A stretch of 64,000 nucleotides of DNA, from NCBI GenBank assembly GCA_012026655.1, contig JAAILG010000045.1:62001-126000 (forward strand). Direction: 5' to 3'. The stretch comes from Hydrolagus affinis. Taxonomy: Eukaryota. Both the position numbers and the translations under genes were made by a program. Position 1 is the first letter of the stretch. Each line of letters begins with the position of its first letter. Below, piece by piece: positions 1 to 64,000 of this stretch. The notes below the pieces were generated by a model, which saw only the letters and a program-made list of their open reading frames with translations, was not told the DNA's origin and made no database searches.

Positions 1-132
1 TAGTATGTCAAACTTTTTAAAAGACAAGAAACTTTTGTTTGTGAATTCGAAGTTTGCAATAGGAGATGTTCAGATGAAGATCTATCTTTTGTCCATTTGA
101 TGTTACATCCGTTCTGGACTCATGGTTATTTT

Positions 133-540
133 ATAATAATGATCCTTGCATTTAATATAGTGCTTTTCATGTCTTCTACACGTCTCAAAACGCTTCACAG
201 AATATATTGTAAAGTGAATTGACTGTATTTTTATGGATGAAATGTAGCAGCCAATTGCACACCGCAGTGTCCCACAAACAAGGCTAGGAATGGGCCAAGG
301 CGGAAAGACTGCGGGATGGAATTCCAGAGGTTTGGGGCAGAGTGGCTGAAGACTCACTCACCAATGGTGGGGCGGGTGGGTCGGGGGACATGGAGCAGGC
401 CAGAAGGAGCGGGGAAATGGGGGAGTTGGGGTAATGGAGTTTGGAACAGTAGAAGACACAGGCTGTGGGGTTCTGGATGAAACAGTTATGGATCGAAATG
501 ACCAATTTATTATTGTTTTAAAAAAGTGAATGTGGTATTT
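133..540 (-). mobile_element. Young Deu-type SINE, interrupted by an L2 fragment (281-479)
   Basis: SINE tail and Deu box (gcagccaattgcac..cagtgtcccacaaaca) break at 280 and resume at 480 (aaacagttatggatcgaaatgacc). The insert is GC-rich L2 ORF2 3' sequence. Confidence 0.8.
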
Positions 541-1386
541 AGGTCTTTTCCCCACAAAATGTCAATTAATAAGCAACTATTACTTCAGAATGAAATAATA
601 TAAACTTTCTGCTTTAATTTGGGTTTCTTTATACTAAATGTATTATAACAGTTATAAACATATTGGTCTGGAGTCCTCGATATTATATCTCCTGCGTTTC
701 CATTAACACAAACTAAACTAGACAAACTCAGTCTCCTACAGGCAAGTATGTCATGTCATGTCATGAAACCTTTTCAAATCTATCCTCTATGGCTCAGAAC
801 TAATTCACACATTCTTAAATTATAACCAAGCCTTCCTTCTGAGCTGTTGCCTGATAAAGTTGGAGCAGTTGCGAGCTGCAGCATGTTGACCTGAAGTAGA
901 GGGAGGCTAAGGTTACTTATTTCATTCATACATCATTAATAGTCATTTGGAAGATGTTGCCTTCATCATCCATTCCTGGGCTAGATTCAAGTCATCACTG
1001 GTTCGGACAGAATTCTCATTTCATTACCTGCAGTAACATAGGGATCACTTTTTTTTTTAAAAACGAGTAAATGGATTTGACTTGCACCCTTATATGTAAA
1101 TCTTCTACCAATGATAGAAAAATATAAATAAATACTTGGTTGATATAGAAGTTAGTTGGGTGCAGTTTGTGTAGCACAGCCATTTTGTGGGAGGCCTCTG
1201 GGAAGAATGGCCACGTGCAAGAGTCCAATAAAAATAAATCTCTGTTCCTCCAAATATATGTGCTGTTTGAATCTTTAATTGCCACAAAAAAATTATTACT
1301 ATCTTCACTTCCTCAACATTTCTAAATGTTTTATATTTAGGAGGAAAAAACTCAGCCATCGTTCACAAATATGGCTCTTGATAAAG

Positions 1387-1684
1387 AATAATAATAATCC
1401 TTGTATTTGATATAGCGCTCTTCACATCTTCTAGACATCTCAAAGCGCTTCACAGGATATACTGTAAAGTGAATTGACTGTATATTTGTGGGCAAAACAT
1501 GGCAGCCAATTGCGCATAACAGTGTCCCACAAACAGTTGTGGATTAAAATGAGCAATTTTTTTTAGGGATTATTCTCAGGAATGTGGAGTAAGGAAACTT
1601 GCCCAAGATTTAGCACTGCCTAGAATTGAACCCAGGTCTCTCACTTGCAAGGCGAGTGCTCTAACCACTGAGCTACAGGACTCC
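1387..1684 (-). mobile_element. Full-length young tRNA-derived Deu SINE (short form)
   Basis: Head GGAGTCCTGTAGCTCAGTGGTTAGAGCACTCGCCTTGCAAGTGAGAGACCTGGGTTCAATTC (A and B boxes), Deu box gtttgtgggacactgttatgcgcaattggctgcc, L2-like stem-loop tail, (ATT)n end. Confidence 0.9.
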
Positions 1685-2214
1685 ACGATTAACATAATTT
1701 ACATAGTTTATACAACCATGGAGGTTGTCCAGCCAGAACTGCGGCAGACATAAGAGTTTGGGCTGGCAATGGAGTTGACAAGCCACTATCTCTAGGTTTT
1801 AGCCCAAATTATTGAGGACCTCCCTGAATTACCAGACATATATCCTTATAGTCAGTTCAGTTCCACGGAAGCATCAATGTCATTGGCGTGATGTACTTCT
1901 GATTACCAGTAGGCGTTCTCACTTCCAAACTTCTTGTTGAGAAATTCCATTGAGAATATCGTAATTTAGATTCTGCTATTCATACCAATGTCAAAGGGTA
2001 AAAGGCTGAGGGGACTGGGATTCATTCCAACAACGTAAAGGTCCCCTGTTTCATTGAGCTATCATGCCATATGAGGAAATTGGAATGAAAGTGGATTACC
2101 GAAATGTGGGGAATGGGCTCAAACCTATGATTTCACACTCTGAGTTCCCAATCCAACCACTTTTCTGGCCAGGGTCCATATACCTTTCGTTGCAGCTGAT
2201 ATGTACCCCATGAG

Positions 2215-2570
2215 ATAACAACAACAGCTTGTATTTATATAGCACCAAACATACAACATGTCGCATAGCAAAGGAGATGCGACAGTTGAAGTGGGAAGTG
2301 GGGGAGAAGGTGGAGTCATCCATAGGTGCGGTCTAAGAGGTAGGTAATTAAGGTTTATGATAGCTAAAGAGGTTTAAATGCGGTGGGGGGGTAGAGGTCA
2401 AGGCTTTGGGGCAGGGAGTGCCAGAAGTAGGGGTGCAGTGGCTGAAGGCATAACCAGAGACCAGAGGAGAAGATAATTTGAAAGAGGATGGGGTCTGTGT
2501 CGTTTCACAGCACCAACAACAACATGCATTTATATAGCACCCTCCATGCTAAGTAGAGTCGCAAAGCATA
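2215..2570 (-). mobile_element. Degraded L2 3' fragments (two tails)
   Basis: (CAA)n followed by cttgtatttatatagcacc and catgcatttatatagcacc, with purine-rich L2 3' sequence (gtggctgaaggca). Confidence 0.55.
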
Positions 2571-5244
2571 GATTGTAGAGGGTGGTATCTGCCCAGGTTC
2601 GCACGAATCCACAGCCTGAGCACTGGTGTGCTACCACTTATACCAGTAAGAACGGTGTAAGGGAACAAAACTGAAAATGGGGCAAAAATAAGGGGTTTGC
2701 GCTGCCTTCAGATCCCGGTATATATTTACAGAACATGAGAAGAACGTTGGGCCTCATTCAGAAAACAAACAGCAGTGAAGTCACTCAATAGAGCATTAAA
2801 CCCAATAATTACATTGCTCCTCACAAAATATATGATTCTGCTTGTATTTTATGAATCATCTGCACATAGCTATCAACATGCTTGGACTTCAGTAATGCCT
2901 CCCTGCAGGGAGAACAGAACAGCTTCACAATAGGTTAAATTGCAACAGCAGTAAAATAAATAACTCGCAGCCTAATTTGACAGTCATCAGCTGAAATATT
3001 TTAGAAATTGTACTAACAATGATTTAGTGCCATTTGATTGTTTCAGGCTTCAAAGCTGAATCGGACAGCAATGACTATAAAAGTATATTAAAATACAGCA
3101 GGTTGGAGTTTCTTAGCATTTGGATAGATGAATCAGTTTCAGAATGGAGTTGAACTCAGTCCAGTCACAGCGTATTATACAAAAAGGGAGTAACAAGAAC
3201 AACTTTGCAAGACTTTCCTTTGTATTTGAAGCAGCAAGAGGCAGATTCAAATGTATTCACAATCAACCACACTCAGGACCATTAAAAAGGATAAAATATT
3301 TTTGCAGTCTACATTACATCATTAAGGTTTAAAAATAAACATGCACTAAGGAACATACTTCAATGTTAAACTGTGCTGCCACAAGAAAAACGTTTAGCAT
3401 TTGAGAGTTATACTGACAGGAAAAATATATAAAATGCACCTCACCTAGTTTCTTAAAGTACCTCAGACTAAGCATATAGAGAGAGAGATCAATGCACTTT
3501 TTGGAGTTCAGGCTATAATCAATTTCCATGAAGGCAGGACTTGAAATTTTTGTTGCAGTTAAATTGACACTCACTTGCTGCACATCTTAATTAATTAGTT
3601 TGGACAAGAGCCATACCTTTTAGTTCCTGGGACCCGCCACAGTGTTCTCTAAGTTGTTCTGAGGTCAGTTGACAGTAGATTTTCAGCTGAGGGAAAGGGT
3701 TGCAGGTGTGCAGGGGAGGGCGTGTATTCTTATTCACTGGATGACAATTGGTAGAAAAAAAAATCCCTGTGCTTCTGTCCTCAGTACGAGTCTACAAGCA
3801 GGTCCCATTAACTGAAGAGAATACTGACTGACACCCACACACCGGTACTCCTGATCATATGGTAATGATATATCCCCTGTATTGAAGCCAAAAAAACTTT
3901 ATCAGGCTTTACTGGATCGACCCGCCACCCCCCTCACTTTAGCTTGAGATCCCAAGCTAGTTAACCGATATGCATTGCTTCTTCATTACAACACACCCAC
4001 TGAGTCTTGACCTATAATTTATCAAACATGTCATAAGAACCATTTGTGAAATTGAACCACGTTAGCAATTTCGGATTCTGTCATGTCTCGAAGGAAAAAA
4101 GCTGCATTATTTGCTCAGTCAACCTGCATTTGAATGCATTTGTAGCAAGTAAAATTTATTGTAATTGACGTGGTTATTTTTTGGACTCTGAACCACAAAG
4201 CCCCAAGCTATGGAGCTGCAGAATGTTATGAGTTTGCACGCACAAAAGAAGTGAAGGGCACTCAGAATCTCCCACAGCCGTTAGTATAAAAAAAAACTGG
4301 GTTATAAAAAGCTTTTGGGAAACTGCCATTGAGTTTACATAAGGCGTCTGGCCGTATCTAGACGTACATTAAGGCCAGAATTGTCTGAAAAGTATTTATT
4401 GTGTAAAAATGCAGATGCCTGGAAGGTATAATCTCAGGAAATAAAGACAATACTTTTGCAATTTGGTGCACAATAAATTTAGAGAGTTCTCTTAAAGCCT
4501 ATCATTCTTTCTACAGTACTTAACACTGCAAATGGTTAAAAAGCCTGCAATTAAGTAAGATTTATGTGTAACACCCATTGTTTAAGATGTTACTGGAAAT
4601 TAACTAAATCCCAAGGCAGCAATTAAATCAAGTGTAATAGGAGTACCAAAGTACACTACTTACTACGTGTTCATTTCTTTACATCACTGAAGATTTAGTG
4701 CTTTGAAATTTTGTAATTTTTTAAATTAAAAAATAATTGGTGAGAGTTCGCACATAACCAAATGTGTCCAACATTTAAATGGGAATTTTAAACAAATAGA
4801 CCCATATGGAGCAGTTGGCGACCAGATGCATTATTTGGGGCCTTTGGAATTGCACCCAGGGGAGTTTGAGTTTAACCCATTCTGAGCACTAAAATGTGCG
4901 CAATGTTTCACTAACTAACTCAAACACCCTGCATAAACATTATACTTGAAAATATACCTCACAGTCAAAAAGATGAACTCTGGATCCTTGATTTAGGCCG
5001 CAGTGGTACAATTAGAACCCTAAAAAGTATTGTCTGCTTACTTTGTTGGCACAGTAACATAGAGCTTGAATGCTTAAGCAGTGAAGGAAAGACTTACTGA
5101 AAACTTAGAGGGGAATAATAAGCAGACATTTTTTTTTCTTTTATTCCTTGGCTTTAAGCATTCGGAAGTTGCATAAAGGATAGGTTGGTCTCAGAGTAGT
5201 ATTCCCTCCACAATATGTGGAATCCTGAAGCGTATTGATTAGAG

Positions 5245-5515
5245 TACTCCTCTCGCAAATGAGAGGACCTGGGTTCGATCTCCTGGGCAGGATGAAACGT
5301 TAAGGCAAATTTCCTTACTCCACATGCCTCTGTTTACATAGTAGTAAGCAGGAACCTGGTTGTCAGTCGATTAGCGGAACGCTTTTGCAAGGGGGTAACG
5401 ATTCTTTTTTAAAAAAAATGTGTTCACTTAATCCACGACTATTTGTGGGACACTACTGTGCACATTTGGCTGCCATGTTTTGTCCACAAAATAGCACTTT
5501 GAGACATCTGAAAGA
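5245..5515 (+). mobile_element. Young Deu SINE, long form, partly deleted
   Basis: B box ggttcgatc, CORE-like segment ggcaaatttccttactccacatgcctctgtttacatagtagtaagcaggaacc, Deu box. Confidence 0.8.
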
Positions 5516-7058
5516 AGCAAAGTCCGATCTCAGAACAGACTGCCTTTCCAATCCAAGCATATCACAACACTAGTTGTCCACCAGTTTTAATGTTTATATA
5601 AGCCCAATTCAATTAATCAGGGGATCAATATTCTAATTCATTACACGACCCAGACCCAATCAGTGTAAATATTTTTACTTTGAACAAGAAGACAATGATT
5701 TGTAACTTCTTAACTCAAAAACTATTTATTGCACTTCGTATGGATCAATTTTCAGCAACTGACTCCATGAGCCTAGATGCCAGCGTAGGTCAATTTGTGT
5801 TGAACTGTGGATCGTTTTTTTAAAATGACCTGAAAGGCAGTTTTCACGTTAACCTCTTGTGATGGGATCTGCCTGCGCTACTATGAACGACATTGGAGCT
5901 GTCTAAACTTTTCACAGATGTAAGAGAGAGAATGAGAGAGAAAACTTTCAAGCCATTTCACTTGTCTGAATTCAAGCAAAGATTCCAGAATGAAAGTTTC
6001 TGTTCACTGGTCCTAGTCTTTGATATTCATAGCAATTTATAGGCAGATTTCAATATGCATTTACTCCTTTGCTCATCTTGAATGAAGTTGTGATAATTCA
6101 TGCAAATAACATTAGCTGTCCAACAGAAGGAGAGAATTCCCTATTTCCACCCAAATAATTTTACTGATTTCAACAATCTATAACTTTATAACCAATAGAT
6201 TTCTTAATTTCTTCAATATCTTGATCTTGTCCTCTTGACATAAAATGTTCAACCTACAAATATACAATCACAAAATTGTTACAAATAGTTTGGCTGGAAT
6301 GAAGGGGCAGAGTAGGAAACCCAAATACGTGAATCCAAGAGGTTTCTGATTGTCTCATTGCATTCTTTTGTATAAAGTGCATGGCAGTGTCTGCTGTCTT
6401 CTTTGTCCTAGTTTCTATAGGCTTGCGTGCAGTTGGTTTGAGAAGCAATTGTTTTTCAGATCTCTGTGGTTTCAGTTCAGTTTGCAAGTCATTGGGAACA
6501 CAAGCTAGAGGCCATGTGTGTGGAAGATAGTGCATTCCAACATCACAGAAATATTGATCGTGAGGAAATTACATTGCACATCAGGAAAGTCCTTGGAGTT
6601 GAAAATGAGATTCAAAGTAAGTGAAAACAGTTTGAAATCTTTATTTTGTGGAGAAACATAATATGGGGATGGGTGGGTGGGAGGAGACGTGACGAGCAGA
6701 TTTCAAACATTATGGGGCATATAAACTATAACACAAACTATTTATGTCACTCAAGTCTTTCAGTGTTAGGTGTAAGGAAAGTGTTTATGCATTGAAAAGG
6801 GAAAAGCAATCTTAGCAGTAGCAAAATATGATCACATAAACACTTTATGCAGGACACTAGGACAGTTTAGGATCTCAGCTCAGCTTCTATAGAAAGGTCA
6901 GTGTTCAATCTTCCCTTGCAACCTTTCCATATTTCACATCCGACTGTTAGATCTTTCTGTGCATTATTCCATGATCATGTCAATGCACCGTATCAGTCTT
7001 TTCATTCTTTTTGACCTGCTTGGAAGCACTCATGGAGCCTTTGTTCTTTAAACTCATG

Positions 7059-7330
7059 CAATCCTGTAGCTCAGTGGTTACAGCACTCGCCTTGCAAGTG
7101 AAAGTTGGTTCAATTCCAGAGAAGGCGAAACCTTGTGCAAGTTTCTTTACATCACACGCATGATAATGATCCCTCGAAAAAAAATTAATTGTTCATTATA
7201 ATCCACGACTGTTTGTGGGGCTCTGCTGTGCGCAATTGGCTGCTGTGTCACCTACAAATATACAGTCTGAAGAGCTTGGAGACGTCTAGAAGACGTGGAA
7301 AGCACTTTATCAAATGCAAGGATTATTATT
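7059..7330 (+). mobile_element. Young Deu SINE (short form)
   Basis: tcctgtagctcagtggttacagcactcgccttgcaag head, Deu box, aatgcaaggattattatt tail. Confidence 0.88.
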
Positions 7331-7484
7331 AAAGAGATGGCTTGTTGTTTTACCATGCTGCCTGTAATCCAATCTATCATCCAACCTGTAAATTGGGAAA
7401 GAAAAGCATGGTGAAACAACAAGCCATCTTTTTAATAATCATAATAATAATCCTTACATTTGATAAAGCGCTTTCCACGTCTTC
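7289..7484. repeat. Local inverted duplication (arms 7289-7359 and 7405-7484)
   Basis: The arms are near-perfect reverse complements and include ~30 bp of unique flank (aaagagatggcttgttgttttaccatgct / agcatggtgaaacaacaagccatctttt). Confidence 0.85.
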
Positions 7485-7779
7485 CACTCCCCTCTCCCTC
7501 CCATGAATGATCAGAGTAACATAAATATTAATCCTATTCAAATTGTAAATTATACTTGGGAGATATCATTTAATGCAAAGGAACCCCAAAAAATTATCTG
7601 TCTCGCAAAAACATCATTAGGCAGATTGGCCTGAATGGAAAAACATCCCAAAAGTGATGCAGTTAAACCATTTCCCTGTTTAAATTGTACAAAAGAAAAG
7701 CCTGCAGTACTTCAATCGAGTAATTGGAAACCTGCCATTTTTGGATGTGGGGAAGAGGAGTGAATATTGTCTCTGCATT

Positions 7780-8175
7780 TGGCCTCCCCTTGATTCCCTG
7801 GCAACCTACATCTGTGACCTCCTAACCCCCTACCAACCTGCCCACCCACTCTGCTCAGCAGTCTCCGGCCTGCTCCAGGTCACCCGACCCACCCGCCCCA
7901 CCATTGGCGGGCGAGCCTTCAGTCACTCTGCCCCCAACCTGTGGAACTCCATCTACCTCCATCCCTCTGCTTTGCCCCCTCTCTGGCCTCCTTCAAGTCC
8001 AGCCTCAAGACCGTCGTCTTCGACAGTTCCATCAATCACCCCAAATCCTCCCCTTTCCCTCCACCCTCCCCGTCCTCGACCCCAGCTCGGTTCTGAAACA
8101 ATGATTGTCCAGCGCCTTGGGACATCCTCCTGATGTAAAGACACTATACAAGTGTAATTTTCTTATTGTTGTTGT
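7780..8175 (+). mobile_element. L2 LINE 3' fragment
   Basis: Translates YICDLLTPYQPAHPLCS...TIGGRAFSHSAPNLWNS (L2 ORF2 C-terminus). Tail cagcgccttgggacatcctcctgatgtaaagacactatac..(TTG)n. Confidence 0.9.
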
Positions 8176-10048
8176 CAGAGCTGACACCCTGATGCCTAAT
8201 CCGGATCTCTGAACACAACACATTGTGGAAATCAGTCAGGTTTATATCTGACAGAGCGTCAGACAATTATGTTTTGGAAAACAAACCATTCAATTTTGAT
8301 TGATCTCATTAAAACAAGTTCCAACACCGCCATCTAATAAATATGACCGGTGGTGGAAGCTCAAATAAGAAATAATGAAGGATGCCTTCAAATATTCTGC
8401 ACAAATCTAGTGTAGTATTATAATACAGTACATTATACCTGTAATTGGAATGATTATCAAATAATAATGGTTGAATTTGGCAAATCTTTTGTTTGTAGGA
8501 AAACACATAGAAAATTGGTTGAATTTTGTGTCAATTTTGCACATATAAAGAGTTTGGGGAATGTATCACTTTTGTATCCATATGTAAACACTTTTCATAA
8601 CGGAAACCTATGGTTTGTATGCTAAATGTAGAGCTGATGTCAAATTGGCCCATATTTCATTCTGTTAAGCAAAACATTTTAGCAAACGCGTTTCATTGAA
8701 TCCATGCCATAGATCCACTGATGCAAAAATGTCAGCTTTCTAAATCAAAGTTATCAAAAAAGCACTTTTTTCTTACACATTCCAGCCTTTCCACAGATTA
8801 TCTCATAGAAGGCTGACATTTGGATTAGTTGTCCCCATTATTCCAATTCTTTAAAAGTAGATTCTTGCATGCATGTGAGAGGAACTTTTTCTTGATATCT
8901 GTCATATGGATCGATATCTGTAACATGGGAAACCTGTTTCAGATACTTACTGTCTCATAAAGTGAAATTAAATGGGGATTTGTAAAACAATGTGTTGTTT
9001 TGGTTTTAATGTGGATCAGATGTCAACCCCAAAGTGTGGAAAACGCCTCCATTGCCAAGGGGAAACTGCTGCTGAGAATGTTACAAGGCACATCACAAGC
9101 ATTTACTAAGTTTATTTCAAATAACCAAAGCAGTTAATGGAAAATGAAAATGTGCTTTTTTAAATATATGTGCTCAGAGTTTCATGCTGGGTGGGGTGGG
9201 GGATGAAGTCTGGGGGAATGAATGACTAGCACAGTTTTATTGGGTCAATTTGTTTGGATAAAGTCAATAGGGAAAAACTGATCAACATTTTTCCATGATG
9301 CAATCAGTAGACATTGGCAGACTAATAGAAAATGAAAAATGCACAGGAATTATCAGTCTCAAAATTTCTATAAATTTGTGAGCTCATCTTCAACACAGAT
9401 TAAACACATGTTGCCTGCTCTGTTATTTTAGTAAGACATACTTTTTAACCAAATGCTCCCTTGCTTTTGATGATCTTGCCCTACGTAAATTAAATTCCCA
9501 TTTCGTCCCAATTTCCTCTGCCTCTCCTTTACCTGTTATTGATTAAATAACTGAACATAACCACAGACCAAAGTGTGCAATTATTTTGTGAGTGATTACT
9601 TCAAATGGGAATGATTTGCATAGTGCAAATATGACCTCAGCTCACTTGGAAGTTCAATGGCATTGAATCTAACCAAACCTGCACTGGATCTGTTTATTCT
9701 GAGACCACATTCATGAATGTGAAACCTACTCATTGTGGTGAAATCACACACTTCCCATCATCTTTGACTCAGGAATATGCAATCGCTTTGGAGTTTATGT
9801 CTTCTTCGTGTTGAGTCCTGTTGAACTAATTTATCTGCTGAATACAACATACATCTGGATATTCAAATGATGGTTTAGAAATGAGCCTTTGGAGTTGAGA
9901 GCTGAACTGAATTAAATCCAAAACTTGAGATTCAAACTGAATTCAATCCAAAATTAAAACTGGATTAGGATAATTTCTCAACTGTCAAATATTATGTTAG
10001 TCAGTGTCTGAAATATGGTGGAAACCAAGTACTGTATGTGCTGAGTCC

Positions 10049-10210
10049 TAATAATAATAATGCTTTGCCATATAGCGCCAAGAAGATGTACAATAGCCCT
10101 TCACAGGATAAACTCTGTGCAGTGATTGTGTGTTTTGTGGATGAATGTGGCAGTTAATTTATGTGCACCAACGTCCCACAAATAGCCATGAAGAATAGGA
10201 CCAATTGCAT
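10049..10210 (-). mobile_element. Older Deu SINE 3' fragment
   Basis: (TAA)n tail and a degraded Deu box (ggcagttaatttatgtgcaccaacgtcccacaaatagccatgaag). Confidence 0.6.
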
Positions 10211-13137
10211 TTGGTAGTTCATTTGCTTTCTGCTTTGATTGTTCCATTTAGTTTTAAATAATAATAGTAGGTCTTTCAGTTGGTATGGAGCCTTTCCCAC
10301 GGAGGCCATTTCACAGGATATACTAAAACTGGAGTGAGTGTGTATTTTGTGGGTGAATAGCGACATATTTAAAGGAGATACAGTAAATTAAATATATTTT
10401 AGATTCTATCTACATCATGGTTTGTTTCATTCACTTGATTCTATGGCTGCAATCTTGGCTGAAGGCTGAACAGAACTAAAATATAAATAATAATCCCCTA
10501 AAAGTAGTTCCATAAGATAAATGAAAGGTCACAACCTCAACCTTTTACTTATTTCCTCAATAGTCCTGACAGATACCAATCATTGTTCAACAAGCTTGTA
10601 ACTGTACGATTGTAATATGGTAATAATACACCTCCTCATCTTCCAGGTCAGTTTATGGTCACTTGCTAATGTGACAGTTACACATTTAGAAATTGAGAGG
10701 ATTCCCATACTTTCACTTGTTTCAACCGTAATTAAAAAGCAGAACAACAATGACAATTTCAACTGATATCGTGCTTTTAGCATTGTACCTTTGCCGTGCA
10801 AATTGCTGCAGCGCTTACTTGCAAAATAAATATTGTGCTTGAAGCACTTTAAGATGTATCAATGTGATATAAATCTATTCTTCTTTCTTCCACTGATTCA
10901 ACCAAGTACAGAGTGTGTTCTTTTTGTTGCTGAAGTAGTCTTATGGATATTTAAAAGGCTGTTTGATCAGGTGCATTTTGCATGAGGGTTAAATATCTGA
11001 ATGTAAGATGAGAAAGAGAGAACAAATAGAAGGAGATCCTAAGATGGTGCAGTGTTTACATAAGTGAAGCAGAACAGCAGCTGAATGGACGTGGGAAGGA
11101 CATGTGTGCGATTTCCCACATATCCTCATTGGGTGGTCTTGTAATTTCCGGCTGTGTGATGTGGTTATCTTTAGGTTTGACTGAAACATGTATCCAAAGC
11201 GAAAATGAACACTTTCAGAAGTTGAAGGTCAGGGTGAAGTGAGTGCACACATGTCTGAAGCTAGGTACCTTCCGATGCATTGCACTACATTACCAGTATG
11301 AATTTTCTGGACCATACAGTAGAAAATAGAATGACAGAACAGGACAGTACCAGACTGATAGGCCCAAAATATAGAAATCAAGATGTTGATCAAGAAATCA
11401 TCACAATGATTATATAGGGTGTCCACAAAGTCATAATAACTCCTGCATTATATTATATATTTATTATGGAACTAATTTTTGTGAGCGGAGAGAAGGAGCA
11501 ACGTATCATTTCGTCACAAAACCGTGATGTTTGATACGACATATGTTGGAAAACAATTAAAAAAAAGCTTTTTGCAAGTGCCACTTTAAGTGTTTGCAAG
11601 TCCAGTGGACAATACAGAGTTGTACAACTTTTAAAACGAACATATAAAAGTGAACATCAAACAAAAATGCCATACCTCATTGAATCAGATAATTTTTTAG
11701 TTTTAAAGTCCATTTGTTAGTTGTAATGCATCATGAGGTCTGAATCACTACTAGTTCCGAAGCTTTCGCTCTTCAGTACTGAGTAGGAATGAAATAACAA
11801 GTCTAGAATTTGAGAATGCCTAGCTGCATAGAAAGGGTTTTGTAGAAAAATGGGTAATCTAGACAAAGATCCAAATGACCATGTAATAATATTCCTGAAA
11901 GTGTCTGTGTGTCCCATTTATAGGCCAACATACAAAAGGATCTGTAGAAAAAATGCCAATGAACACTGGTTGAAATATATTCTGTCAACAGACTGCAAGA
12001 ACTGTTTCTTCTCTAGATGTCAGACACCCAGGATTAAAATCAAACAAGCCCTTTCTTCTTTTCGTTAAAGCGATTGGAGAGAAGCTCTTGTGGCAAAGGG
12101 ATCAGCAGCAGCGGAGAGTCCCATAGCAACCATTATAATGGGATTTGAGTAGACAAGGTTCAGAGACTGCGGCAGTCTCCAGACACCGGCACGCATTTGC
12201 ATAAAGCCCTTCACACAGAATAACATCTCAGACACTTCCAACAATGATGCAGCCGTTAAAATCCAGGAAGTCTGGAATTCCAATTGCCAGACCATTTTCT
12301 CAGGCCTGTCAGACCATTTTGCCTTCAAATTTAAGATCGTGACACCAAATACTATACTCCAGACTTGTATCGCCAAGCACTTTGCTTGCACCTTGATATC
12401 CTGTATGGGTGAATATTTATTCTGACTTCCCGTTCATTGTCAAAAGATTGCTTTGTTTTGTCTAGATTCTAGACCATCCAGAACGTGACAGACTATTGGA
12501 TGTGAATTTCTCTCACTTGCCGGCTTCCTTAAATAATTTAATCTCTTGCTTTGGGGAATTCTAATTTAAGTTTTGCTCCTTGCCATGAGCATTTTGATCT
12601 TCAGTCCTTACTTAGTGGGAAGATTCAAACAGCTTTCAGATGGTACTACTCAGCGATACATCATCATCAGCTCCACAAAGCCCTAACTATATTCCATCCT
12701 ATATTGAATGTTTATTTACACAGAACATGTCCTCAGAGACACTTTGATTGTATAGCTGTGTAGCTGGGCAGAAGTAGTATACCACAAAGCTAAATACTAT
12801 CACATTATGTTTCCAGGTGGCAATCACACATGGTCACCATTATAAGTTGTCACCATTAGAACAGATATCCAGCCTCTATGCTAAGGGAGTTCTTTCTCAG
12901 AAATAATTGGTTGGTATTGAGGTGAGACGCAATGAATTTGATATTATTTGAACTGAACCGAGCAATCCGTTGTGTTTGTAAAAGAAAGGAAAATTAGCCG
13001 AAAATCAATTGATAAATGAATAAACTTTCAAACTTCCTGGAATCTATCATAGGAGAATTAAACAAAGAAACAATCTGTATTTTCAGTACTAAATGTGTCG
13101 GGAGAACAGAAAACCTGCAGTTGGCACTGATCTTGTT

Positions 13138-13285
13138 GTAGATGCATTCAATAGGAAGCTAGACCTTCACATAAGGAAGAGGGAAATAGAAGAGTATGAG
13201 AGGAGGTAAGGAATGGGTGGAGACTCATGTGTAGTATAAACCGCAAGGACTGATTGGACCAAATGGCTTGGACATTCTTTATAAA
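13138..13285 (+). mobile_element. CR1 LINE 3' fragment
   Basis: gatgcattcaataggaagctagac...ggagactcatgtgtagtataaac..gactgattggaccaaatggc, a typical chondrichthyan CR1 3' end. Confidence 0.6.
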
Positions 13286-13329
13286 AAATTGTTATACCAT
13301 TGTGGCATTGTGTCTGCCAGATGAATATA

Positions 13330-13675
13330 GAATCCTGTAGCTCAGTGGTTAGAGCACTCGCCTCAGATTGATCCTCAGACAGGGCGAAACATTGGGCACG
13401 TTTTTCTACTCCACACGCCTCTGTTCACCCAGCAGTAAGTAGGAATCCAATTGTTAGTCGATTGGTGGATCGATTTTCCTGGGTTAATAATCCCTTCAAA
13501 ATAATACTAATTTGGTCTCTCAATCCACGTCTGTTTGTGAGACACTGCTGTGCACAATTGGCTGCTGCATTTCGGCCACAAAACATACTGTCAATTCACT
13601 TTACGGTATATTTTGTAAAGTGCTTTGAGACATCTTGAAAACGTGATAAGACGCTATATCAAGTGCAAAGATTAG
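13330..13675 (+). mobile_element. Young Deu SINE, long form
   Basis: tRNA A box, CORE-like segment, extra block ctgttcacccagcagtaagtaggaatcc..gttagtcgattggtggatcg, Deu box and tail. Confidence 0.88.
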
Positions 13676-13699
13676 AATATTGAATAGATCAGAAAGAAA

Positions 13700-13811
13700 G
13701 ATGCGGGTAGGTGGAGTTAGAATAGAAGATCAACCATGATCTTATTGAATGGCGGGGCAGGCTCGAGGGGCTGAATGGCCTACTCCTGCTCCTAATTATT
13801 ATCTTCTTATG
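13700..13811 (+). mobile_element. CR1 LINE 3' terminus
   Basis: agatcaaccatgatcttattgaatggcggggcaggctcgaggggctgaatggcctactcctgctcctaat matches the well-known shark CR1 3' end. Confidence 0.8.
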
Positions 13812-14519
13812 CTGCTCTTAGTCTAAGTAATACATTTTTGAGCTGAGATTTTTTTAATTTAAATTTCTCCTTTGGGAAAACAATTCACCTTGCTGTTATT
13901 TCCCAGGTGAAATTATCATTTATTCCACTGTATTTATTTGGCACCTTAGTGATCTTTCCATAATTTTTGTTTCACGTTGGGATGCTTTGAGTCACGTTCC
14001 CTTTCAAAATGTCTTTAATGTAATAGGATGTGAGGATGTGATTTGTTGACATTGGAATGTTTTTATTTGCAGGACACCTGAAACTATTGGACTGATGGCC
14101 ACAGAAGACCAAGTTAAAGACGAGTGCGCATGAGATCATCTCTGAAGGAAGCACCTTTTCGAGTTTCCGAATATTTTGGGTTTAAGCCCCATGTTGGAAA
14201 TTTGAGCTCACATACAACAACAACACTCACTTCGATTTATATAGCGCCTTCCACGCCGGACAGCGTCTCAGAGCGCTTGGGGTCTATACTGGGGTGGGGG
14301 CTGGTGCCGCATTACTTGAGGTACCATCCCTCAGAGGAAATGCTAAACCAAGGTCCTGTCTGCTTGTTCAGGTGGACATTAAAGCAATTATTCTACCCCA
14401 TCATGATTCATTTCAGTTCATCTTTGTCTTCAGTTTGGGGCTTTTCCACATTCCAGCTCTCTTTTCCAGCTCTCCTCTGCAGATGTGGACACTGCTGGTC
14501 TACCAGAACCTGATTAACA

Positions 14520-14674
14520 CAGTGGAGCCTGACTTCAACAAGCTCAGGGGGCAGGCCAAATATACTGGTGTAAGGGTACGTTGCTTTGCAAACCAAACTG
14601 TCCGGGTTGTTTAAGAGTGGTTGTTATCAGAGATGGTTGCTAAATGGAAGTGGTTGCTTGAACAGGTTTGACTC
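14520..14674. mobile_element. Degraded pogo/Tigger-like MITE
   Basis: Termini cagtggagcctg and caggtttgactc|ta resemble CAGTCAAACCT-type TIRs. Three to four subterminal tggttg(c/t)t repeats at ~15-16 bp spacing. Confidence 0.5.
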
Positions 14675-15505
14675 TATCCCTTTTCACATGGGAATGACAT
14701 CTCAAAGTGCTTCACAGGGTTTACTGTAAAGAACAGTGACATTTCAAGACAAAGACAGATTTCAACAGGGTTACGTAATGTAGCAGTGAACTTTAGAATG
14801 CATCGCATTCTTTTCTGAGACCAGAATAAACTTTGAGGATGAAGTTTTGTATCTGAAGGCACCGTTGTAACAATCACTGAAGAAACTGAATGAAGAGGAA
14901 TCGGGAAATATTTACTAGCAGACATTTAGAACAAAGTATTTTAAATGGCCATTGACTTGTAATAATATTTTGACATTTCTTAATGGGTTCCTTAACAACT
15001 CAAATGCGAACCACTGCATAACTAAGTGCTGGTAGAATATAGTGGGGATGACCGCAGAACCAAGTTAAAAAAAAACTAAATTTGTGCAACGGCCACAGTT
15101 TGGGATTTTGTTTATTTATATTTTTGTTTTTAAATATACCCTGTAAGTTTTGTGTTCTTTCAGCTAGAATGTATCCTCGGTCCCATAACAGCAAGTATTC
15201 TTACTTACCATGTTATGAACTGCTATTAAGCAACCCTGTTAAGAAATACAATATTGCTTTTCTGGTGTCTAAAGGGCAAATAATGGCTTATTTTATTGTA
15301 CTTAATTGGGCTCGCAGCATCTAAATTGGCATTTGTTCACCTCCTTGCAATTAAACTGCCGTGCCTGAATCTGTTTTGTGTCTATTTAAAGTCTTTCCCT
15401 GGTTTTCCTGTGTCCTAAGGCCACTTCCTCCCTCCACTTATGGAAAGCTAATATGCTGTACCAAGTCCAGGCACAGATGCTACATTCTGAAGGAGAGTAA
15501 AAAGA

Positions 15506-15915
15506 TAATAATCTTTACGTTTGATATGGCATCTTTCACATCAGGACGAAATCTCAAAGTGCTTCACAGGATATAAAGTGTATTTCCTGTGTATTTTGTA
15601 GGCATGCACAGGAAATTTGCTCACAGCAATGTCCCACAAACAGCCATGAAGTGAATGATCAAGTTTATATGAGGGACTGTTGGCCAGAAAACCAGGAGAA
15701 ACTCTTCTCAATTCGAATAGTGCCATAGGATATTTAATATCCAGCCAAACAGGTAGACATGACCTCAATCTAATGTCTCATCTAAAGGATAGCACTTTCA
15801 CCAATGCAACACCACCCAGAAAGTATACAAATTTTATTTCCTTTGGGAAGGACAGCCTAGTCTATATGAGTTCAAAGTACTGTCATGGGGCTTGAATACA
15901 CCTTGTTCTGAGCCA
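15506..15915 (-). mobile_element. Older Deu SINE (SacSINE1/AmnSINE-like), near full length
   Basis: Tail, Deu domain (cacagcaatgtcccacaaacagcc...ttcgaatagtgccataggat...aatgtctcatctaaaggatagcac) and head remnant ggggcttgaa. Confidence 0.75.
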
Positions 15916-17050
15916 GTGATACCAACCTTTAGTATGCTTGAGGGATTAGTAAAACCTGTGAAATGTTTTGACATATTTTGAAACGTGATAAGGTAAGATA
16001 TTAAATGCAAGGATTATTATTATTTATTAAGTACGGCAGTAACTTAATACCTCTACACATCAAGGCTTTGTGGATGGTGTTGCTTACTTGAAATCAGTTT
16101 TACTACACCCTTCAGAAAACTATCTTGAAGTCATGTGTACCTTTCAGAATGTTTCTGATAAGAATTGCTGTCATTTCAGGTTTTGTGGAACTTAACAATC
16201 ATTCATGCAAATATAATAACCCTCAAAATAAAAGTTTTAGTGCCACAGAGTAATGTAATAGATTGTCAGAAAGTGCTCTCTCTCCTGCACAAATTGGACA
16301 ATTAGGTGTGCATAAACATTTCATTACCACATATATTAAAAATACCACAATTGTGTTTAACACAAAAGGAATTGTTAAATACCATCCAAACTAATCACAA
16401 AGATCTGAAGACAAGTCTGAGTCTGTAGAGCGCATGGCATCCCATCTCTCACAATAATTCAAGCTGAGATCATGGTTACTTAGAAAAATGTTTGCTTTTT
16501 AAAATCTGCATTCCAGAAACATGCCTGGATTTTATTCAACTAGGATAATGCACTCAATTGTTGTAAAATGTGAACACAGTCTGCACTTCACGTTATAGCT
16601 GCAGAAAAAACCCACAACTATTAAAATAGAGTTCACAGTTGAGGTAACATAAAGTTGCGGTATTAAAATAGGGGTCACAGTTCCTGTCCCCTTGGGATGT
16701 CCTCCAGTAAGAACCAGAACGTCGAGGAGAGAAAAGGAAGAAAGTTGGTAACTCTTCTCACAAATATCTGCCCTGTTTACCATCAGCTAATCAGGCCCAG
16801 CCAATCTGTTAAACATCAAAGCTTGCATTATGCTTGTCAGTACAGTGCTTTTAGCTTTTACTAGCTATGGAAAGCTAACAGTTCCTGTTGTTTTAAAAGG
16901 TTGGAACTGTTTATTTCACAGGGCAGTGTACCCTGTGTGAAGGGAGCCATATAAATGCAAGTTTATTGTTGTTTTCCTCTCCCAAATACCTATACTTTTC
17001 TTTATCCAGCTGTCTTTGTTTGAACTGTCCCTCCTGCCACATGCATACAC

Positions 17051-17150
17051 NNNNNNNNNNNNNNNNNNNNNNNNNNNNNNNNNNNNNNNNNNNNNNNNNN
17101 NNNNNNNNNNNNNNNNNNNNNNNNNNNNNNNNNNNNNNNNNNNNNNNNNN
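17051..17150. other. Assembly gap (100 N)
   Basis: Run of 100 n; the right side enters an L2 3' region. Confidence 1.
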
Positions 17151-17154
17151 GTGT

Positions 17155-17322
17155 GACCCGAGCTGGGAGGGGAGTGTTTGGGCGGGGGTGAAACACGAAG
17201 GGGAGGTCGAAGAATTCGGGGTGGAACAAAAGGCACGGTCGAAGAGGAAAGTCTTCAAACCGGCCTTGAAAGAGGAAAGGGAAGAAACGAGACGGAGGGA
17301 TTGGGGGATAGAATTCCATAAT
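17155..17322 (-). mobile_element. L2 LINE 3' fragment
   Basis: Translates LWNSIPQSLRLVSSLSSFKAGLKTFLFDRAF. Confidence 0.85.
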
Positions 17323-17780
17323 TCAATTTGACAAGAAATTGTCATTGATAATTGTCAGATTTCCACAGAAGTGCTGAGAAACCCAGCTCACAGTGTAAAG
17401 TACTCTGGGGCGCTACCCAGCATGTGGGGCGCTATATAAATGCAAGTTGTTGTTGCTGTTGCTGTAAAAGTACCTGTAACATTGAGTTTAGCCAGTTCAG
17501 TCAAACCTGCAAAATGGGTTCTTTGGGTGGGGAATGAAGTTGGAATCCAGGAACCAAATGATTCAGAGAAAACCGAAGAGTGATATGTAATGGGATGTCT
17601 AACAAACAGATTTCTAGGAAACTGGATAATAAACTAGAAGCACTCTCTTTTTTTAACCTTTTTTGAAATCTATTTTCCAATATTTTTCCAATATAAAGGA
17701 AATGTAATGATTTCCTTTGGGAATTAAAAAATAGAAGGTTGATTGGAGGAGGTACTCATCAAAAAATGACCAAAATGACT

Positions 17781-18058
17781 AAACCCACAACCTTCTGACT
17801 CACAGGCAAGAGTGCTGTTACTGGGCCAGGCTGTCACACCAGCCTTTAAGAGTCTCTCCAAGAGTATGGGCCAACAATTCCACCAAGTAAAATTGGCCTT
17901 GCTGTTTGTGGGGCATTGCTGTGTGCAAACAGCCTGCAAAGTTCGCCCACAAAATACACAGTCATTGCATTTTATAATATATCCTGCAAAATCCTTTGAA
18001 ACAACCTCCTGAAATGAAAGGCACTATATCAATTACAACGTTTACAATTATTATTATT
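17781..18058. mobile_element. Two older Deu SINE pieces (head on minus 17781-17840; Deu box and tail on plus 17900-18058)
   Basis: aaacccacaaccttctgactcacaggcaagagtgct; gctgtttgtggggcattgctgtgtgcaaa..gaaaggcactatatc. Confidence 0.6.
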
Positions 18059-18212
18059 TTGTCCTTTGAGTGTCTAGAAACCTTATTAGTTATACTCGTG
18101 TTGCTCTACAGAATTTAGCTGTGGGGTGAATGTAAAGTTCTATAAATGTATACATATGCTCCTATACTGTGTATACAAATGCATATGTAAGTCAAGCTTA
18201 AATTTTGTACAG

Positions 18213-18508
18213 TAATAATAATAATCCTTCCATATGATGTAGCACTTTTCAAGGCTAGTCATCTCAAACGCTAAACAGAACATACTGTAGAGTAAATTGA
18301 CTGCATATTTGTGGTTGAAACCCAGTAGCCGATTGCGCACAGCAGTGTCCGACAAACAGTTGTCGATTGAAGTGATCAATTTTTTTTCTTGAGGGAGTAT
18401 TATCAGGCATCTGGAGTAAAGAAACTTGCCCATGGTTTCACCTTGCCGGGTGTCAAACTCAAGTTACAAGGCGAGTGCTCTAGCCTCTAACCACTGAGCT
18501 AATGGACT
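18213..18508 (-). mobile_element. Young Deu SINE
   Basis: Tail, Deu box, gaaacttgccc and tRNA head (aaggcgagtgctctagcctctaaccactgagcta). Confidence 0.88.
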
Positions 18509-18755
18509 AATGTATAATAGAAGCAGAATCAGAGAAAGGAGAAAATGAACATAAGAGAGAAGGTGAAGCATTCACAAGATTCATGGGGATGGCAGTTAAT
18601 ATTTTACAGTCCACTACCCTCCTCCTCCTCTGACTTTCTAACACATCAACATTTTATAACAAGTTTGTTTTATGAGTTAATGGTTAATTCATGGGATAAG
18701 GTCAGGTTATGCTTCTTAGCCACAGCGGTCAGACCAGAAGCTGGTTGCTTCATCA

Positions 18756-19052
18756 ATAATAACCCTTTGCATTTGATGCAGCATTTTTCACACCGGGAGA
18801 ATGCCTCAAATCACTTCATAAGGTACAGTGTCAATTGGGTTAACTGTGTGTTCTTTGTGGGTGAACACAATGGACAATTTACATGCAGCAATGTCCCACA
18901 TACAGCCAAGAAGTGAATAGTAATACTGTAATAATCTTTGCATTTTGATATAGCGCCTTATCATGTCTTTGAGACGTCTCAACAACAACAACAACACAAC
19001 AAAATTACATCTATGTAGCTCCTTTCATGTCAGGAGGACGTCCCAAGGCGCT
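18756..19052 (-). mobile_element. Cluster: old Deu SINE piece, young SINE tail, and an L2 tail (18980-19052)
   Basis: gagacgtctc|aacaacaac..aaaattacatctatgtagctcctttcatgtcaggaggacgtcccaaggcgct. Confidence 0.7.
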
Positions 19053-19339
19053 AGTTTCAAAGGGGTTTGTTAGTCAGAATACCAAGACAAACCAATGGAC
19101 TTGTGAGATTGGAGTCCCAATTAGTGAAATACAATATAATTTACAATATGATTTACCACAATTCACACAATTTACAATTAACTCAACAAAATTTCAGAAT
19201 TGAGTTAGAAAGCAAACACATTTAAGTGAAAAGGACAGATGGAATGCTTCCAACTCCCAAATGAATGATTTAACTGAGAGTATTCCTTTTTTAGCAAAAA
19301 AGACAATCACAACTTAATGATCTAAAGACAGATTTACCT

Positions 19340-20375
19340 ATTGTTCCCTCACTGTCTCCACTTTGTCGCCATTCATGGCTTCTCCTCCAGCCCCTGCACT
19401 ATCATGTGTGGTGTCCCTCAGAGCTCTGTCCTCTACTTTTCATCATCTTATATGCTCCACCTTGGTGACATTATCTGCCAACACAGGGTCAACTTTCATA
19501 TATATATACGGATGACACCCAACTCTATATTTCCGCCTCTACTCTCGATTCCAGGATCAATGCTGTCCTAACAGATTGCCTGCTGGAAATCAAGTTCTGA
19601 ATGAGAGCTAACTTTCTACAGTTAAATGTCAACAAGCCTGAGGCCCTCCCGATTGGCTTGTTCTAGTGCCTCCGTACCTCAGGTACTGGCAGCATCAACC
19701 TCCATTGATGCACATTCCACCTTGCCAAGCCAGTCAGGAGCCTAGGTGCCTTGTTTGATTCTCAACTATCTTTTCTCCCCCACATCCATGCCTGTTTTGC
19801 CTTCCCTCACCTCCACCACTATCTCATCCCTCAGCCGCTGAAACTCTCATTCATGCGTTCATCGCGGCCAGGTTCGACTATGCCAACACCCTGCTTGTCA
19901 GCCTCCTCAATATCTCCCTCCATGATCTGCAGATCATCTAGAACTCTGTAACCCTATCACCCACATTCTCACTTGACTTCACTGGCGTCCCATCACCCAG
20001 AGGATTCAATTTAAGATCCTCACCTTTAAAGCCCTCCATGGCCCTGCCCCACCCTACCTTTGCAACTTCCCAACCCCCTATCAACCTGTCCCCTCCCTCT
20101 GCTCAGTGGGCCCTGGCCTAACCATGTCCCCCGAACCACCCACCCCACCATCAGTGGGCGAGCCTTCAACCACTCTCCCTTCAACCTTTGGAATTCTATC
20201 CCGTAATCCCTCCCTAGCCGCCTTGAACTTCTGCCTCAAGTTCCATCAGTCACCCCCCTTCCCCTCCCTTCCCTGCACCCACCCTGTTCCCGAACCAAGC
20301 TTGGGTCCAAAGAACTAACTGCCCCAGCACCTTGCGATGTCCTCCCAATATAAAAGACACTATTTTTTGTTGTTA
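19340..20375 (+). mobile_element. L2 LINE, ~1 kb 5'-truncated and frameshifted
   Basis: Translated RT remnants HGFSSSPCTIMCGVPQ, LGDIICQHRVNFH..(Y)xDDTQ and FDSQLSFLPHI; L2 tail at 20325-20375. Confidence 0.9.
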
Positions 20376-20850
20376 CTGTGCTTTTTCTACTAACAAATAA
20401 ATGTGTAACAATGGCTTAAACAAACTATGCTACAAGTATGCGATACATAAATATGGAAAATAGAGATGTGAGCATTCTCATTAGGAATTGGCTGCACATA
20501 GCATTATACAAAAATATCTAAACACACAGTATACACTATAAGCTCTCTGCTCTGATAAACAGCAAAAACCTGACGATGGGTCCGTCCGGCTCCCATGGCT
20601 TAGCTCCCTCATGAAATAGGCTGCCACAGGCGCCACCACACTTTCTCTTTAGCAAAGGCAGGAAGACTTCAGTGCTCCATTCCATATATTAACTCACTTG
20701 ATAAAACAAAATTGGCAGGGAAGGGAGACAGCTAATTCTAAACACTGAGCCAGATTTCCATTTGCATTGTTGGACAGATAGGCAGAGGAATTCTGAAGAA
20801 AGGAAATAACTTCAGAAAAGTTTATTAGTAAAATAAAGTTCTTTATTTTT

Positions 20851-20880
20851 GTTCATTCATTCATTCGTTCATTCATTCAT
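20851..20880. repeat. (TTCA)n microsatellite
   Basis: ttcattcattcattcgttcattcattcat. Confidence 0.85.
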
Positions 20881-22262
20881 TACATCCAGATTGCTTTCCT
20901 TAAACAGGCAGATTATTGGCAGATTTTATTTTTTCCAAAGGCATTGTGTTTCGACCACAACCTATTTCCATTTTAGCTGTAAGAAATAATATTTCAGCAC
21001 GAATGGGTAAGGAGGATTTCTATGCAGTCTTTATGTATTTTTTAAGCAAGTACTGTATATCCAGTAAATTGTGAATTTTATCCTTTTGATTTTGCTTGAT
21101 GATCTACTTTAAATGCAACAGCCATTAGCTGTTGTTGTAGATTTGAAACAAAAAAATGGAATATAGGAGGGAGGGGAGAATCTTGGCACCGAATTGAATG
21201 CTACGACTGAATTTCTTCCAGTCAGTTGATCATTATCCTGTGCTCCTAAGAGCAAGACCAAACAAGATGTGAACCATCTGTGGGGAAGGAGGCATTTGGG
21301 CTTGAAGCCACTACATTTTGTCTAGATTTGACTTTTTTCATTATACAGTTTTGGCACCACATGCACAATAATTTAATATGTATTCCTGCTCTGCAGCAAC
21401 CATGATGTTTCATTGTTTGTCTTCCAAACATTTTATACGAGAGCTGAAATACTTAAAGAAAAAGGGCTGTTGTGCTCAGCTATTAAACTGATTTCTTTTG
21501 ATGTGGTGTATGTCCTGCTGTTTCTTTGCTCAAAAACGTCCACGTGAATTTTACTTACATCCAGCTAAATGTGCAACAGCTGTTCCCCCCACCCCCTCCC
21601 AACAAGTTCACAGTTTATTACAGCAGCCAGGCTGCATACTCTGTGCATACAGTCCAGTGCTGGGCTGCCCTGTGACTGCTAAACGTTTGTAACCTGATTC
21701 ATCACTAGTTCTATCTGAATTTAGCATACAACTTAAAAGAACCACCTGTACAAATTAAATGCATATTCCTGTCCATTGCACATTTATCAGGAGCAGTAAA
21801 ACCTTCAGTGCAAATGCTTGAAGACAAGACTACCCCAATCTCGTGTCAAAGGCATTTCTGCAGTTTCGAAGTGGCAGGTACGAAGCATTTGGAGGAGGGG
21901 AGTGGTCCTATAGGACCTTAAGGATCACTTGGTGAATTGCTAACATTTCACTTTAAAACTATAGAACTGATTGCTATTAAAGCTGTTGTTGGACAGGCTT
22001 ATTCCTATACAAGTTTTTTAAACTGAGCTCCATTATTTTGTCACTCGAGCAGTTGTTGAATCCTCTAATTGAGTCATCAATCATGCTGCCATCAACAACT
22101 AAACATATGTAACCAAGATTCCTGCAGACGGCAGTAACCCTTTCCTTGACAACCTTTCGTTGATCCTCGAGTTATATTTATACGGTTGTGGCTAACCATT
22201 GCATGTGAATAAAATACAAATACTGCTGCCTCTATTGCATCGAATCATCTTGCTGGTTTGTG

Positions 22263-22415
22263 TGACTATTTGTGGGACACTGCTGTGCGCAATTGGCTGT
22301 CGCTTTTCTCCCACATATATACAATCAATTCACTTTACAGTATATTCTGTGAAGTGCTTTGAGACGTCTAGAAGACATGAAAAGTGCAATATCAAATGCT
22401 ACGATTATTACTATT
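22263..22415 (+). mobile_element. Young Deu SINE, 5'-truncated
   Basis: tgtgggacactgctgtgcgcaattggctg...gaagtgctttgagacgtctagaagacatgaaaagtgc..gattattac. Confidence 0.88.
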
Positions 22416-22524
22416 AACCTACTCTGATCTATGCTGATCTGCCACATTTATCTCTCTCTGGAAATTAAGTATTGTATATTATTACTATCATAGAATTATT
22501 TGATGTGAAATATTGATCCTTAAT

Positions 22525-22665
22525 ACAACAATAACAACAACAAAATTACATTTGTAGAGTGTCATTCACGTCGGGAGAACGTCCCAAGGTGTGAACAGTC
22601 AGAGGTTAGGAGCCGAGCATGGGGGTCACACACACACACCTCCCCCACACAGACACAAACACACA
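22525..22665 (-). mobile_element. Short L2 3' end next to a (CA)n tract
   Basis: caacaacaaaattacatttgtagagtgtcattcacgtcgggagaacgtcccaagg; CA repeats 22628-22665. Confidence 0.75.
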
Positions 22666-23009
22666 TAGAGCCAATCTTCCCCAAGTCTGTAACATGACAG
22701 TTAATAAACCATCTGGCCCTAGTCTAGGCTGGGACTGACCTAATTTTCCATGGCATCAGTATATAGGTCTCTCTCCTCAACAATGCTAGTCTCAGATTCA
22801 GACCAGTCTTTTGTTGTAGGTTAGGGTTTCTCTCAAGTGTCACCTTATTTTTAATAAATAAACAGGTATATTGGGTATGATGATAATAATAATCCACAAG
22901 TAGTATAGGGTTAATTTCAGGAGAAAAAAATAGTATTTGTCTTCACAAATTAAAAATAGAAAATAAATAGGAAAATAAATTTATTCAAAACCTGTTTTTT
23001 ATTGTAACA

Positions 23010-23247
23010 CAGAATATACTGTAAAATGAATTGATTGTATATTTTGTGGGTGAAACGCGGCAGCCAATTGCACACAGCAGTGTCCCACAAAGTCACACAG
23101 ACATGATTGAAAATGACCAATTTATTATTTTGTTTTGAGGGATTATTATCAGGTGTGTGGAGTAAGGAAACTTGCCCAAAGTCTGGAGTTAAACCCAGGT
23201 CTCTTGCTTATAAGGCAAGTGCTCTAACCAATGAGCTACAGGACTCC
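23010..23247 (-). mobile_element. Young Deu SINE lacking its tail
   Basis: Deu box through head ending gagctacaggactcc. An older SINE head follows at 23265-23422. Confidence 0.85.
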
Positions 23248-23899
23248 ATTGTGGTATATAATCCTTGGGTATCATTGAAATGTCTCTTCCACGACACTTC
23301 CAACATTGCAGCACTCCCTCGCAACTGAATTGGAATGAAGGATAGTATGAGTATAAAATCCCCAAATGGGGCTTGAAATCACAATCTCAGGGGCAAGAGG
23401 GCTATACTGAGCCAGGCTGATGCCTACCACAGCAATTACTTATTTGCCTTGTTAAAGAATAAAATGTTTCAATCAGTAGGATAGCAAAGCGCCTCTGCAT
23501 CAAAACTATAGTCATCATGGTGCCCCTAGAGTCAGCATTTAATGTTTGTAGTGCCACATCAGATCTCATTAATCCAGCCTCTGGCCAGTCTCGGGTTTGC
23601 AACTGGCCTCTACATTATGGTCTGTCAAATATCACTATTTTAGACTATGAGTGGCTGTAAAACCTAATTTAGAACCAATCCAAATCATGTTCTGAACATT
23701 GTGCCCATCTTTCAGAACGCAGGTTTGAAACTGGAGGACGGAAATAATAGATTGGACAACAAAGGCTAGAATAGAGGCAGAACTGGGGGTGGTAGGGGCA
23801 GGGGAATGCACAGACAAAAGGGGAAAGCACTGACTGGGACAAAAACAAAACAAAATTGCAGCAGCAGCAAAGAAAGTTGAAATGAGGCGCAGAGAGGAA

Positions 23900-24214
23900 T
23901 AATAGTGACCTTTGCATTTGATATAGCACTTTTCACATCTTCTAAATGTCTCAAAGCACTTCACAGAATATATTGTAAAGTGAATTGCCTGTATATTTGT
24001 GTGGGCGAAATGCGGCAGCCAATTGTGCACAGCAGTGTCCCACAAACAGTAGTGGATTGAAATAACCAATTTATAATTTTTTTATATAGGGGTTATTATC
24101 AGGCGTGTGGAATAGGGAAACTTGCCCAGGTTTCGCCTTGACCTACCCGGAATCAAATCCAGGTCACTCGCTTGTAAGGCACTCGAGTACTCTAACCACT
24201 GAGTCACAGGACTC
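23900..24214 (-). mobile_element. Young Deu SINE, full length
   Basis: Tail, Deu box, CORE-like segment, head with a CTTACAA anticodon loop. Confidence 0.9.
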
Positions 24215-25009
24215 ACATTCTTAAAGGAATGTTAATAGGCTGTTATTGTTTATTTACTTTTTGATATGGTTTATAAAATGATGAACAGGAATTTTTTGAG
24301 CAGACAGTACAATTGTAATCCTAGAGTATGACTTTGGATGGCAGTGTCTGCCTATCACGTGTTTGCTCATTTCAGCAGACTGCTGCCAGCTTTCAAGACA
24401 GAAACAGCTTTTGCAATATTGAGCTGAAGAAACAGTCCAAAATCCACCATTTTATAGCACTCGCTACCTCCCTGAGTCAAAGCAAGCAGATCTAAACTGA
24501 TCCTCTGCTTGACCAAAGCATTCAAAGTCCGATTGGTTTGCTCCTTAATCTTAGATGCAGTCTCAGCATTATTCATCACTGAAATCTTCAACCCTACTAT
24601 TAACTATAATAATTCTATCAGGTAACAAACAACTGAAGCGAGAATTGATGGGTGTTTACAATGTGTGAGCCCTGCATTCGCATAACGAGATAAATATACC
24701 TGACTGCTATTTTGAACAATAATACGGGGCTTTACTCCAAATTTCTGGTTCTATAGACGTTTACAGTTGCTAACAAATCTCACTTTTGTACAGTATACAA
24801 GCCACCGGAGCTTGATCCGTCAATAAATAATCCATAGACTAATGAACATCTGCTTCCTCTGAAGGGCAGATGTTATGTTTCAGCTGCAGTCTTCAAATTA
24901 GCAATGCGGTTTCATACAAATTGTGTGTTTGATATAGAAACTACATATACTTGGGTAAAAGTTCAAAGCAAATGAATCAAAGAGAATCTGATTGATCACT
25001 AAACACCCC

Positions 25010-25095
25010 TTTATTCATTCTCAACAATCTGCACCCATAAAACACAAACATATCAAAGATACATGAAGTCTTTGTCTTTTTAAAATCTATTTATT
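25010..25095 (-). terminator. Polyadenylation signals of the SLRP gene
   Basis: AATAAA on the minus strand at 25095-25090 and 25015-25010, about 290 and 370 nt after the stop codon. A GU-rich stretch (tatgtttgtgtttt) follows the first. Confidence 0.6.
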
Positions 25096-25380
25096 ACATT
25101 ACAGTATCCTCAAGTTACTTCACGGAAATGTACATTTATACTCTTTGTTGCATTCACAAAATTAATATTCTTACAATAGTGTAGTGTAGCTTATGATAAA
25201 GAAAGAGAAGATCAAAGTACAGTAGTTTGTGTTCTGCCCTGAATGTACAATTGAATGACATTAGATCACGATAAGGGTACACTATCTCTTCATTGTGAGT
25301 CTGATGTTTAAAAGCTATGCCAGGATCTGAAGGGTGGCTTGAAATTTCCCTTATTAATTAGCAAAACAAATAGTAAAAGT

Positions 25381-26467
25381 TTAGTAAAAGTGAATCACCT
25401 GATAGCCCCTCAGGCACTTCAGTGAGTGAACATCGACCTGCCTGTGGTCAAGGTTATTTTTCTCAAGTCGCACAAGAATCAGACGACTTTCTGTTCGTCG
25501 CCGGCCACAGAAGGAGTCTGCGGGGATGAAATTGATCTGATTGTTGTGGAGATAGAGATACCACAGAGTCAGGGGTAGTTGCCGAGGGACGTGAGTGAGA
25601 TGATTGTAACTGATGTCTAAAAGTCGCAAACCCATCAACCTCCTGAAGGCACCAACGGCCACAACTGAGATTTTATTGTGCTCTAAGTGGACTTCCTCTA
25701 GCTTTGACATATTCCCTAATACATCCTTTCTTATTGAAGTGATGTTATTTTCCTGCAGGAGGAGGGTTTTTAAGGAGTGTGGGAGCAGTTTAGGGATAGA
25801 GGTGAGGAAATTCTTCCCTAAGTCCAAATGTTCAAGCTTAACCATATGCAAGAAAGCTTTGTCCCCAATTCCTTTACTATTGAGACGATTATTGTGGAGA
25901 TCAAGGTGTGTTAGTTCAGAGGAGTTTACAAACACACTATCTGGGATTGTTACAATCTGGTTTCCTTCCAGGTACAGCTCTCGGAGATTTGTGGTAAGAT
26001 TAGCAGGGACAACACTCAACAGATTATGATTCATTTTAATGATACGTAGGTTCTGCACCTGATTAAAGGCTCCTTCAGGAATGGATTTATCAGTTATGCT
26101 ATTATTGTTCAGGCTAATGCTTTTGAGACTCGTGCACTTTGCCAAGACATAGGCTGACATCTGACTGATGTTGTTTGAGTTTAGCATCAATTCTTCCAGA
26201 GTGGGTGGCAGATCTGCAGGAATACTGTGGAGGTGATTCTGGTCCATGTAGAGTCGGGTCAGCTTTTCCATGCCTTCCAAGGCACCTTCAATTCCAGCGT
26301 CTGTCAGCTTGTTGTTGTTGAGGACTATAAATTCCAGGGAGATGTACTCACTGAGGAGACCCATCTGGATCATTCCTATCTTGTTATTCATTAGGAAGAG
26401 GTTCCTGGTGTTGAAGGGAATTCCATACGGCATTTTATCAACTCCTTTATCTGAGCACTGGACTATT
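25381..26467 (-). CDS. SLRP (ECM2-like) gene, terminal coding exon: 14 leucine-rich repeats plus C-terminal Cys ear
   Basis: Lies within ORF 25381..26538. Acceptor tgtttactttcag|A ATA GTC CAG TGC. There are 14 LxxLxLxxNxI/L repeats in a ~24/25-26/21-aa super-repeat pattern. The C-terminus SFC...RLEKNNL...KCLRGYQVIHFY* has the two-Cys ear of canonical SLRPs. Confidence 0.95.
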
Positions 26468-26619
26468 CTGAAAGTAAACATCAAAACATTTAATACTAAA
26501 GAAAACATAAATATATACAGTATATACAAAAGATTCATTGTCTCATTGCACTTTTTTGATCTGTTTGAAGTTTGTACTTACAATTCAGATTCCAATATTT
26601 CCTCTGCAGAATAATATTG

Positions 26620-27000
26620 CGGTGGTCCCTACCAACCTGCCCACCCCCTCCATTTAGTGGGCTCCGGTCTGCTGATCGTCTCACTCCCAACACGCCCAAC
26701 CCACCCTACCATCGGTGGTCCGGCTTTCAGCCTCTCTGCCCCCAAACTAAAGAACTCCATCCCACAGTCCCTTCACCTCACTTCCTCCCTTGCCTTCTTC
26801 AAGGCTGATCTCAAGACACTCCTTTTCGATCGTGCCTTCAGCCGCCCTCCCACCTCTCTCCCTCCTTTCCCCCCTACCCTGCTCCTCTACCCTGGCCCTC
26901 CCCCATGTTCGCGTCCCGACCCCTTAATCTTCAGCACCCTGGGATGCCCTCCCGACATGAAAGGTGCTCTGTAAATGTAATTTTGTGGTTGTTGTTGTTT
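26620..27000 (+). mobile_element. L2 LINE 3' fragment in the last SLRP intron
   Basis: Translates PTIGGPAFSLSAPKLKNSIPQSLHLTSSLAFFKADLKTLLFDRAF; tail with (TTG)n. A further L2-type tail ending in (GATT)n lies at 27270-27385. Confidence 0.9.
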
Positions 27001-28174
27001 CACTCCCTAAAAAGGAACTAGTATTTGACTTGTCTTATTTGAAATACTTCAAATGTGTGCCGTCAAATTAAGATGGTTCAAGATGTAGAGTTAATAGATA
27101 CTAGATAAACTCTGAAAGTTCAAAAGGAATTGTCTAAACACATGTTAACAAGTATGAAAGCATAGTTCTAAAATGTTATTAGCTACATGAGTCTGCATAA
27201 TCACTGAATCCTACACTGAATGACATTTCGCCCATAAATATACAGTTGATTTTCCTACTCTTCGTCCTGCCCCAACCCCTCCCCCACTCTACTCTTGTCC
27301 CTACCTAACTGTAAAGCACTTTGGGACGTCCTTTCGATGTGAAAGGCGCTATATAAATGTAAGTTTTGATTGATTGATTGATTGATCTCGTCCAGTTACA
27401 TGTGTATATAATTTTTGGTTAGCTGGATCTCTAACAAATGTGAAAAACCATTGTCATGTTTAAGAGTCTCCAAACAAAACCGAGAGTTCCACATATACCT
27501 GGAAATTTTCCTTTCTCTGGAACACAATACATGCTCTTGCCCTGTAGAGATGAAGTGTGCTCATCTGATTTCGGAGAGTAATAGGCGCAGGTTGACAAGA
27601 GCCAAGTTGTGCGGATCCCAGTGTTTAACCATTTAAACAAATTTGCCTTTGTGAACAGTCTGGCCATCTTACCACTTTGTCATTGCAGTATTTTGTATCA
27701 TGTTAAATTGCTAGTCTCTGAGCACGGTTGTTTTTATTGAATTTCTCTCTCTACCCCTCTTCCTTCACATGCTCCTGATTCCAACTAAAACGTGGAGTTG
27801 ACTGGCATTTCCTCTCAAAAACAGAAAGAAAACCAAGAGTTATCCTCAGGCTGATTTTTGGTATTTACCAGCAGCAAATTCAGGAGGAAGAACTCCTGGC
27901 CTTGACTGAGTATGGTATAGAGAGGCCAGCGAGGGGAACGAGTGAAACTACTTGCCAAAGATATAATCCCAGTGTCAGGGAAAATAAATAAACATTACAG
28001 TAGTTCCTGTAAGAATAACAAATGTCTAGAACTATGTGTTGGCTGAAAATCAATCTCACAGTTTTGTTTACATTCACAAATATCTTGATCTATGCCCTCA
28101 TAATTTATGCCTTCAGTGAAAGTATTAAATTGAATTAAGGTTGGTTTTGATAGGTTGTAACCAGTGGACACAAG

Positions 28175-28420
28175 TATAAGATAGAATCTAGGGTGATCCA
28201 AAAGATAATTTAGGAGGAGGTACTTCATGCAGAGGAAAGTGAGACTGTAGAATTCATTGCTTAAAGCAATGGTTGAATCAACAAGGTTAGTTAAGGTCTG
28301 ACCAGCACTCTAAATAACTGGAGCAGCACCTCCTTACTTTTATATTCCAGACCCCTCATAATAAAGGTTGATGTCCCAATTGCATCTGCAAACTAGATTT
28401 TAAAGATCCTTTAACACTTC
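28175..28420. mobile_element. Degraded CR1 fragments
   Basis: aggaggaggtacttcatgcagagg..gtagaattcattgc resembles RRRYFTQRVVxxWNSLP on the plus strand. An antisense CR1-like piece lies at 28300-28420. Confidence 0.45.
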
Positions 28421-28464
28421 TATCTCTGTTTTCTCTGCACGATAAAGCTTGTCAAGTAGATTTT

Positions 28465-28682
28465 TTATAAAGTGGATTGACTGTATATTTGTGGGCAAAA
28501 AGTGGCAGCCAATTGCACGCAGCAATGTGTTACAAACAGTCGTGGATTGAAAGAACCGATTTACTATTGTTTTTTTGGGGGATTATTATCAGGCATGTGG
28601 AGTAAGGAAACTTGCCCAAGCTTTCGCCCTGCCTGGGCAGGTCTCTCGCTTGTAAGGCGGGTGTTCTAACCTCTGCGCTACA
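28465..28682 (-). mobile_element. Young Deu SINE, tail-less
   Basis: Deu box, ggagtaaggaaacttgcccaag, head ctcgcttgtaaggcgggtgttctaacc. Confidence 0.85.
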
Positions 28683-29799
28683 TACAACATTTCAAAGTTC
28701 AGCACACAATCGCAGCCTAAGGTTTAAAATGGGTTAACTGGTGAATCCTAGCTTGTGCGCTGTTGTTTACAAACAGAGCTTGATAGCTGTACTTTAATCG
28801 CACATTAGTTCCTGGGGCCACTGTCGAGAAACAGAGAAACTATTGTTGAAAAATCTCCCCACAGCTCGTAGAGAAATCGTGAAAGCGGAGATTGCCAAGA
28901 CGACCTGTGCCAGAAATAAATGATTGTGTGTGGCTGAAATAGGGGACTGACAGTCCCAGTAGTTTACTGAACAAGTTTTTGCCAAAGTGCGGCAGAACAA
29001 ATAATTCACAAAGACCACTTGTGAGTACAAGCTCCAACTCATGAATAGGTTATTTTTCAGTAAACCACCAAGCCTCGGTCAACCTACTGTATATCTGTTG
29101 GACATGTGCGCTTTAATAACTTCTCACTAGCATCTCTCACTTCAGGCAAGTTTCACAGCAGGAGGTGTGGAGAAAGACAATGTCTTGTTGGGACCTAGTC
29201 CTGTTATATTCACTGTATGAACCTCAGGCTATGTTTTGTTGATACAGGATATATTAAGCAATTTAGCCTTAAAAAAATCATAATATTACACTGCATGACA
29301 TGCAGACATCAAATTATCTTTTCCAGAAGCATTAATGTGATTTCTGTTTGAATCAGCTAAACGTTCAAGCACAATTTACCCGTCTTTATGTATTAGTATA
29401 TATCCTAAAATACTTCTTTTGTTGTTGATTTTCTCTCCTCCTCCATTCCCAAAAGGACTAATTATATTCAATGGTCCAATTCCATTAGCATTGGTGTCTA
29501 AACAAATGGCCTGAGCCAAGGTAGTGCGTGTTGGCAGATTATTTAACCATTGGATAGATTAACATCTTGGAGAGCATCACAAGTGTCATGGTCAAACTGT
29601 AGAGTGAGTGAGCGGGGAAGAAGAGAGTTGCTAGTAGGCACAGTTGTAGAGTTTGGTTTTCAGATGATTTTTGAAAACAAGAGTGGGAGAGATGGTGGGT
29701 TGAGGGAGTGAGTTCTAGCGGTGGGGTTGAAGGCTTGCTACTGATATATGGAGCAACAGGCTCGCACCAGAAGAAATAAACAGGAGAGTGAGGGTTGAG

Positions 29800-30720
29800 A
29801 TTACTTGGGTTGGGGGACACAGGGGCATAAATAGATTTGTAGGTGAGAGTGAGGATCCATGGAGATAGGAAGCCAGTGTAATCTGACGAGGATTCGGCAT
29901 TGTGAAGTTTTTTGCGTACAGTATAAGGATATAGGTGGAATCTTGGATTATTGGTGCTTGTGGATGGTGGATCTGGAGAGACCTGTGAGAAGGATATTTA
30001 AGCATCAGGTCTGGAGGTGACAAAGGCAAGAATCAGGATTTCAGCAGGGTTGGGTGTGAGATAGAGATGGAGCTGGTGATGTAGTGAAAATGTGAAAAGG
30101 TGGTCTTGGTCATAGACTGGATCTGAAGGAGGAAAGGTATTTGAGGATCTAAGCACAGTTGTGCACTGATTCAGTGAATCAGAGAAAAGTGTGGAAAGGC
30201 TTAGGAAGTTACAGCCAGAAACAAAGAGGAGTTGGCAGGAGCCAGTGAGAATGGCTTCTGTCTTGTCCCACTTTTAGCTGAAGAAAGTTCAGGCTCATTC
30301 AGGAGATGATGTTTCGCTGCAAGGAGGTCAGGACATCAGTAGACCTGAAACCAAAGGTAGAAGTAGATTTGTGTTATCTGTGTACGTGCGGAAAATAGCC
30401 CCATGTTTGCAGATGATCTCACCAAGAGGGAGCAGGTAGATGAAGACAAGCACGGGACTAAAGAGACCTGGGGTACACTATATATGCCCTGTGTGATACA
30501 AGAGGAAAAGCCATGAGAGGAAACAAAGTGCAAGACATGGGCCCAACAGGATTGGAACCAGGAAAGTAGAGGTACTTCCCATGGAAGTAGATGAGAGAGG
30601 CGATCAAGGAAGATAGAGCGATTGACTGTATCAAAGGCAGCAGAGATCAAGCTGAGGGAAGGTGGCATAAACATTCCTGGTCTCAAAGTCAGAACACATC
30701 ATTTGACATTTGGAACCAGT
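29800..30720 (-). mobile_element. Old L2 LINE fragment
   Basis: Translates LISAAFDTVNRSIFLDRLS..LSWFQS..HFVSSHGFSS (RT domain), heavily degraded. Confidence 0.75.
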
Positions 30721-30745
30721 AGTAATCTATCAAAGAAAACCGTAC

Positions 30746-31625
30746 CTTCCATAACAAGCACACTCCGGTGGGCAATAATAATCTTCGAAATAAGGAAACA
30801 CTGTTGCCTCGACTCTTCTATTGTTCTCTGGTCTTTGAATTTTCTTCTTTTTTTGACTCTTTTTTTGTGCCTGGATTGGTTTCACACTAGGTTGGGATTT
30901 CTTGAGTTTTGATTTCAGTTTAGAGGACAATTGTTTCCTAGGCTTCTTGCGTTTCTTTGGGACTTCTGTTCCTTTGCCCTGTTTGAGAGGTTTTGAGATA
31001 ACATTTGTTTTGGTCTTTCTTCCCGTGATCTTGAGGTTTTCATTGATAGTATCATTCTTCAGAGGCTTGGGGACTGAGAAAACCATCTTTTCTGGATTAA
31101 GAGCCAAATTCTTCTTCTTTTTCTTGAGTGGCTTGCTAGTTACTGTAGCATTGCTGATGTTCTGGGAGGAGATGGAAGCCAAGATGATTGTATTGTTCTC
31201 AGATGGCTGTTGTGTGGGTATTAGATTACTGCTCGCTGGAAGCTTCTCTGTCGCAATGCCTTCTAAATCAACAGAGGACTGAATGATGCGAATTGTCGCT
31301 GGCAAAGTAGGGGGTGGTTTCATGATAACACTTGTATTACTCGAAAACAGGGGAATTATAGTAGCTTTATTCTGACTTGAAGCATTGGGGCTTGCTATTG
31401 GAGGTGCGGAAACACTGATTGGGTCAACTGGTTCTGCTGTGGGATTGCCTGAAACAAGTCCTTTACCAACTACCTTCTCGTTTAGGGAAGTAGTAAAAGA
31501 ATGTGTAGGAACAGCTGTTACTTGAAGATTATCCACTTTGGCTTCTTGAGACTTGGTAACTGTTTCTGGGGTATTTAAAGATGTGGATATCAAATTAGTT
31601 GGCTCCATTGTTATTTTTTCTGTAC
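30746..31625 (-). CDS. SLRP (ECM2-like) gene, 880-bp exon: mucin-like S/T/P region, Lys-rich basic tract, start of N-terminal Cys cluster
   Basis: Lies within ORF 30730..31791. Acceptor tttcctctcctctttcag|GT ACA GAA; donor TAT GGA AG|gtacgg. Ends ...FPYFEDYYCPPECACYG; the phase-2 end joins the phase-2 acceptor at 26467 (AG|A = Arg), completing CPPECACYGRIVQC. Confidence 0.9.
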
Positions 31626-31724
31626 CTGAAAGAGGAGAGGAAAATGTAAATATAGGTGTGACACCATAGAAATAAAATAAAGCAGTATAATTTTCCCTAA
31701 TCTTTGAGTTAGACTCATAACATG

Positions 31725-31885
31725 TTCCTTGTAATGCTTCAGACTTGAGGGAGAAGGAAATTGTATGCGATTGGGATAGGGAGAAGGGCAAAGGATGGAT
31801 GGAGGCTTATGAGGTGTTTAAACACCAGCATTGATTAGTTGGGCCAAAAGCCTATTCCCTTGCTGTACAGTCTATGTAATTCTAA
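31725..31885 (+). mobile_element. CR1 3' fragment
   Basis: ggaggcttatgaggtgtttaaacaccagcattgattagttgggccaaaagcctattcccttgctgtacagtctatgtaattcta. Confidence 0.65.
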
Positions 31886-32865
31886 ATTATTTTTCAAATT
31901 TCAAAGTTTGCTAATATGATAGTAAAATCACTTGGACTTCAGGCTTGCAGAAATTCTCTAAAATTATACCAATAGCAAATGTGCAATCAAATGCTGTATT
32001 ATTGATCTTGCTATTTCATTAAAAGTGGTTTTAATCGCTTATTTTGTAGTGAATATTGGTAGATCCGGGTAAAGCTGGTTCTGATGTACAAATAAAAAAT
32101 TAACACAGGTATATAGGTATGTGTAGAACTAGCAAAGGGTGGTGTGAATGGTAACACAGATTAAAACTGCTACTTATCTCTGTCTCTCTTATGCACCCTC
32201 AATTGCTAATTTTGTCAAGAATCTACCTTCATCTTGAAGCTGACCACACAGTCCATTGACATATTCAGGGAATGACAACGATTGCGTTCACTGAACTTGG
32301 AGAGTGAAGACAAAATACAATATAACTGTGTGTTTGTATTGTATTATAAAATGCATTTTGAGGTGGTTGACTTGTTTAATTGATCTGCTACTGCAGTTTC
32401 TTTGTCCATGATCCATTCACATTTGTCCTCATGACTCCTGTTTGAGATATTCATTACAAGGCAACATATAGTGTTCTTAAACTAAACACCCTGCATTTCC
32501 TATTTATTGTAACAAAATTATTTAATCGTAACACATTATTGACTAACCAGAAAGTGTGCCTAAAGGGGTCCTTAAAAAACATTTACAGGTTTGGGATGAA
32601 ACATAAGTATTTCATGCTTTTCAATCTGAAAACACTTACAATTGACTCTAAAGGTTGGCACTGCCAGCGGTATATGCCTCCCGTCGTTGATTCCATCACT
32701 CCACAGGAGTTGCTGTTCTTTTCCACTATTAAAATGATGGCAAATACTTTCCTGTTTGCTTAACTAAAATGGCCAGCTATTAATTATACTGTAGTTTGTT
32801 TTGGCCTTAGCAATAAAGGGATATCCATGTTGGAAACATAAGTTGGTAAACAAGTATTCCAAGGC

Positions 32866-33150
32866 TTGGTCATTTCAATCCATGACTGTTTGTGGGACAC
32901 TGCTGTGCGCAATTGGCTGCCACGTTTCAAACACAAATATACAGTACAATCAAATCACTTTAAAGTATATTCTGTGAACTGCTTTGAGATGTCTAGAACA
33001 TGTGAAAAGTTCTATATTAAATACAAGGATTATTCGTATTTTTTTTGTGAAAGACCAGTGGAGTGGGACTAGTTGGATAGCTCTTTCAAAAAGTCAGCAG
33101 AGCCACAATGGGATGAAGACCTTTCTCTGCTGTAAGTTTCTATGATTTTC
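32866..33150 (+). mobile_element. 5'-truncated Deu SINE (32866-33035) followed by a CR1 3' end (33055-33150)
   Basis: Deu box and tail, then ggagtgggactagttggatagctctttcaaaaagtcagcagagccacaatggg..ctgctgtaagtttctatgatt. Confidence 0.8.
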
Positions 33151-33645
33151 TGGACAGGTGATGGAGAGTTATATTCAAACATCTTTCTCTTTCAAGCACA
33201 AATCAGTCTTCTGTACATTTTCGGTTATTTGAGAAATCCAGTTTTCAAAATGACAATAGAATTTTTTCGTTCAGAAGGAGAGCAAAGTTCTCTCTCATTT
33301 GCTCAAACAATCCGTGTTGAAACACAGAGAGCACTCCTAATAAATCAAGTGTTTTTAATCCTCTGAGCTGACCCCCCACTTCAGCCACAATAATACTTCT
33401 CTGGATTTGATTGCCAATCTATTAACAACTTGTAAGTATTAATCTGCTGAAAGTCAGTGACTACTTAAAGATCATTAAGCTGATCCAAACGTGTTTCACA
33501 TTAGACCCTTCCAACTGATAGAGAGGTGAAAGTCATCTATCATTTTAGACTTGGTTTGAGGTGAAACAATTCCCATCCTTAAAGTCCTTTAGTTCCATCT
33601 TTAAAGTAACTGAATGTTTCAGCATGCTTAAGTCCTGGGAGCAAC

Positions 33646-33965
33646 AATAATAATAATCCTTGAATTTGATATTGCGTTTTTCACATCTTCCAGATGTCTC
33701 AAATCGCTTCACAGAATATACTGTCAAGTGAATTGACAGTATGTTCCTGGGTGAAACGCAGCAGCCAATTGCGCACAGCAATATCCCACAAACAGTCGTG
33801 GATTGAAATGACCAATTTTTATGATAGTGTTTTTTTTTGGCGGGGTTATTATTAGGTGTGTGGAGTACGGAAACTTGCCCAAGGTTTCGCCCTGATGTGC
33901 CTGGATTCGAACACAGGTCTCACGCTTGTAAGGTAAGTGCTCTAACGACTGAGCTACAGGACTCC
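33646..33965 (-). mobile_element. Young Deu SINE, full length
   Basis: Head GGAGTCCTGTAGCTCAGTCGTTAGAGCACTTACCTTACAAGCGTGAGACCTGTGTTCGAATCC, Deu box, tail. Confidence 0.9.
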
Positions 33966-34998
33966 AGTGACTAACAGAGGAATACATAGAAATGCAACAC
34001 ATAGAAATGGAAAAAATGGTCAAAAGAAAACCCAGAAATCAATTTGCAAGTAGCATGGAGAGTGATGGGAAAACAATCAACAGTGAAAATTAGATAGGAC
34101 ATTGGGAATGGGTTGTTTTAATATTGTACGGTGATTTATATATTTTCCTCAAACATAATGTGTAGGAAAATGAAAAACTATTTGCAGGTAAACTATCACA
34201 TATATTAAAAAGGAAGGATAGAGCTTATTCTGAGAGCATACGATTTTCTATATATTCTTTCAATTAGTCCATGTTTCCTTAAAGTACAAAAATAGCACTT
34301 GAATTGCAGTTAATAACTTGACACAAGCTATTTAATGGTAGAAGGATTTAGCTGTGTGTGGCAGCATAATTAATGACAAGAATATTTCACATTTGAGGCT
34401 AGCTATCTGTACATAGAAAGACAGATACTTCCTAATGTATTGAATAACTGTTGGTCATTTAAATCCAGCCAACTCAATCAGACCTTATCCCAGTGAGCTG
34501 TTAAACTCAATCTTAACCAAACTAGAAATGAGCTTTACTATTTTCAGGGCTAGAAGTGCTTTAAAATTATAATTAGCTCATTGAGTTGTGTTAAATTTTC
34601 TATTTATTACTGAGTTAGAAGGGGTGAAACCCTGTATGATTCATGTTTGGCCCGTTGTTACTGTGAATTTCCATGCTTCTTAGCTAAATTAATTCAAGCA
34701 TATTTACCCTAGACTCTAAGGCATAGAGACTGTTGAATGGATTAGATTGGACTGTAACTCCAAATAATAGATGTGTGATGATCAAAATAGTCATTTCACA
34801 AGTAAGAGCAGCAAACTATTCCCAGATTGTAGCATTATAACGATCACTCTTTTTCTTATGTAGACTATCTTTGTTTAAATTGTTCATCGATGGGCTCATC
34901 CGGAATGGGAAATTACAGAAGGGAGCAGTGATGCACTTCTATGTCTGATGTAATGTTTTGAAGCCTATGTCTGCTGAACTGTGTTTGTTTAATTGATT

Positions 34999-35495
34999 AA
35001 AAAAAAACACAAAATGCTACAGTTGCTGGAAATCTGAAACAAAAACAGAAGTTGCTGGGGAAACTCAGCAGGTCAAGCAGCATCCATGGAGAAAGGAAAA
35101 AGAGTCAACGTTTCGGGTCTAAAACCCTTCGTCAGAACTGGGGCTTGTTTGGAGGGAGAGGTTTCTTAAGGATGTTAAAGTGGGAGAGGCAGGACATGGA
35201 AGACAAAGGAAACAAAGAAGACAAAGGAAAAGGGAAAAAGAGTGTGTTAACTGATGGGTTGAATATGTATGAACAACTTCAGGGGAGAAACAGAAGGGGG
35301 TGGGTTTAAACGAAACTTTGTCTTCTTTGTGTTCCATGTCCTCCTCTCCCTCTTTAACGTCCTTAAGAAACCTCTCCCTCCAAACAAGCCCCAGTTCTGA
35401 CGAAGGGTTGTAGACCCAAAACGTTGACTCTTTTTCCTTTCTCCAAGGATGCTGCCTGACCTGCTGAGTTTCCCCAGCAACTTCTGTTTTTGTTT
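34999..35495. mobile_element. Penelope-like element remnant: inverted pseudo-LTR pair with hammerhead motifs and a 17-bp flanking direct repeat
   Basis: Arms 35037-35207 and 35316-35495 are near-identical reverse complements. The sequence ctgacgaagggt..acccgaaacgttgactc..gatgctgcctgacctgctgagtttccccagc is typical of chondrichthyan Penelope termini. Flanks are tgtttgtttaattgatt (34982-34998) and tgtttgtttgattgatt (35491-35507). Confidence 0.8.
35102..35139 (-). ncRNA. Minimal hammerhead ribozyme motif (Penelope type)
   Basis: Minus strand: agtt-CTGACGA-a-GGGT-tttag-ACCC-GAAA-CGT-T-gact. It has the CUGANGA and GAAA cores, a 4-bp stem II, a palindromic ACGT stem III and an agtt/gact stem I. Confidence 0.6.
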
Positions 35496-36089
35496 GTTTG
35501 ATTGATTGTCACTTTGTATTGCTATTATGGCAATTCAAATGATACATTTATACTTGGAAGAAAATGGTGTTTAGCATTAACAGATTGAATGCATAATATT
35601 TATGACTTAGAAGGAATGATAGAAAACAAACCCATGTTAACATTCAAAGTGTTAAATAATTATTAGAAATGAAACTCTTCAGTAGTAAAGTTCCTGTAGA
35701 TAATCACACAAACTTGAATAAACTGGTCAACAGCATTCAAGATCGTGATTTTAAATGAATGGTTTTTAGAACAGTGACATTGTTTGAAATGATCGTTAGT
35801 TTAGACTTAACGAAAGAAGTACAGTCTACAAAGCAATCTGCATCTTGTGACATTCTGCAATACTGATATTAAATTCATACAAGAAAATGGAGATGCTTAA
35901 GGGAGCATCTAAACTACACATTACATCAAGAAATTGTACTGGCTAATGAAAACAGCCTGAAGTGTTGGACTTCAAATTCTATCTATGCTTTCTGACATAT
36001 TTATATGCGCAATAAACACTAAATAAATGTACAACACAGGAACAAGTTGAGTATTAAATATCCACTGTCCAGTTCTAAATTCTACTCAC

Positions 36090-36162
36090 TAGTGTGTGGC
36101 AAGCTGGCTGAGGTATTCAGAAGCAAGGTACCCAAGATTATTGCCCAAGCGAAACTCTTCAT
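36090..36162 (-). CDS. SLRP (ECM2-like) gene, signal-peptide coding exon (exon spans 36167-36090)
   Basis: Minus strand reads gtcttgatttatag|GCCAAATG AAG AGT TTC GCT TGG ... CAC ACT A|gtgagt = MKSFAWAIILGTLLLNTSASLPHT. This is a typical signal peptide (basic n-region, hydrophobic core, T-S-A cleavage motif). The strong donor is phase 1 and matches the phase-1 acceptor at 31625 (A|GT = Ser). Too short for the ORF track. Confidence 0.85.
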
Positions 36163-36319
36163 TTGGCCTATAAATCAAGACACACAACAAATTACTTTAA
36201 ACATAACGGCACAGTTTGCGAGAACCACAACTATTCTATCTTTCTTATTGTTCGAACACATGCAGCAAAACAAAATGCTAAACAGTATCAACAATGAGAC
36301 GGTTTAATGGCAGGCCTAC

Positions 36320-36500
36320 CTTTCCAGTTCATTTTTCTTGTTTAGGTCTGAGTCTATGTCACTGAATTCATCTGAAATGCTTTGCCATGTATGAAGAGGG
36401 ATAATGATGTACTGGAGCAGGTTCCCTGTGCTGCACTGGAGTATACAGTATTTGATCTCAGTCCATAGCCCAACCACCACTGGTATATGCGGTCTGTCAA
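36320..36500 (-). other. Probable upstream exon (mostly 5' UTR) of the SLRP gene; 5' boundary uncertain
   Basis: Donor GGAAAG|gtaggc at 36320/36319 gives a 152-bp intron to the acceptor at 36168/36167. ATG at 36332 is in frame (MNWK G|Q MKSF...). An alternative donor CGCAAG|gtaaag lies near 36628. Confidence 0.5.
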
Positions 36501-36518
36501 TGACCCAAACACCTCTGG

Positions 36519-36524
36519 TATATA
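36519..36524 (-). promoter_or_regulatory. Candidate TATA-like element for the SLRP gene
   Basis: TATATA about 200 bp upstream of the 36320 donor, in a repeat-poor interval. Motif only. Confidence 0.25.
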
Positions 36525-39097
36525 TGGACCCAGGCATCACTAATCAAACATGGTAAATCTTGGGATATGTCATAAATATTGTTTTTTTTCTCTATTATTA
36601 TGCTCTGTGTCAAATTGGAATCTTTACCTTGCGTTTTTCACACACAAATAATGAAAGGGCAAAGATTTGCTGCTCCTCTGAAGAAGGTCACAAAAGGTTG
36701 TGGAATAAACAAGAATGATGTTACATTCTGCAAGTAGAGAGCCTTACACAGACAGCAAGGTGGCTGCACACTGATGTTTCATGACTAGGGCTTGCCTTTG
36801 CTCCACATATTTAGCTATTTAAACACTGAGGTCCATACTTAGACTTTTGGTCACTGCAGTCCCATTGGCTTCTCATTTCTGTATTTTTTTTTCTAATTTG
36901 AGAATATTTTTCAACCTCAGGTAAATGTATCATTTTCTGACTATTCCTCCTTAAACAGCAGCACTGCTAAAATGTAGCCATCTTTACGAAAAGATGGTAC
37001 CTTCTGGAATTGATTCTGGTGATTTAGAGAGCACAAAACACTCAATAGATTTACACTGCGACGCTGAAGGGCAAACCTCGTGTTTTCCTGTATGATGCTG
37101 GTGAATCAAACTTCGTCAAATGCTCAGAAAATGTCAAAGGTTAGTGCTCTAATTTTGTCCAGAGAAAAGCTCAATTCTGGAGCAGGAAACGGAGAGCATC
37201 GCAAGGGCATCACTGGAGCTCTGTATCTGCAGCTTCTCATTCCCTATTCCTTATTTGAGCTTTGACATGATCAACAATCTGGAGTTGGCAGGGTTGCTTT
37301 GATCCCTTCTCAATAGCCTCAATGTTTGCCGCTGTTACAGACTGACAGACATTTGAGAGAGATAAGTAAAGCCTGCAGTTAAATGCTCACTGGGGATTTT
37401 AAAAATTCAACATTTTAATCCATCTCCTCCTGTGGTGGAATTCTTTCCATTTTCCTCCCCCATTACATTTGAATTGGCCTTGATTTTTAGTTTCCTGCAC
37501 CGCAGGATCTATTATTGTGTAATCAGTGAGCAATACATCCAGCACTCTTCATCATTTCATTTGTTTTCCTGAAATTGCAGCACTAGGATAACATTGTGGT
37601 AATTCTCCAATTGTTGGTAAATGTATGGATCATGGTGTAAAGCATTCTTATTTTGCAAACTTTCAATTTGGGATTATGATGAAAAATTCCTGCAAAAGAA
37701 TCAAACTATCAGTTAACATTTTGCCAACTATGGGGAATTCTCATGTCTTCACCGCCCCATTTGTGCTGGGATTCTGGTACAGTATTAGTAAAACTCTTGT
37801 TGGTTGATTAAAAACAGTATCAAGTCAGTGCCTTGGACCATTCTCTCCCCTTCACAGCTAAAAGGAGACTTTTTGGAGATACACAGTTTTAGTGAAAGAT
37901 CAAAGGAGAGAACCAAATAAACCCTTCAAAACATAATTCGGATCCAAAGATATTTCTTCTGTGGATTAAGGTTTCAAATGCACCAGTGTAATTTGGGGAA
38001 CTGCGGGTTTTTCAGTTGCTACAACTAAATACAAAAATGGAAGCATTATGTGGTAGTGTAATAAAATGTGCTAATGTTAAGCATGTGAAGAACAATTACC
38101 TTAATGGAAGTCATTATGCTTACCAAATTGTCTACCTTGTTAAAATAACAGGGTCACTGATAATTTGCTGTACCACAGAGTGTCTTCCTATGTACACTTG
38201 CCACATGCACAGTATCGTGCATGTTCCTCAGGGCCCTGTCCTCGGTCCCCTCCTCTTCAACCACTACATGTTCCCCTTTGGTGATCAAATATCATTAACA
38301 CTAAGTCAGAAATTGGTAAGCAGTGACTTACCGGATGTTCATGGCACTATTGCTTTTGGAGCTTTTACAAAACCAGTTCCACTGGATTTAACTTATTATG
38401 GAGAAAATGCAAGGATTGTTATCCCTAACCTCAATATAAGGACAACAGACACAAGTGGAAAGTGTAGGGTTTCATAAGGAAGCTAGATGCATTCTACAGT
38501 ATATTTATTACTCCATGTATTTCTTTTTGAGAGGATAGTGTGATTTTTTTTAATTAAAAAAATTGCAACCAACACATACTTGTAAATATGCCATTCTGTT
38601 TACAGACTGGGTTGATGTTGATTTATTTTGACATTAAGAGCTTAAATTGTCAAAATGGAGGAAGCAAATTTAAGATGTACATAAAAAAGTGACAGATTTT
38701 TTATTAGGTATGTACTTGAACTTGATCAGTACGTTGCAGGAATTTTTAATGTAATTTGTTTGACATCTGGAATGTAGGAATAGCCTCTGGTTGTTTCTTT
38801 TCTGTAGATACTGGTGCCCGTACCATTTTCTACTCTTGATGGCTGTCTAAATGGATGACCCCGGGACACAATTTTAACAGTTTAGACAAGTTTGGGAAAG
38901 CTGCATTTTATTGTCTGCCACAGCCATCGGCTAAATTCTTTGCAATTACTGTTCTGATGAAAAGAGAGATTTTCTCTTAAGTTGTTTTTAAAGCCAGGGT
39001 GACAGGGTTGCGGGGTAAAGTCAATTGTTTAAAGCTTGTTTAAATACCCAATTCTTCCAAACGGTGTTGTTAATATTTAACATTCAGGGTCCACAAG

Positions 39098-40455
39098 ACA
39101 ACAACAACAACAAAATTGCACTTATATTGCGCCTTTCATGTCGGGAGGACGACCCAAAGCGCTGAACAGTCAGGTCGGGACCCGAGCGGGGTGGTGGGGG
39201 GCGGGGAGAGTTGGAGTAGGGGGAAGGGGAAGGAGAGTGGGAGAGGGGGAAGAGTTAGTGGGGCAGCCAAAGGCGTGGTTGAAGAGGAAGGTCTTGAGAC
39301 CGGCCTTGAAGAAGGAAAGGGAGGAAGCGAGGCGGAGGGGCTGCGGGATGGAGTTCCGTAGTGTGGGAGCAGAGAGGCTGAAAGCCCGGCCGCCAATGGT
39401 TGGGCAGTGAGGGCGGTGGACATGGATCAGGCCTGAGTCTGCTGAACGGAGGGTGCGGGCAGGCTGATAGGGAGACAGTAGGTCAGAGAGATAGGCAGGG
39501 ATAAGGCTGTGAATGGCCTTGAAAGTGAGAAGGATCTTGAATTCAATCCTCTGGGTGACGGGGAGCCAGTGGAGACGGGCGAGGGTGGGAGTGATGAGGT
39601 CGCGAAGCCTGGTACGGGAGAATACACGAGCTGCAGAATTTGGAATGATCTGCAGCCTGTGAAGGGAGGAGCTGGGGAGACCAATGAAGAGATAGTTCCC
39701 AGTTGAGCCTGGAAGTGATAAAGGCGTGGATGAGAGTTTTGGCGGCGTGGGGGGTGAGGTAGTGGTGGAGTCTGGCAATATTACAGAGGTGATGGAAGGC
39801 TGTGCCGGTCATGGAGTAGATGTGGGGGAGGAAGGATAGTTCGGGGTCGAACAAGACGCCCAGATTCCTGATTGGCTTTGAGAGGTGGAGAGAGCAGCCT
39901 TGAATGCTGACGTTGTCAGTGCCTGAGGTACAGAGGCACTGACGTGAGCCAATCAGAAGGGCTTCTGTCTTGTTGACGTTGAGTTGTCAGAAATTTGCTC
40001 TTGTCCTGGACTCAATGTCGGACAGACACGCAGTCAGAACGCCAGTGGTCCTGGAATCGAGAGTTGACGTGGATAGGTAGAGTTGGGTGTCATCCGCATA
40101 CATGTGGAAATTTACCCCATGTCTGCGGATGATGTCGCCCAGGGGGAGAGTGTAGAGAGTGAAGAGCAGGGGGCCAGAGACAGAGCCCTGGGGAATGCAT
40201 GTGACTGTGAGGGGGCTGGAGGAGAAGCCGTTGAGGAGACGAAGTGAAGGCGGTGGGAGAGATAGGACTGAAACCATTCGAGGACAGAGCCTTGCAGGTT
40301 GAGGAGGGAGGCGAGGCGGTGGAGGAGGATACCGTGGTCCACGGTATCGAAAGCAGCGGATAGGTCGAGGAGGACGAGGAGGCAGAGGGAGCCCTGGTCA
40401 CAGATGGTCAGGATGTCGTTTGTGACCTTGACCAGGGCAGTTTCCATGCTGTGAC
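39098..40455 (-). mobile_element. L2 LINE, 1.35 kb 5'-truncated, best-preserved copy
   Basis: Frameshifted RT/ORF2: [75 protein letters not shown]. Stem-loop and (TTG)n tail. Confidence 0.95.
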
Positions 40456-41523
40456 GCAACCTTTCACTTGGATGATCTGAATATAGATATCGATGGGGTG
40501 GGGATAATAGAGCGAACAATTCAGCCAGGCTGACGCTAAGATATTTTATTTATGATTGCAAGTCAACTCAAGTACAAGGACTATAACTTGGCACTACACA
40601 GCAATGGCCATGGGTATGTTACTATCTTGCCACCTATTGACTGCAGTGTTATTCCTTGTCTTTCCCCACTGGCACAGACACTCGCAGAATCTGATCTAAT
40701 GGGAAAGCACTTCAGCAGGTACAGATGTCTCAAACAAACACCGTGACCTGAAAGATGATCAACTACTGCATATTTCTAGCAATCTAGAAATTTGCAAAAT
40801 ATCAAACCAGTAGCTGAGCACAGAACCCCAAAGATTGCTTCATATTCACTCATCAATAAGTGCAACCAAGACAAACAAAAACAATAGGTTGAGGGCTGAA
40901 GTGGGGAAGCTGTTGGAGGAGACGGGTCAGAGAAGGGCAGAATTTGGGCTGAAACTGAAATAAGGTTAAAGTCCTGAATGAAGCAAGTTACTTTAACTGA
41001 TGCACAATGAGCTCTTGACCAGAATACATACTGTTTCTGCTGCTTTCTTTATCCCTATCCTTTTAGCATGTCCCTTGGGCTGAAGTGATATTAAAAACTG
41101 CGGAATTTTAACCAATGTCAATAACTAACCGTTGTTTCAGGCAATTCCAACAGAACATAATTGATTTCATGGCCATGTGTAGAAAGAATAACGATGTGGA
41201 ATTTAAGACCAACTTTTGACATTCTCAAATGCCACAGTTGCTTATGCACCTTGGCAAAACTACTGAAAGTAACCACTGCCGTTTTACCTCCTAATGTGGC
41301 CTTTGATGTGGCAGCTCAAATCCAAGATGACCAAATTGCAATGGAGAAGCAGAATCCTGGACTCGAACCTGAGTAATTTCTTCCAGCTGACTCCACTGTA
41401 ATGAGGCCTAATACAGACTGTCTGGTGCCCCAAAATAAATGGCAAACCTCACAGTAAATACCTTGGCTAAACAAACACGGACATGTGTGCAAAGTACCCA
41501 TGAATCACTTTTTTAAACTGTTG

Positions 41524-41563
41524 TGGGGTGGGGTGGTGGGTGGGGGGAGGGGGTGGCGGGGGG
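41524..41563 (+). repeat. G-rich tract with G-quadruplex potential
   Basis: tggggtggggtggtgggtggggggaggggtggcggggggat has at least 6 G-runs of 3 or more. Confidence 0.6.
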
Positions 41564-42729
41564 ATTAAGAAAAGCTTTAAATTTAAATTCATTAAATAAG
41601 ATGTTCAACTGGATGTCTAATTTGCACTAGTTCTGAACGGTTTCTCCCATTTTTAAATGGGACACTTCTGGCAATCAGTGTATATTATGTGGAAAATCTA
41701 CATGTGGAGTTTCGGGGTAAAAGCTCTTTTCAGTGGTATGCACTGACGTTGCCTAATATTCCATTGAACGCAGACAGCGCCTAAGAATATGTGAGTAATG
41801 CTGAATAAAATGTCGGTCCCCCTGTGAGTTAACAGAAATTCTTTCAAGATTTAGAAATGTAATAAATTAGACTCCCAGATTCTTGTGTGGTGTGTTCCTG
41901 AATTTTAGAGGATATTTCTTCACACCTTAATTTAAATTGAAAAAATCTGCTTCCATTTCACTAAATTCACTATGATTATGTGTCCTGCTGTATAAATATG
42001 GGTGCAAGCTGCACATCAGGATTTGATGCTCATTGTGCAGTCTCGCCTTCCAGAGCGGTGATGAGCGAACACTTGTGTATCAGAGGTGTTGTCTGACCCT
42101 CTCTAACCCCAGCTCGGGACAACCTCTCGATCTGAAAGTCGTTAAACAAATGTAATGTTGTCGTGGTCCTTCAATTGAAATACTAAACCAAGGACCCACC
42201 TGCCTGTTCATTCAGATCCATGGCACTATTCGAAATAAACCCTGGTGCCCTAGTTATATAAACCCAGAACAATTATGAATATTGCCAGAGTAAATATTTG
42301 TTGTAAAATCAGAATTTATTTTAAAATTGATGCCGGGGGAATGAGTTTTACATCTGAAAAGCCACAGTGTAAACGAGACGGGACTGTGTTCTTTGTTTGT
42401 ACTTAAGTGATCACGACAGTGGAGCTATGTGGAGAGGAAGCCTGGTTTATTCTTCTTGCCTCAAATTGCATCAGATCTGTTTTTTTTATTACAATCAATT
42501 TGGAGAATTTTGTGCATGGGCAAGGTTTTAAAGTCATTAAAGAGCCCACCACATGGCAGACTCTTAAATTAAAAAAAATGACCCTTTCTGCAATTGTTCG
42601 GACTGTTTAGCTCTGGACATTTGGTGTGTCGTAAGGTGCATGGACATCTCGTAGCATTAGAGTTAATGATACCGCCTCACAGTTAACCATGCACAGGAAT
42701 TAGATCTACGTGATACAAGGAGAAAACAA

Positions 42730-42793
42730 GGGACGTCCTCCTGACGTGACAGGCGCTCTACAAATGGAATGTTGTTGCTGTGGTTGTTGTTGT
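42730..42793 (+). mobile_element. Ultra-short L2 3' tail
   Basis: gggacgtcctcctgacgtgacaggcgctctacaaatggaatgttgttgctgtggttgttgtt. Confidence 0.8.
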
Positions 42794-43154
42794 AGTCTGT
42801 TCGAATACATTTGAGTTGGCTCAGCACGTGCTGACAATATCAAGTGCCAGGCTTGAGGGACTTAGTGAATTTTTAAATAATGTTTAACTGGAGCCCAATT
42901 ATTAGTAAGGTCATTTGTGACTAATATTGTTCTCGCTGTGGTATGCCATTGTTGGCAGCCATAGCCACCTAAAATTCCCAGAATAAAATACTGTGAATAA
43001 AATCATAATATAACGGTCCACAAGGTCAAAACTTCTCAAATAGAGAAGCCAAACGACATTGACTACAATACCCACAAAACTATTGCTGTCTCCTCTTCTC
43101 TGTTTCACATTTTGTATGAATAATAATATGTGGCAATCTGTAATAAATTAGTCA

Positions 43155-43597
43155 TTTGAATCTACAACTGTTTGTGGGACACTGCTGTGCACAATTGGCT
43201 GCTGCGTTTCACCCACAAATATACAGTCAATTCACTTTCCAGTATATTCTGTGAAGCACGTTGAGACGTCTAGAAGATGCTAAAAGCATCTGCATCGATT
43301 ATTATTATATTATAATATCAAGCCACTCAAAAGACAAACTATGCTTTTCACTTCTATTCAAACTACTTCAAGCCAAAGATCCAGGATTAAAGTGGATCAG
43401 TAGCCACTCACCCATATTTACCAGTCATTCCTGGATGTCTTTGGCAGTCAGAAGTCCCCTGATTTGCAGTCTTAGCTTGTATTAAAAGTACACAAATATA
43501 CAGTCAATTCACTTCCATAGTTTATTCTGAGAAGTGCTTTGAGATGTCTAGAAAATGTGATAAGGTGCTATTTCAAATGCAAGGATTATAATTATTA
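43155..43597 (+). mobile_element. Two 5'-truncated Deu SINE pieces (43155-43310, 43490-43597)
   Basis: Deu box and tail; a second tail cacaaatatacagtcaattcac..caaatgcaaggattata. Confidence 0.85.
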
Positions 43598-44140
43598 TGG
43601 GGGAAATATACATTGATACTGTTGGTGAATAGATTTTTAAGGATTCATATTGTAATCTTTGATTTAAATATTTCTTTTTAATAATAATTATTTCATTTGT
43701 TGGGGTACAAGGTTAGAGATGGAAGTTTAGAGGGTTAATTCTAGAGAATAGGGGATAGTAGCTGAAGGCTGAATACTGGTCAGGGTGTGGAGAGGGTGAG
43801 GGTCATGCAAAAGCCTGAGCTAGCTTAGCAGAGGGGTGGGTACAAGAAGACAAGAGTCAGAGCTTGTCCTCTGGCAGATTCTACACTCAATGGCAAATGG
43901 GTTACCTGATGGATGCAGATGTGCATCATCTAGCTGAGATCAATAGATGGAAAATGAAAGAAATTCTTTTTTTTCCCCACTCTATCCTGTGAGGTTCCCA
44001 ATCTGCTTTGATCCACCTGAAATAAATTAACTTGGTAGAGAATCTGACTCTGTACCTTCTTAGTTTGCATACCATCGTGCAACACCTTTCCATAGGGAAA
44101 GATTGGTTAGCATTTGGGGTGAACTCTTTAATAGAATTGG

Positions 44141-44215
44141 AATGGTGATCTGGGCTAGCCCCTTGTAGGAAGAAAACAAATCCAGGTCAAATCCTGGCTA
44201 GCCCAGATCACCATT
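44141..44215. repeat. Perfect 20-bp inverted repeat with 35-nt spacer
   Basis: aatggtgatctgggctagcc (44141-44160) and ggctagcccagatcaccatt (44196-44215). Confidence 0.9.
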
Positions 44216-45151
44216 TCACAGTTATAAGGTAGCAGAGTCCATTGTGAGTTTCAAGGGGGAAGTCATATAGAGATTGAGGCTTGCAGAGGCATGGGGATAA
44301 TGGATGTGCAGTGGGATTGAACATACCTCTTGGTCCAACCATGTGCAGAAAGAATGAGCTGAAATGCCCTCCTTCCAATTCCATTCTGTAAATTTCCACG
44401 ATTCTAATGTGTTTATAATCCTGGGGGAAGAGCAATTCAAACTGATTACAATTGGGCCATTGGAGTCGATTTTGAAATATCAAAACAAATCGTCCAAGTT
44501 AAGTAATTAGTGACCATCTATTTCTCCTTGTATTGGTAGTATTCATGTGTCATCACATTCACATGTGTTGCTATTGTACATGTACTATCATTAGTTGCTT
44601 GGATGTTAAGCAGGTGCCAGCTGTTTGCGTTTCCATATCACAGTCCGTAGATCATTGGTGGAGAGGAAGCAGAGGTCTTGGCAGTCATGCAACAAATGTG
44701 TCTGTTTTTCCTTAATGTGCTGGTGGGCTGACATCCAAAGGCAGTCTGCATCCAATCTCTTGGTGATTTAGATGAGAAGTACAGGCCTATTTTTCTCTCA
44801 GTGTGCACCCATTGCCCCCGCTGGATTCTAAACTTTAAACCAAAGGTCAAAGCAAACCAAATTCTCTCTCCTCATAATTATATGGTCTTGTTTTATGGCT
44901 AAATTCTTGGTGTATGACAAAAAGTGAAATGACACAACTGTATTTTATTGAACATGAGGGGATATCTTGACTTTAAAAACTTTTTTTAAATCATTTGTTT
45001 TTCATTATTTACTTAATTGCTGATGAGGAACTGCAATATATTTCTTATTTTGATTATCTTTGACACCCCGGGAAGATTAAAACCTGATTGCGGTGGAGTC
45101 CCTGTGCTGTGATGGTAGAAATTCTTTAACATTTGTTTTCTAAAGCAGCAA

Positions 45152-45168
45152 TGCTGCCATCTAGTGAC
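45152..45168 (-). promoter_or_regulatory. Candidate CTCF motif
   Basis: Minus strand gtCACTAGATGGCAGCA is close to the CTCF core CCACYAGRKGGCRSYA. Confidence 0.45.
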
Positions 45169-45484
45169 ATCAGAACAAACCATCAGGAAAATTCCCAGGG
45201 AAATTTAAGAAGAACCTTTAAGTTGCATAAAGCATTGCCGATGTACAACTTGAAAACAATTAGATTGCTTGAATACTGACAACTATGAATGATGAGTACA
45301 GTTTGCCAATATTTAAATAGCGCATTACTCCATTGTTTTGCAAATATGTGTGTGGCTTGTGCTCACTCTGTAGATAACTGTAGATAACATCTTATGCTTC
45401 TGGATGTGACAAATGGCTTCAAAAGAGGAAAACGTTCATTGCAACTGATCCCTCAACAAATTAAATGACTGTATCGACAACAAA

Positions 45485-46175
45485 ATAATAATCCTTGCAT
45501 TGGATATAGTGCTTTGCACATATTCTAAACGTCTCAAGGCACTTCACAGAATATACTGTAAAGTGAATTGATTGCATATTTGTGGGCAAAACGCAGCAGC
45601 CAATTGTGCACAGCAACAACAAAATTACATTTGTGTAGCGCTTTTCATGTCGGGAAGACGTCTGAAGGTGCTGGACAATTAGGGCTCTGAACCCAAGCTG
45701 GGAGTTGGGATTGGGGGGATGGAAGGCAGGCAGGGAGGGAGGTTGCCCAAAGGAACAGTTGAAGAGGAGAGTCTTGAGACGGTCTTGAAGGAGGCCAGAG
45801 AGGGGGTGAGGCGAGTTCCAGAGGGTGGGGGCAGAGTGGCAGAGGTTCCACCTGTCAAAGCTGGGGAAGGTGAGGCAGGAGAAATGGAGCAGAGCGAAGC
45901 ACGCTGAACAAAAGGAGCTAGCAGGTTGGTAAGGGGTGAAGAGGTCACAGAGGTAGGGAGGAGTAAGGCCGTGGAGGGCTTTGAAGGTGAAGACTAGGAT
46001 CTTCAACGGTATCCTCTGTGTGATGAGAAGCCAGAGAAGTTGGGCAAGGATGAGGATGATGCGTAGTGGAGCCTGGTGCAGGAGAGGACACAAGCTGCAG
46101 AGTTCTGGATAATCTACAGCCTATAGAGGGAGGAGTTGGGGAGGCCGACATGCACTGAGTTTGCGTAGTCAAGCC
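45485..46175 (-). mobile_element. Deu SINE 3' part (45485-45614) joined to an L2 fragment (45612-46175)
   Basis: gcagccaattgtgcacagca|acaacaaaattacatttg. The L2 part translates ITQRIPLKILVFTFKALHGLTPPYLCDL..SAPTLWNS. Confidence 0.88.
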
Positions 46176-46375
46176 TTTATGATTGCTATGATTGCATATC
46201 TGAGGAACAAGAGGAAGACTGCCATTTTATGGGTCATAGCAGATCTTTTAATCCTTTTCCTACCCTTTTTTCCCCCCCATATTCCTTAAATATAAGCTAT
46301 ATGTGCTGAGATTCACCAAAAGCTATGGCACTCTCATTGAACTGGACTCTGTTGGCCTTGATTTGAGGCAGTGCA

Positions 46376-46391
46376 TACTGACCTCTAGTGG
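46376..46391 (-). promoter_or_regulatory. Candidate CTCF motif
   Basis: Minus strand CCACTAGAGGTCAGTA, one mismatch to the CTCF core. Confidence 0.4.
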
Positions 46392-47391
46392 GTACTTACA
46401 ATTAAAGCAGTGTTCCTGAATTTAGAAAGGAGATGCTGTAGTTTGTTGAGAAAGGATGTTTTGGTTATGACGTTTCCACAAACACACATAAATACTATAT
46501 AAAATATACAGCGGTAAGGAGTCCAATGTTGGACCTCGAATGAGATGTGCTATTATTATTTACGTCAATATTTTACAGAATATTGACTCAAGACAGGATC
46601 TGTCCTCTTTCCAGCACCTTGTTAAAGTGATCATTCTTCACTTCTGAGACCAGGCAGTAAATGCTGTAAGGTTATCGATTGGAGCATCAATTTCTACTTT
46701 ACGTTGATTAGAAGCAGCAACCCACACGTGATCAAGAAGTGAATGATCCATTGAGCTGGAAAACCAGGGAATACTGTATTCTCTTTTTAAGTGGTGTACC
46801 AGGATCTTTAATGTCTCTCTGAAAAGTCTGACGAATATCTTAACATAAAGGATGTTGCCCTTGACCAGACTGGGTTAATAGACTTCATCTGCTGGTTTGT
46901 TGTATATACGTGATCAGATTGATATTCATATGGTTAATAACCTTGTTTACAAGAGGAATGTTTCCTTGACTGCTTCAAACTCCTATATATTTTTATGTGT
47001 AATCTGTGCTTTACTGCTGAAACAAACTGATCCCTTCTGCACCATAAATCTTAAAATTATTTAGAGAAACTTGCCAATAAACTAGTTGTATAAAAATAAT
47101 GGTATACAGTAAACCAGTTGTTCTTTGTAACTTTGATCTATATACAATAATCAATTGAAATATATCATTAAAAGCAGGGTTTTGCAGTTTATCTGGCAGG
47201 AAATGTATACAATGGGATCTAAATTCACTATTTGCAAACTTTCTGACTCCATGTTAATAACTTTGTCTGGGACACAGAACTTATGGGAACCACAAAGGAA
47301 AATATTACGATCCTGAACGCCAGATGAGGTTTTTTGCTTTCTGACCTATCTTTGGTCCTTTTTGTCCTGAACTAAAAAATAGTCTCAACAT

Positions 47392-47446
47392 CACAACAAA
47401 ATTACATTTGTATAGCGCTTTTCACGTTGGGAGGACGTCCAAAGGC
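47392..47446 (-). mobile_element. Ultra-short L2 3' tail
   Basis: caacaaaattacatttgtatagcgcttttcacgttgggaggacgtccaaaggc. Confidence 0.8.
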
Positions 47447-47646
47447 CGTAGGATATGTCCCTGATATCACTTTCCTATTTGCAAATGCTGAATTTTGAAC
47501 CCCCTATCCACAAACAAAGTTTAATCATTCTGAATACAAATTAGAGCTGTGATTCATATTTGAACTGGAGATTAGCTTTCTACATTTGTAAATTAATTTG
47601 ATTGCATGCCACATCCTGAATACTCTCTTCAATGACCCAAAAGCAG

Positions 47647-48270
47647 AATAATAATCCTTTCATTTCATATAGCACTTTATCACATCTGCAAAATATCTCA
47701 AAGTGCTTCATGGAATACACTGTAAAGTGAATTGGTTGTATATTCTGTGGGTGAAACACAGCGGCTAATTCTACAGCATTATCTCGCAAACAGGCATGGA
47801 CAGAGTGACCAATTTTTTTTGGAAGGAATTTTCACAGAAAAGTCGCCAATCGATCGGGTTTCTATTTATTGTTAGGTAAACAGAGGCATGTAGAGTAAGG
47901 AAACTTGCCCAGCATTTTGAATATTTTGAATATATATCATTTTGAATAACTTTGAATATTTCAGAGCTAATCTGGTTCGTTCAACTAAAGCTACCAGAAC
48001 TATCACTAATAATAATAATTTCATTTGATATCGTGCTTTTCACATCTTCAAGGCATCTCAAAAGTGCTTCACAGAATATACTGTAAAGTGAATGGATTGT
48101 ACATTTGTGCATGAAATGCGGCAACCAATTACACACAACATTGTCCCACAAACAGTCGTGGATTGCAATTACCAATTTTTTTTGGAGGGATTATTACCAG
48201 GCTTGTGGGGTAAGGAAAATTCCTCAAGGTTCTTTCACCCTGCCAGGAATTGAAACCAGGTCTCTCACTT
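47647..48270 (-). mobile_element. Two young Deu SINEs (47647-47912 long form; 48007-48270 short form)
   Basis: Tails, Deu boxes and gtaaggaaa(c)tt segments. The first carries the long-form block (aggtaaacagaggcatgt). Confidence 0.8.
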
Positions 48271-50237
48271 CTAACGAACCTAATTATTGCGTGCAAACAC
48301 CTTTAGTGAAGTGCAACTGTAATGGAGAAATCCCAATAGAGGCTGACGTCACAAAGGTGATGTGTCCTAACGCATTCAAGAGAGAAAATCAGAGCACCAA
48401 GATATGGTTCTCTGTTTTATATCACAAAATATCTATAAGTGACTCAAACTCTTGCGAATTCAGCCTATGTATTTCCAACGTGGGAGAGGAACACTGCAGA
48501 GACCTCAATTATCAATTTGTTCTTGGCTCGCAATACCTTGCTCACTTAAAAAATCGAGATGGCACAGAAAGAACTCAAATTCTTAAAGTGAATCTTATGA
48601 ATTTAAGAACAGTAGGAAAAAGAACTTCCAAAATGCACTGAATTTAAGAACAATTGCACAATTCTAACTTTTAAGACCAAATGTTGTTATTTTACAACAG
48701 AGTCTTATAGGCTGAGACTAAATGAAATTTCGGGCCTGTGAACGACCCCTCATGCAGTACATTGCTTATTTTTATACATGGCTCAATAGAAGGCTCTGCT
48801 GCCAGCAGAACAGGCCTCTTATCAAGCAGTCTGTCAACACCATCAAACAAAACAGTGAAGTCTCCTGGGGACTCATTTCTCAATCTAATTATTCTCCTGA
48901 GTCTGGAGGGCACAGACACCAGACCTGATGGCTACGATCAACACATTCACCACATGATTATTCATTAGTCAATGCAGTTCAGCGGGTTCAGACGGTGATT
49001 AATTTACCGAGATAAGATTTTAACTTAGAGTTGACACTTGCTACCCATTTGCTTTTGAGCTAGAGAGAGTCACATATTTGAGACATCGCAAAGCACTTTG
49101 CAGAATATACTGGGAAGTGAATTGACTGTGTATTTTGTGGCTGAAACGATGGCAGCTAGCAGGTATTGAGGCTTAGGTGGTATGAATTATGATGGAGAAA
49201 AAAGTTTCCCCGAGTAGCTGGAGGAAATAGTATTCATGAATAGTTTAATTCATTCATGTAGTCTTGAATGAGTATGAATATGGAAGGGAACTCTTTAATT
49301 TCTTCTCCCCATCCACCAGGTCACACACCCAATGATTAAATGAACAATTCATATAGTCGTCAGAAATCACACCGTCTCAATGTGGCAGTCGTTGCTTTGA
49401 TGAAAATCTTGTCTTTGAGGAGTTGAGTGAACGTTACTTTTCCACATCTCCCACAGGAAGCAAGAGAGACATTTCTGAATCTGAACTGACACAAATGTGT
49501 GAAATTCAGTTGTTCATGAAATGACCAAATTGGCCCGCGGTTGATGACTCCAGCTCCTAGCTCTTTTCTACTAACTGGAGACAGAGGTTAGTAATTGGTA
49601 GATAATGTAAATGGAACGCGAGGGCAAGGAATGGAAATCCAAGCTCTCAAGTGCATAAGCTGAAAACAAGGAAAGTGTCTTTTTTAAAGAAAAAATGGAC
49701 AATAAAATCATTCTAAAATATAACCTATTTTGAATACAAACTGAGCAAGTCGAAAGAACATATGTCCATCATCTGAAGCATTATAAACAGTAAGCAGTTA
49801 CGCTATTGAATAAACATATGAGTGAGCAGAGGGGAAAATTAAAGAGACAGCTCGGATGAGAGAGAATAGGGAGATAATGCGGCCTCAAGGCTTCAGTTCT
49901 GAGTCAAGGAATGTATTCAATAACAACGAGCTGCTGCAAAGAAAGGAGGGAGAAATTGGGACATTTCTTACACTAAACGAGCCAAAGAAGGTTCGATTTG
50001 TATTATTTAAAAACTGTCTTTAAATCAAATTAATAAGCTGCTAGCAAACTAGCACACAGTTTACCTTATGTTTAAATAGAAGTAGCTGTGGCAGCTGTAA
50101 ATGCTACATGGTACAATTAACATGCTTGCAAATAAGAGGCTTTAACTAAGTCAATATGTGTAGCATAGACCGAATGAGAGAGGAGGTTTGTGTGTGTGTA
50201 AAAAAAAAGTTCCAAGGATACTTGAGGATATATGTGA

Positions 50238-50297
50238 AACAACAACAACAACAAATTACATTTATAGAGCGCCTTTCACGTCGGGAGGACGGCCAAG
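50238..50297 (-). mobile_element. Ultra-short L2 3' tail
   Basis: (aac)n aaattacatttatagagcgcctttcacgtcgggaggacggccaag. Confidence 0.8.
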
Positions 50298-51599
50298 TAT
50301 GGGAATGTTTTAGAAAACAGGCAGAGGAGGCGTTTTAAGAGAATAAACACAAAAACAAAATTCAAAATAGATTAATTAATGTTATTTCACTATCTGGTGC
50401 TTATGCAGTGCAGCACTGTTTAACTAGCAGCTGTGGGAAGGCTAGGATTACTGGCACTGAACACTAGGGAGCATTGTGTATCAGCCTGAGCAGCAGCCTT
50501 CAAGGGGCTGGCAGTGCTGTTGGGTTAATCCGAGAACTGGCATGAAATGGGGCCGGTAGAGACCACAATCTCTAGTCACTGGCTAGATATTACCCCAGCA
50601 GTAATTATTGTATTACTGGTATTGAAGTCAGACTTTCATGCATGAATTTATGCCCACTAAATATAGAGGCATAACATTGACTGCTATGACTTTTGTTTTT
50701 TGATTCTGAAATAGTGCTGTATTGCACAGTTCTTGATTATATAAGTGCATAAGGCTGCAATGTAATACGTTTTGGAATTGTACATTGAATCTTGTAACCC
50801 CGATCCATCAATTATTTAATGGCAATATATGTAGAGTAATGGATCACTTTTTAAAACTTGTTTTGCAGATTTTTTCGTTTGCATTTTCAGACCTAAAACT
50901 CTATTAGGGACATCGCATATATAGCTTAGTATTAGAAATGTCTGTCTAATTCCCCAGTGGTGGGGGTGGAAGGGTGGGGGGAGGTTGTTGTTGCATCGAG
51001 GAGTGTTGAAGTCTCTTATCTAAAATTCCAGAAAACCGGGACATTTTGAATCCAAAACATTTCAATGCTTTTCATTTTTGGTTCTTATTTTACTGAACTC
51101 CCTGGGGTCTGTGTGAGCGTTAAGTGGTGTGACTTGTGCGTCATGGATTCAATGTTGAGTAATTGTGTGTATCCAATTAAAGATATTCTACTGAATAACT
51201 TGGCGAATTGGCTAGAGAAGTGCTTAGAGAACACAGTAAGCAAATGCTGATTACTCAAGGTCAAGTTGTCCATGGTTGTTTATATAAATTTAGATCAAAG
51301 TTGCTTCTAAATATATTTTCTGATATTGCCCCACTAACTTCCCAATTTAGTCCCCATACCATTGAGAAGTGGTGGACAGAAATATGAATTTCTAGAAATA
51401 TTTGAAGGGTCCATTTGATACTAAATCAAGCTGGGACTGGACTTGTTCCCATGATCTGCACAAAGTTCTGTGCAGAAGGAGCTATGACCAGGTGAGCCTG
51501 AAGGAAGAAAGGTAAATGATGGGAGTAGATGGGCGAGGTGGGGGAGAGTGCTTATGATTCTGTGCTATCTTTTTAATAATTTTGTCTTGCGTTGAGTTC

Positions 51600-52183
51600 A
51601 TTCTAGGCTATCATCCCCATAGAGTGATGGGCAAGAATTACATTACCACGGGGCTGTCCCTCAGATGAAATGTTAACCTGAAAGCAGATCTGTCTTCAAG
51701 TGGATGTTAAAGATCCCATGGGGTGATTTGTGGGGGAAAAAAGATGGGAGTTGATCCTGATCAACAATAGCCCAATAATTGGTCTGTTTCTGGGACATTC
51801 CTGTCTGCACTCTGGCAAACACATTCACTTACAAATTCACAGTCACTGCACTGTACAGCAAAATCCCATGCAGTGCTTCGAGACATTTCAACCACATGAG
51901 ATGTTATATCGGGTGGCACACGATAGTCCGAAGGTTCAATAGTCCAAAGGTTCGATAGTCCGAACACACAAATTTCCTATACTCGGCACAGTTACCGTAG
52001 TTACCGCTCGATAGTCCGAACCGACAATGAAATAAGGTTTGTTAATCCGAACATTTCCATCCTTAGGGTTAGGTTTAGGTTTAGGGTTAGAGTTAGGGGA
52101 AGCTTTGGACTAATAAACCTTTCGGCCTAACGAACCTTCGGACTATCGAGCTGTAACCATTATATCAAATGAAAGGATTATGA
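51600..52183 (+). mobile_element. Old Deu SINE with its tail split by a MITE
   Basis: gctgtccctcagatgaaatgttaacc..ggatgttaaagatcccatgg..ctgtttctgggacatt. The tail gagatgttatatc resumes at 52159 as attatatcaaatgaaaggattat. Confidence 0.65.
51911..52158. mobile_element. Non-autonomous DNA transposon (MITE, probably MULE/Rehavkus-like) with telomere-like repeats
   Basis: GG...CC termini; the inverted ends share cgatagtccgaaggttc; 16-bp subterminal tandem repeats; internal ttagggttaggtttaggtttagggttagagttaggg; TSD gttatatc (51903-51910) / attatatc (52159-52166). Confidence 0.85.
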
Positions 52184-53002
52184 TTCTGTTTGAGCAACTT
52201 CTATATAATTTAATTGAGATCAGTGGGAATAAAAAAGTTTTTAAAAATTAGCACAAGAGAGTTTAGACATCTATAATTTTCATACCCCAAATTATTTTTA
52301 GATTCTGAGTGATGTGTATCCAGCTCAACATCTTTAATTAGGCAAATACATCCAGCCGCATTTACTTGTATAATTTTTTTTAATTCCCATGGGATTATCT
52401 CATGTTCTGGAAAGTAAGAAAATCCACATAAATCATATGCCACATCCCAAATGAATCAGTCTCGAAAAGCAAAAGGAGGAAACAAGATTGGTCTTGTTTG
52501 GCTTTGGGAGGACTGGGGTGGTTGTGTATTTTATTTATATTGGATCTGTTGAGGACTTCATGTCAAGCCCTTCATTTCAATCACTCCCTTCCTCTTCTGA
52601 ATTCTTGGTGCACATCCAAGGGATATCTGAAATGAATTGAGGGTTCTGTGTGACTGAAGCTGACATGATATCTGTGAGCACCTTATTTATCCCAGTGCTA
52701 ACAGAGTGACCTGTGCCAAGTGCTCTCCGGTGTAAAAGTGTAGTTGATGCCATTCCTTTATCTTCCCATGCCTAACTTCTAAATGTTCTGATCTTATTTT
52801 GTTTGAGGTTTGGGTAATTTTGTTTCCCATAATATTACCATGATGATAGAACAGGGTGGTTGTTTTAATTATTTTAAAATCAACAAGAGTGCTATGTAAG
52901 CTAAGCTTACAATGAATTTTTTTAAAACTTGCATTTGACATATCAAATATGATATTGTGTGTGTATATATCATGTCCGAGCGCTTCACAGCACATACTGT
53001 AA

Positions 53003-53240
53003 GGGCAGACGAGCCTTCAGCTATTCTACCCCCAACTTTTGGAATTCCGTCCTGCAATCCCTCGCCCCCTCCCCTAACCTCCTTCAAATCCCACCTCAAG
53101 ACCCTCCTCTTCGACCATGCCACCGGCCCTTTCCTCCACCCTCCCCGATCTTGACCCTAGCTCAGGTTTGAAACACTGACTATCTAGAGCCTTGGGAAAG
53201 GAGCTATATACAAATGTAATTTTGTTATTGTGGTTGTGTA
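53003..53240 (+). mobile_element. L2 3' fragment
   Basis: Translates GRRAFSYSTPNFWNS and LTSFKSHLKTLLFDHA; tail gctatatacaaatgtaattttgttattg. Confidence 0.85.
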
Positions 53241-54145
53241 CTTCTTGAAGCCCACAATCAGTTTCATTGTTTAGAAGGTCAGACGTGCTGATTTACTTTA
53301 TTCATTACCTTGGTGACCCAGGAGTAGATAAATGAATTAAACTCACAATCTATATCCCCATTGATTTTTCTTCCCCCTTTTCCTTGCTTCCCTTAGCCTG
53401 GTATATGAATGAGATGAAGGCACTTCTCTAATTTTAATCGTGGACTTGGCTCACTTGGTTTGAATACTAGACTTCTTATTTAACCTGTTTTTAGTTTTAG
53501 CAGCTTCATTTATTAATTTGGAACACAACATATGTTGTCACTGCCAAGCTGTGTGTTGACGTAGTGAAAATGGCATCTTAAAAGGCTTGTATGGCGATTT
53601 ATTTATATTTTCTAAAAAGACTGAGGACTGTATTATTGCAGGTGGGAATTAATTTTGTCAATGCTCATAAAAATGCATAAGCCAAACTGCATCTGCGTAT
53701 GACTTAATATCCTTTTATAAATATTCAGAATGCTGTATCATGGGCGTAGAGGAGGACAGGTTCCAGTTTCAGTTGCTGACAGGATAAAAACCTTTTGAAT
53801 TCTATTCATTGAAAAGTCAGAAAAGGTGCTAAATTCATAATGGGAGAGATTTTAGACCTGTCACTGGAGGCTAATAGAATTATATATTGACAGCTAAAGA
53901 ATTGCTTGAAACAGATCTTCCTTTTTTACTTTTTTCTCAAACAAGTGAATAAGGAACTGCTAATCGCATAATTCTCCAAATGTGCTTCAATAACTAGTTA
54001 ACTAGTCTGTCATTGGAAAGCTGCAGCTGTACATTCAGATCATTGAGTGCAATTGTGTGCTTTCTTTAGCAGGAAACAATTGTGTTTTCGTTACGCTAAA
54101 TTGTTGCTGTACTTTATGCATCCTTTGAATTTTTGGGGTTAGTTC

Positions 54146-54193
54146 CAGCGCCCTGGGACGTCTTTCTGGCGTGAAGGGTGTCATTTGTTGTTG
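54146..54193 (+). mobile_element. Ultra-short L2 3' tail
   Basis: cagcgccctgggacgtctttctggcgtgaagggtgtcatttgttgttg. Confidence 0.65.
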
Positions 54194-55617
54194 TAGATCT
54201 AAAATTTATTTCATGTGATATTTTAAACTATCCTCTGATTTGTAAACTTGATATTCAGACATTTGGTTTTAAGATTGAGTCCATGTTTCTTTATGTTTAT
54301 TAGCAGCACAAACTATTACTGTTAGACATAAGATTGAAATGAGATTATTACAGCAATCAAGACAGAATGTCCAAGGGATTAAAGTGTTTGTATAACCGTT
54401 GAAGCAATTGCATGGTATTGCAAAGTGGATGCTGCTTGTTCTGTGAAGGGTTGAAAAGCGATAGCAAAGATTTGTTTTGTGTTTATATCCTGAAAAATAG
54501 TAACTTGCAATGCATAAGATGTTTTGAACATCAGATTACACCAGTTGCAGAAACTTTTATGGTGAAAAATGAATTGCGTCTTGCCCATTTTACAATGCAG
54601 ATTAAGATAGCCCAAAGCTCCCCACTCACAGTCCCTTAATTGTGCGTCAATTTGGCCTTAGCTTTGTAATGGTCATTGCACAATTTGAGTCAACCATTAT
54701 TATTAGGGTTCCTTTCCTTCACTCTGCCTTTTCCAGTGAATCTCTTCACTGATCAATGTCACATACTCCTAAGTATAGAAGAATAAGGGAGTGGGGGAAA
54801 TGCATTTTATCTACAGTAATGGGTTATTTATTTTGAGGCGGTGAAGCAATTTGCTTTAGTGCTGTATATTCCTAAAGCAACCTGGCATTTCTTATCGGGA
54901 TGTGTAATCCATTTGAACTGGAGCGCACACACTACTCACACACACTGAAGGTATGCTAAAAATAGAAGAAGCAGCCTAACAACTGAGCTTGGATTGGTGT
55001 ACAGAGAAATCTTCATAGCCTATGAGAGCTGAAGTCGAGAACAAAAACAGCTCATTGTGTAGCAGACTGTGGCATATGTCAAAGGGGGTGGCTCTAGGGG
55101 CTACAACTTAAAGCTTTGAGGTTTAAGAAGGTAATAATGCATTTTTCCCATTGAAAGATTTGTAGACGAAATAAAGTACAGGCCAGCTTCAGGAAAGAAT
55201 GCAGGGTGTTTGCAAAGTAAGGTTTAACCCGATAGTTAGCTGCTGTCTCTATGCAATGTACAGCAGTGGAAGAAAGGCTGTTATTTAATGTTCTCTTTTG
55301 TATAAAAGACTGTATGGGGTTCCTGGCCGATAGCAGCAGTTACTGTTGTTGCAAGCATTTATTAAAAAAGTGTTATCACTAATAATTTCTCGTTTGTTTT
55401 GTGCACACAATGAAACTGCTAACATGTTTGGAATGGCTTTAACACACTTATTTATTCTACAGGCTCTGGTTTGATGAGCTTTGGTACATTGATTTGCAGC
55501 CAATATCCTGTAGGTATAATCGCTAGTTCCACATTGCACTCACCCTGGGCTGGTAAAGCTTCGTACACACTTAACACACATAGGCAAAGATGCCACTTTG
55601 AGTTAAATTCCCATGGG

Positions 55618-57108
55618 CCTTGGGCAAGTTTCCTTACTCTACAAGTCTGGTAATATTTCCTTGAAAAATATTTAAATCACAACTGTTTGTGGGACTCTGC
55701 TGTGTGCAATTGGCTGCTGTGTTTCGTCCAGAAATATACAGTCAATTCACTTTACAGCATATTCTGTGAAGCGCTTTGAAACATCTGGAAGATGTGAAAA
55801 GCTCTATATAAATGCTTCTGTGCCCACAACACAGAAATGCTCTGGTCAAGGTCACAAATGATATCCGGACCATTTGTGCCCAGGACTCCCTCTGCCTCCT
55901 CAACCTATCTGCTGCCTTTGACACCGTGGACAATCCTCCTCCACCTCCTCTTCTCCCACCTCAACCTTCAAGGATCTGTCCTTGACTGATTCAGGTCCTA
56001 TATTACACACCGTCTCCACTTTGTGTCCGCCAACGGCTTTTCTTCCAGCCCCCGCACCATGTCATGTGGTTTTCCTCAGGGCTCTGTCCTCTGTATCCTC
56101 ACCTTCACCCTCTACATGCTCCCCTTCGGTGTCAGCATCCGCAGACATGGGGTAAATTTCCACATGTACGCAGATGACACCAACTCTATCTCTCTGCTTC
56201 CACCCTCAACTTCAGGACTACCGGCATTCCTGACTACCTGCCTATCCGACATCAATTCCTGGACAAGGGATAACTTTCTCCAGCAACACATCCACAAGAC
56301 TGAGGCCCTTCTGATTGGCTTGAGTTAGCTCCTCCATACCTCAGGCACACGCTCCACCTCACAGGAATTAATCAGTCAGGAACCTGGGTGTCTTGTTTCA
56401 ACCTGAACTGTCCTTTCTCCCCCATATCCGTGCCATGACTAGCACTGCCTTCCACCACCTCTATAACATAACCAGACTCCGCCACTCTGGGATGCTGAAA
56501 CCCTCAACCATTGCATTCGTCACATCAAGGCTTGACTATGGAAACTCCCTCCTCGTCGACCTTCCCAGCTCTTCCCTTCACAAGCTGCAGATCATACAAA
56601 ACTCTGCAGTTCTTGTCCTCTCCCAAACCAGGCTCCACGATCCCATCACTTCCACGCTTGCCCGGCTCCATTGGCTCCCCATTCCTTAGAGGATTGAGTT
56701 CAACATCCTCACTTTCAAGGCCACCCACAGCCTTGCCCCTTCCTATCTCTCCAACCTGTTGACTCCCTACTGACTCCTCCATTCAGCAGGCTCCAGCCTG
56801 CTCCATATCTCCAGCCCAACTCACCCTATCATTGATGAATGGGCTTTCAGTCTCTCAGCCCCCAACTCCATCCCAAAGTCCCTATGACTGACTTCCTCCC
56901 TTGCCTCCTTCAAGGCCAGTCTGAAGACCCTCCTTTTCAATCGTGCCTTCAGCCGCCCTCCCACCTCTCTCCCTCCCCCGACCCTGCCACTCCCCCATGC
57001 TTGGGTCCCAAGCCCTGACAGTTCAGAGCCTTGGGATGTCCTCCCGACATGAAAGGCGCTCTATAAATGTGATGTTGTTGTATCAAACACAAGGATTATT
57101 ATTATTAT
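55618..57108 (+). mobile_element. Deu SINE (55618-55813 plus 57081-57108) with a ~1.27-kb L2 (55814-57080) inserted in its tail
   Basis: SINE ...gtgaaaagctctatataaatgc| then L2 RT (HNTEMLWSRSQ frameshifted, [30 protein letters not shown]) ending aaaggcgctctataaatgtgatgttgttg| then tatcaaacacaaggattattatt. Confidence 0.9.
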
Positions 57109-57267
57109 AAAAGATGGGGAGTGTCGTCAAGTCTTTTACAAATATTAAGCACCTTGAGGAGAATCATGAATCATAACCTTTTAAGTTTAAAAGTTCACTT
57201 CTTGCTGAACTAAAGTTGTGCACAGCTGGCACAATACCCAAACAATGAGGAACTATCCTCTCAAATC

Positions 57268-57322
57268 TTGGGACGTCCTCCTGATGTGAAAAGCACTATA
57301 CTGTTGTTGTTGTTTTTGTTGT
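57268..57322 (+). mobile_element. Ultra-short L2 3' tail
   Basis: ttgggacgtcctcctgatgtgaaaagcactatactgttgttgttg. Confidence 0.75.
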
Positions 57323-58339
57323 GCTTCACTCTTCTAAACTGGCCTCTCAAAATTGCAGTGAAGGTAGTAGCCCTTGTGCTAGTTTGATGTTTAATTCAGA
57401 ATAAACTGTGCAGTGCAGCTGTCCTATTTCACTTTTAGTCCTGCTAATCTAATACAGAACAAAGCTTGGTGTGTTGAAACAGCCAGTAATTCTAGACTTG
57501 GTTTCAATCTCCTAGTGGACAACTCTGCTGTCAGGATTATCTTACAAAAATCATCATGTGAGCTGAAAATCAGACGTGTCTCTAGGCTCTGTTTGCTTGC
57601 TAATTGTACCGAAACCTTCACACACTTCTCCATGTTTTCTCTGAGAAGACCAAGCCAACGGATTCATCTTCTACAGTTCAGGGATATAATCGTTCCCATT
57701 TCTCTTTGGGATTCTTTTTTTTGCCGGCGACAATCGTAATAATAAATGTATAAATGAACATAATTTTTTTGTTGTTGTAAATGTGTCGGGTAGACATCGA
57801 GAGATTAATTCATTCAGATGCCTAGAAGAAATGCCCCCATTTACAGTAGGTATCCAGCTCACTCCAGATCAGATCACACATCCCATTTCCCCACTGTTTC
57901 AATTGCACTCTAAAGCAGGCCATGGGTCAGTTAGTGTCAGATTACTCTCTGACTGATTGCAGAAGCTACTTATGGGGGTGGGGGTAGGGGAGGTGAGTTG
58001 TGTTGTAGGCAGTGTTTCTATTTTAATTCATATGTTTATAACTGTCTACTTCGCATTCATTTGCTTCTGATCTATTTTTTTTCCATATGTCTGAAGTAAA
58101 CAGCTGCCAATTGCAGATGAGTGATAGCAGCTGGAGAACTCGGTGCAGGACTGAAGAGAATGCACCTACTTGTACCTCTTTTGTCTCACTTTCACTCACC
58201 CTAGTTTTATTGCCCTTCTGGAACTAGAATTCTGGCAACTTAAGAGCCAATACGGTTTTAACAGTACAATGTAACAGGCATCTGTGCCCAAATTGACTGC
58301 ATTCCAGTTATACATTAGCAATATTTACTCTGAAACTCC

Positions 58340-58690
58340 CTCCCTCAATCCCTTTGCTTCACCCCCCCTCCTTTTCCATCTTCGGGTCGCACCTGAAGAC
58401 CTTTCTGCTCACCTATGGTCACCTTCCCCCTCCCCCTGGCTTGGTCCCGGGTTCCACTATTGTGAAGCGCTCTGAGATGCAGTTTGGCATGGAGGGCACT
58501 ATATAAATGCAAGTTGTTTTTGTTGTTGTTTGATATAGCGCTTTTCACATCAGGAGGATATCCCTCATGGGATGTACTGTAAAATGTAGTGACTGTATTT
58601 TATGGGGAAAAGCTTCCACAGTGTCCTGTGAAATGCTTTGAGATGTTCAAGGCATAATGAGGCGTCGCATCAAATATGAGGATTTTTTTT
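58340..58690. mobile_element. L2 3' end (plus, 58340-58532) abutting SINE tail fragments
   Basis: gaagcgctctgagatgcagtttggcatggagggcactatataaatgcaagttgtttttgttgttgt|ttgatatagcgcttttcacatcagg. Confidence 0.7.
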
Positions 58691-59976
58691 GTTGTATTAA
58701 AAGAATGTAAAATGATGCATATTATGACTGAAATCAAATTCGACCAGTCTTCGCTTCACAAAGAGAGGTTTGGCAAACCTTTCTGCATTGTGTTTCCTAA
58801 CAATGGTTTAAACGACAACACGCATCACTGCACCACACCATCGTGGTAAAAATTATAGAAACATTTCTCTTTCGTTAAACACATCAAAAGTAAAGGTTTT
58901 GCTAAATATTTGACATACGAAGACGGTGCCCCTTTAAATAAGTCCAGATTCCATGGTGTGAGCAATTTGGCACAATCAAACAAGCCAGTTTTGGAGCGAA
59001 GTAAAGTGTAAATTAGATACAATCTGAGTTACAATACTATTGTTCCATGAAGACTATTTTATAAAGTGCTTAGATATCTCAAAGCCATGTTAAAACATGT
59101 TAAATATTTTAGTCCTCTTGAAAAGTGTATTTCCAAATCTTGCATCTCCATTACATAATTTGATCATTAGCTGCTCAAGCAACGTCTACATCCAGTGAAG
59201 CACATCTATTTTCAGACCCGATGGTCGTAATATTTTTTTTCTTCAGTCTATATGCAACACTCCCAACCCTTGTGTCTTTTACCTTTATCTCCCCCTCTCC
59301 TTTTTCCCTGCCTTGTTCCTTAAAGTAAAATCTTTCTCAATTGTTTTTTTGAAAAATCCTTTGTTCTTAGACAAGCACTTTGCAAACAAGAACATTTGCA
59401 ATCTTTGTATTAAAACGTGAGTAGCAGTTCTCGCACTTCCAATATGCATCACTGAGCCACCTGCTCCATCTCAGCAAAAATTAAACCTGGCGCTTATCAG
59501 ACCTCTCAAGCCTAAAGAGAGAGAAAACACTGTAGGGATATTATTGAATTGCAAATAGTTCCATTGTTGATACAGCATTGTGTGCATGCAAATGGAGATC
59601 TCTATAATGCCAGAGCAAAACAATGATATGAACTGTACAGGCTGGCAGCAGAAAAATTGCGTCTTTATTTGAGTTTTTGGAGATTCAAAGGCCTTGATTG
59701 TTTTAGCAAATATTATCTGCATATGCATGTTGTATGAATGCTCTCAGTTGGAATGATAACCGCATGTAATGTGCATATTAAGTAGAAGCTGATTGCCATC
59801 GTTCAAAGGAATTCTTTACAATATTAAATGAGAGAATCACGAGTTGGGAGTGCGTCACATGAACTAATTTGATTTAGTTTTTGTTATTTAAGCCAATGGC
59901 TGCAGCTGTTCCAGACTCTTAAAAGTTCACACTGAAACAATGAGAGAATGAAAGTTCTTTTCTAAAATATGTGTAG

Positions 59977-60355
59977 TAATAATAATAATAATCATCTTTG
60001 TATTTGATATAGTGCTTTTCACGTCTTCTAGATGTCTCAAACGCTTCACAGAATATACTGTAAAATGAATTGACTGTATATTTGTGGGTGAATTGTGGCA
60101 GCCAATTGTGCACAGCAGTGTCCCACAAGCAGTCGTGGATCGAAATGACCAATTTATTATTCTTTTCAAGGGATTATTATCAACTGTGTGGAATAAAGAA
60201 ACTTGCCCAAGGTTTCGCCCTGATTGCTGGGAATCGAACTCAAGTTTCTCACTTGCAAGGCGAGTGCTCTTGGGAAGACCTCCCGATGTGAAAGGCGCTA
60301 TACAAATGTAATTTTGTTGTTGTTGTTGCTCTAACTACTGAGCTACAGGACTCCA
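59977..60355 (-). mobile_element. Full-length young Deu SINE with a 56-bp L2 tail (plus strand, 60271-60326) inserted in its tRNA head
   Basis: gcgagtgctct|tgggaagacctcccgatgtgaaaggcgctatacaaatgtaattttgttgttgttgt|tgctctaactactgagctacaggactcc; TSD tgctct at 60265-60270 and 60327-60332. Confidence 0.92.
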
Positions 60356-63300
60356 CAGGTATACTTTTACCTGTGTATGTCCACGTGTTAACATGAGTGA
60401 ACAAGTTAGCAAAACTTTTCATATTTCTTTAACGTTTCCATAGCAATTCTGGAGTAATAAATAATTATCACTTTATAATTGTTATAATACTAATCCTTTC
60501 ATTTGATATAGGCCTTTTCACATCAGGAGAACATCTCAAAGCCCATCAAAGGATTTACTAAAAAGTGTTGTGACTGTGTATTTTTGTAGATAATGCCTGG
60601 AGATTACAAAGATACAGATTATACAACATACACAATATTTCAGATGCTATGCATAAAGATGTAGATGTGAAGGACCATCAAATAGTAAGTGGTATTCCTG
60701 TAGTCCTCTCTTAACTGAGCTGTCATAATAATGATACCGCTATGCCCAGCAATCGAGTATAATCACGCTCAGAGCAGAGGTCTAAATATATCCATAGACA
60801 TAAAGTAAAGGGGAGAGATTAAGAAGGCAACAGCCAAGCAACCAAATCGCCACCATAGCATGATAGTGTTAATCATATAGATAATGCGATCCCTGATGGC
60901 AGACTTAACAATGAGCCAGAAAAAGGAGAAAATTATTCAGTGGAATATACAACTCTTGTTATTTCAAAAGGGATTCTTTGATTAAGCAGTCTATGTGGGG
61001 ACTCCTATCACCTATCATCGAGAGAAATGTCATTCACATAACGTTACTTATGGGAACTCTGCCCTGAAAATTAATTGAATAGGAAAGAGATTGCACAAGT
61101 TGATGTCTTTCCTCGCCAAGGGACACTATTTGAAATCATTTTTAAAATAGGTGATGCAAGCATAGGACTTTCAATAATTTTTAAGAAATTAATGTTAAGA
61201 TTGAATGGTGAGCAGCAGAATTGCTAATCTTTTTTTTATTTCTAGATATGTCAACAAAGCAGCAGGAATTTGAGGATTAATGAGAAAGGTTTTTAGAACA
61301 AACACCGGGAAACTTTTGTACACATATATACAATACACACACAGAAACAAGTTACCAGGTAGGGCGGAGGAAACCATTTGCTTCTATGAAAGATAATAAA
61401 ATAGAGAGGAATGTTGAGATGAAATGGCTGAATCTCTCATGCAGTAATCCATCTAAATTGTGGAATTTGCAAAATGATTGCTGGATGAGGAAACATGCAG
61501 GAATCAGATGAGGTTCTCTGGAACTGCACTAAATGCCAATCTCAATTCCAGTTTGCAGACTGAAGATTGCAACTTCAGCACCCAGCTGCAGATCAATCTC
61601 TGGGAATAGTTCAATATTCATAATTTCCAAGTTTGTGCAATGTAGACATTAATTGTATTGCAAACCATTCAATAAAATCACTTAACTGAACTCTATTATT
61701 AACTCTCTGTACTAGGCTTATCTTGATATTCCTCCTAAAGTCACAATCAGCCCCCATATGGGCTAAGGGAAAAGAGCAGAGTAATGACAACCTAATGCTC
61801 AACTTAGCCATTTTTATCACAATACCATGGGTGGTGGGTGAGATAAGACCACTGGAAGTGAATCTAAAAGTTACCATGATAGATAGGATCAGTTCCCTGG
61901 ACAGCTGAAGTTATTACATGTCAAGTCCTAAACTCGGGAAATGAAGCCGTTCAGTGTAGCATTTCAAATGGTGATGGGAAAGGATATATTTACCACATAG
62001 TGGACAGATGGCCCACTTTACACTATCAGTGTGGTGTTTTCACATGTATGCAGATGACATTCAAAACAACCTCTAACACTTCTACCTTTGATTAAATCTG
62101 ATAAAGTTCTGGATGAGCCTAAACTTTCATTCAGCTAAAACTTGCAGCCATTTTTTGGAATCTTTATCATAGCATCTGCCTTCATCCCAATCTCATTCCC
62201 AATGTTGCCAAAACCAAATGCTTTCATATGTACTGTATATAGGAAATCAAATATTGTAATAGATTTCAAAAGTGAAGGCAATCTCAGTTTAGTATTTCTC
62301 AGTTTTTCTCAATCTCAGTTTAGTATATAATATTATACAAATATACAGTCCATTCACTTTACAGTAAGCGCTTTGAGACCAAAGGATTAGTATTATTAGT
62401 AATAATCATAACAAAAAGACTAAGCATTTTTTTATATTCTCTATTCCGTAAAAACCTCTCAGACTGTGGGAGCAGATTAACTTTGACTTGGATATTTTAA
62501 CTCATGCTTAGAGTCCAGGCTTTTATCTTGCAGCTTATGCAAACTCTTGGGTGTTTTGTAATGAGGGGAAAATGCATTCCATGTTTAGAAAGGTTCACCA
62601 TCGAATCACAGACTCCAGGTTAGAAAAAGAAAATCCAACGATTTAAACTTATATAGCGCCATATGTGCATATTGGGAGGGTGTCCCAGAGTGCTTGAAAA
62701 GCATTTTCTTTTTCTAACTATTTAGAACAACCCTTTTCAACATAAAAAGCATTTTTCCCTCATTACAGAACATACAATAAATGAGTAGCAAGCTGCAGCA
62801 TAAAAGCTTGCACTGTGCAATCATTAACACACTCACAAAGGTGACCCTCTCAAAAGCTATCTGCTTCATTTCCTTTAGTGGAAAATGGCACTGATGGATA
62901 TTTGTTTTTACATCAGCCTGAAATGTTTTGTTTCTACAGTTTATGACTAATATTCAAACTGGACTTTGGACAGGCTTTCCTAAGTTTCTTTCCTAGGCTG
63001 AAGCAGAACATTCCGTTTAATCATCTAGTTAACTGGTACCAGTCAGATTACCACAGGGTTCAGCCAAATTGTTGAGGCAAAGGTGATATAGTTCTAAAGA
63101 CAGTGACATAATTTACAGAATGAATGGGGGCAGAATCCATAGGAGGAAAACATGTGGAAACCTTTGATAAATCATACTGTAGTATTTAATTAAAAAACTA
63201 CAGAGTGATTCAAATCTGCTTTTGAGATTTACTGATGCCCTCAGCCTCTTCTAGTTGTAGATGCAGTTTGTATGAAATAATTAGCAACAGACGGATTTCT

Positions 63301-64000
63301 GTGTCACCATAGTGGTGTCCTGGAATACATTTATTGTAATTGCATTGAACCTTACAGTATGTCGGTAGAAATGGAACTGTGCATTAGCTCTTTGGCTCGT
63401 TAGCGAGTTTCAAGCTTAGTGTATAGAAAGACCTGACCTGCAGTGACCCTGTTGTCTTTGGGTCTGGCTGGACGACAGAGTAAATCTGCTGAAAAATAAC
63501 ACAGTTTTGATGTACATGGAGGTGTAGGTGTAGAAATCTCAGCAGCCAGTGGGGAGCTGATTACACAGGGTACAGTCTGACACAACACAGTAGGGGAATC
63601 CTTAGGTGAATCATCCTGACAAGGTTTTCTTTAATAGTAGAATGTTTTGATGGTGGCTAGGGAAGCGGATTCATCCATCACTAGGACGAGCTGTTTCTAT
63701 CAATGAGTTCTTCATGTCCATATTTTAGAACCTTTTGACTGTTGTGACTTGCAAGAGATTGTTAACTTGACGACCTCAAAATTTAATATACACATCCACT
63801 GCTGGGAGGCATTTCTTTGAAGGGCGGCTAAATGTTTGTAGCGCTTCCTGATGGATTTGCTCCAGAACCTGCCTCCCACGCAACGAGCTCTCAAGATGCA
63901 CATTTTGCAATTATTGGATTTGAAATATAGTATAATGTTCTGTCCCCTTCTCTCCCTCACCACCTGAAATCTTCCATTTCTTAAATTTGAAACTCTCTTC

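Follow-up and report, generated by a model that had tools for sequence, protein, structure and literature searches.

The window, that is, the whole 64-kb stretch of Hydrolagus affinis DNA analysed here, carries an SLRP gene on its minus strand, and raises the question of which SLRP this is and what its product does. The first-pass annotation had described a poorly characterised lineage that could not be placed, potentially relevant to the matrix of the cartilaginous skeleton. Rather, the gene is almost certainly an ordinary copy of one already known as Ecm2L, ECMZ and wu:fc23c09, the last of which, the database name of the gene, had been suggested correctly.

The gene is real and the earlier model of it nearly right. 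Exons at 36162-36090, 31625-30746 and 26467-25381 of the minus strand (73 + 880 + 1087 nt) join through GT..AG introns of phases 1 and 2 into a stop-free frame of 679 aa, the length proposed, and the predicted junctions 36090>31625 and 30746>26467 are present in transcript-type contigs of a relative (runs X3 and X4). Runs X1-X4 are presumed RNA and come from a related organism, not H. affinis, that of X3 being ~90% alike. Contig 17 of X3 runs unbroken, in its own numbering, through 36475-36319, 36166-36088, 31623-30746 and 26467-25009, bridging all three introns; X4, from the same sample, has identical joints. The contig of X5 is unspliced across 35850-36700. The count of three exons did not hold, as four are capable of coding: an ATG at 36332, in an upstream exon ending at 36320, is spliced in frame to 36167 and gives a 685-aa form. 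Shark orthologue models open with a comparable short basic leader. The features are:

36320..36475, minus strand: upstream exon with in-frame ATG at 36332, adding 6 residues; joint 36319>36166 (GT..AG) in runs X3 and X4; the boundary at 36475 is an RNA contig end, not a mapped start site
36090..36167, minus strand: exon of 78 nt, phase 1-1, encoding the signal peptide and holding the second ATG (36162); covered by X2, X3 and X4 contigs
31138..31625, minus strand: S/T/P-rich stalk, predicted disordered; residues 25-187 of the 679-aa form, 163 aa, 38% S+T+P
30793..31137, minus strand: polybasic Lys-rich tract, residues 188-302, 115 aa, 38 K/R versus 6 D/E; candidate glycosaminoglycan-binding segment
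30746..30792, minus strand: YFEDYY aromatic/acidic motif, followed by cysteines 1-3 of the CX3CXCX6C N-cap, read from sequence
25381..26467, minus strand: last coding exon, with the fourth cap cysteine, 14 LRRs, LRRCE/ear and stop codon
25414..25566, minus strand: LRRCE motif/ear with ear cysteines C638 and C669; matches the relaxed pattern of Gil 2025, not the strict one
24992..25380, minus strand: 3' UTR, AATAAA at 25095 and 25015; X1-X4 contigs end at 25009 or 24992, and the limit given is that of contig ends, not a mapped cleavage site

As the 78-nt exon is phase 1-1, the frame would be kept if it were skipped, and an NCBI model (P0001, isoform X2) does skip it. Such a signal-peptide-less isoform may exist, but runs X2-X5, whose contigs drop rare forms, list no skipping joint or corresponding loose end; the loose contig end at this exon (X3, X4) runs on into the following exon.

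The 679-aa translation recovers the domain order reported before, from the hydrophobic N-terminus (best 12-residue mean 2.38, by hydropathy only) through the S/T/P-rich and Lys-rich segments and YFEDYY to the cap, 14 LRRs and ear. The stalk carries sequons at 105, 121, 168, 180 and 183 and one Ser-Gly at 83; in total, seven sequons lie ahead of the cap, one of them within the signal peptide. The term "mucin-like" fits its S/T/P-rich, predicted disordered character but is generous. In the model of the Callorhinchus orthologue, the N-terminal half is disordered (pLDDT <50 over residues 1-289) and is followed by a confident LRR solenoid. Most of 35 orthologue models have a motif related to YFEDYY, F/Y-P-Y-F-x-D-x-Y, ahead of the cap. 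The cap itself comprises C309, C313, C315 and C322, and is split by intron 2, so that the LRR domain described as lying in one exon does so for the LRRs, the ear and the last cap cysteine, but not for the Cys cluster as a whole. The last exon matches Pfam LRR_8 (E 1.5e-46), and the 14 LRRs are borne out by consensus matches with a 21-24-26 rhythm; this is the ECM2-type count. Several canonical SLRPs of the catshark likewise match the relaxed but not the strict LRRCE pattern (Gil 2025, PMC11917481). The four-cysteine N-cap and the LRRCE with ear (relaxed pattern) are those of canonical SLRPs of classes I-III and A. The product is predicted to be a secreted, collagen-binding matrix protein, secretion being read from the hydropathy peak only and collagen binding from the family.

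The identity of the gene follows from sequence and phylogeny. Its LRR exon is 93% identical, over the whole query, to Callorhinchus XP_007893641, which Table S1 of Gil 2025 lists as Ecm2L, Clade 1. In the tree, the window gene pairs with Callorhinchus (100/100) inside a 14-row orthologue clade (100/100) that includes the Gadus and Microcaecilia proteins filed as Ecm2L by Gil 2025, and that stands apart from ECM2/ECMX, class I, class II and the podocans. The tree was built under LG+G4 without a mixture model from trimmed domains, with partial class I and II rows and no BGN, class III, nephrocan, lamprey or Ciona rows, and carries a warning of long-branch attraction. The Gadus protein XP_030197185 unites the names, being Ecm2L in that Table S1 and Wu:fc23c09 in UniRef. 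Three papers, of 2008, 2018 and 2025, had already named the lineage and given it a place: as ECMZ of class A (Park 2008, PMC2637281), in Costa 2018 (PMC6293640), and as Ecm2L, Clade 1 of cluster C (Gil 2025). The gene is therefore not the unplaced lineage first supposed.

The deeper position is less sharply defined. Monophyly of Ecm2L with ECM2/ECMX, supported at 94.6/94 with 549 sequences in Gil 2025, is not in our best tree (AU p 0.159), and none of three placements is rejected by AU tests (p 0.16, 0.36, 0.46). Orthologues are present in bony fishes and amphibians. A profile search of 1.84 billion representatives returned mostly giant LRR proteins among the best 150 listed, 20 of which were looked up by name, and no human or other amniote orthologue is among the named matches. 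To that extent, the earlier description of an SLRP that has no human counterpart and is little studied in function stands, for a canonical SLRP. In the PDB, FLRT2, which is not an SLRP, tops both the sequence-class and the structure matches, as generic LRRs would lead one to expect, and neither sequence nor fold searches of the PDB tell the SLRP classes apart; the top ten of the structure search include osteomodulin, biglycan and decorin.

The genomic setting agrees with this assignment. The gene heads an ecm2L-decorin-lumican cluster: on contig C45, all on the minus strand, it occupies 87381-98332, DCN starts at 58572 (G000:C45:58572) and LUM lies at 8671-6499. The statement that no other SLRP lies within ~25 kb is literally true, and none besides this gene was found inside the 64-kb window, but it misleads, as DCN starts 28.8 kb downstream of the stop codon, 3.4 kb beyond the window, with LUM next. 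In Callorhinchus, ecm2L and lum are ~64 kb apart and share their orientation, and fused ecm2L+DCN gene models occur in sturgeon and Channa. A search for the BTG family, for flanking synteny, gave five matches, none on contig C45; nine flanking stretches contained six frames of at least 150 aa, none recognisable, and the one scanned in Pfam had no match.

The gene of Gil, Park and Costa shares with ours the place upstream of DCN, 14 LRRs (15 by Park's count) and sequons ahead of the LRRs. Gil 2025 gives catshark Ecm2L 14 LRRs and N-glycan sites, as here, and states 18 sequons versus our seven pre-cap ones, a species-level difference only; catshark ECM2 also has 14 LRRs. ECM2/ECMX and Ecm2L have in common a collinear domain of 14-15 LRRs (repeat register free of gaps of 10 or more in 3/3 comparisons), the 21-24-26 rhythm, LRRCE, a long N-terminal extension and the first position in an SLRP cluster. 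A basic pre-cap stretch is likewise seen in a snake ECMX-like protein (net +12). Repeat-for-repeat collinearity with ECM2 and the first cluster position are features of class A/Clade 1. In contrast, identity is 28-33% and the ECM2/ECMX cap is CX8C: CX3CXCX6C, previously listed as an ECM2 feature, occurs in none of five ECM2/ECMX-type proteins, nor in the ECM2 of this genome. ECM2 has a VWC domain and an acidic tract, neither found in Ecm2L. ECM2 proper was dismissed on this basis, as a Pfam scan of the second large exon gave no family, hence no VWC, and a separate VWC-bearing ECM2 gene exists in this genome (G000:C7379/C5006). That ECM2 has six introns in its LRR domain and Ecm2L none, a contrast that we did not find in print and that probably reflects intron loss.

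The CX3CXCX6C cap and the ear repeat are shared with decorin, biglycan and asporin, the cap being seen in the DCN of this genome. These class I proteins have one 71-residue triplet fewer and a short N-terminus; DCN, the direct cluster neighbour, has seven coding exons, and the intron near the cap differs in position and phase. Narrow class I (DCN/BGN/ASPN, with a 12-LRR domain over many exons) was rejected, the domain here being 71 residues longer and in one exon. Podocan and podocan-like proteins (class V) are the closest non-orthologues by identity (32-38%) and share the 21-24-26 rhythm, but have ~20 LRRs, a CX3CXCX7C cap (6/6), no LRRCE match (3/3) and a separate clade; the database label is a misannotation. 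Nephrocan forms a separate clade in the tree of Gil 2025, and class II in ours, from partial rows. Within class II, PRELP resembles Ecm2L in having a basic segment before a capped LRR domain and most LRRs in one large exon, and differs in its clade, its shorter LRR domain and the class II intron before the ear.

As to function, Gil 2025 reports catshark Ecm2L at 141-182 TPM at embryonic stages 22-26 (whole-embryo data), at 0.9-1.3 TPM in three adult skeletal tissues, with cartilage at ~1 TPM, and as low or unamplifiable in embryonic vertebrae. The orthologue is expressed, by in situ, in the notochord under Yap1/Wwtr1 control; notochord expression is reported from zebrafish only, the sole in situ report found. 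Since Ecm2L, ECMZ and wu:fc23c09 are one gene, the catshark pulse connects with the zebrafish notochord, a connection not made in the passages of the literature consulted. The published expression is thus early embryonic and notochordal, which speaks against the role in cartilaginous-skeleton matrix suggested at first.

We consider the best explanation, and a rather probable one, to be an Ecm2L gene whose product would be an embryonic matrix glycoprotein binding collagen and heparan sulfate. PRELP binds heparan sulfate through its basic N-terminus and collagen through its LRRs (Iozzo and Schaefer, PMC4859157); heparan-sulfate binding is demonstrated for PRELP and for Ecm2L predicted by analogy. 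That Ecm2L works as a PRELP-like anchor between the two ligands we put at slightly short of even. The glycoprotein would be secreted with an N-glycosylated stalk, its solenoid would bind collagen fibrils, as expected from the family, and the lysine-rich tract, which is conserved among orthologues, may bind heparan-sulfate chains. Such dual binding, with notochord expression, would therefore make the product a transient anchor from the basement membrane to the collagen layer of the notochord sheath. No reports of binding, localisation or knockout were found in the literature for any Ecm2L.

A less likely reading, still to be taken seriously, is that the same gene encodes a soluble modulator of TGF-beta/BMP/Wnt or of neural-crest migration, the tract only retaining it on cell-surface heparan sulfate. 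Decorin and biglycan are described as modulating these pathways, the catshark pulse is short and embryonic, and Gil 2025 proposes a role in neural-crest migration and predicts an LRP5/6-type motif in catshark Ecm2L. This motif is, however, a permissive prediction common to many SLRPs, and the sole in situ report found shows notochord.

It is improbable that the N-terminal half is a low-complexity spacer, with no specific ligand or cleaved off, leaving the LRR domain alone to regulate collagen fibrils. The predicted disordered stalk does vary from ~200 to 560 residues across orthologues and is acidic in several teleost models, and 9/21 teleost models fall below a tract net charge of +10, four being net acidic; one of these belongs to a species with two models, the longer of which has the tract. 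A charge of at least +10 is nevertheless found in all seven chondrichthyan and all seven non-teleost bony models and in 12 of 21 teleost ones, a conservation that we did not find in print. Throughout the range from chimaeras to salamanders and a caecilian, the basic block adjoins the cap even as the remainder of the stalk diverges, and the window protein has no R-x-x-R furin-type site. Speaking against heparan-sulfate binding, its strict heparin-binding patterns number one (XBBXBX) and none (XBBBXXBX). The original view of an unplaced lineage of adult cartilaginous-skeleton matrix, isolated in its genome, is hardly credible: the window lacks other SLRPs and the named matches lack an amniote orthologue, but the lineage has its published names, DCN and LUM share the contig, adult and vertebral expression is low, and orthologues occur in bony fishes and amphibians.

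Returning to the anchor, we offer one broader conjecture, as a whole unlikely. Ecm2L may be a dedicated, Yap-driven embryonic notochord-sheath anchor of anamniote jawed vertebrates whose heparan-sulfate-binding lysine tract evolved independently of PRELP, whose ancestral LRR introns were all lost in one reverse-transcriptase-mediated event before the chimaera/bony fish split, and which amniotes discarded as their embryos came to depend less on a stiff notochord. Among class A genes, it would be the one in which the ancestral four-cysteine cap is best preserved.

As discovery, the locus carries little weight, the gene, cluster, LRR count, amniote loss and embryonic expression being already in print. 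What it adds is the union of the names Ecm2L, ECMZ and wu:fc23c09, a conserved polybasic tract as a cheap and direct handle on function, a tidy, small example of what is probably intron loss, and caution over database labels. The databases file its orthologues as podocan, asporin, decorin, lumican-like or ECM2.

The minus-strand gene in the window encodes the Hydrolagus copy of Ecm2L (also ECMZ or wu:fc23c09), and reconstruction of its splice frames places the coding exons as follows:

36162-36090, minus strand, coding exon with the signal peptide (ATG at 36162)
31625-30746, minus strand, middle coding exon
26467-25381, minus strand, last coding exon, with the leucine-rich repeats (LRRs)

All introns are GT..AG with compatible phases and the 679-residue product has zero internal stops, as the first-pass annotation had proposed (three exons, ~679 residues); an upstream ATG at 36332, with an exon end at 36320 spliced in frame to 36167, gives 685 residues. 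The predicted order of parts is reproduced as well: a hydrophobic leader, 163 residues with 38% S+T+P, a Lys-rich region of 115 residues (38 K/R versus 6 D/E), YFEDYY, the cysteine cluster CX3CXCX6C that opens the LRR domain (the cap), 14 LRRs (periods 24, 25, 21, 24, 26, 21, 24, 26, 21, 24, 24, 21 and 28) and an ear with Cys638 and Cys669. The protein contains 13 N-x-S/T sequons, seven of them N-terminal to the cap, and one Ser-Gly. Pfam LRR families match the last exon and zero families the middle exon, and in the AlphaFold model of the Callorhinchus orthologue pLDDT stays <50 across almost the whole of residues 1-289 and exceeds 90 in most of the LRR domain. An aromatic/acidic motif between basic tract and cap, F/Y-P-Y-F-x-D-x-Y (window 30792-30775), is kept in orthologues and could be a tyrosine-sulfation site or a cap component.

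The observation made in the window is correct, and the gene is already described, not a member of the unmatched lineage that had been supposed. The last exon is 93% identical over its full length to Callorhinchus milii XP_007893641, which Gil et al. 2025 (PMC11917481) file under Ecm2L, Clade 1; identity is 62-73% to shark and ray proteins, 55-60% to those of coelacanth, lungfish, salamander, bichir, bowfin and paddlefish, and 45-49% to those of teleosts. In a 36-row tree, the window gene groups with Callorhinchus (100/100), nested in a 14-row orthologue clade (100/100). Orthologues carry differing database labels (wu:fc23c09, podocan(-like), asporin, decorin, lumican-like, ECM2), but Gadus XP_030197185 is Ecm2L in the Gil table and Wu:fc23c09 in UniRef, which ties these names and bears out the suggested match to wu:fc23c09. 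In the available portions of the literature, Park et al. 2008 (PMC2637281) give the name ECMZ to the ECM2-like gene that sits 5' of DCN in fishes, Costa et al. 2018 (PMC6293640) report its occurrence from shark to coelacanth, and Gil 2025 (PMC11917481) describes 14 LRRs each in catshark Ecm2 and Ecm2L, many N-glycan sites ahead of the LRRs and loss of Ecm2L in amniotes.

Within the SLRP family of LRR matrix proteins, AU tests did not reject grouping of Ecm2L with ECM2/ECMX (p 0.159), class I (p 0.363) or podocan (p 0.457). The case for class A, which Park et al. 2008 (PMC2637281) proposed, is therefore made by the published tree, the cluster position and collinearity with ECM2/ECMX (zero gaps of at least 10 residues in 3/3 alignments), whereas DCN lacks one 71-residue triplet. 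The first-pass annotation had assigned the CX3CXCX6C signature to decorin and ECM2 alike, and this holds for decorin, with which Ecm2L shares all four cysteines and their spacing, but not for ECM2 and ECMX, which retain two of the four as CX8C (models P0033, P0035, P0040, P0042 and P0046; Hydrolagus L048:5440-5553). Giant Branchiostoma proteins (P0011, P0013, P0185) contain several capped LRR blocks and owe their high family scores to repeat number.

Contrary to the first impression, Ecm2L is not isolated from other SLRP genes, since the same strand of contig JAAILG010000045.1 (C45, of which the window is 62001-126000) carries:

C45:87381-98332, minus strand, Ecm2L (gene model)
C45:58572-41400, minus strand, decorin, seven coding exons (sequences L018, L022 and L023 cover decorin and lumican)
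C45:58572-58375, minus strand, first coding exon of decorin (sequence match)
C45:8671-6499, minus strand, lumican (sequence match)

Decorin starts 28.8 kb past the Ecm2L stop codon, 3.4 kb beyond the window edge, and the first kilobases of the window may contain a non-coding first exon of decorin. Cluster C of Gil 2025 (PMC11917481, seen in part) begins with ecm2L, followed by dcn1, lum, kera and epyc, and in Callorhinchus ~64 kb separate lum from ecm2L in shared orientation. Automatic models fuse ecm2L with decorin in sturgeon (P0014) and Channa (P0199). A 100-base N run (assembly gap) lies between the two genes at window 17051-17150. For all Hydrolagus genes the paralogue names are presumptive, drawn from these matches, from the tree and from known features of the families. 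The other SLRP clusters are present in pieces: ECM2 is split across C7379:26192-29796 and C5006:13000-37183, ASPN-like and OMD-like genes lie on C5006, LUML-like, PRELP-like and one further class II-like gene on C973, and a KERA-like exon at C79:141582-142304.

The LRR domain of Hydrolagus ECM2 (C7379, C5006), whose cap is CX8C, comprises seven exons and six introns, one spanning the contig break, and DCN has seven coding exons, in line with the many-exon LRR domains expected of these genes; none of their LRR-domain introns is present in Ecm2L. The near-cap intron of Ecm2L is in phase 2, four codons 5' of the last cap cysteine, whereas that of DCN is in phase 1, four codons 3' of it. Models P0075, P0078 and P0080 (48% identity) and bichir P0091 begin with intron-like residues exactly at the Ecm2L boundary, and because the first three extend from there to the C-terminus, these sequences suggest that bony fishes share the single LRR exon. 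Ciona SLRP1 has eight LRR-domain exons in the accessible text of Park 2008 (PMC2637281), which, on a comparison of exon numbers, makes intron loss in Ecm2L the simpler reading. A large LRR exon is common to Ecm2L and class II SLRPs, where one exon holds most LRRs (PMC4859157, in part); Hydrolagus lumican retains an intron ahead of the ear.

Splicing support comes from a single sample of a relative. Ecm2L sequence was absent from every run recorded as RNA, and support derives from four runs of related organism A (X1-X4), of guessed RNA status, with X3 and X4 sharing one sample. A 2593-nt X3 contig covers 36475-36319 (letters 1-157), 36166-36088 (158-236), 31623-30746 (237-1132) and 26467-25009 (1133-2589); because these blocks are consecutive in its letters, it bridges all three introns, including the predicted junctions 36090>31625 and 30746>26467. 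Contigs of X4 agree with these joints, X1 and X2 yielded pieces only, and an X5 contig is unspliced through 35850-36700. The signal-peptide exon (36167-36090; proteins P0001, P0065) is symmetric, phase 1-1, and is omitted from Callorhinchus NCBI isoform X2; a product without it would have no leader and would carry lysine runs resembling an NLS, and no skipping joint is among those listed for runs X2-X5. The older model XP_007893641 lacks the leader and ~39 residues of the basic tract.

Over the 62 residues that lie 70 to 9 positions ahead of the first cap cysteine, the window protein carries a net charge of +21; the value is at least +10 in all 7 chondrichthyan models, all 7 non-teleost bony models and 12 of the 21 from teleosts. 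Models whose N-terminus is truncated or whose cap is missing were left out (P0014, P0016, P0068, P0069, P0072, P0073, P0081, P0082, P0084, P0088, P0164, P0203, P0219, P0232 and short unnamed frames), as were further Callorhinchus and bichir models and cluster members. Model error accounts for some of the spread among teleosts, since two Alosa alosa models score -7 and +15. At the same position, 4/5 ECM2/ECMX-type proteins are acidic and a snake ECMX-like protein is basic. The main text of Gil 2025 (PMC11917481), as far as accessible, does not mention lysine, intron or exon, nor does that of Park 2008 (PMC2637281) mention basic or heparin; mostly open-access searches returned no paper on the basic tract or gene structure, which supplements may mention.

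Ecm2L is of interest for its little-studied function, its conserved basic tract and a probable intron loss. The notochord sheath consists of a basement membrane and collagen layers. In the parts of the sources available, zebrafish wu:fc23c09 is expressed notochord-wide at 18 somites and is down 8.3-fold in yap1;wwtr1 mutants (PMC5773182), with a table entry only in PMC13268175, and PRELP binds heparan sulfate via its basic N-terminus and collagen via its LRRs, and possibly links the basement membrane to the collagen matrix (PMC4859157). Joining this expression with the binding modes of PRELP, the likeliest mechanism is that Ecm2L acts as a transient, secreted, N-glycosylated anchor of the notochord sheath, whose lysine tract would bind heparan sulfate and whose LRRs would bind collagen; the steps past sequence and expression are inference. 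Rival readings make Ecm2L a growth-factor or neural-crest modulator, or its N-terminal half a ligand-free spacer.

The window also contains reverse transcriptase (RVT_1) fragments of LINE-type repeats at 40112-40549 (minus strand) and 55990-56328 (plus strand), and the Ecm2L introns hold many further repeat copies. Rfam tRNA-family matches at 1611-1682 and 23183-23238 (both minus strand) are probably the heads of tRNA-derived SINEs.
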